Below are positions 1-62,000 of a DNA stretch of 62,000 nucleotides, in pieces. The stretch is from NCBI RefSeq assembly GCF_037042905.1, contig NC_087251.1:1736001-1798000 (forward strand), written 5' to 3'. The position numbers and the translations under genes are program-made. Numbering within the stretch: the first letter of the stretch is position 1; each line of letters starts with the position of its first letter. Below the pieces are notes generated by a model. That model made no database searches and was not told the DNA's origin. It was given only the letters and a program-made list of their open reading frames with translations. This DNA is from Lytechinus pictus (taxonomy: Eukaryota).

Positions 1-175
1 TCTACATCAATAATATTAGGGGGCCTTGGTTAATTAATGTTGTTTGTTTGTTTTTATTGTTTCTCGTGATTTCCTATTTTGAAATAACTGGAGCAAAGAC
101 TACACCATATTTCCGTGCTATTCAATGTTGATAAGATTGCAGGGTTTTTGTTTTGTTGTGTTTTTAACAATTTTT

Positions 176-405
176 ATAACTGGGTCTGGAGGAAAGACTT
201 CGCTATATTTCCATGTTATTTAACAATAATAAGAGATTGGGGATCTTTATTACTTTTTTACTCTTTGAGAAATGATTTGTAAAAGTGGGTCTGGAAAAAG
301 ACTTTGAACTTATATTATAATTTTAACAACCGGGTCTGGAAAAAAAGACTTTGAACTTATATTACAATTTTTAATTAACCGGGTCTGGAAAAAAGACTTT
401 GCACT
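176..405. repeat. Short degenerate tandem repeats (gggtctggaaaaaagactttgaactt units)
   Basis: Motif recurs at ~181, 287, 331 and 381. Confidence 0.7.
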
Positions 406-615
406 TTTATGTTATGTGAAGGCATTTCTATAGCCTTTTAGTTCAGAAGGATTCACAATGTTTTGGAAAAAGGTAGGGGCTGAAGTCCCCCCCCCCCCCC
501 TCCCTCAGCTTCCGCAGCCATACCCTAAGATGTTTTATCCTTGTCACTATGCATCGGGAAACTGTCCCCATCCCATTGTTGAACGGGCACGATTTTATGT
601 TGTGAGGGGACGGTA

Positions 616-860
616 TCACGAGTATGAATACTGTTGGAGCTATCCCCACCGCCGTGAAAATCAAACTGGATTTCCCATTGAGTGGGGACTGGATCACGAG
701 TATACTATACTGTTGGAACTGTCCCCACCGCCGTGAAAATCAAACTGGATTTCCCATTGAGTGGGGACTGGATCACGAGTATATATACTGTTGGAACTGT
801 CCCCACCGCCGTGAAAATCAAACTGGATTTCCCATTGAGTGGGGACTGGATCACGAGTAT
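616..860. repeat. Tandem repeat, ~3.1 x 78-79 bp
   Basis: tcacgagtat anchors at 616, 694, 773 and 851; units are near-identical. Confidence 0.95.
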
Positions 861-1090
861 ATAATAGGGAGAGAACCCTAGTGTTTATATACCGTACAGT
901 GTGTGTTTCATTTGTGTGTGTTATCATTTTGCCACAGAGTTGTGCGAGAGTTGGGGACTGTGTTCTGGAGAAAGGAAGTGATTTTCATGCGTTCTGGTAG
1001 GTGTGATTCTAATAATCCCCACTTTTGGATTTGGGGACTATATCACGATTATGCCGTTATTAACAGGTTCCGGAACAACACAGACCTTAA

Positions 1091-1673
1091 AGAAGAATGA
1101 AACCCTTGAAACCAGCTGAATCCATATCAAATAGAAAAATCAAAGGAACACATTGTTGAAAGTTTGAGGAAGATTGAATGAATAATAATAAAGTTATGAG
1201 CATTTGAATATTGAGATCACTAGTGCCATGTAGATCCTCCCATCGGCAATGCGACCAAGATCTGTGATATCACAGACGTACAACTCCCTCATTACTTTAG
1301 TACTTATTTCACTTATATTCTCACTTTTATAGAGTCTATCACAAGGTGAGGTGTTCTCTTTATGAGATGACAAGGGCAGAGGTTTCACAACATTATATCA
1401 TTGATGAATCGTTTGTCATATGATTAGAATGAGCAAAAAGAAATGTTTTGGGGTATATTTTCAGTGTCCAAATGGGAGAGTTGTACGTGTGTGACATCAC
1501 AGATCTTGGTCGCATTGCCAATGGGAGGATCTCCATAGCATTAGTGATCTCGACATTCAAATGCTCATAACTCTTTTATTGCTAGTCCTATTTTACTCAA
1601 ACTTTTGTTGATCTTATTTTTTGATTTTTCTGCTTTCACAAAAGCTAACTTGCTCCAAGAGTTTCATTCTCCT
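1091..1673 (+). mobile_element. Kolobok/T2-type MITE family A
   Basis: TTAA TSD (1087-90, 1674-77); TIR AG(G/A)AGAATGAAAC; internal inverted repeats; other copies at 2450 and 49394. Confidence 0.88.
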
Positions 1674-2449
1674 TTAAGCTAAGGTATGGTTTTACAGTTT
1701 GAAATGGCTAAGATTCGTGGCAGAGAAACTTTTTGATTACGTAAAAACTATTTGAATTTGGAAAGTAAGAAAAATGTATGATAGTGATACACTGCCACTG
1801 GCACTGGTTAAAAAATTCGGTTGACAATGGAATGGTTGAAAAGTAAATTGCCAAGGGCAAGGCCAGGGACGTAGGATGGGGGATCGGGTGTCCGGACACT
1901 TTATATATTTTTAAGCCTTCTTTTTTGTCTTTGGATTACACTAAAAATATGAATTCAATAGTTGTAATCATCTTCCATTTTGTTCTCCATAATATTTCCT
2001 TACATTTTGTACAAAAAATTATTGAAACTTCGCTTGTAAATTTTCCAAAGGACTTTCTAAAATTGATCGTCCGGACACACAACAACTGGGTATACAGGTC
2101 TAACGTTAACTCTAACGTGTATCTGACAGTGACACTCTGTGCAGTGTGACATGGATTTGAATAAGTGGGACCGTAGCTAGATGATCCTAAAAATGCGTAC
2201 CGGTACGAAAACAATTTTGTAGTTGTACCATATTTTTAAGCATGTTATTGTTATTTAGAATTAAGAACGTCACTTCCGCAGTTCACTTCAATTTCACTCT
2301 TTCACAGAGGCTGCAATAGCCAACATAGAAAAAAGATTGCAAAGCTAAAAAAATCCAAGTTTTACCTTAATTATCTCTAATATAACAAAAAAATGCTTTA
2401 AATATCATATCATACTCTGTCTTGAGATCTATTCTAGATTTGCATTTAA

Positions 2450-2879
2450 AGGAGAATGAAACCCTTGAAACCAGCTGAATCCATATAAAAGAGAAAAATC
2501 AAAGAAACACATTGTTGAAAGTTTGAGGAAGATTGAATGAATAATAAGAAAGTTATGAGCATTTGAATATTGAGATCACTAATGCCATGTAGATCCTCTC
2601 ATTGGCAATGCGACCAAGATCTGTGATGTCACACACGTACAACTCCCTCATTACTTTAGTACTTATTTCACTTATATTCTCACTTTTATAGAGTCTATCA
2701 CAAGGTGAGGTGTTCTCTTTATGAGAGGACAAGTACAGAGGTTTCACAACATTATATCATTGATGAATCGTTTGTCATATGATTAGAATGAGCAAAAAGA
2801 GATGTTTTGGGGTATATTTTCAGTGTCCAAAACTGGACAACTCTCCCCTTTTGGACACTGAAATGTACCCCAAAACATC
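2450..2879 (+). mobile_element. Truncated Kolobok-type MITE family A ending in a fold-back
   Basis: Starts TTAA|AGGAGAATGAAAC; near-identical to 1091-1472; 2849-2879 is the reverse complement of 2801-2832. Confidence 0.85.
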
Positions 2880-3039
2880 GCGCGCATCCGGAATCATGAT
2901 GTAATTTGTCACGCACGAAAATAATTGTTTTTCGTGGAGGGGTATGCGGCAAGTGTGATGCAAAAAAACTGCAAATTTAAAATAATTTTATCATATTCAT
3001 AATATTTGGAATAGCAAGTGCGAATTTTTCTTTCCCAGG

Positions 3040-4390
3040 TAAAAAAACCAGTTGAAACCAGTTGAAATTTTAACTGGTTTCAACTGGAGTCAACTGGTAC
3101 CAGTTGAAACCAATTGGCACAACTGGTAAACTCCCACCATGCCAGTATATTCCAGTTGAAACCCATTGTCTCAACTGGACATGCTGAAAACATACAAGTT
3201 TATTCCAGTTGAAACCAATTAACTATACTGGTATAAATTAGTACACCAGTTAATACCAGTTAAAACCAATAGGCCTTTCTGGTTTATCTACCAATAGATT
3301 CCAGTTTAAAACCCATTGGCCAAACTGGACCATTTGATGCCAGTTGGAACCCATAGAAACCCAATGGGTGTATATACCAGTTAATGCCACCTTAAACCCA
3401 TAAACCATACTGGTATATCATAAACCAATTGATAATAATAATAATAATAATAATAGCGGTATATTTACCCAGGGTAGCCGCTTCAGTTCCGAAAACTGTT
3501 CTCCCAGCGGGCCCTGCTATTATTGATACCAGTTAGAACCAACATGCATTACTGGTATACCTACCAGTTGATTCCAGTTAAAACCCATAAACCAAACTGG
3601 ATCAGAGTGTTCCAGTTGGAACCCATAGACCTCCCATAACCCCACTTGGAACCCATAGACCTCCCATAACCCCACTTGAAACCCATTAACCATACTGGAA
3701 TATCAAACCAATGGATACCAGTTAGAACCAATATAGGCATTACTGGCATATCTACCAGCTGATTCCAGTTAAAAGCCATAAACCATACTGGAGCAGATTA
3801 TATACCAGTTGGAACCCATAGACCTCCCATAACCCACTTGAAACCCATTAACCATACTGGAATTTCAAACCAATTGATACCAGTTAAACCAGCATACATT
3901 ACTGGTATAATACCAGTTGATTCCAGTTAAAACCCATAAACCAAACTGGAACATATTTTACCAGTTGGAACCCATAGACCTCCCATAACCCACTTGAAAC
4001 CCATTAACCATACTGGAATATCAAACCAATTGATACCAGTTAAAATCAACATACATTACTGGTATACTACCAGTTGATTCCAGTTAAAACCCATAAATCA
4101 ATTAAACTGGGACATATTTTACCAGTTGGAACCCATAGACCTCCCATAACCCACTTGAAACCCATTTACCATACTGGAATATCAAACCAATTGATACCAG
4201 TTAGAACCAATAGGCATTACCAGTATATATCTACCAGCTGATTTCAGTTAAAACCCATAAACCAAACTGGAACAGATTATACCAGTTGGAACCCATAGGC
4301 CACCCATAACCCACTTGAAACCCATTAACCATACTGGAATATCAAACCAAATGATACCAGTTAGAACCAATAGGACTTACCAGTTGATTC
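3040..4390. repeat. Left subterminal CCAGTT-rich array (incl. ~180-bp tandem units)
   Basis: Repeated accagttggaacccatagacctcccataacccacttgaaaccc units. Confidence 0.9.
3435..3521 (-). mobile_element. 87-bp 5'-truncated LINE (L2/CR1-type) or SINE 3' tail with (ATT)n
   Basis: TSD ATTGATA (3428-34, 3522-28); sister repeat units lack the insert; similar tail at 47450-47520. Confidence 0.75.
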
Positions 4391-5824
4391 TAGTAAGAAC
4401 CCGTATATACATATATAATATATACATATATATATATGTATATTAGAGGCATAGTGGTAATGCATTGTACTTATTTCCAACAGAGTTTATATATATATAT
4501 ATATATTATATAAGAACTATGTTTTCATACCTTTGTTGTTTTATTTGTCGCTTCTCTTAAACTGACTTTTGAAATATTTTTGTAATTGTTGATATCTGCA
4601 GTAATCATTCAAATTTCTTATCCGACAAGTCACTGGCTCAATATAGCTGTAACCCACTTTACATTAATATTTATATTTTTTGTACAGATCATATTACTTC
4701 AAAGTCCTCTTATCTTTGTTTTTAATTCCTTTTGAGATAATTCTTTATGATTATCATTCATGAATGTGTTTCCTATAACTATTATTATTGTTACCATCAA
4801 CAAAGCGTTACTTTTCTTTAAAAAAAGCAAGTATTATTTCATACAATCCACTCTTTAATCTACATGTATTGTTATTCATTCAACATTGGTTAAATATATA
4901 TTTATGTGAAAATGTTCATTATGTTAAAGGTATATACATTTAGCCTACTCCCAACCTTTGCCCGTTCCTGCTTTTGACATTACTCCCCCCCCTCCCTGTA
5001 TACTTTTCTTTTTGTATCCCCTTTCCAATATTATACATTAGTATACTTTGTTATTTTTTTGTTGCTTATTTGTTTACTGAAATTTTGCTCTGTACAAATT
5101 CATGTAATTCAGCCTTTTACCACAATAAATGCCATGCATTTATCCATCCTATACACAGCTCGATTGAGGATAAGAGGAAAAAAATATCTACATAATAACT
5201 AACTTAATTATTCTTTATGTTAATTTTAATATTTCCACCTTGAAAAGTTTCATTAAAGTATGTGGTTCGATATTACCATATAACTTAAATCGAAACATGT
5301 TATTCTCAGTGAAATTTTCTAGTTTACATTAAAAAAATTGTTATCCTAGATATTTGTTGCGAGAAAAAAAATTCTTCCTATTTAATCCCTTTTTTCTAAT
5401 TTAAGTTAAAGAGGACTATTTTACACTATTTTTACAAATCACATAAAAATTAATGTATTTTTCTTTTTTTAACTCACTGATATTTTAAAAATATTTTTGA
5501 AGGTGAATAGAATTGCTATTTTTTTCTATTTATAACGCGCATATTTATTGCTAGTTTACAACCTTGCCATGTTAAGCAAGGCTATCTTTATCTTTCAAAT
5601 AAAAAGAAAATAAATAAAATAGAAATAAAGAACAAATATTAAGCTAATTCATTCTTAAACTTTCAAAGAAAAAAAAAAGCTCCAAAAGCAGAGGCAAAAA
5701 TCGTCATTTCTTGACTGGTTGCCAACCAAAACCAAACAAGAAGAAATTTGTATGTTAATTAAGAAGTTCGTATTTCTATTTTAAAACTTCTTTCTTGCTT
5801 TAGACCCCCCCCCCCCCCTTCGTT

Positions 5825-6000
5825 ATTCCTGACTCAGCAGATCTTCCTTCAATCACCGGGCGCGGGCGGGCCTGCGCATGCGCACTGAGTGCCACTGATC
5901 GCTATCGTCCGTATAATTATGCAAATTAACCAGCGCCGCCAAAACGCAAACCGCCAATCTAATTTGAATTTGAAAGAGCCATCTTCGCCTCGCCGTTAAT
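5825..6000 (+). promoter_or_regulatory. CpG-rich promoter-like motif cluster inside the EnSpm-type element
   Basis: TGACTCA 5830, GC box ~5860, NRF1 palindrome TGCGCATGCGCA 5873-84, octamer ATGCAAAT 5919-26, CCAAT 5954, TTTGAA 5963, YY1-like GCCATCTT 5978; downstream donor CAG|GTAAGT at 6141. Confidence 0.55.
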
Positions 6001-6700
6001 TTGCACCGCACTTTTATCGAGTGCTAGTGCGATAAAGAAGGGTAAAGAAGGCCGTTTTAATAATAATTCAACCACTGAAATCACACGGACCAGATTTGGA
6101 CAATGACTTGAAAGCTAAGACATTCGCAGTAGGCTCTACAGGTAAGTTAACAATTTTCTTTTCGTAGTTTGTTAAATGGCGCGGCTCGCAGCTAGCTGCG
6201 GGGCTAGCTGTAACGTTAGAGTTCGTCAGGACATCCTGTTACTGCCCCTCAGCGCTGCCTGCCGGCCGCGACTAGCCGGGCGTGGATGTGTGGCTGCCAT
6301 GCCGGTGCAAGTCTGCGCACATACATCATATTGACCTTACGATTTGTGTTAAGATTTAACATGAATTTCTTTTTATTTCACAAAATCTTTCAGTTGATAT
6401 TGTTCCATATATTGTTATAAGTAAATGAGAGAGATATGTGATCGAATGTGAAACCGATTTTCTTGGTCTTGGAAAAAATCTGAGACTCAGCCAGTTATGA
6501 TTTTCAATTTCAGATTTAACATTATGATAGTGGCCAGCGCCTCGTGTCTGCGCACCAATCACTATACACACGATTTGAGGATTTTGATGAGATTTTGAAA
6601 TGCCGAAAATCGAAATTCATTATTTTTTCCACCATTTTAAGAGTCTGATTTTTTCATGAATAGGCCTAGCTGTTTATCACTTTTTGACTGTGTATTTCAG

Positions 6701-6887
6701 GAGAGAGGGAGACCCAAAACCACCTGGAGTCATACTGAGCCTCGAGGAGGAGATGAAGTCAGTGAACATGACCTGGGGTACCGGTAGTTTCCAGAAGAAG
6801 GCCCAGCTCAAAACCGCCAGGACTCGGGAGTGGAGATCCGAATACTTCGTTGCTGCCCTCCATATGAGGAGGCTGTAAGTTAGGTAA
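6701..6887 (+). mobile_element. Degenerate 3' end of an RTE-clade LINE, flanked by splice sites
   Basis: Two frames give RGRPKTTW.. and EEEMKSVNMTWG..EWRS..FVAALH, resembling the C-terminus of RTE ORFs; TAAG-like tail. Confidence 0.6.
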
Positions 6888-7355
6888 TTCAGATGTCAAG
6901 TTTTCTTTTGGGGTCTTTGTGTATCCTCTATTATGAGAATTATGGAAAAGAGATGGTGATTTAATGGTTTTAAAGATGTAAAATATGAAATTCTAGCACT
7001 TTTTTTAGGCCTAATATGAGTTCGGACACCCTACTTATAATTTTTTTTTGAGGAGCGCGATATTTTTGTACATGACCCAAGCCTAGTTTCACCACAGATT
7101 AATTAATAGCTACACAGCTGTTGCATTTACAATTTTAATAACAATCTACAACAATTGAGCATTTTATAAAATTGAGTGTGTCTAGGAAAGCAAATTCGGA
7201 GGCATAAGGAGAGCCATTTATTGAGCTCCATGGAATTATAAACATGAAGGACTGATCTCTGCGACATCGATTTCAGAAGTATTCCCAAGACCAAGTGAAC
7301 TTACTCATTTTTTTAATAAATATGATGATGTGCTGTTTATCATTATAGTTGAATC

Positions 7356-8413
7356 ATTGATTCACAATCCCATGTATTTTTCTTAATGTGCAAATGGAAT
7401 TTTACAACACTCTGTAGTAACCCTTGCCCGCCTTAGGTGTAGACATGTATTGCTATTCACTGTAATATAGACGTATTTTTATTCACTGTTCACTGTACTG
7501 ATTATTTTTCTCTCCATTGTTTTAAAAAAATTATTCAGATACATCGCATCTACCAGCAAAGAACGTGTGCCAGTACAGGGAAGGAATGTACCTGTCGCAC
7601 GTGAACTCTTCAGAGGCAGTGAGGACAACAAGATCTGCAAGCAAGTGATCCTTTTTGTAAGAAAATTTCCAATTTGTACATTTCACAATTAATTTTTTTT
7701 AAAGCCTTTGTACACATTTAGAGTATCAAGGCTTACAATATGTAAAAATTAAATGTTTGCCCAAAAATCATTATGGGAAAGGTGGATTTCCAAGGAAAAA
7801 TCAAATCTATCTTTGTTTACACAGTTGTACGAGCAACCTTATAGGAGGCTTGTCTAGGCTCCGTGATGAAAATACAATGTAAAAATTGATTCACAATCCC
7901 ATGTATTTTTCTTAAAGTGCAAATGGAATTTTACAACACTCTGTAGTAACCCTTGCCCGCCTTAGGTGTAGACATGTATTGCTATTCACTGTAATATATA
8001 CGTATTTGTTATTCGCTGTTGTTCACTGTACTGATTATTTTTCTCTCCATTGTTTTTGAAAAAAATTCTTCAGATACATCGCATCTACCAGCAAAGAATG
8101 TGTGCCAGTAGAGGAAAGGAATGTACCTGTCGCACGTGAACTCTTCAGAGGCAGTGAGGACAAGATCTGCAAGCAAGTGATCCTTTTTGTAAGAAAATTT
8201 CCAATTTGTACATTTTACAATTAATTTTTTTTTAAGCCTTTGTACACATTTAGAGTATCAAGGCTTACAAAATGTAAAAAAATTAATGTTTGCCCAAAAA
8301 TCATTATGGGAAAGGTGGATTTCCGAGGGAAATCTATCTTTGTTTACACAGTTGTACGAGCAACCTTATAGGAGGCTTGTCTAGGCTCCGTGATGAAAAT
8401 ACAATGTAAAAAT
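7356..8413. repeat. Tandem duplication of ~530 bp (third diverged partial copy ~9630-9980)
   Basis: attgattcacaatcccatg at 7356 and 7885; each copy contains an AG-flanked exon-like block atacatcgcatctaccagc. Confidence 0.92.
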
Positions 8414-8711
8414 GATAAAATTATCTTCATGGAGTCCTCTAGGCTAGCCAGTGACATGGGCCCAGGCCCATCAATTTTAATTCATGCTTTTGCATAACCA
8501 AATGGCGTGAATTTGGAACTGGAAGTATAATTTCAGATTGACCTCCGAAATGAAACGTGCACAATTAGTCTGAACTAAAATAACATTTCCTGAATTTTTT
8601 CTTAAATCTGGAGGCTGAAGTATTTTTTTATCTTTGAAATTAAATTGGTTCTCGTTGTTTTTTACCTCTGACTTACCAGTATGTGTGGGGGTACCGTAGA
8701 AGTAGAATTAA

Positions 8712-9298
8712 AGGGATGGTCCAGGCTGGAAACATATCTCAATAAATAGAGTAAAATTCACAGAGCAAAATGCTGAAAACTTGATCAAAATTTGATAATT
8801 AATTAAGGTTTTGAATTTTAAAGATTTGCATTATTCCGGTGAAATAGTTCTAGGCATGTCTTTATGAATATTCATTAGGTTGGCTGATGATGTCATATCC
8901 CAATTGCCCTTTTGTATTTTATTATATGAGATTAGGTTTATTAAGATATTTTTAACCAAGAACTATTGACAATTGGATTGACAACTGATTAGGTGCATTA
9001 GTTATTGACGCAACTTATTTCATTACAATGGAGACGCATCATTTACACATGTATGAAAAAATCAAACATTTATGATTTCATCTAGTAACATAAAAAAAAG
9101 GAAAGTGGAGATGTGACATCAGCCCACCTAATGAATATTCATGACGAAGTGCATACAACTGTTTTCACAAAATATTGATAAACTTTAAAATTCAATAACT
9201 TCTTGTTATCCTATTTTGATGAAATTTTCATCATTTTGCTCTGTGAATTTTACTCAAGTATTATTTAGATGTAAATATTTTCGGCCCGGACCATCCCT
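8712..9298. mobile_element. Kolobok-type MITE family B
   Basis: TTAA|AGGGATGGTCC...GGACCATCCCT|TTAA; a partial related copy at ~28985-29075. Confidence 0.85.
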
Positions 9299-10659
9299 TT
9301 AATCCTCTGATAAAATTTTGTATTTCATTTTTTTTTTTTGCTTTGTCTTGCGTTTTTAAACATGTTCTGGGAACTGCTTTTTGAAAGTTGTCAGCATTAA
9401 CAAGTTGTCTTTTTCCGACAGTTACCATAGTAACAGTCAGAGGCCAGTGCTTCTCAGCCAATCAAAAGCAATGATTTCACTGAAATAGTCGGCACTGACA
9501 ATCATGAAATACCCATCAGATGTTAGCAGATAATGTGCAACATAGACTCCTAGATACATATATGCAAACATACATAGTCTAAGTCTTTATTATTAAAATA
9601 AATGTATAGGTATAAGGTCGAGGCAATTTTATCTCTGCGATGTCAATTTCAGAAGTATTCCCAAGACCATGTGAACTTACTATACATGTTGTAATAAAAA
9701 TGATGATGTGCTGTCTATCATTTATAATTGAATCATTGAAATATGGAACTTAGAGAAGTTTCACTATCCCATGTATTTTCTTTATGTGCAGATATAATTT
9801 TACACCACTGAAATTTTGTATTACGGTATTCACTGTACTTATTATTTTTCATTCCATTGGTTTTTTTTTCTAATCTTCAGATACATCGCATCTACCAGCA
9901 AAGATCAAGTGCCACTACAGGAAAGGAAGGTACCTGTTTCACGTTTCCTCTTCAGAGCCAGTGAGGGCCCCAAGATCTCAATAAATAATAATTAAAAAAA
10001 GACTCCTTTATCATTCCTTTAAAAATAGTACATATTATTTATTGAAGGTAAATGCTTAGATGCATTATATTCAAATTTTGTCTCCAAGCTAGCATGTAAA
10101 AATTGGATTGACTACATATTTACTGTGTAAGTTAATGATCTTTGTTGACACATAATACAAGAATTATACACAGCATGTTACAGTTTGTAACATAATTTTC
10201 TTTCATTAAATTCCTAGTTTAAATACCATATAGATGTTTTTTGTGACTTTTGTCATTCTCTGATGTTTTTTGGTACAGATTTCAAGAGACTGAGGGATTG
10301 ATTTACCAGAGCAAGTTTACAGTCCAATCCTGTTATATTGTGCATGTGGAAATTAACAAGGTTTCAATACAATGCTACAAATTTACCTTGATTCATTTCA
10401 TCAGTCCTATGTGCAAGGATAATTATTTCACTTGTCCATGCACATTGTTATAACAGGAGTGGACATTCAATGTAAAGATTATTGAAGATAATTTATAATT
10501 GAAATAACCGCCTGAGAGGGGGGGGGGGTGTGTTGGTACCAATATTATAATGTGTGTGTGCGCAAGGAAAACGAAGGAGTGATTATATGAGAAGAGTAAA
10601 AGATCGGGAATGTACATATCCACATGATTCATTTTTGTTTATGCTATACATTGCAGGGT

Positions 10660-11280
10660 GTTTCTAACTGGTACCACTTGACAATTTATGTTTCCAACTG
10701 GTCCTAACTGGTGCTTCCAACTTGTTCTAACTGGCACCAGTTGACAACTGGTGTTTCCAACTGGTTTTAACTGGCACCAGTTGACAACTCATGTTTCCAA
10801 CTGGTCCTAACTGGCACCAGTTGACAATTGGTGTTTCCAACTGGTTTTAACTGGCACCAGTTGACACCTCATGTTTCCAACTGGTCCTAACTGGCACCAG
10901 TTGACAATTTGTGTTTCCAACTGGTTTTAACTGGCACCAGTTGACAACTCATGTTTCCAACTGGTCCTAACTGGCACCAGTTTACAATTGGTGTTTCCAA
11001 CTGGTTTTAACTGGCACCAGTTGACAACTCATGTTTCCAACTGGTCCTAACTGGTACCAGTTAGGACCAGTTGTCAACTGGTACCAGTTGCTAACTGGTA
11101 CCAGTTAGGACCAGTTGCCAACTGGTATTTCCAACTGGTACCAGTTACAATTTGTCAACTGGATTCCAGTTGAATCCAGTTGATTCCAGTATTCCAATTT
11201 CCATATTGAATCCAGTTCGCTAACTGGAATCAACTGGTACCAGTACCAGTTGGATGAACTGGTCCTTAACTGGTTTTTTG
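10660..11280. repeat. Right subterminal array, ~40-bp units (alternating 80-bp period)
   Basis: Repeated tttccaactggt(cc/tt)taactggcaccagttgacaa. Confidence 0.92.
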
Positions 11281-11432
11281 ACCTGGGTTGATTGTATTTC
11301 CTCTAGTTGTCATTTTTAAATCACTGAAATAAAGGTGTCCCACAATTGGATACACCGCCATACAAAAGTCAGGATGTAGTACATTGCTAAGGAAATATCT
11401 TGGGTTCTCATCTGCAGTGCATACTTGCTTTT

Positions 11433-11625
11433 CGCCATAGTGTTATGTTGTATGCCGCCCACTTGCGGCCTATGTTTTATAGGCATGTTATTATTGTTCA
11501 TTCGGGTCGAGTATTCGCCCCTTCCGGCCGGCAGCTTGCGTTGCGTGAGTATGTTGAATAAATGCTTAAACATTATTCCATTGTGACTGGTTGTCCATCT
11601 TTGTAGTAGTCTCTTAATAATGGCG
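11433..11625 (+). repeat. 5' LTR (CGCCAT...ATGGCG)
   Basis: Identical to 16095-16287; AATAAA at 11557. Confidence 0.92.
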
Positions 11626-11643
11626 TGGTGGCAGCTACGGAAT
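11626..11643 (+). other. Primer binding site, probably tRNA-Leu
   Basis: TGGTGGCAGC is complementary to the ...GCUGCCACCA 3' end of eukaryotic tRNA-Leu; the match degrades after 10 nt. Confidence 0.65.
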
Positions 11644-11787
11644 TTCGTACTCACCATTGATTTCTTTTGCGATGGACTTTATGCGTTTTCTTGCAGCCAG
11701 TCGGTCGACAAATCCGTTGTCGTGATAGGTGGTTTAAACCGTTTATGTTTGCTCGCACTGCCGTAGTCCCACTTATAGCCCATATCG

Positions 11788-14193
11788 ATGGCTTTTCCCT
11801 GTCCCTTTCCGAGGCGGAGGTCACAACCTCGTCTCCAGCAGGCCCAAGATAAAGGGCGTTTTAATCAACAGTTACATTTTGATCATTCTTATATTGATGG
11901 TACTTATTATAATCAAGAGTTAGAGTCAATTCAAATCAATGGAAATGAGAGAAATGAATATGTGACCGAGAGTAATTTGAGTGTCAGTCTTGATGATAAT
12001 GATTGTGATGATGATTTTGATGATGGTAGTTTAATGGGGGCTCCATACCAACCTCATCCCCTGAAGATAAGGGTAGTGCATGCTACCATATCTAGTCGTG
12101 TCAGTTCAAGTAGACCTAGAGCTTGCAGCCCTGATAAATCTGATATAGAGTTTGAGTCAATTCAAATCAATGGAAATGAGATGAATGGATATGTGACCGA
12201 GAGTGATTCAAGTATCGGTTATAATGATGATGATCTGTATGATGATTTTGATGATAATCCAATCGGGGATCCACACCAACCTCATCCCCAGACAATAAGG
12301 GCACTGCACACTACCATAACTAGCCATGTTAGTTCACACAGATCTTCTAGTAGTGCAATTACTTTTGGCTCTAGTAAACCTGATTGTAAATGTGATGATA
12401 GAATTAGCCATAGGTGTTGCCCTTTATGCCTTGCAGCTAGTCGTTCTGATTTCCAACATCATATTAGCGATTGTCCGTTTCTGCCGGAACATGAACAAAG
12501 AATGATTGCATGCGCTCGCCGGGCAATGTCGATACGCTATTGTCCAGACCAATCACGTAGCTCGAGTACTTATGATAGTCTTGATCATGATCTCATGTAT
12601 TCTGAGTTTGACACTGACAGTGACTTATCGGATGATGACATTGTTGAAGATTGTTACGATCTTGGTAGTGCTTTAGGTTCAAGTCCAAACTTGACTGCTA
12701 GGGTTTCTTTGGAACCCCTGCTTGGTACTTTTGGTTGCTTCGAGGACCTACATGAGTTAGGCAGGTCACCACATATTCAGGGAGAAGATTTCTGCAGTGA
12801 TGCGAGTGGCTCATCAGAGTTAGATGATGTTCACAACAGGGTCTGCGATCTTCCGCCACAGTCTCCAGTGGCCAGATTCTCTGAGTTGCCTAGTAAGGCT
12901 ACGTCTCCACACGTTGATGTTTTCCATGGCTCAAAGTGTGTCCGAGTATACCTGGTTAGCGGTTCCTCGGTGAATCTAATCTGTTCCTCACTTGTTAGAA
13001 ATCTTGGAGGTCTTATACTAGACACATATTGTTCTGTTACACAAAAACCGTCCTTTCCTGGTAATATTGTTGGGACCACATCTCTCACTTTTACGAGAGA
13101 AGACCAGGTCTTTCTCTTTGAAGGCTTTGTTGTAGACTCCTCAGATGTAACAATACACGCTGGCATTCCGTTCATTGCACGTCATGATATCACTATCCGT
13201 CCTGCAAGACACTGTATCGTACTCGGTGATGGACCCTCGTATACCTATGGTCCCGAGCGTACCGCACGCGCAGACAGTAAAAACTGTGTTCCACTCGTCT
13301 CCGCTAAGTTAGACAGATCGCCTCCGGTACCGCTCAGCGTCCGCGCAAATGTCTCACCTTGCTCGTTTGACAGTGTAAGATCTGCACCAACTCAATCACC
13401 TGGCGCAGACAGCTTGTCCGTGGACCAGCCCACCCGACATCTTGACCCTGATGCTGCATGTCAGCATAGGCAGATTGAACTGGCTTCAACTCCTAGCCAA
13501 CAAGTATCCAGCATCACTCTTATCGACGTCAAGGTTGATTGCCCTAGGCCTGTTCATCTTGCTAACAAGCAATCTTCAGAAAGTCGCCAGCTAACCCCAG
13601 ACACGTCAACTTATCAGCTTGCTGACAACTCGCTTGGACTCAACTGCAATAGCAGTGCCACTCCTCTCCTGCACAGTAGACCCTCCTCTCTTCCCTATTC
13701 CATCCCGGTTGAGGACCCTCCTGGTCGTCCTCCAGATTCTGTCAGTAGAGCGCTGTCCTGCCCTCTTCACCTATCTGATCCACCTGACGGTCAACCTTTC
13801 TCGGATAGGCCTTGTAGTCGACATCTTCCCAACAGCTTTCCCACTTCTCAGTTTGACAGAGGAGAGAATAACAACGATGATGATGAGGCCACTGTGTACT
13901 CCCTCATTGGTGGTTCCACTGATGTCCCTCGTGCAACAAAGGTCATAGATCCTCCTGGCCCCCTGCCAGGTGCTCCCGATAGACATGATGTATTTGACGT
14001 TGTCTCCCCAAGCGATGCATCTCGTTACCCCTCTGATGTCACTTCCCGTGATCATCCTCTATGGGCCTTCGCGTCTCCAATCTCACACAGAGCACCTAGT
14101 GCAGAGCTTCGTCCCGTCCACTTCACATGTTTATTCGTAGGGCTCCATTCTGGCCGCCCACCGGACATTAACTCTATGCCCCTGAGCTTATGA
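11788..14193 (+). CDS. 801-aa Gag/protease-derived ORF of the LTR element (protease catalytic Asp lost)
   Basis: Uninterrupted ORF; CPLC..H...C knuckle-like motif; retropepsin-like segment VRVYLVSGSSVNLI...IHAGIPF with V in place of the D of DSG; no YxDD, RNase H or integrase motifs. Confidence 0.75.
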   Translation: MAFPCPFPRRRSQPRLQQAQDKGRFNQQLHFDHSYIDGTYYNQELESIQINGNERNEYVTESNLSVSLDDNDCDDDFDDGSLMGAPYQPHPLKIRVVHATISSRVSSSRPRACSPDKSDIEFESIQINGNEMNGYVTESDSSIGYNDDDLYDDFDDNPIGDPHQPHPQTIRALHTTITSHVSSHRSSSSAITFGSSKPDCKCDDRISHRCCPLCLAASRSDFQHHISDCPFLPEHEQRMIACARRAMSIRYCPDQSRSSSTYDSLDHDLMYSEFDTDSDLSDDDIVEDCYDLGSALGSSPNLTARVSLEPLLGTFGCFEDLHELGRSPHIQGEDFCSDASGSSELDDVHNRVCDLPPQSPVARFSELPSKATSPHVDVFHGSKCVRVYLVSGSSVNLICSSLVRNLGGLILDTYCSVTQKPSFPGNIVGTTSLTFTREDQVFLFEGFVVDSSDVTIHAGIPFIARHDITIRPARHCIVLGDGPSYTYGPERTARADSKNCVPLVSAKLDRSPPVPLSVRANVSPCSFDSVRSAPTQSPGADSLSVDQPTRHLDPDAACQHRQIELASTPSQQVSSITLIDVKVDCPRPVHLANKQSSESRQLTPDTSTYQLADNSLGLNCNSSATPLLHSRPSSLPYSIPVEDPPGRPPDSVSRALSCPLHLSDPPDGQPFSDRPCSRHLPNSFPTSQFDRGENNNDDDEATVYSLIGGSTDVPRATKVIDPPGPLPGAPDRHDVFDVVSPSDASRYPSDVTSRDHPLWAFASPISHRAPSAELRPVHFTCLFVGLHSGRPPDINSMPLSL

Positions 14194-16094
14194 GTCCCAC
14201 CTACAGCCTTGGCCCTGAGTGCTTTCCTCCACAACATTGAAAATGTGAACTTTCTATATAGAGACTGAATTTTTGGCTTAACATCTTTATTGTAGACTAT
14301 AGACACCAGATGGACATTTATTGCATTACTTTCCTTTTTCTGCCTTTTGTGAGTTTAATGTTTTATATGTATTCTGTATTTGTGTCCATTTGTGTCATTA
14401 AAGTTTGTTTATTTCTGTCTTTAAAGATTGTTCATGATGTGCGTAAAAGAATTTTGTACTTTTGCCATTTACTTTGATGCTTTTCCTTCTTGTTCGCGCT
14501 TTTATTTAGTGCTGGACTGGTGTGCGCTGTGTGTGGGTGAATTTGATGAATGAGGTGATTGTGTTCCTACATTTGTATTCTTTATTGGAAAGCCAAGAGT
14601 GAGATATTAAGAATAATTTATATTATTTTTGTATGTCTTTTAGTTTGTTTGCATCTGTGTTTGTGGAACATCATTTGTTTTAGATGATTGCATGTACAGT
14701 CCTACATGCTGCAGGTAGCTTTATTGTTTATGTATTTCAGTTGTTTCACTCTTAGCGAGATGAGAGGGTACCCAATGTACTTTAAGTTATATGTTTATGT
14801 TATTTATATGAACAGTTTTATTGTGTCTAATTATGTTCATGATAAGTAATGCTTTATATTACTGGGTGTGTTGGTTCCCCTTTATTTGTCACACCCTCCT
14901 CATACTTTTTTTGCTTATATGTGCACTTATAGTTAACGTTATATAATGAATGTGCGAACAGTTGTTTATCCTTTGTAGTGTATATTATAAACACTATTGA
15001 ATAGTGGGAGGTGGAATAGTGATAAGAAGTTGCTATTTTGACAGTTAAGAAAGGAGATGAATGTTATAAAAGGCGCTGATTTTGTTTGGATTCATGATTT
15101 TGCTATTGTATATGACAACATATATGCATGAAATTTCTTTATTTCGTTATATTGTTGGATATATATATTTTAAGCCAAACTTAGAACCAGTTATTTTGTT
15201 GGGGTACATACATTGAGTGTATTATATTAGGTTATACCAGTTACTTGATTATTTCCCTTTTACTGATATAAGTGTATGTTTGTTAATTCCCTTCATATAT
15301 TACTAGTTGAAGTATCAGTTATGCATGTCAACTGCCTTGCACCGATTTCTAATCAACTACATTTAATATGTGTGGAATATTTGTGAATTTGTTGAATGTG
15401 GCCCATTATGCGTGGATCGGTTGGTGTTTGCTGATTTTATTACACTACTTTATGAACGTGTTTTGGGATCATATTGGATTTTAGGTTATATGCTGTACAT
15501 TGGTAGGGTTGTTGATTGCATAGCTTTTTATAATTTTTTTTTAAAACTTTATCATGCAGTGTATCCATGTGACACTTGTATATGCATTTACATGTATACC
15601 CTTACCATTTTAGGTTTATTTGCGAAATTGTCTTTGGTCATCAAACCAACAAATGGGGCAGGTTGAGAGTGTTATATGGATGTTTCGTTAAGATGTTTTG
15701 AGTTTAGGATTATGTAGCTACTTTTTCTATTTCATTACAGGAAGCATAGTGTATAAAGTTGTATCGTTTAATGTATCAGTTTATGGGCAGAAATCATTAC
15801 CATTTGATTGGTTAACATGATATTCAAATCTATCAATATGTTTTGGGTTTATTGCTGCACTTACCCATGTAAACTTTGGATAGGATTAAGGTATCAGGAA
15901 TAGTTAATTGTTGACTTTAATTTACCAAGTCAATTTACCTTACTATGATTGAAGGTCTGATGCGATAAGTTGGACTATGGTATTTAGCAAGTTTGATCTG
16001 TTTTACACTCCCGACATGTATGTCTTTTAAGTTAGTTTGTTTGTTGCTTATAGATTTCTTTTATTGTGAAAAAAAGAAAGAAGAAAAGTGGTTG

Positions 16095-16287
16095 CGCCAT
16101 AGTGTTATGTTGTATGCCGCCCACTTGCGGCCTATGTTTTATAGGCATGTTATTATTGTTCATTCGGGTCGAGTATTCGCCCCTTCCGGCCGGCAGCTTG
16201 CGTTGCGTGAGTATGTTGAATAAATGCTTAAACATTATTCCATTGTGACTGGTTGTCCATCTTTGTAGTAGTCTCTTAATAATGGCG
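16095..16287 (+). repeat. 3' LTR
   Basis: Identical to the 5' LTR; preceded by a polypurine tract. Confidence 0.92.
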
Positions 16288-17486
16288 TTTAAAACATTGT
16301 GCTTTTTGTGTAAGTAAAAATCTAACGCCATTGTGCATTGCTGCCCTCTGTCGGGCAGGGTTGTATATGTTACACATGCGAATCGATGTCATCGGCCCTT
16401 ATCCGGCCAGCTCTGTGTAGAGGTACAATGTCATTAAAATATAGACCATAAGATTATTGTGATTGACGTCTAATCATTTAATGGTTTAACAGTTAATTTT
16501 AGTTCCTTGCCCTTGGTCATGTTGGATGGGTGACACGAAAGACGGTCTTTGGAAAGACCCTTTCGTACAATTGTCCCCATGAATGATTGAAGGGCATCCA
16601 CTGATCTATATCGATCTGTCACCCATGCCGTCAATACAATAAATAGATCAACTATAGATATGCCACTGTGACATTGCCATAAAAAACAATGTGTTTTCAT
16701 GTCTGCACATCCACTATTAGTATTACCTACACATGATTCAGGCATTTTCAATGAAAGTGCTGTATTTTGAGGCCTTTAAGTTTAATTACCATGTTTACAT
16801 GAGCTGAAAATGAAATTCAATATCATTTCACCACTTTAACTCAGATTTTCTTTCAACGTTAGCCTTCTTCAATGTCTTGCTTGTTGCATGTTCACTTTTT
16901 GCAGACTACATGTCTTTATATCTTTATATTACTGTTTATTATACTGCATCTACTGGAAAAATACTGTTGTTTCTGTAGTCTTCTTCAGTTTCAAAATTGC
17001 AATGATCTGCATATTGGCACTGAAGACTGCCACAGTGCCACCACACCATGTATGAGTTAAGATTGTAGTCTGCAAAAAGTGAACTTGAGATGAAAAATTG
17101 AAACATGAATTTCTTTTTTTTAGAATTCTTCAAACACATTAGTTGATGATCTGTGCTCTTTCATTTCATCAAATTTTAAACCTTGGCGTGTCATTTTAAG
17201 TTTGAAAAAAAAGAATAAACATTGTAGCTACTAGCTACAGTAGCTACCTGTAGTTATTCATCATACATGTATGCCTTGTTCCATGAATGAATTTTCCCCC
17301 TATTTTTCCAAAGAGTAGAATAATGTAAGATTGTGTGATCCATTTCTGAATTTCTACCAAAAGCCTTTAGGGGATAGCAGGCCTTTAACAGTATAGAAAA
17401 TACAAAATGCAAATGATGATAAAAAATACTCACTGCACCATTTTGTTTATTTCTTTCTGTAGGTATAATCGAGGCAAGCCTTCAAC

Positions 17487-18317
17487 ATGGCACCTTTCAC
17501 CAATCCAGTATTGCAGTCATTCCTCAGTGTTGCAGTGCCCTTGGCAGTATTGGTCTTGATCGTTCACTCTGGGTTATTCGACAGTATAAAAGTGGAGAAG
17601 GGTTATGACAATTATGCCGAGCCAGCAGATTCTAAGCTCGGTCCGATACCCTTCCCCAGCTGCATTAAAATGCCAGCAAATGCCTTGGTGAATATTGGAT
17701 ACATGCTTGTTGCTATCTACTGGGGAATCTATATATTTATTTCCAATAACCAACTGACATCAATTCAGAATATGGATGCATATTTGATGTATGTTCTGGT
17801 GTGGATGATGTTTCTTTACGCTCCTGTCCAATTTGCAAGGATCATTACTCAGAAGCAAGAGTGGGCCATTCTGGATCAGTGGGTGACATTACCTATATTT
17901 GCATGGGTGATGGTGACATGCAAGACATTATTGACTGATTGGCAACCCAAATTTGTGGTGCTCACAATCTTGGCATCCCTCATGAGCTACAATCTTGTGT
18001 TTACAATGGAGCAGGGTTTTGATATTGCTCTACTACCCCATATTGTGTATGCTGTCTCTGCCAGTTGGGACCTCTGTTCAAAATACACACCTCCAGGCTA
18101 CAGAAGGGACTTTGGTATGGCTGTATTGATGTGCGCTGGCTTTGTAGTCCTGAAAGTGTGTGACTTTCATCTTGCTCAGTTTTGGATTTTTCAAGAGCTC
18201 ACTGGTCATTTTTGGTCAAAGATCTGTGATGCTCTTCAGGCCTACTTTGCTTTGCAAGTGCTCTTCAAAGTTAGTCTTATCAGGGGGGCAAGAAATCTAG
18301 CTAAAAAGTTGTTTTGA
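17487..18317 (+). CDS. TMEM187: Transmembrane protein 187 (276 aa, single coding exon)
   Basis: Multi-pass hydrophobic ORF with TMEM187-family motifs (GLFDSIKVEKGYDNYAE, MPANALVNIGY, ILDQWVTLPIF, GFVVLKVCD, LTGHFWSKICD). A polypyrimidine-AG acceptor ends at 17462, implying an upstream 5'UTR exon. AATAAA signals at ~18375-18390. Confidence 0.92.
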   Translation: MAPFTNPVLQSFLSVAVPLAVLVLIVHSGLFDSIKVEKGYDNYAEPADSKLGPIPFPSCIKMPANALVNIGYMLVAIYWGIYIFISNNQLTSIQNMDAYLMYVLVWMMFLYAPVQFARIITQKQEWAILDQWVTLPIFAWVMVTCKTLLTDWQPKFVVLTILASLMSYNLVFTMEQGFDIALLPHIVYAVSASWDLCSKYTPPGYRRDFGMAVLMCAGFVVLKVCDFHLAQFWIFQELTGHFWSKICDALQAYFALQVLFKVSLIRGARNLAKKLF

Positions 18318-19282
18318 GAAGTATATGTTGACTTGTGCCATAACAAAATTGAATAGACAATTAAAGACAAAGGCAATAAATCCAATAAATAATATACTAT
18401 TAAATAGTAGATCATGATCCAAAATTATTCAGAACTAGACCATCATTGACATATGCCCTTTTAGTATATTTTTACTATATAAAAATTAGCCTAGCTGGTT
18501 TTTTTTTTAAACTCCATGTGCCATGTTTTAAAAAAGGTGTTAGTTATAGGTGATTATCAAAAAGGATTATCAAGATTTAGGCCTTCATGGGATATGATTT
18601 GAATGTGTGATTGATGTTTTTTGTGAGTGTTGTTTATACATTTAACATGTGGGTTCCATCATTTGCACATAGACATATAAAGAGAATTCTAGAAATATCT
18701 TTGATAATGCGTTGACAAATCATTTGAAGATAATCTCATCATTTTTGTAGATTCTAAAGATATTGTGTTATATATAGAATTGAAAAAAAAATGTCTTGAA
18801 AATGTAATTCCCATTACATTCCTACATTCCAAGTCAATAATGAATTACAGATTTGCATTCCATTTAATCCACCACTTGCCTGAGAATCTATCAAAGAATA
18901 ATGTGATATTGTGTACATCAAAATAATAGTGTACATGTAGTTTGGTGACACAGGATGCAGTTGTCATTTTGAAGTGATATTTATACTGCAATGCTCTTGT
19001 TGATCAGTATTTTCCCTTTATTATGATGCACCTACAACCCCACTGTTCATTCACTATTATAGTTAGTGAAATGTTATTTTAAATTTCCAGTTCATGAGTT
19101 GCAGCTTGCATGTACGTGTGATATGTAGGTAACCCCCCCCCCCAAAAAAAAAAGGGAAAAAAAAGATAATAATACTGTGCACTGCAGTGTGTTATTGTGA
19201 CAATTAAAGTATATTATGATTAAATAATGATTACTGGAATTATATAGCACCTTTTGCAGAGGATACAAACCACATCTATTAC

Positions 19283-19455
19283 AATTATTTATTATTACCA
19301 TGGATTTTAGACCAAGCTGCCAGTTCCAGCGATTGGTGCATTCAAGGAATAAATCCTACCCATTCACTACACCTTGGTTGAGTGCTGCACAGTGTGGATC
19401 AATTTATTGCTAAAGGGAAACCTGACATAGCTGGGATTCAAACCCAGGGCTTTAA
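19283..19455 (-). mobile_element. Degenerate tRNA-derived SINE fragment
   Basis: Minus strand shows B-box-like GGGTTTGAATCCC followed by a ccacactgtgcagcactcaacc-type core and a TAATAATAA end. Confidence 0.4.
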
Positions 19456-22400
19456 TGTTTTAAAGGTGATAATTTACAATTACATAGCTAACAGTGTGGT
19501 TTTCATAAATTTGAGATATACCATATTTAACTGATATTGTGACTGAGATAGGAAATGCTTATATTTGATTTTTCAGTTCCCATACTCAGACAAAATAATT
19601 GGTAGGCTTAACAAAAACATTTTGAGCATAACAACTTGTCAGTGTTTCTGAACTTCAATTCTGTGTCCAAATACAATTTGATCCATCAAGCCACATATGA
19701 GTGATCTGATCATGCACTTATGGCTTTTTTTTTTGGGTTAAAAGGTTAATGTTTAACCATGTTCAGAGTTATTTTTTAAAGCATTTTAGCTGTTTATGCT
19801 CATTGAATATTGATATTAGAATTATCTCTTTATAGTTATACATATACAACAATTGACAGCATTTTTGGTAGCTTCATGTTAGTCTTATTGGATAAAAAAT
19901 AGAATCTAGATTGATTCAGCAATTCTGAATTCAAGAAAGCTGAACATTAATTTGAGCAGTTTGAACTGACCTTAAAAAAAATTATTATATAAGTGTAATG
20001 TAGGCCTACTGTAGTTGCATAATATGAATATCATACACTGTAGTTAAATTTGTACTTCCACAGGATGATTTTACTTTATCCTGGCTGAATGTGTCTTTCT
20101 CTTCTACTTTGAAAGAAGAATGTATTAATTTTAGACATACAGGTATTTATTGTATGGATTCAGATATATATTTTGTACTTTTGTAATATTTTATTATAAA
20201 TTTCAAGAATTTACATGTATATATGTAAATACAATGTCAAAAATGTAAATTGACCTGTAATTTCATTATCTTTACTATCTTTGCTGTGTAAGTTTTGTTT
20301 ATGTATTTATTGAAGTAAAGTGAGAATTGTAGAAGATAACACAAATATGAAAATATGAATTAAGTCACGATGTCATTATTGTAGTGTCAGTCAAATTATA
20401 TTCTTGCAACCATCAATAATATCAATAGATGGATAGAGCTAAATAAGGCCAAATAAGTACTCCAAAAGGTCAAGCGCCCACAAAGTTCGATACTTTTTTC
20501 TATATATTGCTTGTGCATATACATTGTATATGCGTACATGAAGTACTTTACGCGTGGGTATGGCTCCGTGTGCTGTTAATTGTGTACTTGGACTCTTGGA
20601 ATACTTTTCCTTTGCCTCAAGGTCGTGTGCGCGGCAGCGCACAACGAGCTCCATTCAGCTTATTAATATTGATGCTTGCAACCTACATGTTTGGATTACC
20701 AGAAAAGGAAGAAAGGATAGAAACAAACAATAAACAAAGAACATTAATTAAATGCATTTGTTTAAAATTGAATCCCCAAATGGATCAGATTAAAGTGAAT
20801 GTACTATATGGACAGATCATTAATTGATTAATAAATGAATTAAGGAATAAAAAATGGATGAGGAATGAATGGATTAATGAAAAAAAATGGAAGTATTGAG
20901 GATAAGTGAATAGGTGGATATATGTAGATGAATAAATAAAGGAATAAATGCATGGATGAAGGAATTGATGAATGAATGAGTAATAAATTTAATGGACATA
21001 TGAAGGAATGAATAAAAAAAAAGTTAAAGTAATCAATATTTAATGAAGGAATTACGTAATGAATGAATGAAAGACAAAAGTAAATGAATGGATGGGTGGG
21101 TGAGTGCAGGAATACATTGATGAAATGGAGGACTGAATGCAATATGGATAAATTTGTTGAATTTTTAGGTGGGACAGGGGCATTGCAATTTTATTTTTAA
21201 GGAAAAGAGACAAAACGGCTATAAGGTGACGCCATTTATTTCCCTAAATGGAGGTATACAATTACATATTAGTTGTGTATGCGAACAATCGATTTTAAAC
21301 AGCCATTTGAAAAAGCTAGCAAGCAGAGTTTCATCAATTTGTAGTGCAAAGTATTTTGGGCAATATTACAGAGAACAAAACTGAAAAAAGTTACAACTAT
21401 TGAATTCATTTTTTTTGTGCAATCCAAAGACAAAAAGGTTTCAAAATTTTAAGTGTCCCGACCCCCCCCCCCCAATCTAGATGGTTATGTAGATGATGAT
21501 GGTGATGATGAGAATGAGGATATGATAATGATAATAATGATATAAGGATGGTAATAAAGATGATACTAATATGGACTCGATGACGATGACATTGACAATG
21601 AGGGATCAACAGGTGTGAGGAAGGATGAATTCCAAGAAGAATTTCATTTTTTAAAGTCAAGCAAGCAGAGAAATGGGAATAGATACACCCCCTCCCCCAT
21701 CCATGGCCCCCAGCTTCGAATGTACTGGACAAGTACTGGAGTACAACAACAAAATAAGGATGGTAATAAAGATTCCTATTCACCTCAGAGGGAGGAAGTG
21801 CTTTGTGCGCTAATAACTATTCAACCCCGGGCTATTCAACAATGCAGCAACCAGCTGTAGATCTGGGGGATCAGATCGATGAGGAAGAAGAAGATAAAAA
21901 AACAAGGCACACCTAACGTTAGTTACCAAGAATGCATAATAGCATTTCCAAAATTTTTTTAAATATTTTTTTTAATCAAATTTTATTTCTTCCTCATTAT
22001 ATTTAGCATGTGAAATATACATTAATATACATTTCACTAACAATTTATAATCACAAATTAAGGGAATGAATCTTCTACAAATTCTAAAAATAAAACTAGT
22101 ATGCGGAATCTAGGCTCCCTGGGATGAATACCATTAAAATCAAAATAATTTTGAGGAAGTTATAAAATTAAAAACACACACTCAGCCACGCTTCACCCCC
22201 CCCCCTCTCCCTTCACCTGATGAAGACTAAGAAGAGTGCATACAAAAAACACAAACAAAGAAAATAAAACCCAAAACAGAAAAAAAAAATCGATATCGAT
22301 ACCAGCCCTAATGCCTATCGATATTTTAAATTTTGCGGAGAACCAGCTGAGAACCCCTGCATGCATATGCGTTTCCGTTTTACACCCTGGCGAAGGCATT

Positions 22401-22699
22401 TCCCGGAAAAATAGCCACAAAGCGACCAGTGAAGAGTCTACGTCTACGTTTGTTTACATAATCAGCTGGGCGCGCGATCCAAAAGTCAGCACCGAAGATA
22501 TCCCCAGAACATACGTGCAAATGCAGCTGAGCTTATAGACCAAAAGCTCAGTCTCTGTATTTGGTTGTTCCGCTGAACTATATACGTTGGCTTCATGATT
22601 TTGTTTTACTTTATCGCACATGATCGTTTATATGAATGAAAACGAATAATAGCTAAAATATTGAAAAATAAAACACATAAGTACCTTTTTTTCATATTA

Positions 22700-23417
22700 T
22701 ATCTATCCTTATATCTATCATATCTGTCTATCCACTATCTATGTTATAAATCAATCTATGGAACTACATGATATATCTATCTGTTAATTTGTCTATCTAC
22801 TCTGTCTCTCTCATTCTCCATCTACCTATCTGTCTATCTATCTATCCATCTAACATCTATCTCTCAAATTCTCTATCTATCCATCTGTCTCTCTTTTATT
22901 TCTCTCTATCCATCTATTAATCAACTCATATGCAATATTAACACTGCTTCGACTTCCTTCGGGAGTCTATTTCCTCAGCTCTACTTTTCCCTTTTTTGTG
23001 CTCGATTCGATTCAATTACTACTTTATTTACTTCTTACCATTGTTAAATGTCTTGTATTGCATAATGAGTTTTTTTTCTGAAGGTTTCCTCCCGGGGTTG
23101 CCTCCTATTCTCTTTCAAATTCCACCTCTTGTTTTCCCTTCTCTTTGTCTTATCCCAATTTCTTTCCCTTCTCTCACCTCTTTCTTCTTAATCTTTCATT
23201 CCGCTTTTTTCTTCTTTGGTGACACTTTGTAGTACTTTTGGCCTTTTGTATTTATTTATGATACATTTCTTTTTCATCTGTATGAATTTGTATTGTATTT
23301 GATATTTATTTATAATGTTTACTTTACATTTTGTTATGATTCTATTTGTATGTAAACATTCACTTATTTCAGTCTTTGACTGCTTGTGATTGTATTTTGA
23401 TAGTTTTTATTGCAATA

Positions 23418-23465
<48 letters not shown>

Positions 23466-24241
23466 ATATTCTCTCTATCTATCCATCTGTCTGTCTTTTT
23501 CTCTCTCTCTGTTTCTCTCTATCCGTCTATCTATCTCTCGAATTCTCTCTATTCATCTGTCTGTCTGTCTCTCAAATTCTCTCTCTCTCTCTCTCTATCC
23601 ATCTGTCTGTCTTTTTCTCTCTATCCGTCTATATATCTATCTCTCAAATTATATCTATATCTATCTATCTATCTATCTATGTAACTGCAGTATCTATCTA
23701 TCTGTTAATCTTCTCTGTCTCTCTCATTCTATATCTATCTAACATCTATTTATCTATCTATCTCTCTCTCTCTCTCTATCTATCCATCTGTCTTTCTCTA
23801 GTTCTCTCTCTCTCTATCAATCTATCTATCTATCTTCTATCTATCTATCTATATGTAACTGCAGTATCTATTTATCTGTTAATTTGTCGCTCTTCTCTGT
23901 CTCTCTCATTCTTTATTTATCTAACATCTATCTATCTCTCAAATTCTCTCCCTCTCTCTCCCACTCTCTCTATCTATCCATCTTTCTGTCTTTCTCTCTC
24001 TCTATCTATCTATCTTCTATCTATCTATTTATTTATCTATCTCTCAAATTCTTTCTCTATCTATCTATGTAACTACAGTATCTATCTATCTGTTAATTTG
24101 TCTATCTTCTCTGTCTCTCTCATTCTTTATCTATCTAGCTAACATCTATCTATCTCTCAGATTTTCTATCTCTCTCCCCCTCTATCTATCCATCTGTCTG
24201 TCTTTTCTCTCTCTCTCTCTATTTCTCTTTATCCGTCCATA

Positions 24242-24276
<35 letters not shown>

Positions 24277-24358
24277 AAACATCTCTCTATCTCTGAGTTC
24301 TCTCCCCCCATCTATCTATCTATCCATCTCTCTGTCTTTCTCTCTCTCTCTCTCTACT

Positions 24359-24403
<45 letters not shown>

Positions 24404-24420
24404 GTCTCTATCTATTTATC
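22700..24420. repeat. Compound (TCTA)n/(CT)n/(TA)n microsatellite region
   Basis: Long degenerate TCTA/CT runs; (TA)n at ~23426-23462. Confidence 0.92.
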
Positions 24421-24427
24421 AGTCTTA

Positions 24428-24948
24428 GGCTGCGTTTATCCGACCTCAAGCCAGAATCGTGATTTGAATCATGATTGGAATCATGATTCAAATCACAAAC
24501 ATGAATCACAATTACTACAGAATCAGGGTTTAGACGACCTTCGTTCCAACGCTGTTTCTCCTCGGATTCGGACCGATCCAGTGCGCATCACAGTGCGCAG
24601 TTTGACCCAGGAAGTATAGGTCAACGTTGGACACTTAATTGGAGGTCGGCGACGTACATGTGATGTGACAACGTGGGGCGCGCGCCTTGGCAAGAACCGG
24701 AAATAGCTCGACACAATGACGTCATATAATCATGATTCAAATCACGATATCGTTTATCCGAACATTTTCGTACGTGATTCTGCAGAAACGTCTTTCCAAA
24801 CGCCCTTTTTTTCGTAGTTCATGTTTGTGATTCTAATCATGATTATATTCAATTTCGACTAAACGCAATCGTGATTCTGCAGAATCGTGATTTGAATCAT
24901 GATTGGAATCATGATTATAGGGTAAAAAAGTGGCGGATAAACGCACCC
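24428..24948 (+). mobile_element. PIF/Harbinger-type MITE
   Basis: TTA TSD (24425-27, 24949-51); TIR GG(C/G)TGCGTTTATCCG; internal AATCATGATT repeats. Confidence 0.88.
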
Positions 24949-24951
24949 TTA

Positions 24952-25778
24952 GGGTGCGTTTATCCGCCACTTTTTTACCCTAGGGTGCGTTTATCCGCCA
25001 CTTTTTCACCCTAGAATCATATGATCTGAATCATGATTCAAATCACGATTCTGCAGAATCACGATTGCGTTTAGTCGAAATTGAATATAATCATGATTAG
25101 AATCACAAACATGAAACACGAAAAAAGGGGCGTTTGGAAAGACGTTTCTGCAGAATCACGTTCGAAAATGTTCGAATAAACGATATTGTGATTTGAATCA
25201 TGATTATAGTCGGGCTACTTTCGGTTTGACTATTGCCAAGCTCAAGGCTCTCTATATGCTCATTGTATGTACATGATTATGTACTACGCATGAATTTCTT
25301 GTCATGTTTAAGTTCTGTGTTGGTCATCGCATCGTCCACTACTTTTCATTTTTTGGTCATGTCTTCAACTTCAAGTTCTAGTAAATTAACTGGACAGACA
25401 ATGATCTCAGTTGTTGTTGAGTATACAGTATCGATATTAAATTGGATCTACGCTGAAATTCACTTCCGAACACCATTTTGGATAAACTAACAAGATGAAT
25501 AGAAGCATATGGACCCTATATGAAAGAAGTAAACAAAATGAGGTATAGTCGACTGAATTCTGGAAGCAAAAGATTTTTCGAGAGCCGAAACACGTGCGAA
25601 AAACTTCCTCTGTCAAACTGCGCACTAGTGATGCGCACTGGATTGGCCCGAATCTGAGGAGAAACAACATTGGAATGAAGGTCGTCTAAACGCTGATTCT
25701 GTGATATTGTGATTCATGTTTGTGTTTTGAATCATGATTCAAATCATGATTCAAATCATGATTCTGGCTTGAGGTCGC
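24952..25778 (-). mobile_element. Second, inverted Harbinger-type MITE copy (duplicated terminus, longer interior, truncated far end)
   Basis: Reverse complement of 24428-24948; the terminal ~31 bp are tandemly duplicated. Confidence 0.82.
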
Positions 25779-28283
25779 ATATCTTTCGGCATCTAAGTGT
25801 GATCAATCCATCAAACTTCAATTTTCTTTCTATTATATATGTATCTGTTTATTTTTATTTTGTCTGTCATTCTATTCATTTAGTTAATAATTTATATTCA
25901 GAAAAAAAACTTTTTCATAACTTTTCATAAAAAAACGTAACTGCAAAACCATGTTCGGATTTCTCATATGACTGCTCTCTGTACATGAAGTGCCGAGGAA
26001 CTCTATGCTCTGATCAGTAACTGTGCAGATTGCATGCGGTGGTGTGGGACCACTGAACTAGATCTAGATACCGTATTTCTAGTTCAGTGTGTGGGACTCG
26101 CCTGTGTCGCACGATGCAACGGTATACCCGCTGCAACCAGCGACGTGTGTAGACTCTTCACTAGTCGCTTCGTGGCTATTTTTGCGGGAAATGCCTTCGC
26201 CAGGGTGTAAAACGGAAACGCGCGCGCCGCCTGCAGCGCCCCACAACTTCCAACTCAAGTACAGTCAAGAGGTCGATCTAACCCGCCAGATCAGAAATAA
26301 GTTAAATAGAAGTGAGTCTAAATTAGATTTATATGATTTGTTAAATAGCATGCTGCATTTTTTAATTACTATAAAAATATAATTGGATGATATTCAGACA
26401 TTGGGGTATTGAATCAGTGCAAAAAATGGAGCCGCGGTATATGGCATCAGGCGTAACGTTAGTCCCATTCATTCGTGTTTGTGTTTGTTTGCTGATAGGT
26501 TGCACACTTGTCTTGCAGTTCGTCACAGACATGGGTGTCGATCGGTATTCTTGGTTGGGGGGGATGATTGACACAAATGTTCTTGTGGATGGGGATCTTT
26601 CAACATTACCCCCACTAAAATCAAAAGTTAGGACATTTGGGAGTGGTTGATATGCATGGTGTTCTTGCAGTGGCGTACCGTGAGTCACGGCATTGGGGGG
26701 GGGGGGGGGGGGGGTACCAGCAAAATTCACTCCTAGTACCAATGAGGTCCAAACATTAACATGTATGGACCTCATAGGCGACAATGCGTTAAAAACAAGT
26801 TAGAGAAGTCCTGCACCCAAGTATTTTTATGGGCATACTCGTGATATAGGCCCCGCTCGAGAAAAAAATTGTAATCGATCATACCTCAATATCTAGGTTG
26901 CTAACTTCAGCTCACTATATATACTCGTGATATAGGCCCCGCTGCTGTGTTGAATGGCTTTGAGTTTGAATGTCCGTTTGCGGGGCCTGTTTCACGAGTA
27001 TAGTACTATAACCGTTATATAGGCCCCGCACTACGGCACTTCAGACACTCCAACACAGTAGCGGGGCCTATATCACGAGTATATATTAAGCTTGCATATA
27101 TAGTCGCGAAACTGGCCCCGTCCAATGCGCTTTTCACAGCATTCGCACGTGTGTGGGGCTCGGATGACGACTATATAGTATACTCGTTATCGAGGCCCCT
27201 TACACTATTATATAATGGAAAATAACGTGGTCGTGGGGCTTGTTTCCCCGGCCGGTGAGAATTATCATGGGCGGCGCTGTAGGGGGCCGGGGGAGGGGGG
27301 GGGGGGAGCCTCCAATTTATTTTCCAAATAAACAAGGAAAGAATATCATGGGCGGCACTGTAAGGGGCGGGGGGGGGGGCTCCAATTTATTTTCCAAATA
27401 AACAAGGAGAGAGAATAATAATTCACATCTTCAGAAATTCATCTGTCGATTTATTTATGTGTTATTACAGTTATTAACTTATTGATTTATTTATCAATCT
27501 ATATGTATTGATTAATTAATGTATTCATTAATCATTTATTGTTTTCAGTTTTTTTTTCTTATGTGATATAGAGAGTCAGAGGTATCATTTGTTTTAATTA
27601 TTTTTATGTGCGGAAGTTCATTTATTTCAATCTATTTTAATAGATTAATATGTATGATAAATAAATGTATTTATATTGATAAATAAATATATTTATATTT
27701 ATTCATTAATCATTTAATTTATTTGTTTTCAGTTTTTTTTTTCTTTTGTGATGTAGAGAGTCAGAGTATCATTCGTTTTTAATTATTTTCATGTGTGAAA
27801 TTTCGTTTATTTATTTATCAATCTATTATTTGAATTGATTAATATGTATGATAAATAAATGTATTTATATTGATAAATAAATATATTTATATTTATTCAT
27901 TAATCATTTAATTTATTTGTTTTCAGTTTTTTTTTTCTTTTGTGATGTAGAGAGTCAGAGTATCATTCGTTTTTAATTATTTTCATGTGTGAAATTTCGT
28001 TTATTTATTTATCAATCTATTATTTGAATTGATTAATATGTATGATAAATAAATGTATTTATATTGATAAATAAATGTATTTATATTTATTCATTAATCA
28101 TTTAATTTATTTGTTTTCAGTTTTTTTTTTCTTTTGTGATATAGAGAGTCAGATCGAGTTATCATTCGTTTTTAATTCTTTTTATGTGTGGAAGTTCATT
28201 ATTATTATAATATTATTATTATAAAATAAATTGGAGCCCCCCTGCATTTCATTTTAATTATATTTTTTGCGGGGAGGGAGGTG

Positions 28284-28383
28284 CATAAAGGTTATCAACC
28301 TCAATTTTAGGGGGGACCGTCCCCCCACCGCAAATTTAGGGGGGACCTGTCCCCCCCCCCCCCCCCCGCTTCCGCCGCCTATG
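28284..28383. mobile_element. 100-bp hAT-type MITE
   Basis: CATA...TATG ends; 8-bp TSD GGGAGGTG (28276-83, 28384-91). Confidence 0.7.
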
Positions 28384-29719
28384 GGGAGGTGTCATCAATA
28401 ATCAAATTACATAGTTCTTGTAAATGATTTTCCCCCAATATTTCACTTGACGTAATGCTGCGATTGAATCCATTTATTCATTCATGTATCATATATCTAT
28501 TTATAATCACCTGGATGTAAGTATAGTCAATATTTTTTTGAAATCAGCTTTCTTCTCTTATTCAATATTGAATCACTCATCTGGCTTCCTGTGTATATTT
28601 GGTTTTTTTTTCATTCCTTTCATAAATGCCTCCTCCGCCTCCCCACTTTTCATCCATTTAAGTTCGAAAAAGAAAACAAATAGGTATATTCATTCGGGGA
28701 AGATTTATTAATTTTCTTTTGGTCAATTTCATTATTGCTTGAGGGATATCTACACTTAATTAAATTAATCTATATTTTACTGAGACTTATCCCCCCCCCG
28801 GCAATTGGGGATAGGCCTATCATTATGTATATTATTCATTTTGCGTATAAAAGTAGGCCCTTCTTTCAAAGTACTTTTTTTTAACCTTAATAACCTTTTG
28901 TTTTTTAAAAAGCTATACCGTTCATTGATATGCCAGTATTTCTACAGCTAACCTATTTTCTCTTCCTGCATTCATTTTAAAACCTAAATGGATGGTCCGG
29001 GTTGAAAGTATTTATAGCTTAATAAATAGAGTAGAATTCACTGAGCATAATATGCCGAAAATTTCATCAAAAAAATATTGATTGATCGTCATTTCATTAA
29101 TTCACCATCCAAATATCGCATTTTTTCTTCGCCTATATGGTATTCATTTATTTACTCATTCATACACCCTTGCCCCCCCCCCCCCCGATTTCTCGTTTTT
29201 ATTAAAATATTTAATAATTTCGGAAAAAGTGTCTCAATGTGTTCTTATAATTTATTTTTATGCACGAATTATTCTACTATTTCCCTTTCTGTGATATTTT
29301 ATTTCAGGAGTTTAATGTGTCCCCCAGATCCGAGATTTCGTAGCGGGGGGGGGGGGGGGAGCTCAAATTTGAGAAGACAGTTGGTGGTCTGTCTGGTTGA
29401 ATTTGTCAGGAAAAAAATATACACACAGGTACTGACGGGTCCAGTATTTTTAAAGGGGCGGGGATACAGGCTGTTCGGACACATTGCCATTCATGAAATC
29501 CATAGTCGGCCAGTCAAAGAGGAAGAAGTAAAAGTGTTTTTTTTTTTGTTTTTTTTTTGGGGGGGGGGGTTGTGCTATGGAAGTTTATGTACATTTTAAT
29601 TTAATTTTTACCAACAAGATATGCCTACCATGATTATACGGCCGAACTAAACGAGATAACTGAACATTAAAAAAAAATTATAATCCATGTGTTAAAAGCT
29701 ATATGAATGGAGCACACTA

Positions 29720-29784
29720 CCCAGTCAGCAAAGTATCTGGGCCAATATGGGCCCCATATTGGGCCAGATACTTTGCTGACTGGG
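29720..29784. mobile_element. 65-bp palindromic micro-MITE, EnSpm-type CCCAG...CTGGG
   Basis: Near-perfect hairpin flanked by TA on both sides. Confidence 0.75.
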
Positions 29785-31088
29785 TAAGCTCTCTTTAACC
29801 CTAAACAGCAAACGTTTATTCAATATTTAATTACTAAACTGAAAATGGGAAAAGGACTTTACGGTAACGCATGAACAAGATATGAAAGAGGAGCGCGAAC
29901 TGAATTTTTCACACTTGAAAATAGGATGCGAATGCGATTTAAGTTCGAGAAGAATTTTGTTGATATATATCGACACGAAAAGGGTACGTTTTTAAGCACT
30001 GCTGACATGTAGGAGTGAGAGAGAGAGAGAGGGGGGGGGGGGGACATCTTGTTCAACACTTTATCTGTAAATATCACTATTTTACATTGATTTACATGTA
30101 GTTTAATTACCACTCACATAGTATCCTGTTGCTAGGCGACATCCAACAGGCGCTGTTTGTCATGCAGTTGCATCGTACATATTACTTAGTTGACAGTGAG
30201 ATCACGATTCGTGGCATGTTCTGAGATTGTTTTTTATATATAAAAACACAAATTTAGAATGAGAAATCAGATAAAGCACAAAAGTATTTCTAATTTCATT
30301 TTTCTGTTTTTTTTTTTATACAAATGCCAAATGACAACACGTTTTTCTCGTTGTGATTTCGTTTTTGTGTTTTCAAAAACCAAACTAAGGGGGCTGATTT
30401 CCGTTTTCGCTTCTACATGATTGGAACAGAAAAACAAATTATCCATTAATACCTTGATTGTGTAGGTTACTGGGCAAGTGAAAGTGACATTCACAATTTA
30501 TCTTAGCAAGACATTCATAACATAAATGAGTAGAGTACTATTTCATATAATAAACACTAATTAAAGTATGAGAATGGCAATATTTGATCAGAGAATATCG
30601 AACTTCTTAACCGAAATGCGTGACAATAAAAATATACATTTTCATCAAACCTTTAGGTTACGAATATTTTTTCTATGTTTCTGCTTTGATTATCATCAAC
30701 TTTGCGTCAGGGTAAACTGCCCCCTTGAAGGGTAGGCCTATCGTGTCAATTGATAGACAACATCTTTTCCCAAAACAGTGCAAATATGAACGAATAAATG
30801 AATATATGAATAAACCAGGAAATGAATAAGTAAGTGAAACAATACGAAGGAGAACTTGAAATAGTAATGCGCATTAGGCCATCTCTCTTTCTCTCTCTCT
30901 CTTTCTAACGTTTCGCGTATTGGCTTCAATGAGGTAACAAAATATATTTTGTATAATAATATATGGTACACAGAGAGATCAAATCCATAAGCAAAAAAAG
31001 ATAAATTAACGATAATGGTTGCAATGGTCTAACATCAAATAAAACAAAAAAGTTTAATACAAACAAATATATCAATTGTTTAATTTAA

Positions 31089-31636
31089 AGGACAAGTCCG
31101 CCCCAACAAAAAAGTTGATTTGAATAAAAAGAGGAAAATCGAACGATCATAACGCTAAAAATTTCATCAAAGTCAGATAAAATAAGAAAGTTATAACATT
31201 TTGAAGTTTAGTTTAATTTAAAATAATAGTTATATATGCACATCCAGGTCGGTATGCAAATGAGGAAACTGATGACGCCATCCACTCACTATTTCTTTAG
31301 TATTGTATTATATGAAATATATTTTCCAATTTCTTCTCATTGTCAAGTGAAACAATTCCTCCCTGAACATATGGTTCATTCACGTTGGCCCTTATTGTAA
31401 AATCTGTGAAAAATGAAATATTGTATAATTCAAACAATAAAAAAAAAGCGAGTCCGGAACTGTATCATTTGCATCCAAATGAGTTGTGCACTTTTTTTGT
31501 GAAAAATAAGCGAAACTTTAGAATATCACAACTTTCTTATTTTACATCCGATTTAGATGAAATTTCCAGCGTTATGCTAGTTTAATATTTCTCTATTTAT
31601 TCAAATCAACATTTTTTTCTGGGGTGAACTTGACCT
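31089..31636. mobile_element. Kolobok-type MITE family C
   Basis: TTAA|AGGACAAGT...ACTTGACCT|TTAA; related copy at 50691-51260. Confidence 0.85.
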
Positions 31637-33489
31637 TTAAATAAATGAAAAATAAATGAAATGTATGACCCTGTATCAACATAAGACCTCAGATAACAAA
31701 GAGATGAAAATATAATAAATGAATAAATAGATAATAAATAAATAAATGAACTTCCACACATAAAAAGAATTAAAAACGAATGATACCTCTGACGCTCTTT
31801 ATCACATAAAAAAACTGAAAACAAATGAATTAAATGATCAATAAATAAATACAAATAGGCCTACATTAATTAATCAATTAAAATAGATTGATAAATAAAT
31901 TAAATGAACTTCCACAAATAAAAAGAATTAAAAACGAATAACTCTGACTCTCTCTATAACAAAAGAAGAAGAAAAAAAAATGAATTAAATTATTAATGAA
32001 TAAATATAAATACATTAATTAATCAATTTAAATATATAGATTGATGAATAAATAAATGAAATTTTACACATAAAAATAATTAAAAACGAATGATACCTCT
32101 GACTCTCTACATCACAAAAGAAAAAAAAATGAAAACAAATAAATCAAATGATTAATGAATAAATATCCACAAATAAATTTCTGAAGAAGTAAATCCTTAT
32201 CTCTCCTTAATTGTTCATTTGGAAAATAAGGAGCCCCCCCCCCCCCCCCGCCCGCGAAATTATTTTTCCCACCGAGTTCTGGACCGACATATGAATATTC
32301 ATGACTTGCGTCTTCGGATTGTGAGTACGCATGCGCGTGGACTTTGCCTCGACCAGTGCCGATCGTAAGCATTCACGTTGCTACATAGGCCTTATAGGCT
32401 TAGATCTATGTATACATCCAATTCTTAAACACTTATCAAACTAGCTGCTATAATGGCAAGACATGTGCTAGGGTAGGGCTAGCTTAGGCTAGCGCATTAA
32501 CTTTACCTCAAATCTGGACCTGTCTAATGCCTAATACTAATAGGAATAGCCGACTAATGCCATGGTTAACTTCGAACTTGTTAATTCCGAACTTTACGTT
32601 TGATTAGGTTTGGACCAATATTAGCTTATTTACCATGGTTTAATATGTCTAGTCCGTATACAGAACCAGTCCTAGATCTAAAATAAATATCTTAGTTCTA
32701 GTCTAGTCTCTAGATCTAGACTCTGATCTACGCGCTATCAGCATGGAACCACTAGTGTACCAAAGGGGGGGGGGGGCAGACTGCCCCCCTGACGAGTCAC
32801 AACTGATCCAGGGGACGTGCCCCCCCCCTTGAGAAGCCAAATTAATAATTTGTAATGTCAAAATGCAACGAAAAAAGACGTATGTCCCCTCTTTTGAACG
32901 TGAAGATCTTTTTTTTTCTTGTCAATTTTTTTTCAGCTACGAAATCCTTAATTTTGGGTGAAGACGGGGATCAAGATCACTGATGTTAATTTGTGCCTGA
33001 CGTTAGAATACGTTCCATGCACGCACTGGTGTACCTAGGATTTTCCAAAAGGGGGGCAAATTTTTTAGAGGATATTTCGTCCGCGAAAAAATGTGACAAG
33101 CCCCCCCCCCAAAAAAAAAAAGGTCTTCACCCCAAATTATGGATTTCTTAGCTGAAAAAAAAATTGACAAGCAAAAAAAAAAAAAAAAAAGATCTTCACG
33201 TTAAAAAAAGGGGACATACGTCTTTTTCATTGCATTTTTACATTACAAATTATTAATTTGGCTTCTCAAAGGGGGCACGTCCCCTGAATCAGTTGTGACT
33301 CGTCAGAGGGACAGTCTCCCCCCCCCCCCCCTTGGTACACTAGTGGTTCCATGCTGATACAGCCGTAGATCAGAGTCTAGATATAGAGACTAGTCTAGAC
33401 TAGAACTAAGATAAATTTTTTTTAGATCTAGGACTGGTTTTGTATACGGACTAGACATATTAAACCATGGCAAATAAGCTGATATTTAT

Positions 33490-34130
33490 TTTCCAACCTA
33501 AAAACTGGACATTCGTAACAATTTTTCAAATTAAGAACAGGATAGGAAGTACCTAAAAACTGAACATTTGTAACACTTTTTCAATTCATGAACAGAATAG
33601 GAATTTAACTATATAGATAATAGGTGCGAGCGCGAGCTGAAAGTTTTTGATTTTCCAGCCTAAATACTGGACATTCATAGCACTTTAAAAAGAATATGAA
33701 CAGTATAGGAATCTAATCAATTAATGTGAGCGCGAAGCGCAAGCTGATAGTTTTTGATATTCCAACCTAAAAACTGGACATTTGTAACACATTTTTCAAA
33801 TCATGAACAGGATAGGAATTTAAATAAATAATAGATGCGAGCGCGAGCTGACTTTTTTTTCCAACCTAAATACTGGACATTCATAGCACTTTAAAAAGAA
33901 TATGAACAAGATAGGAATCTAAACAATTAATGCGAGCGTGAAGCGCGAGCTGAAAGTTTCTGATTTCCAACCTAAAAACTGGAAATTCTTAGCACTTAAT
34001 AATGAACGGAATAGGAATCTAAACAATGAATGCGAGCGCGAAGCGCGAGCTGAAAGATTTTATTTTCCAACCTAACAACTGGACATTCATAGCGCCTTAT
34101 AAAGAATATGAACAGGATAGGAATCTAATC
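33490..34130. repeat. Tandem ~95-100-bp repeats containing GCGAGCGCGAAGCGCGAGCTG
   Basis: Repeated ttccaacctaaaaactggacatt...gataggaat units; related array at 38190-38750. Confidence 0.85.
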
Positions 34131-36361
34131 AGAACGTATTCTAACGTCAGGCACAAATTAACGTCAGTGATCTTGATCCCCGTCTTCACCCAAAATTAAG
34201 GATTTCGTAGCTGAAAAAAAATTTGACAAGAAAAAAAAAGATCTTCACGTTCAAAAGAGGGGACATACGTCTTTTTTCGTTGCATTTTGACATTACAAAT
34301 TATTAATTTGGCTTCTCAAGGGGGGGGCACGTCCCCTGGATCAGTTGTGACTCGTCAGGGGGCAGTCTGCCCCCCCCCCTTTGGTACACTAGTGGTTCCA
34401 TGCATGCTGATAGCGCGTAGATCAGAGTCTAGATCTAGAGACTAGACTAGAACTAAGATATTTATTTTAGATCTAGGACTGGTTCTGTATACGGACTAGA
34501 CATATTAAACCATGGTAAATAAGCTAATATTGGTCCAAACCTAATCAAACGTAAAGTTCGGAATTAACAAGTTCGAAGTTAACCATGGCATTAGTCGGCT
34601 ATTCCTATTAGTATTAGTCATTAGACAGGTCCAGATTTGAGGTAAAGTTAATGCGCTAGCCTAAGCTAGCCCTACCCTAGCACATGTCTTGCCATTAATG
34701 GCAGCTAGTTTGATAAGTGTTTAAGAATTGGATGTATATACAGATCTAAGCCTATAAGGCCTATGTAACTATGTAAGGGTACCGGTAATTTGACCAAGGA
34801 GATATCACTCTCTCCTTGATTTGACGATGCTAATTCATTCTGAGCATGGCAACGTGAATGCTTACGATCGGCACTGGTCGAGGCAAAAGTCCACGCGCAT
34901 GCGTACTCTCAATCCGAAGACGCAAGTCATGAATATTCATATGTTGGTCCAGAACTCGGTGGGAAAAATAATTTACAGCGCCGCGCATGATATTCTTTCC
35001 TTGTTTATTTGGAAAATAAATTGGAGCCTCCCCCGGCCCCCTACAGCGCCGCCCATGATAATTCTCACCGGCCGGGGAAACAAGCCCCACGACCACGTTA
35101 TTTTCCATTATATAACAGTGCAAGGGGCCTCGATAACGAGTATACTAATAGCCGTCATCCGAGCCCCACACACGTGCGAATGCTGTGAAAAGCGCATTGG
35201 ACGGGGCCAGTTTCGCGACTATCTTAGGATGCAAGCTTAATATATACTCGTGATATAGGCCCCGCTACTGTGTTGGAGTGCCTGAAGTGCCGTAGTGCGG
35301 GGTCTATATAACGGTTATAGTACTATACTCGTGAAACAGGCCCCGCAAACGGACATTCAAAGCCATTCAACACAGCAGCGGGGCCTATATCACGAGTATA
35401 TATAGTGAGCTGAAGTTAGCAACCTAGATATTGAGGTAGTATAATCGATTACAAGTTTTTCTCGAGCGGGGCCTATATCACGATTTTGCCTTTTTATGAT
35501 ATTAGTGATTATTACTCGAAAAATGCAAGCTTTGTCCTCATTTGTTTAGCATTTATTAAAAAATTACCCATTAACTATACTTTAAATGTTATAAAATAAA
35601 GGGAAACTTACATTTGATTTTGAGTCCTTTTTCGATCTTTTCTTGGCAGTCAGTCCGGTCCCGTCGAGTGCGATCAAAGCGGTACGAAGCTGATTTTCAG
35701 ATCACGTGATACGAGTAGTCATCACCTGATCGATCGACTATCCTTTTTTAAAGACCGCAACAATTATAAATTTTATTATAAAATATATATAGAATAAATA
35801 ATTGCATGATATTATATATATTTCTACAATTAAAAATATTTTATGATATGAATTTAATATTTGACGTAAAAATCGCTATTTAACATAATATTTATTAAAA
35901 AATAAAAAATCAAACAAAATAAAAACGCCTTGGACACAGTGCAAAAAACCTAACAATTTGGCCGCGTTCTTAACAACTATCGTAAGGGGCGCTCTATTTA
36001 TAAATAAAGTTACACATGTAGCTGTCTACCGCGACAGGAACAGCCGCAGAATTGAAGCCAGAAGCGTGGGAAATTGCCAGAAAATTCAAGAAAAGAACCG
36101 GTGAGTACCGATTTAACAGTACTAATTTATTAAGTAACATTTATTGAATCATTACAAGATTTATTTTTTAGTAAAACAAAGCTTAGTTCTAAGCTAGGGC
36201 GGCCCAAATGCGCGTGAGTGGAGTCCCAGTTTATTAGCACGGGTAAGTATTGGGGTGTCGCCTAGAGTGGCAAAATTTTGAGTCACTCGCGCGCTCAGTT
36301 GCCAGGTATACTGACCTAATAGGGACATTTTAAGGACAGTACCATTAAACGGATATGTATC

Positions 36362-38175
36362 TAGTGCTGCAAGTCAGGCGCCATGTTCGGGTTCGGTTCG
36401 GTTCGGCAAGGTTCGGCAGAAATTTGCCGAACATTGGTTCGGTTCGGGGTTCGGTAATGATAGACTGATAAAGCTTTAGTTCATTCAGGTATACGTAGCG
36501 TACCGGTAGACAATTTGTACTTGATTGACTGCATGTGTACCTCTGTCATATGAAACTATGAAAGTTATAGCGCTCAACGAATCAACTGTTATCTCGAATT
36601 TGATTATCTGATGACAGATTTATTGGGTAACTCACAGTTCTAAAATGGCGACTCTTCCTAGTCGTCCATACGTGGACCACACTTTGGATACTTGCCAAAT
36701 TAACTACGCTCGCACTCGTACCAGCTAGGCTAGGCCAGCGCATGCAGTCCCCTTGTAGCGGGACTCTGAGCTCATGAATATTTATATATACAGTCCGGCC
36801 AAACGTGATTGGCAATTGCATCACATACGAGGCGGCCAGCGCCAGTGCACTGAACTGTAGGCATAGTGGGCCAGGGGCGTGTCGAAGAAAGCGTGCTTAT
36901 GTAATGCGCCTTTCGCTAATTGGCTCGATGGGTGAACTAAACCACCAATCGCATGTCGCTGATTGTCGCATCGGCACATACAGCCACGTGCTTTGTCTGC
37001 TCGCGAAACTCAGCTCACTGATTGAAGAGCAATTCCCGAGATTTCTATGATTTCATTGGTCAGATTTCATTCGACCATGAACATACCACAGACCAAGTGG
37101 GATGCAAAGTTTTACGACTGTCATGGGACAGGGGGAGTAGAGTGATCATCGAATTGTTTATGGTTAATTTGAGAAGTTGATAAGAAAGGGAAAAAAAGTA
37201 AAGATTGGGGGTCATTTTCCCCCAAGAGATGAATGTTTCCGCATGGCTTTATCTTCATACAACTTGTCAACGAGGGGAAGGGGATCTTGCTATATGCTAT
37301 ACCGTAATCATTCATGAGTGTTTGATTTTTATTTTCATCTGATTGTTAATAATAAAAAATATAACTTCATTTCATCTCATCTCATTTCTATATTATTTGT
37401 TTTGCGTCTCTCCTTTCCATCTCTAACAGTCACTCACTTTATTTCCCACTTTCACTGGATCTCTCGTTTTCAAAACTCTTTACTTCTCTCTAAAATCATG
37501 AAAACTAGACAGTAGCGAGCCGACACCTCAATAATAATGTCAATCACCTCAATCAGATCTTTATTCTCCGCCGCAACAATACACGAGTTACGATCTTAAT
37601 CACATCGTATCGTAATTCGTAATATTAATGGTACTTCATCTTTCACTTTCAGTTTATTGAGCTCGTTCATTCAAAATACTTTGAAGATTTTCAAACAAGA
37701 ATCTTGTTCGCCACCTAAAAACAACAATATTTTAGATAATTAGATTTAACCAATGAACACTCATACAGTTTTGGTTTTCTTTACCATGCTTCGGCGATTC
37801 GGCCACAGAGCGAGAGATGATGAAAGCCAGTAAAATGATTATAGCGCAAGCTCGCGCAACATCATTCATCGGATCTCCTTTCTTAATCAGGGCCGTAAAA
37901 ACCACAATGTCAACATGAAAATGAAAACAAAATCTAGTAACCGCAAAATAAGCGCATACTTCCAACATACAATTGCAAAGAAGATTAAATAGAGAATGCG
38001 CAAATATAATGATTAGAAAGGGTGTAAACTTATAAATTTATTAGCTGAAAGCCGTTTTTTTTTTTTTTTGCCGAACTTCCGAACCAAGTCTTAGTGTTGG
38101 GTTCGGTTCTGTTCGGTTCGGAAGTGCCATGTTCGGCGAACTACCGTTCGGTTCGGCGGTTCGGCTACAGCACTA
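36362..38175. mobile_element. Academ-type non-autonomous element
   Basis: TAGTGCTG...CAGCACTA termini; 3-bp TSD ATC; subterminal GTTCG repeats; removing it restores a host repeat unit. Confidence 0.75.
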
Positions 38176-40457
38176 ATCTCACTGCTCAAATAATGCGAGC
38201 GCAAAGCGCGAGCTGAACATTTTTGATATGCAAACCAAAAAAGGACATTATAAGCAAATTTTTGTAATCATGATACATACCTGTCTCGCTAAACAAACAA
38301 TGCAAGCGCGAAGCGCGAGCTGAAATTTTTGTAAATATTTACCCCAAACAAGGACATGTTAAGGACTATATTTTAGGAATCCATTAAGAGTATACATATC
38401 TCACCATAGTCATATAATGCGAGTGCAAAGCGCTTGCTGATTTTGCTACATCTGAACACATGAAGCACTTTTTGTACTCATTGTAATCATGATAATACGC
38501 ATCTCACTCATCAAATATTGCGAGCGCGAAGCGCGAGCTGAAAATTTAGGATATTCAGACCTGAAGAGAGGCATTCTCAGGCCTGTTTGTAAGAATTCAT
38601 TAAGACCATACGATACATATTTAACTAAACAAATGATGCGATCGAAAAATTTTGATATTCAGATCAGAAAAAGGGACATTTTAAGGACTGATTTTAGGAA
38701 TTCATGAAGAGCAGTCATGTCTCACCAATCTACTAGTGCGAACGTAAGCACGGACAGGAAATGTTTTATATTAACACCTTAAAATGGGGCAATCACTTTA
38801 AGTGGTCATGAAAAAGAACCATATGTCACTACATAAAACAATAATAAGTCGAAGTGCGAGGAAATATATTTGGTGTATATTGACTTAAAAACGTTAAACA
38901 GACAATGCGAGTACCGGGAACAATGAAGAAATCTAGGCCTGAGCAAAATAAAGTTATGAAAAAAATGTTTCTTATGTATTATAACATAACATTATTATAA
39001 TATAACATTATAATGAACAATAATTTCTTCATTCCCACTACGTTTCTCTTCCTTTCTCCTCTTCCCCGTTTTTTTTTTGGCCAGCCGATTGGGGGGCACG
39101 TGCCCCCATGCCCCCCCCCCCCCCCCCCGTAGTTACGCCACTGTGTTCTTGGAAATTCTTTCATTATTGCAGTGTACTGTACTTATAATTTTTTTTTGAA
39201 AATTCAATTTGTGTTACAAGTAAGCCTATTCTAAACTCATACGAAAGAAAAAATGACAAAAATTGTCTGGACCATGATGTACAAAGTGATCTGTTTATTG
39301 GACATAATGTATACAACTTCTCTCTTAAATCTAACCCGACTGGCGATATCTTTTTTCTTCTTAATGCATGATGATAAAATGCAGATTCGGACAAATTAAG
39401 ACTAGCACAAATTGCAAACTGTGTGGCTTCTCGTGCGCCATCGGGCTTACCGTCATTCCTTAGACGATTTTAACCCTGGAATTTAACATGTTTTAAATGC
39501 TTTATAAGTGCATAAAACAAAAACAAACATAAAAACAATTAAAACTCAACTGTCATGTTATGATATTTCTCCAACATTTTCTTGAACCATCAGTGTGTAA
39601 TATCAGCTAATATATGTGTTAAAATGAAATTTACGTACCGCATGAGTGTGCTCATATAGAATGCAAAACTGTCATCCCTTTCCAAACTCAAAAGAGATTT
39701 CTTTTTGCCAAAATAAGAAAGAGCCAATCAAGTTTAGTTATTCAAGTCCATAACAATAACAAGAATAACATGGAAAAAAAATCCGATGTTCATATCCGAT
39801 GATACGCCGTAGAGAGAAATGAATGATTATTCTTTCTGAAACCATTAATTGATTTCACTTATTAAAAAATTGTAAAAATATGATCATATTACCACTGGTG
39901 GGATGGAACACCCTATCAACAAAAGTTGTTTTTCGTCGGGGTCCTTTTATGTCATGCGTTAAAAAATATCATATACGTAAACATTTCATTCTTTTTCATC
40001 TTGAACCTCCACCCATCTGTTTAAAAGTCCTGGAAAAGAATGTTTTTATTTAATAACAATATACACAAATTGCGAGGGAAACAAACTGATTGATGGCATA
40101 CTATAATCATCACTATAATCATCATGATCAAACCTTTACATTTTTTAATCATCATTATTATAAATTTTCTACCCTAAATTATTGGGGGGGATGATAATAC
40201 AGGCCATCCCCCCCACTTGAAATATTGGGGGGGATATATCCCCCCCGTGATCGACACCCATGGTCACAGACACAGTCACATTCAATGAACAAGGTTATTT
40301 ATGTAATTAAGTATGATATAGAGATCGAACCTTGTTGAGTTTGTTCTCTGTTACGACTCCCTGTGGGAGAAAATAAGGTTGGCAAAGTTTGGCTTACTTT
40401 CTCTGACTGAGCTGCCTGTGCCTGGCTTACCTCGAGCATGTCGAGCGATGTTCGTGC

Positions 40458-41343
40458 CACTCTAGGCGACACCCCAATACTTAATACCCGTGTTAATAAA
40501 CTGGGACTCCACTCGCACATTTGGGCCGCCCTAGCTTGGAACTAAGCATCAATATCAATTCAAAACATATATCTACAAGTTATGTATAACCTATTTACTA
40601 CTTTGATAATGTTTAATCGGTACTCGCCTCACCAGTTCTTTTGTTGTATTTTCTCAAGAATTCCCACGGATTTGTCCCAAATCTTGCGACAAACCACGTC
40701 GTGGTAGACAGCTGTACATTCTTTTTTATTTATAAATAGAGCGCCCCTTACGATAGTTGTTAACAACGCGGCCAAATCGTTAGGTTTTTTGCACTGTGTC
40801 CAAGGCGTTTTTATTTTGTTTGATTTTTTATTTTTAAATAAATATTTTGTTAAATAGCGATTTTTACGTCAAATATTAAATTTATATCACAAAATATTTT
40901 TAATTGTAGAGATATATATAATATCATGCAATTATTTATTCTATATATATTTCATAATAAAATTTATAATTGTTGCGGTCTTTAAAAAAGGATAGTCGAT
41001 AGATCAGGTGATGACTACACGTATCACGTGATCTGAAAATCAGCTTCATACCGCTTTGATCGCACTCGACGGTGACCGGACTGACTGCCAAGAAAAGATC
41101 GAAAAAGGACTCAAATGTAAGTTTCCCTTTATTTTATTAAATTTTAAGTAGAAATAAGATGATATTTAATGGGCAATCTTTTAATAAATGATAAACAAAC
41201 GAGGAAAAAAATCGTATTTAGGGAGTAATATCATACTTGGGTGCAGGAAACAGTAACGGTTCTACTTCTAACCTGTTTTTAACGCATTGTCGCCTATGAG
41301 GTCCATACATGCTAATGTTTGGACCTCATTGGTACTAGGAGTG
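40458..41343 (+). mobile_element. Intact 886-bp CAC...GTG element with 8-bp TSD
   Basis: TSD GTTCGTGC (40450-57, 41344-51); short TIR CACTC(C)TAG; second copy at 26728-36269. Confidence 0.9.
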
Positions 41344-42049
41344 GTTCGTGCAGGCTCCACTTCACTACCGCTACACTACGGCTACGCTCCACCTACCCGA
41401 ACATCGAGACGGTGAACCAGTTCGGATATACCGAGTTACAACGGTGGGATGGAAATCATGTTTATCGTAAAAATTAAAGAAACAAAATATAACGAGAAAG
41501 ATGAATAACTTAATATCTTACTCTACACCTGTATTTCACTCCGTTTCCATCCTCCGGTTATCCTCAAAATTGGTGATTTTGGGCCAGTATCTTTTTCCTC
41601 ACATGTATTATTCACGGCTGATTTCAAAACATCGCATGCGATCGCGATCAGTCGCAGGTCAAACAAAATAACAAGATAGAGACAATGCAAGATGGTAAGA
41701 CATACAATACCAAAGTCAGAGAGTGCGTTTATCCCTGCATTAGCCATCAAGTCTCCACAGAAAATATATCCCCCTTTAAAGTTTGTAGTTGAAAAATGAC
41801 AAGTAAACAGGTAGGAAACTACCTGATGCATCAACTTGTTCTAGGATGGTCCCAGAAATGCATCAGAAAAGATCTGTAAGACAGCCAAAACACCACAATA
41901 AAATATGATGGAACAAAAAAAAGAAGGCACTTTGGAGAGGTGCAAATCGCTAACAAGAACAAAACATATACAATAGGAATACCGGTACATGAAATGGCAT
42001 CAGATGGATGGAGCTAACTTGCAGGGTTCACTCACAGGAGATTTCCAGG

Positions 42050-45000
42050 ACTGATTACTAGTAATCGCTAGAAAAAGAGCTTTGAACTTCTTGAATTTGA
42101 ACATGGTGCTGGAAATCTAGTCTTTTTTGCCATTTGGAGTAGTTTTTGGATACAGACGTTCAGGCAAGTGATTGGAGCTTATCTTGCTTTTTTACTCTAC
42201 TCCCATCTATACATTTGTTGGTGTTAAACTCTTCATTTTCTGTAACTATACCATCATGTCAGGATCTAATGCTTCATTGAACACAAGACAGACGGCAGCT
42301 ATCACTAGCAAAGTTATGAAAGACCTGCTGAAGAATGAGGAATTTATTAGACTACTTGATTAAATTGTTAGCAATGCTATTGAAAAGAAACTTGATGAAA
42401 GGCTTCAACAGTTAGCAACCCTACAATCTGATGTATTACTTGTATTACTAACAAAGAAGGATGAGGAAATCAGCAAGCTGCAAACAAAGGTTTTGACATG
42501 TAGGGGGAAAATATCTTATCTGGAGAATGCAGCAGATAGCATGGAATTGTACTACCAAAGATCATGCATCACTATCTTTGGCAAGGAAGAAAAGAAAGGG
42601 GAAAGCACAGATGACATTGTTACAGATATCATCACAAAGGAACTTGGTGTTTCATTAGACCCAGCGAAGGACATCGACAGATCACACCGAACAGGGAAAC
42701 ATCTGAAAGAGTCTGAAGGAGCTTCTTTGCAAGGAAACCAAGACCTCATTCTATTAATGCGAAACTTACTTCTAGGTACCAGAGAAAGAAAGAAAATCTT
42801 CAGAACAAGAGAAGTTGAAAGGATCTTGGATCTCCATAACAGAATATCTTACTGTCAGGAATCATTTTCTTCTTGCTCAAGCTCGAAAGTGTGAAGTTGT
42901 TCAGTTAGCATAATCTTCTGATGGCCACATCTTTGTTCTAATTACCTGCATCTGGATGAAAATCTGTCACAAAAATAATCGCAAATGAAGAAGATATCAA
43001 GAAACTAAAATAATGAAATGAAGAAAATTGACTATGAACAAAATAATGAAAGACTGAAAAGAATGTACTATGATGTAAAATAATCTGTTTTAACATGTAC
43101 TGAACATTGTATATTTTTTTCTTTTCTTTTGTTGGTCTCTATTTGGAAGTAAATAAAGTCATTGATTAAAGATGAAGTAAAGCCTTACATGTATCAGGGC
43201 CTCAATTTAAAATTTTCTTATTGTATGTTATATGTTAAGAACTCTAATTGACAGATTGAATAGAAAGTAAAACAATTATTTTGTTCTGATTTAGGGTTTA
43301 TTTTGTTTTTTAAATGAGAAAATCAATAAATTTATTTTTACAGATTGGACTGAATTAAACATTACATTACTATGTAACAATAAAAATGCATTGAAACCAT
43401 ACTTTTTTTTACTGGCAGTAAGGATTAAGTAATGGAGACTGAATTTTGAATTTGTAACACATGCAAATTACTATTTTGAGTCAGGAGTAATTTTTAATTT
43501 CCTATCTTATAACATTCATGAGCTATAATTATCTTGTCTGCCCTCATTTTTTGCTACTCATAAACATGAATATTGTCCAAGCTACTCCATCTACCTTAAT
43601 TTGAATTCTACATGTACCTTTGATCTTGATATTTTTTTTATATAAACACCTTTTTTGTATTGTAAAGGCCTCTAGTGTGAATGAGTGTATGTATGAATTG
43701 CAATACTACTTCTTCTACTCAGTCATGGATTTGTATTGACTGTATCTCAGATATTCTGCCATTTAATACCACATTTGCGATGACAGTGAATTTCATCTTA
43801 CATTTTATGACTTTATCATTACTTTCACATATCTCAAAATATTAATGTTGACAAAATACAAAGCTTGAAAGTTAATCCATTTTTTATTGATTCTTCAATT
43901 CATCAATCATTTTATGTAGAAGACAACTCATATGATAGATAGTGATAATAGTTTCCCTGAAATTGGTTTTACTGAAAAGTGTAATTAGATGTTTTGCAAA
44001 GATTTCTATACTAAACATGCAAAAGATCACTTAAACTTTTCACTTTTTCATGTCAAATCAATGCCAGGAGTCTTCAGAGAAATTTCGATCATTTTAATGC
44101 ACTATTATCATTGCTCGATTTTAATTTTAGTGTTATGGCAGTATCTGAGACTTGGTTTAATCTCAATACAAATATGAAATATAATATCACAAACTATAAT
44201 CTTGTTCACTTGTGTAGACAAAACAAAGTTGGTGGTGGAGTCGCATTGTATATACCTGTACAGTTGAGGCCAAAAGTTTACATACATGTTAGAATTCAAA
44301 GAAATTCGTTTACTTGCCAAGCATCGTAAAATTTACTATATCTTCAGAAATATAAATACTACCATGACAAATTTGGTATAAAATGAAAGAGCGTATTAAG
44401 CTCTTTCGCATGATTGGGATGCTGTTGGGATTAAAGTATATTTCAGATGGAATTTTAAAAAAAAAAAAAGTAATATTCGTGCCAAATGTATTCTTTTGTT
44501 ATTATATTTTCAAACATCGTTTCATAGAAATATATAAATGTCAAATCTATGATTTATATTACATTTTCTATCATGATATGTCACCACTGAACAAAAATAT
44601 GAAGATTTTTTTGGAAAAAATGACACCTAAATACTTTTCAGCTCCTGATGACAATGCAATGTGATGAAGGGGCATGACATACTCATTTGTTTGATATCAA
44701 ATTCATCATGATAGCACAAATATTTTATAACATACAGTAAATTTTATGATGTTTAGAAATTGGCAACTTTTCTTTGAATTTCCTGGGTCAGTGGGTGTAT
44801 GTAAACTTTTGGCCTCAACTGTAAATAATGATTTTAGTTATTCGTTACGTAGCAATCTTTCATGATACAGGAACAGTTTGGTTTTCGGAAGAATTATTCC
44901 ACTTCTTTTAGTGTGATATGTTTATCTGATTATATTTTAAATGAAATAGAGAAAGGCAACTTTTGTTGTGAAGTTTTTTTGGACCTGGCGAAAGCATTTG

Positions 45001-46499
45001 ACACTATCGATCATCACATTCTTTTTAAAAATTTATAAAAGTTTACCGTATATGGAATCAGAGGTTTATCTTTACAGTGGTTTGGAAGTTACTTATTAAA
45101 TAGAAAATAATTTGTGGTGGTCGATGGTGTTGAATCTGTTATATTAGATGTTAATTTAAGTATACCACAAGGTTCCATGCTCGGGCCCCTCCTATTTCTA
45201 ATATATGTCAATGATATTATGAAATCTTCTAATTTATTGAAATTTTCACTGTTTGCTGATGATACTGTTGTTTTTGGTTCACATAGAATATTTTTACTCT
45301 TACAGCTTCAATGAACAAAGAATTGAACATGTTGAATGACTGGTTTATATGTAACAAACTTGTCTTAAATTTTAGGTTAACAAAGTATATTATTTTTTCA
45401 TTCCAAACGTTAAAAAAAATTCCATTGAATCCCGAGCCAATAAAAATTGATAATACTGTTATTTCTAGAAATGAATCATTAAGTTTTTTTGGTGTATTGG
45501 TACATGAGTTACTTGACTGGAAGTATCATGTTGTTAATAATTGTTCTAAGCTTTCAAGAAGTATTGGTGTATTATCAAAACTTGTAGGTACTGTTTACTT
45601 GGTATTAATTAACATTTATAATGCCATAATCTTGCCACACCTTAATTATTGTAATGAGATATGGGGTAAAATGTATAAGACTATATACAGAAATACTATA
45701 TTTTACAAAAAAGAGCACTAAGATTGATAACAAAGAGTGACCTTCGTAGTCCCAGTCTAACATTATTTCTTTATCTAAACATTAAATTCCTAGATATGAT
45801 CTTGTAAAATTAAATATATCTGTCTTTATGTTTAGATACCACAGAGGAATTCTACCCAAAATATTGAAAAATATGTTTAAAACCAATGGTTCCTTCCATA
45901 GTTACCACACACCTATAGATGCGAAATAATCTTTGTGTTCCTTTTACTCATTTAACAATGCAAACTCATTCTATTTGGTACACAGATGTTCATGAATGGA
46001 ACTCACTGAGCATCAATCTTAAGTCATGTTCAACACTCTCTCATTTCAGACTTAGTATTACTGAAACAATTAATTAAAAAAACTGTCATCCTTGGCTGAG
46101 TAGACTCCCTTCTTTTTCATTTTTTTTGCTTTCTTTTTTCCCCTCTTTCTTCATTTCATCTTCTTTTCTCGTTCTCACTTTCACTATGATTCTATTATTC
46201 CTCTCGTATCTGATTTTTCTTTCTCTCTCACTTTCCTTATTCTTTTATAACAATGTAACATTATATAACAATTGTGGGTGTGCTTTTTTATGGGTATGGT
46301 GTGCAGGCCTGTAGCTAATACTAATGTTTTAAAACAAAGTTGATTTAATATTATTTTTTGGGGGTATTTTATTGTATTTCTTAATAAAATATAAGCACAG
46401 GTTGCTTTTTTTCAGAGGTCCTGGCTCATTCACATGTATTTGTTTACTTTGTAACTTCTTGATTGTTTTATTTTGTCAAATAAATTGAATTGAATTGAA
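42050..46499 (+). mobile_element. Decayed CR1-clade LINE (ORF1, endonuclease, RT, (ATTGA)n tail)
   Basis: ORF1-like DIDRSHRTGK; endonuclease VSETWF and GGGVALYI; RT FLDLAKAFDTIDH, PQGSMLGPLLFLIYVND, LFADDT, PHLNYCNEIWG; AATAAA + TTGAA tail; internal deletion between endonuclease and RT; 5' boundary approximate. Confidence 0.9.
44261..44821. mobile_element. Tc1/mariner MITE inserted in the LINE endonuclease region
   Basis: TA TSD; perfect TIR CAGTTGAGGCCAAAAGTTTACATAC. Confidence 0.92.
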
Positions 46500-47449
46500 C
46501 AGCAGAGTCCTATGTAAGAAATGAATCTGTTGAAAGTCTTCACTCTTTATCTCAGTCATGTATTATCCTCGGTAATATATCAAACACTATGACGGATCGT
46601 CACATTGTAAATAAATACATGTGCAAACTCAAAACTTCTTGAGAATTCGGAGGGCAATCTCAATTATTTCTATTGTGGTATGCATACAATAGATACTTTT
46701 GTGAAAACAGCTGAAAAAACAGTCAAGTCATGGGAGGAAGGAGTGAAGAAGGATGATGCATTTCTTCATAGCTTTCGGTCAAGGAGTTGTAGTAAAGCAT
46801 TTGCACTTGTCCAGTCGCTGTGCAGATTATGCTTCAAGGATGTTGTTGGACTACCAAATGAACTTAGAACTTTTCTCAGAATGAACGGCATCAAGAAACC
46901 CCCTTTGGAGCCCTTCATGGGAAACAGGTTCCACATTTATTTTCATAATGCAGGAGCTTGCTTCTTCCTTCAGCTAAACATTAATTGCAAACTTCCTCAC
47001 AAAGGTATTGACAGATAATCAAAATGACCTTCATCGAGCTGTTATTGTTTTAAATCTAAGCTATTGTATGATTGGTTTTTGCGCCCTTGGACTCGTAGGG
47101 AAATACCTAACAGGACCGTGGATGAGAATGGTAGAAGCAGATCTGAACATCCTTGAGCTGAATCCCTTCTATCAGGAAGCAGCGAATGCTTTGGACCTCT
47201 GGAGTCAAGACTCGACATCTATAGTGAATAGACAAGCAGTTATTGCAAACAAGTAGAGATACTTCATTAGGAACTCTGTCTCTGGTCATGCGGGTGTCCC
47301 CAGGTAACCTCCGTGTTTTGGATCAATTATATTTTAACCACATGTATGGTTTATCTTACATAACAATAAGGTTCATTCTGGACACAGGTTCTTCTGTTCC
47401 TCTATGTCCAGTTCCTGGTGATATAAAGTGACATCTGAAGAATCTTCTG

Positions 47450-48295
47450 ATTATTATTATTATAAAGTCTTATTTATCCAGGGTAGTGATGTACACTGTT
47501 CTCCCAGAGGGCCCTGCTACATTTAAACACATACAAAAGAAAAAAAACAGAGGACAACAAAATTAGAATGATACAAACATAATAAAGTTTAGCGAGTTGT
47601 GTCTTATAACCTGGGTTAAGATCTACGGTTTCTCCAATAGGATGAAATAAATGATTGCAAGGTTGTAGCCCTTCTTACTGCAGATGGAATATTATTCCAC
47701 AGAATTGAACCGTGTACTGAAATCCTTTTCTTTCCCTTCTCTGTTTACACTTTTGTATTATGATCCCATAACTATCAGCATTTCTGGTACGGTGTGAGTG
47801 GGTGTTTGATAATTGGATAAACAAATCTGAAATATATTGTGAGCAACTACCATTTAGGGCATTGTAAACAAGTTTGATTATTTGGAATTTCCATCTCTCT
47901 ATTGAAACCCATCCTAACTTCTGCAGCACTTCTACAGTTGGGGTCCTAGTATCAACTTGTAAGATAATTCGAGCCATTCTTTTTTGTTGTTTGACAATTG
48001 TGTCTTTTACATTCAAATTACAATTGGACCAAGTCAGACTACAGTAATCAAAATATGGCATAATTAGTGCATTGGCAAGTACTTTAGAGCATGTTTGAGA
48101 AAGGAAAGGCCAAAGCCTACTGAGAAGTGATATTTTAAATCCTATTTTCTTGTTGATCTAAATGATTATTCCATAGTCCATACTAGGGATTGATCTAGGA
48201 ATACACCAAGATATTTATAGGAGGTTACTCTTTCCAGTATAGTGTTTTCTACACTAAGTTCAAAAGATTCGTGAACATTACCCAACTTCTGATGA
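47450..48295 (-). mobile_element. 5'-truncated L2/CR1-type LINE fragment
   Basis: Minus-strand YKYLGVFLD and PYFDYCSLTWSNC..QKRMARIIL; 3' tail similar to 3435-3521. Confidence 0.8.
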
Positions 48296-48568
48296 TGATG
48301 AAGTACAGTTTACCGACTGCTTATTATTGTACTGTATTTGGCTGGTCTGGTGTGGAGTTTGTACAGTGCCATTTTAAAAGATTCTACAAAAATACTATGT
48401 GCAGATAAAAAAACAAGTGAAAACTAAGTGCAGCTTATCAATTGAAAATACATGTATACATTATTTCAAATTTTGCTGAAAAATATAAATTTGTGGATTT
48501 CAGATCTCACTCTTCACAATCCAATTAAGAGATTTGATGTTCTTATTGTCTTTAATACCTTCAGGAGA

Positions 48569-48749
48569 ATGCTTAGACATAGAAACAAGACTCCAGTTCA
48601 AAATGAGGCACCAAAGACAACTCCTATCATAGCAAGACATGTCAGTAAGGATTATGCACCATTACCTGTTCTGGAGGTATTCATCTATGCTGCATTTATC
48701 TTTACAGTGTTTACCAAGGCTTTCTTTACACTATATGAAGCTTCCAAAG
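48569..48749 (+). CDS. HHAT: HHAT coding exon 1 (MLRHRN...LYEASK, phase 1)
   Basis: Acceptor ttcag ends 48564, ATG at 48569, donor G|gttag. LPVLEVFIY resembles the HHAT N-terminus. Confidence 0.75.
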
Positions 48750-51700
48750 GTTAGAATAACATTTTCTTATATTGATCTACACGTAAACCCCTCAAAAAAA
48801 GTTTGGAAATCTGAGTTTGGCCATTAATTTCTCCCAACTCCCAATTTTACACAATGCATATTTGATATCATTCAAAAGATCATTTAATTCTCTTTAAAAT
48901 GATACCATGCGTGTTATGATCGTGCCATCACGAAAAGAGTAGGATTCAAAAGTGTTGGATGAGGTCTGAATTGAAAAGCTGCAAAACGAGCAGAAATAGT
49001 CATGAAGGGTCAATACAGAACATGATTCTTATGTCTGTGTCAATAGAGCTGAAAATCCATTCAAATCAAGCCCCTGCTTCTTCAGTTTTTATGTTTTTTG
49101 TGGTTTATGTATGGTTTGAGTACCCATGAATACCCATGCATGTTTGTTTGTTTGTTATGTGTTTGCTTGTGCAGAGGTGTGTTTGATTCCATGTTAATGT
49201 TGATGTTAAGGTGCATGAAAACAAAAGAAACTGCTGAGAAACTCACTCATCACCACGGAAATAAGCATGGTGACATTCAATATTTTGTCATTTTACAACC
49301 TTTGAATTATGACCTTGCCCCACATTTCAATACACTGCACCTCCATGTGAACCATATTCATATCATGAAGGGTATCATTTTAAAGAGAATTAAAGGAGAA
49401 TGAAACTCTTGGAGCAAGTTAGCTTTTGTGAAAGCAGAAAAATCAAAGAATAAGATCAACAAAAGTTTGAGTAAAATAGGACTGGCAATAGAAGAGTTAT
49501 GAGCATTTGAATGTCGAGATCACTAATGCTATGGAGATCCTCCCATTGGCAATGCGACCAAGATCTATGATGTCACAGATGAACAACTTTCCCCCTTTGG
49601 ACACTGAAAATATACCCCAAAACATCTCTTTTTGCTCATTCTAATCATATGACAAACAATTCATCAATGATAATGTTGTGAAACCTCTGTACTTGTCCTC
49701 TCATAAAGAGAACACCTCACCTTGTGATAGACTCTATAAAAGTGAGAATATAAGTGAAATAAGTACTAAAGTAATGAGGGAGTTGTACGTGTGTGACATC
49801 ACAGATCTTGGTCGCATTGCCAATGGGAGGAACTACATGGCATTAGTGATCTCAATATTCAAATGCTCATAACTTTCTTATTATTCATTCAATCTTCCTC
49901 AAACTTTCAACAATATGTTTCTTTGATTTTTCTCTTTGATATGGATTCAGCTGGTTTCAAGGGTTTCATTCTCATTTAAATGATCTATTCATTGATATTA
50001 ATTACACATTGATATTTACTAAAACTGAGGAGGGATTAGCGATCAAAGTCAAAAGAAACCGCTGAGAAACGCACTTATCACCATGGAAAAAGAACAGTGA
50101 CTTTCAATATCGTGTAATTTTGCAACTTTTGAATTTTGACCTTGCCCTACATTTCAAGGCACTGCACCTCCATGTGAACCTTAATCATATCATGTAGGGT
50201 ATCATTTTAAAGAGAATTAAATGATCTACATGTATTCATTGATATTAATTACACATTGATATTTACTAAAACTGAGGAGGGATTATCAATCAAAGTCAGA
50301 TTTCCAAACTTTTTTTGATGAGTTTATTTTAAAAAGGGAAGGAATATGCCACATAATTTTAATCATGATTCAATCTTATTTTTCAGGTTAAACATGTCCT
50401 GTTTATCTGTCAAAATGCTGTATTTGAATTTGAATAATAAACTGTATAGACAATGTTTCTCTTCATTTGCCTTTATATACTAGTACTTGTGTGAGCTGTT
50501 TATGTGTGTAATCATTCTAATTCTATTATTTACATTTTATGCAACCTATGATAAGAATTGTGGACTGGATTCAAATGAATACCTTCAACTGTTTTTTCTC
50601 AATACAGAATACAAAGATGTTCTCTACTCATTCAACTTTGAAGAAGGCTGGTACATATTCTGGAACAAAGATAAGGTATCGATATTTTAAAAGTAAAGTG
50701 CACCCGAGAAAAGGGTTGATTTGAATCAATAGAAAAAAAATCAAACTAGCATAACGCTGAAAATTTCATCAAAAATTGGATGTAAAATCTGAAAGTTTCA
50801 ACATTTTAAAGTTTCTCTTATTTTTCACAAAACAGTTAGGTCTACATGTGTATGAACAACTCAGTGACATGCAAATGAGAAGGTCGATGATGTATCTCAC
50901 TCACTATTTCTTTTGTTTTTTATTGCTAGAATATTTCAATTTATACAGATTTGATAATAATGACTAACTTGACTGAATCACAATTTGTTAAAACAATGAT
51001 CATTCCGCATGTTCTGGGAGAAATTAAAATTTGTTTTACATGGCAATGAGGAGAAAATTGAAATATTTTGTGGGTGATGTCATCAGTCCCCTCATTTGCA
51101 TTCTGACCAGGAAGTGCATATAACTGTTTTGTAAAATTAAGCAAAGCTTTAAATTATCACCCCTTTTTTATTTTACATCCAATTGTTATGAAATTAATTA
51201 TGCTTGTTGGATTTTTGTCTTTTTATTCAAATAAGCTTTTTGTTGGGGTTGACTTTTCCTTTAAAGAATTACTTATATTCCTATGTAATTAAATTGTAAA
51301 GAAATTGCAGTTACCATGACTTGTGTATAGATATTTCTGTAGTTGGAAACATATAAACAAATGACAAATCATAAGTGCTGAAGTCATTGATTGTCATCCT
51401 TACAGGTAATGTTCGACATAAATACATCGAGTTGCTCTTTCGAAGAAGGAGCGCGCGCGAGTGCAGCGCAGCAGTCCAGCACAGTCTAGTCCAACGAACG
51501 TAGAGGGCAGCAACACACAAGCGTGTTGCTCTAAGGAAGGTCAACTCCGCTCGAATTTTGTGACCACTTTAAAAAATAAGGTGGGGTTTTGGGAAATTTG
51601 TCGAGTTGATTTTTTTTCATTTGTTAATTTCAAATATTTTTTAATGGACAATTATTACATCGGTTATTCTGAGTATAAATATTAAAAATATTACTTTTAT

Positions 51701-54700
51701 TTTTAAAGAAAATATTTAGCTTAAATAATCATGATTTTGACATTTTTTCTCATTTTGGAATATTAAGCCTGTGACGAGGATACCTCATATCTCTTATTTT
51801 CTTCTGCTGAATTTCGCTGCACCACTAATAAATGCATAGACAACCACCGTAATAATCGAGGTCATTTTTCTGGCCTGGGTGCGCCGAGTCTGGGCCGGTC
51901 GCGCAGCTAGCTAGTGACGTTGATGATGCGCTGGGGCTTCAGGCGACTCGTCATAGATCTAGCAACTTAGACAATGACGTCTAATTTGCCTGGCCTGATT
52001 TGAAGTGTAATGGCTTCAGGGCTGATGTTTATCAACGATGATTGTTCAAGGTTAGATTTCAAATTTTAAATGTCATTTGACTTTTAAGTCTATAAATCTT
52101 AAATAAAGGCGCTGTATCCCCGAAATCAAGGTCTAAATTTCAACTCTGAGTCCGAGACCATGGCATGGACGGCGAAAAAACAACCCATGCATCGGATGCA
52201 TTGCATTGGCTGCGCGCTGCGCTGCAGCTGCACTGTGATGATGGGTTCAGCGAAGAGCTCAGAGAAAATAAGGTGGTTATATTCAATCCCGAAATGCTTT
52301 GCGAGTGGTCACAAAATCGTCTCGACGCAAATCACCTAATACAGCCGTCTGGTGAAATCGCTGATAACAACAATCACCGATTTGGTAATGATTTTAGTTT
52401 CCTGAAACTTATATTTGTAAAGTTTTAGATATCAAAGTATGTTTTTATATGTATGTATATTCCTCAACATATTTTTTAATTTATCTTTGATATTGTTGTA
52501 GTCATATTCTTTCATATTCGTTTTTTGATCGCTACTAATTTGTTGTTGTATTGGATCGGCATTTGATTTCGTTGGCATGAACAATAAAATACGCGCGCAG
52601 CTCAGTTGCATGCGCGTATCGAGTTGACCTTCCTTATAGCAACACGCTTGTGTGTTGCTGCCCTCTACGTTCGTTGGTCTAGTCAAAAGCAATCGCATAG
52701 GCCAATGAAACTCGATGTCGAGTTTCCCGTCCCATTTTTTCCAGCTCATAATGAGGATATCATTATTCATTATTTTCTAGAAGATGAAAGTTTGACCTTT
52801 TGTAACCTTTGAACGCACTTTTATTCTGTGGAACTGTCTTGAAGCCAGGGAGCAAACCAATCATTTTTTTTCGGGGGTTCCATTTTCATTTTTTTGTAAT
52901 ATTTCAGGGTCTCCATTTCTACCGTTTTGGAGGCTACTTTTTTCATTTCGGGGGCTCTTTTCAAATGCTACGTTTTTGTATTTTGAGGAATCCCTGTTCA
53001 CTTATTAAATTAATTATTACTTATTGTTTAATATTGCATGATTTTAAAGTTATTTTTTTCATGCTTAGAATCTTGGATGTGGGTGTGTTTGTGTGGGTGT
53101 GACTATGAGTTGAACTTGGATATAAATGAATTCAATATCTAATTTCTACTCCATCTAATTCCAGTACTTGGCCATGTAATAAAGGCCCACATACCCTAAC
53201 TTTTCCTGATGTTCTTTGAAAACGCAGATCTCCACGAAAATTGCATTTCTCTATGGGGGAGTCTAAATTTGGTGAGAATGAACTCATTAATAACTTAAAA
53301 ATACATGACAATGAAGAAATCATCTAACTTTATTGGCAGTTTTGAATAATATTCCCGAAATATAAACTCTGTCTGAAACATAAAATCACCATCATTGAGG
53401 CCTTTACAGAGCGAATTGTCCCCCAGAGCTCTGGCAGAGAGACAGAGCTCAGACTGGCTAGCTAGTACAAGCGCCAATGCGTACGTGCGTGAGCCTCTCG
53501 TCGGCCTTGTAAAACAGATTGAGTTTTGTTTGATGATTTTTTTGTCTGATATGCCGTATGACAACTCACCAATGCAAGGTTACTAGACTATGGGATTTAT
53601 TGAGGTAGCTCGACCAAACCTCGAGCGATGTTCGTGCAGGCTCCACTCCACTTCACTACCGCTACATCGGGTAGGTAGAGCGTAGTGTAGCAGAAGTGAA
53701 GTTGAGTGGAGCCTGCACGAACATCGCTCGAGGTGTGGTTGAGCATGCAGTGTCATTCCATTCACAAGAAAAAAACAAGAAAATAATTACAGGTATTTAC
53801 ATGATATACAAGTAATTGTGACTGAAAAGCTTATATTAATGTTTTATATCAGTTCTGAATCTAGATCTATGTCAAAATAGTAAAATAATGAATTATTTTC
53901 AGAATTTGATTTTTAAACACGGTCCAAATTTCATAACGCGGGCGGGCGACGGGAAACTGAACATCGAATTTGCTGGGCTACAACATGTAGCTAGCGCGCG
54001 CTGAGATGCGGCTCCGATCCGAGGAGTTAATTGCGCAATGCTTTCGATTACGAGATCAGAGCCGACCCATTTCGGGTACAAAGTAACCCCAAAAAACATT
54101 TTCTCTCCGGAATAAAAGGCGAATTTGCAAATTGTAAGTAAATTCACTCTAGGCTAGGTTAGTAGTTGGCATATATTTTCGTGATTTGTGCCTGTATAGT
54201 GTGGGGATTGCAGAAATAATTTTCATTTTTCAAAGATAAATTTACTTGCGGGTTAAGGACGTTCCACAGTTAAAGTGAAATCCATGTCATTTTCACCAAA
54301 CTTTGCACATTGATACTTAAGAACCTTAATATTCGAAATATGCAAAAATTAACATAGGTCCATGTGCTTGATTTTTCGCTATAGAGCTTCAAAGTTCACC
54401 CAAATTGATGTTCTTAAGAATTGCGCATTCAAAAGAATTTGGCATTTTTAGACCGCCCAAGATTACTACAATGAGTTTAAACCTCTATTACTCAGTCAAA
54501 ATACATGAAAAGGTCATCAAATTTCGCAAGAGAGTTAATAATTGTATCGTTAGAATGGAGAATTTATTTATAGTGCTATTTGTTTGCAATTTTAAGTTTA
54601 ACAGCACTGTCAGTTCTTAAAAACTGCGTAAGAGATAACAAAATCCCGATCTAAAAAATGTAAAATTTCAGTAACAAACTACAAACGTACAATAAATGCT

Positions 54701-57700
54701 GCACTTTATTAAAAATCCATGTCATTTTCACCAAAATTTGCAGAGTTGTAGAGGTAGGTATACCTAAGAGGTACAAACATTAAAAAATAGGGGTTCATGT
54801 GCTTGTTTTTAAACTATCAGCATTTTTATTAGAGCAAATGTGCTTTTTAAAACACAAAAAATGCGCCGAATGCTTTGTATCTATGTGAAGAAAAAATAAA
54901 AAACACTCTACCATTTATTCAAACTCGGGGTAATATTCGTGATTCTTGGCAGCACTGCAGAGTGAAGTATTTTGAAATTGTAGAGATTTTTTTTTGAATG
55001 GTCCATGAAATAATTCCATTTTTTAGCTTCATGAAATAACGCATCGGATCTACAGTTAAAGTGCAGAAGATGAGAAAAATCAGCTCACACCCGCAGCTAA
55101 TTAATCACCTGTTCATCCATTGTGACGTCAGCGCGCAGAGTGTAAACTATGCGCAGATCATAATGCGCACAAACATAACTGTGGAACGTCCTTAAAACCC
55201 GACGGGTCAGCGGGTCCCGCTTGCAAATTATTGGATTATACGGGACGGTACGGTTCGGGTTTTCACTTGCGGGTTACAACATTACTTACAGGTTGTTGTT
55301 TTGTCTTAAGAGTATGGCTTAGTGAATTTTATCATTATTTTATTTTCTTAATAATTGTTAGTTTTAGTAAGCCCTTGTTTGATTATTCATAAATGAAAAG
55401 AGGTAATATGTATTTATGATATCTGTTACTTTTCTTATCTATCAAACTTTTTAATGTTTAAACCTTGGCCCTGGCTTTGTTTTATTATTCAATTGGAATT
55501 GGGGTAAATTTAATCTATATTAATACACTACTTAAATGATCTCTAAGCTCTGTATGAAAACAGGTCATTGTCATCCTTTGGTTTTGTTTTCATGGTATAA
55601 GGCCCTGTCATTATTTCAAGTTCAGCTTCAATTTTGGTTTGATTTGGGTTGTTATGTAGAGGGAGATGGAGGTACTACATGAATGCAAAATGAGGTTGAT
55701 ATTTTTTCACTCTTTTCTTTTGTATGGTTTTGAAGGATATTGGTGACTATGAGTGGACTCATTGGAGGAAGATTTTCTTTTCTCCTGGTGTATTGATTGT
55801 AATGGTTCTACATGCTGCTCTAGGAAGGATTGTAGGTTATGTTTATCCCAAGGTAAACATTCATTCAAATTTCTCTGTACAGTTTTTATAATACATTACC
55901 AATCTTACATGTATGTCCCGTTTGTATTTGTTTGAATACTGCTATTTTCAGAAGAGGTTTTTCAAAGAAAAAGTCAGAAATGGACTTGTTGTTGAGAAAA
56001 TGTATTCAAATTGTGAATGTTCCATTCATGGGTTGTTTGTTACACAGGATTTCACAGATATGTCTCAAAATGAACAATCTATGTTACTTTGAATGAAGTA
56101 TGCATACATAGGTTTTTTTGAATGGCTTGGAACTTTTTGGTAAGTTTCAGGTTCTCAAGGATAACATGTGTTTACAAATTATGCCTAGAAGATAGATATT
56201 AATTAATTTTTCAATTTCTGTATATGTAATATAGATAATTTCATATATTTATGATCCGTTTTATGTGCATTTGTTTCATGCAGTATCGGACTGTGTTCTT
56301 ACTCTGCTTTGCTGTTGTCAGCATTTATCTGTTTGTGGGTCTTCGACTCCTCTTGTATTTCCTTTGTCATTCCTTGTTCATCTATACAATAATATGCACT
56401 GGTAGCATGTCTACAGTTTGGTTTATTGTGCTGTTGCAGATAGCTTCTATCAACCTCAATTCCTTTCTTCAATTCCAGGTATGAAAAGAACCCTGTTTTG
56501 TAAGGGTTTTTTAACCAATAATGCACTTATCAATTATATTCCCGGCCCTGGGGGTCCCGGGACATAGCGGGGACAATCATTGAAGTTAGCGGGGACGTGT
56601 ACAAACTTTTTTCCCGGCACTGCTGGGACATAGCGGGGACTGTCTCAAAGATGTCACACCATAGTACAGGGGGAAAACACACGGGATCAGACGACCAACG
56701 AGCGATTTCGCTCTGAAATTGCGCTCGCATTGATACCCCCTAAAAAGGGAATAGAAATTGAGCGATTGGGAAAAGTATAGGCCTATCACTCCCTTTTAAA
56801 GATCTAGGCCTATCTATCGTCTAGAGATCTAGAAAAATCTAGATCTACTAGGTCTACATGTAAGAAGACATCACCATCTGACCATGATCACAAATCCTCT
56901 AGAATTCAAATATGTGCATCTTGCCCCACCAGAAATGTCCACAGAAATCGACCCAAAGCACTCAAGCTTGCGAATCTGATCCGAAATCAGGGGCTTCAAA
57001 TAAAATCAATTGCCTTCAAAGGATCGGAATATTCAGGCCAAGAAATCCATCCATGCAATCTTTCGAAGGTAGTCCGTACAGCTACAGTACAGACGGTGCG
57101 GCTTGGAAGAGGACACTCTTCCCAAAACCGATGGGCTAGTATAGGCAGGCTCGCTCACGAATTCCTGGCCACGCCAACGCCATGAACGACGGGCGCACCA
57201 GCTGTACTTTATATAGTCCGAGTTTTTCAGCTCCATTTCCAAAGATTTTGTGATCTTGTTGTCAGAAAACACAGATAAACTGTAACTGATTGCAACAAAA
57301 ATACAATGTTTTATTGCAGCTGATCTTCGAGGGCTATCCTGAAAACAACATTGATGAACAACAAAACAAGCGATGTTGGTATTGCTCCGAGACCAACGAC
57401 ACGTTTTTACAACTTATCTTTATCTGGATCTAGATCTATAAACTTTCGTTTTTTTGCCATATACATTAAGTACTACAAAACATTATCGGTTTTACTATGA
57501 TTATGTTTTGATTTACTGGCTTTGTGATTGATTTTTTTTTTTTGTAAACATTTAATTTAAAAAGATTTTCTACTCTTTGTCGATCGATATGAAATGCAAT
57601 AGATATGGTATGCAAGTTGCCACATACCACGTACGAGATTAAAAATGGCAATGAAAATACGGTAGCCGGGCAGAGGCCGGGGATGTACAGTGAGTCCCGG

Positions 57701-60700
57701 CGTAGGTGGGCCGGGCGTATGCGGGGATTGTCACATCGTACCCTGCTAGCGGGGGCGGGGACATAGCGGGGGATGTACAGAAAATGAGCGCCCGGCAGGG
57801 CCGGGACTTCGAGTTATTGTAGCGGGGACGTAGGCGGGGATGTCACGCCGGCAAAACGTACACTTCCCGCTATGTCCTGGGACTCCCAGGGCCGGGAATA
57901 TAATTGACAAGTGCATAAATGTTACTTGAATTTTCTTCCAACCAATTATAAAGTCAAATTTCTATGATTAATGACTTGTTATTTTTAAGGTGCTATTGAA
58001 GATTTGGTTCAGTTGTGATAGGAAAAGTAAAATTCATGTGATATTGATTGAAAAATAGTCTCATATTGACCAACTTTCTTTACAAGTTTCATGCAAAAGA
58101 TCATCTCATGTTAATTAGTCAAGTGGTTACATTTCAACTGTTACTGTTTAGGCTACACTTTGGGGGTTTAGCTGAAAGTGTTCTATGTCTATGTGCATAG
58201 TGCTTTGTATGAGATAATAAAGATATCAGTTGGAAATCTCATTTATCTTACATATGAGTGGTACAAGTAATTTTCTTACAATACCCAGGCATAGAATTCA
58301 GTGTTTATATTTTTGCCATAAATTTATGGACCTATTTGGATAAATTATTTAAGATTAATAATTTAACCTCATTGTGCTGTTGTGTCTTGGAAAATGTTCA
58401 CTTTTGAAACTTAAGTTTAAGTCTAAGCATGCTCTTGAATGTAGCTTCAATCCAATAAGTACATGTAACATTAATATCAACCTTTCTATGCAAGGTTTTT
58501 GTTCAATCACAAAAGGAATCAACACAATATTCTCAATTTTCTCTCAGCGGTATATATTCACAGATGAGGATGATCTGAACATGATGATTTTCACTTTAGC
58601 AATGTGTTCTTTAAGACATATCAGTTTTGCTTACGAGTTCTGCCACTACCATTCCATGCCTGTAGCTGATAGACCTGCAGATAAACAGTATTGGAGTATC
58701 CTAGATTTCCTACTCTATATCTACTACTTACCTCTCTTCTTTGGTGGACCTGTTCTCACATACGATAAATTTTCTAAACAGGTAAGCATAAAGGTGAAAG
58801 ATCAAGTATGACTGTGTTTTCCAAACATTAACTTCAATGTTTTAAAGGCTTTGTCTCATTTGCTGTGGTAAAGTGCAATCTTTACTACAAGTTGATATCA
58901 TGCATATTTATGCTTATGTTGAATTTGATTTGTGATTTTGATCTGTTTTGATTATTTAGTGATTCAATAAAATCATTGAATGCAGCTGTAATTGCCATGC
59001 TCTTAAAATGACTAATTATTGCTGCTGCCACTATTGACTTGATCAGAGTAACCATGCTAAAGCCAGAATAATAGTATGCAGCACTTAGAAGCATTATATT
59101 AAAAGCTATATATAAATGTTGTCTATTAATATCATCATGATTATTATGATATATATGGACAGATTTTGTGAAGCATATTAACACTGACAAGTTGAAAGTC
59201 ATAAACTATTGTTTCTTGGCCAATTGAAACTAAGAATTTCACTAAATTATCAGAGCTGATCCTCTCAATTGTTGGAGACATGATGTGCAAATGAAGGTTG
59301 ATACTGTCTTCCTTATTTAGTTCAGATTTGCAATCTATGAAAGGTTCTTCACTGGGATAGTGCAGAATTGATTTGGATCTACCCTGTCATAATCATTCTG
59401 TTGTTAATCAAGGCTCCCATATGAAGGGGTATAATTCTTTGTTTTCTTCTGCCTATGCAGATAAATTTAAGAATCCACATGTTGAACATAGTTGAATGGA
59501 AGCACATATTGAAGGAGCTTTTCAGGTACATCTTCTGGGCCATGTTCATTGAAACTGTCCTTCATTTCTTGTACTTCCCTGCATTTCATCAAAGGCAGAC
59601 CCTATTCAATAGCTTGTCAGTATGGGCCGTGGGTAAGTCTTTAAAAACATTTATTAGCATTAGATGAATTGTCAATTAGTCAACCCAATGCCAGCATTGC
59701 TTTATTTTCCTTTCAAACAATATTATTTAACATCACAGTGAAATATTTGACTTATATAGCAAAACTACACTGGAAGGAAATGCTTATTTTTCTCTAATGT
59801 GATCTTTGTCTTATTTTGTTAAAGGCTGCACAGAAATGTGATTTGTTTATCTGAATGGGTTCAATTTTGGGAAGAGATCATCATTCCAAGGAATCAATGA
59901 AATATGGAAATACATGTATAGCTTTATAAAATTTAGCATTTTTCATATATTTTCCTGTATTTTGTTTTTATATTAGGTGGATAGTTTTTATGTCAGAAAT
60001 TTTGAAAAACATGTTGCTTTGGATATGTACATGAATGTTGCGTAATTTTGGAACCGTTTACCGGGGGTCACAAATTTGTTCTAAAAATTTGCAATAGTTT
60101 TAATAGACTCGAAAAAAAAGTCATGAAATGGTGTAGCACAAGCTTTTCATGATTTAACAAGAAAAAAGTTGAGGGGAGTGGGTTGAATCAGCCCCTGGCT
60201 ATAGAGTTACTCCAATTTAGATTAGACCAATTAAGTGACAATATAATGTTGTTATCTTATGGTATATCATACAGGTGGTTTAGGCCTTTGTCAGCTGCTC
60301 TTCTTCCAGATGAAGTACACAGTGATGTATGGTCTACCAAGAGTTCATGCTATGTTTGATCACATCAATGCTCCTCTTCCACCTGTTTGTACACTAGGCA
60401 TGTACTTATTCCAAGATTTCTGGAGGTTTGTGACTTTCAAATGCTGTTATTGTACTATAAAATTTATGCTTTATTTTCTGTATGCAGATGATGACGGAAA
60501 CATTAATGATGGGAACAACAATGACGATGATGGTAATGATGGTGGTGGTGATGATGATAATTATTATATTGATGAAGATGACAATGATTATGACAGTAAT
60601 GGTTGTGGTGCAGGTGGTGATGATGATGATAATGATGGTGGTGGAGGTAGTAAATTTATGATTATTATTGATGAAGATGATAGAAATTATACATGGAAAT

Positions 60701-60961
60701 AATATCAAAAACAATTTAGCAACAATTCTATTTCCAGTAAAATGCTGAAGATACACTCTTCGAATAACTTGAGATAATGGTTCATATAATTTTTGTTAAG
60801 GGGAAATGAAACCTGAGACCTAACAGGGCCCATTTTCCCCCTGTGAAAGTGAAGCCATATTGGATAGCTTGTGTAGATATCTTGATGTCAATTAATGATT
60901 ATTTTTGTGCTTTCAATCCATTCAGGTACTTTGATAGAGGTCTGCATTCATTGCTTGTGAG
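48569..60961 (+). CDS. HHAT: Hedgehog acyltransferase (MBOAT family), 8 coding exons in window, 3' part beyond window
   Basis: GT-AG exons 48569-48749, 50608-50675, 55736-55852, 56284-56478, 58548-58781, 59461-59632, 60275-60425 and 60926-60961 join in phase. Translation shows HHAT motifs KDIGDYEWTHW, YYLPLFFGGPVLTYDKF, QLLFFQMKYTVMYGLP, FQDFWRYFDRGLH. The catalytic His exon lies beyond the window, so HHAT vs HHATL is not directly testable here. Confidence 0.88.
48786..50324. mobile_element. Tc1-like non-autonomous element in the intron after HHAT coding exon 1
   Basis: TA flanks; 29-bp TIR AAC(C/T)C(C/A)TCAAAAAAAGTTTGGAAATCTGA; internal tandem duplication. Confidence 0.75.
49394..49975 (-). 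mobile_element. Kolobok-type MITE family A (inverted copy)
   Basis: TTAA TSD (49390-93, 49976-79); reverse complement of 1091-1673; empty paralogous site at ~50197-50285. Confidence 0.92.
50608..50675 (+). CDS. HHAT: HHAT coding exon 2 (EYKDVLYSFNFEEGWYIFWNKDK)
   Basis: tacag| acceptor and AAG|gtatc donor; phase 1 to 0 is consistent with neighbouring exons. Confidence 0.8.
50691..51260. mobile_element. Kolobok-type MITE family C (diverged)
   Basis: TTAA flanks at 50687-90 and 51261-64; similar to 31089-31636. Confidence 0.75.
51492..52676. mobile_element. Non-autonomous DNA transposon with 56-bp TIRs, CA...TG ends, 8-bp TSD (P- or hAT-like)
   Basis: TIR CAACGAACGTAGAGGGCAGC...GGTCAACTC (1 mismatch); TSD GTCTAGTC (51484-91, 52677-84). 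Confidence 0.85.
53606..53746. mobile_element. ~140-bp hairpin MITE
   Basis: Inverted arms GCTCGACCAAACCTCGAGCGATGTTCGTGCAGGCTCCAC; the same end sequence occurs at ~40441-40457 + 41352-41400. Confidence 0.65.
54257..55191. mobile_element. Kolobok-type MITE family D
   Basis: TTAA|GGACGTTCCACAGTTA...TAACTGTGGAACGTCC|TTAA. Confidence 0.88.
55736..55852 (+). CDS. HHAT: HHAT coding exon 3 (DIGDYEWTHWR...YVYPK)
   Basis: 117 nt; conserved DxxDxEW motif; AAG|gtaaac donor. Confidence 0.88.
56284..56478 (+). CDS. HHAT: HHAT coding exon 4 (YRTVFLL...FLQFQ)
   Basis: 195-nt hydrophobic exon; cag| acceptor and CAG|gtatg donor. Confidence 0.85.
56520..57917. mobile_element. Non-autonomous DNA transposon, probably Academ-type
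   Basis: ~50-bp TIR (A/T)ATGCACTT(A/G)TCAATTATATTCCCGGCCCTGGG; 3-bp TSD AAT; subterminal GCGGGGA repeats. Confidence 0.78.
58548..58781 (+). CDS. HHAT: HHAT coding exon 5 (RYIFTDE...DKFSKQ)
   Basis: 234 nt; MBOAT YYLPLFFGGPV motif; CAG|gtaagc donor. Confidence 0.9.
59461..59632 (+). CDS. HHAT: HHAT coding exon 6 (INLRIH...SVWAV)
   Basis: tgcag| acceptor, G|gtaagt donor, phase 1. Confidence 0.88.
60275..60425 (+). CDS. HHAT: HHAT coding exon 7 (GGLGLCQ...QDFWR)
   Basis: acag| acceptor, AG|gtttg donor; conserved FFxxKYxVxYG motif. Confidence 0.88.
60488..60680. repeat. (GAT/GGT)n low-complexity tract in HHAT intron
   Basis: Degenerate trinucleotide repeat. Confidence 0.85.
60926..60961 (+). 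CDS. HHAT: HHAT coding exon 8, 36-nt exon (YFDRGLHSLLVR)
   Basis: ttcag| acceptor and AG|gtaaga donor; matches the HHAT WRYFDxGLH motif. Confidence 0.88.
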
Positions 60962-61207
60962 GTAAGATCAGTTAAAAAAATATAAATATAGGGGATGGAA
61001 AGTGATTTTTAAAACCAACTTACAGTAAGATTATTTCTTGGTGTTTCTAATATGATTCTCTGGAGAATATAATACTAATTTGATGATTGAGGAGGAAGGT
61101 GGGATAAAGCTATATCAGGAGATTTTAATGCCTCTTGTGGCTAGCTATACCTGCATGGTTCCCTAGCTGCATCAGCATCTGTTGGAGGATATTTTGACTT
61201 TGTTATA

Positions 61208-62000
61208 CAGTGCGTCCCAGAAAAAACGAAACCGAGATTTAGCGATGATTTATCATAACTTAATCGTAAATAAAATAGACAAATGACCTACCAATGTAAA
61301 GCTAAGAATCTCCTCTTTCATCTGGTATTACTTAGATTATTCCTCATTCATGCATGATTGAGCAAAAACAATTCAAAGAAAGGATGCCAAAAACTCATTT
61401 GGCGGGGGGTATTTGAATTTCAAAAAGAAAATCGCATGACTAAAAGGTTCAATATCTTCTCTTTTCTTTGATACCTAAATCACAGAAAATGGTCAAGTAG
61501 TAAAAAAGTTATGATCCCTCGAAACAATGCTTGTATTTCCATAATTTCATTAAATAAACGTGTTTTCACCGGTTTCCCACTGAAGCTATCGCACGGTAAC
61601 AAAAGACTTAATGCATGGCTGATCGTCAACAAAACGGAGTGTCGAGTGAGTTTGAACGCTAGCCTGTAAAACCTCTTCATTTTATGAAATTATTGAAATT
61701 CAAGCCTTATTTCAAATAACCAGAACTTTGTTATTTCTTGACCATTTTCTGTAATTGAGGTATCAAATTAAAGAGCAGATATTGAACTTTTAAAAAATGT
61801 GGTTTTCTTTTTAAAACCCAGATACGGCCCGCCAAGTGACTTTTTGGTATCCCCTTTTAAAATTGTTTTTGCTCACTCATGCGTGAATGAGAAATAATCT
61901 AAGTAATTTCAGATGAAAGAGGAGATTTTAAGCTTTAAAATGGTAGGTCATTTGTCTATTGTATTTGCGATTAAGTTATGATAAATCATCGATAAATCTC
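61208..62000. mobile_element. Tc1/mariner-type palindromic MITE, right end beyond window
   Basis: TA|CAGTGCGTCCCAGAAAAAA start; 61235-61510 is inverted at ~61730-62000. Confidence 0.8.

What the first reader, a model, noticed from the sequence alone, without database searches (positions are those of the whole stretch)
11433..16287. Young LTR retroelement with non-canonical CG...CG LTR termini and an atypical target site
Seen: two identical 193-bp direct repeats that begin CGCCAT and end ATGGCG (6-bp inverted termini). A tRNA-Leu-like PBS abuts the 5' copy with no gap, and a purine tract lies 6 nt before the 3' copy. The flanks are ...GCTTTT and TTTAAA..., so only TTT (3 bp) is duplicated. Established: LTR integrases normally act on TG...CA ends and make 4-6-bp TSDs. 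Inference: identical LTRs indicate a recent insertion, so decay is an unlikely explanation. This may be a Gypsy lineage whose integrase recognises CG-3' ends and makes a short stagger.
Basis: partly seen in the sequence, partly recalled or inferred. Interest (0 to 1): 0.75.

Follow-up and report, generated by a model that had tools for sequence, protein, structure and literature searches.

The report
Non-autonomous Troyka retrotransposon in sea urchin
This is a real, likely recent insertion of a jumping gene whose odd CG ends and 3-base target duplication are the published hallmarks of the known Troyka group; it lacks copying and integrating enzymes and so likely borrows them from a full-length relative, which makes it ordinary apart from a kept protein whose protease part is predicted to be inactive.

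Summary
Observation confirmed; novelty not. Two identical 193-bp LTRs (11433-11625, 16095-16287) run CGCCAT...ATGGCG, a PBS abuts the 5' LTR and TTT is duplicated. One contig from another run holds the unoccupied site with one TTT fewer. These are the defining traits of Troyka LTR retrotransposons (Kojima 2025, PMC12440569: CG..CG ends, 3-bp TSD, CX2CX8-10HX4C knuckle), whose non-autonomous forms are mostly from sea urchins; the neighbouring gene is 98% identical to a Lytechinus protein. The single 801-aa ORF has the Troyka knuckle and a protease-like domain with Val at the catalytic Asp position, but no capsid, RT, RNase H or integrase. Its full-length Gag-Pol relatives have CG directly before the same PBS in 35 of 39 loci. 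The protein falls in a 7-member clade, 6 of which lack the Asp; this is not in the paper's main text. The scan already reported four such elements elsewhere in this genome. Interest is low.

The parts
11430..11432 (+). left target-site duplication, TTT
   Evidence: unoccupied site in one contig
11433..11625 (+). 5' LTR, 193 bp, CGCCAT...ATGGCG, with AATAAA at 11557-11562
11626..11635 (+). primer-binding site TGGTGGCAGC abutting the LTR; likely tRNA-Leu
   Evidence: same motif directly after CG in full-length relatives; tRNA identity from passages of PMC4558846 plus recall, not tested
11788..14193 (+). single ORF, 801 aa from the first ATG; no capsid, RT, RNase H or integrase
11916..12336 (+). 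internal duplication of about 193 nt (11916-12108 / 12147-12336, 82%) in the acidic N-terminal part of the ORF
12418..12474 (+). Troyka-type zinc knuckle CX2CX9HX4C
   Evidence: pattern in 72 of 20000 shuffles of the ORF; aligns to Gag-Pol knuckles
12901..13254 (+). retropepsin-like domain with Val at the catalytic Asp position (VSG), predicted inactive
13723..14166 (+). two GRPPD motifs (at 13723 and 14152), shared with the RT-less clade
14194..16067 (+). AT-rich (32% GC) non-coding 3' region with no translated similarity to the 80 loci
16068..16094 (+). polypurine tract (16068-16088) plus 6-nt spacer TGGTTG
   Evidence: the 36 nt before the LTR match locus L024 at 92%
16095..16287 (+). 3' LTR, identical to the 5' LTR
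16288..16290 (+). right target-site duplication, TTT

Best explanation
The stretch 11433-16287 is a non-autonomous Troyka LTR retrotransposon of a sea urchin, with identical CG...CG-ended LTRs, a 3-bp target duplication and no RT or integrase gene, and it was likely copied and inserted recently by the enzymes of a full-length Troyka elsewhere in the genome. Inferred steps: the RNA runs from the 5' to the 3' LTR and is packaged by a helper Gag-Pol; it is primed by a tRNA (likely Leu) at the abutting PBS and by the purine tract; the helper's DDE integrase joins the CG-3' ends at a 3-nt staggered cut, which on repair duplicates TTT. The element's own 801-aa protein keeps the zinc knuckle and a protease-like domain predicted to be inactive. 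It belongs to an old RT-less clade and most likely (about 55%) helps the element's RNA enter helper particles rather than being a passive remnant; that role is untested.
For: Ends, PBS, PPT and TSD. Unoccupied site with one TTT fewer: (one contig). Troyka definition: CGCCA in 573 of 603 LTRs, TGGCG in 522 of 603, 3-bp TSD, LTR 100-400 bp, internal part 1553-7691 bp, knuckle CX2CX8-10HX4C, and 62 of 70 non-autonomous elements from sea urchins (PMC12440569). Host: the gene at 17487-18314 is 98% identical to Lytechinus variegatus TMEM187. The ORF's knuckle and protease regions hit 347 proteins; 12 of 19 scanned carry RT and/or RNase H. In DNA around such Gag-Pols a PBS was found in 39 of 50 loci with upstream sequence, and 35 of those 39 have CG directly before it (30 TGGCG); 21 of 49 loci with downstream sequence show a purine tract then CGCCA. 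All 28 loci with an ORF of 1400 aa or more have the knuckle and an integrase HHCC motif. Ten long relatives find only the knuckle and protease regions in the whole window, and a capsid-region profile finds nothing in the element's six frames. The protease-like domain groups with six RT-less proteins (SH-aLRT 99), and 6 of these 7 lack the Asp.
Against: No helper was found in this genome, because no genome is held. The relatives could not be compared with the Repbase Troyka sequences (supplement unavailable), so they are called Troyka from their ends and knuckle. The only complete relative with both flanks (L017) shows CAA/CAG, not a perfect 3-bp TSD. Two of 39 relatives have CA before the PBS, 11 of 50 had no PBS match, and 26 of 49 had no purine-tract/LTR match under the strict pattern. 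Several loci are near-copies of each other, so the counts overstate independence. The unoccupied-site contig has 6 extra letters and both flanks are repeats, so it may be a paralogue rather than the allele. One clade member (P0121, L. variegatus) keeps the Asp. The tree is the quick search on 121 columns.
Confidence: 0.94

Rival explanations
1. It is Troyka-derived, but the ORF is only a decaying remnant of an internally deleted Gag-Pol and does nothing for the element.
For: Most of the ORF is low-complexity and poorly conserved (mean column identity 23%). The capsid, RT and integrase are gone and the catalytic Asp is replaced. A 1-base deletion at 12729 appears in contigs of two runs. The protein library favours open frames.
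Against: Five of the six closest relatives (P0121-P0124, P0126) are open for 627-763 aa at only 29-35% overall identity to this ORF. Conservation concentrates in the knuckle, the protease-like domain and the GRPP motifs, which occur in 5 of the 6 clade relatives but as PGRPP[DE] in 0 of 80 Gag-Pol loci. This pattern is hard to keep without selection (inference; no dN/dS was run).
Confidence: 0.35
2. A new Gypsy lineage that evolved CG ends and a short stagger independently.
For: The PBS motif is of a type also seen in Gypsy-related elements (PMC4558846 passage), and Troyka was once filed under Gypsy.
Against: Both terminal pentamers, the TSD length, the knuckle spacing and the host range match Troyka. 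The protein's full-length relatives share the CG ends and show no GP[FY] after residue 1450 in 28 of 28.
Confidence: 0.02
3. An ordinary TG...CA element whose true ends lie inside the repeat (TG at 11441), or a mis-assembly.
For: TGTTATG at 11441 looks like a usual LTR start.
Against: Identity of the two copies extends to C11433 and G11625. No TSD longer than 3 bp exists at ends shifted by up to 3 nt. The PBS abuts CG, and contigs from other runs reproduce the 16094-11433 junction and the ends.
Confidence: 0.01
4. A tyrosine-recombinase (DIRS-like) retroelement that targets TTT.
For: The duplicated triplet is TTT, which recalls DIRS1-type junctions (recalled, not from a call).
Against: It has direct LTRs with PBS and PPT, its relatives carry an HHCC-DDE integrase, and the related solo LTR next door has a TAA duplication, so TTT is not a fixed target.
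Confidence: 0.01

Closest known systems
Non-autonomous Troyka LTR retrotransposons of sea urchins (Kojima 2025, J Gen Virol 106:002143, PMC12440569; main text read, supplement not available)
   Same: CGCCA...TGGCG ends, 3-bp TSD, LTR (193 bp) and internal length (4469 bp) in range, CX2CX8-10HX4C knuckle, no Pol, echinoid host.
   Different: [quoted passage not shown] It does not mention a retained knuckle plus Asp-less protease ORF, and has no occurrence of primer, PBS, tRNA, polypurine or PPT. Whether this family is among the 62 sea-urchin entries could not be checked.
Autonomous Troyka (proposed superfamily; 'Trojicaviridae' suggested)
   Same: Ends, abutting PBS, purine tract with 3- or 6-nt spacer, knuckle and protease homology.
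   Different: This element lacks capsid, RT, RNase H and integrase, and the catalytic Asp.
Metaviridae/Gypsy, and LARD/TRIM non-autonomous LTR elements (PMC4558846, passages)
   Same: tRNA-primed LTR cycle; mobilisation in trans; size above 4 kb as for LARDs.
   Different: These have TG...CA ends and 4-6-bp TSDs; the ta-TRIM PBS lies 4 nt from the LTR; LARDs and TRIMs lack most or all coding sequence.

Membership tests
Troyka | LTR termini 5'-CG..CG-3' (CGCCA / TGGCG) | tested here: met
   definition
Troyka | 3-bp TSD | tested here: met
   TTT; unoccupied site in one contig
Troyka | LTR 100-400 bp, internal part 1553-7691 bp | tested here: met
   193 bp and 4469 bp; ranges
Troyka | Gag knuckle CX2CX8-10HX4C, not CX2CX4HX4C | tested here: met
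   CX2CX9HX4C at 12418-12474; no canonical knuckle in six frames
Troyka | aquatic animal host | tested here: met
   neighbouring gene 98% identical to Lytechinus variegatus TMEM187
Troyka | RT/Pol phylogeny within the Troyka clade | not testable with these tools
   the element has no RT; reference Troyka sequences unavailable
Autonomous Troyka | Gag-Pol with capsid, active protease, RT, RNase H and integrase | tested here: not met
   hence non-autonomous
Troyka (full-length relatives) | no GPF/Y motif in the integrase | tested here: inconclusive
   0 of 28 relatives have GP[FY] after residue 1450, a crude test; two of four proteins checked have such a triplet further upstream; not applicable to the element itself
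Metaviridae/Gypsy | TG...CA termini and 4-6-bp TSD | tested here: not met
DIRS (tyrosine recombinase) | inverted or split terminal repeats and a tyrosine recombinase (recalled definition) | tested here: not met
   direct LTRs; relatives carry an HHCC integrase

The most novel reading that the evidence does not exclude
Sea-urchin non-autonomous Troykas form an old satellite lineage that keeps, under selection, a knuckle plus pseudo-protease protein. It would bind its own RNA and dimerise with the helper's protease to get packaged or to throttle the helper. In addition, the zero-gap PBS and the 3- or 6-nt PPT spacer (24 of 28 distinct contexts) would mean that Troyka integrase processes its two ends unequally, trimming about 3 nt at the PPT end.
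Probability: 0.3. Interest if true: 0.5.

Novelty: new member of a known kind. Interest (0 to 1): 0.16.

Why it matters
The headline feature, CG ends with a 3-bp stagger, is published, so this copy mainly adds an example, with an unoccupied site that confirms the TSD. What remains open is whether the Asp-less protease protein of this RT-less clade works as a hitch-hiking device, and how Troyka integrase treats CG ends. The paper's main text does not address either question. The first would be a rare case of a non-autonomous retroelement that keeps a purpose-built protein.

Tried and rejected
No whole genome was held, so there was no genome-wide copy census or helper search. Pfam on the ORF gave nothing above noise. 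The word-indexed protein search on residues 195-500 gave no hit among 2502 candidates, whereas the full HMMER search found 347. A PDB sequence search of the protease-like domain found nothing significant. Single-sequence AlphaFold gave pLDDT 32 and was not used. Expression: no RNA holder on record was listed; raw RNA runs X12 and X13 (about 6% of each read) laid 41 and 21 reads, mostly on the repeated left flank, with depth up to 1.3 inside the element, so there is no verdict. Runs X9 and X10 (other species labels) did not show the orthologous empty site. A sequence look-up of the LTR in earlier scan findings found nothing. The pattern scan for solo LTRs is not significant alone (0.65 expected per shuffled window). 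Literature: 'non-autonomous + LTR retrotransposon + inactive protease' gave 0 papers; 'sea urchin + non-autonomous + LTR retrotransposon + protease' gave 8, of which only the Troyka paper is relevant by title and abstract start; 'Troyka' gave 13 papers, 3 on the element group by title. The TG start at 11441 and a DIRS-like origin were rejected (see rivals).
Full report
Observation. The finding is in the sequence as described. Two direct repeats of 193 bp, 11433-11625 and 16095-16287, are identical. They begin CGCCAT and end ATGGCG, a 6-bp inverted pair. TGGTGGCAGC follows the first copy with no gap, and a 21-nt purine tract (16068-16088) and a 6-nt spacer precede the second. The longest flank duplication at these ends is TTT, and no end shifted by up to 3 nt gives a longer one. 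Zero differences in 193 sites bound LTR divergence at 1.5% (95%), so the insertion is likely young.

Independent check of the ends. A 3-bp match is weak on its own (2-4% by chance), and no genome was held, so public runs were laid on the region. One contig of run X4 carries sequence matching the left flank (11407-11427, six extra letters, then 11428-11429) joined directly to 16288 onward (table 7, compared by eye). It has four T where the window has four T, the element and three T. That is a 3-bp duplication, and it fixes the first base at C11433. It is a single contig, and both flanks are repeats, so it may be a paralogous site rather than the allele. Contigs of X2 and X4 stop matching at 16287; one of X10, under another species label, matches 16173-16288 with 4 differences and 1 gap. 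In X1 one contig has a different flank before 11434 and another joins 16094 to 11433. X3 holds diverged copies, for example 74 differences over 1140 nt. The element is therefore not an assembly artefact and belongs to a multi-copy family.

What it is. I recalled Troyka as a group with such ends, and a search found the 2025 paper. I read parts 1-4 of 5 of PMC12440569, which cover the main text and the start of the references; its supplement could not be read. It defines Troyka by 5'-CG..CG-3' termini and 3-bp TSDs, with CGCCA in 573 and TGGCG in 522 of 603 LTRs, LTRs of 100-400 bp and a knuckle CX2CX8-10HX4C. It reports that 62 of 70 non-autonomous elements came from sea urchins. The element meets each of these: CGCCA/TGGCG, TTT, 193 bp, 4469 bp internal, and CX2CX9HX4C at 12418-12474 (pattern in 72 of 20000 ORF shuffles). 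The gene at 17487-18314 is 98% identical to Lytechinus variegatus TMEM187, so the host is a sea urchin.

The protein. One ORF of 801 aa (11788-14193) fills the 5' half. It has no Pfam hit above noise. A HMMER search with the 320 aa that hold the knuckle and the next domain found 347 proteins. Of 19 chosen from the 150 listed, 12 carry RT and/or RNase H, and in several the matched region is annotated as aspartyl protease. At the catalytic position 114 of the 150 have D[ST]G, 25 have another triplet and 11 are not aligned there; all 6 of 1000 aa or more have D[ST]G. The element has VSG. Ten long relatives hit the window only at the knuckle and protease regions. A profile of the capsid region from 28 Gag-Pols finds four controls at E of 2e-104 or better and nothing in the element's six frames. 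The element therefore has no capsid, RT, RNase H or integrase.

Link to CG-ended autonomous elements. An alignment of 11 long relatives fetched 79 metagenome loci (the best 80 of 202 confirmed stretches were kept) and 1 viral-contig locus. Of 50 loci with a Gag start and upstream sequence, 39 had a PBS match. In 35 of these 39 it follows CG directly (30 TGGCG), in 2 it follows CA, and 2 are other. Of 49 loci with downstream sequence, 21 show a purine tract then CGCCA, 2 show other starts and 26 nothing under the strict pattern. All 28 loci with an ORF of 1400 aa or more have the Troyka knuckle and an integrase HHCC motif; 25 have the RT motif. Several loci are near-copies, so these counts are not independent. 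The only complete element with both flanks, L017, has CAA/CAG and not a perfect TSD. The 36 nt before the element's 3' LTR match L024 at 92%. So the protein family and the cis-ends point to the same group.

Mechanism. Shown: ends, TSD, PBS, purine tract, protein homology and the absence of Pol. Inferred from the standard LTR cycle: the RNA is packaged by a helper Gag-Pol and primed by a tRNA at the abutting PBS. That tRNA is likely Leu, from a passage of PMC4558846 and recall, not tested. The helper's DDE integrase then joins the CG-3' ends at a 3-nt stagger. No helper was identified in this genome.

What is not in the paper's main text. First, the protease-like domain groups with six RT-less proteins, P0121-P0126 (SH-aLRT 99, quick tree of 79 rows and 121 columns; rows were hits up to P0200 or of 900 aa or more that matched at least 95 residues). 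Six of the 7 lack the Asp; P0121 from L. variegatus keeps it. Five of the six relatives are open for 627-763 aa at 29-35% overall identity. GRPP motifs occur in 5 of the 6, and PGRPP[DE] in 0 of 80 Gag-Pol loci. This suggests selection on a non-catalytic protein, though no dN/dS was run and a 1-base deletion at 12729 occurs in contigs of two runs. I had noted the altered motif before the look-up, but the reading 'kept under selection to latch onto the helper' comes from earlier scan notes on four other elements in this genome; I tested only the clade and motif parts. Second, the paper has no occurrence of primer, PBS, tRNA, polypurine or PPT. In 28 distinct contexts the gap between purine tract and CGCCA is 6 nt in 14, 3 nt in 10 and other in 4, while the PBS gap is zero. 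This hints at unequal processing of the two cDNA ends and is inference only. Three searches found no description of the first point (listings only), but the unseen supplement may list this family. I also saw passages of PMC12859917 and PMC10886601, which add nothing on these points.

Verdict. Interest 0.16.

Noticed in passing
window 16326-16486: Solo LTR of a second Troyka-type family only 38 bp after the element: CGCCAT...ATGGTT, flanked by TAA on both sides. It is homologous to the element's LTR (global score 97 against 32.6 +/- 8.4 in 300 shuffles). A 159-nt high-depth contig spans 16326-16485, and a contig of another species label has a purine tract and spacer just before it.
   Followed up: yes
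window 17487-18314 (+): TMEM187-like host gene, 276 aa, 98% identical to Lytechinus variegatus. The element ends 1.2 kb upstream on the same strand; any effect on its expression was not examined.
   Followed up: partly
window 10632-11270: Tandem array of a 40-bp unit (80-bp higher-order) built on AACTGG/CCAGTT words, with inverted arms, just left of the insertion; possibly a foldback-type element.
   Followed up: no
window 11288-11427 and 16525-16578: Short high-copy repeats with sharp ends in reads and contigs; the element sits among other repeats.
   Followed up: no
window 16887-17087: A 24-bp inverted pair 153 nt apart, MITE-like.
   Followed up: no
L024 (whole locus): A 5373-nt stretch repeated at 100% identity at an offset of 6108 nt around a 1711-aa Gag-Pol: a tandem Troyka-type copy or an assembly duplication.
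   Followed up: no
L001-L080: The gap between purine tract and LTR start is 3 or 6 nt in 24 of 28 distinct contexts, and the PBS gap is zero.
   Followed up: partly
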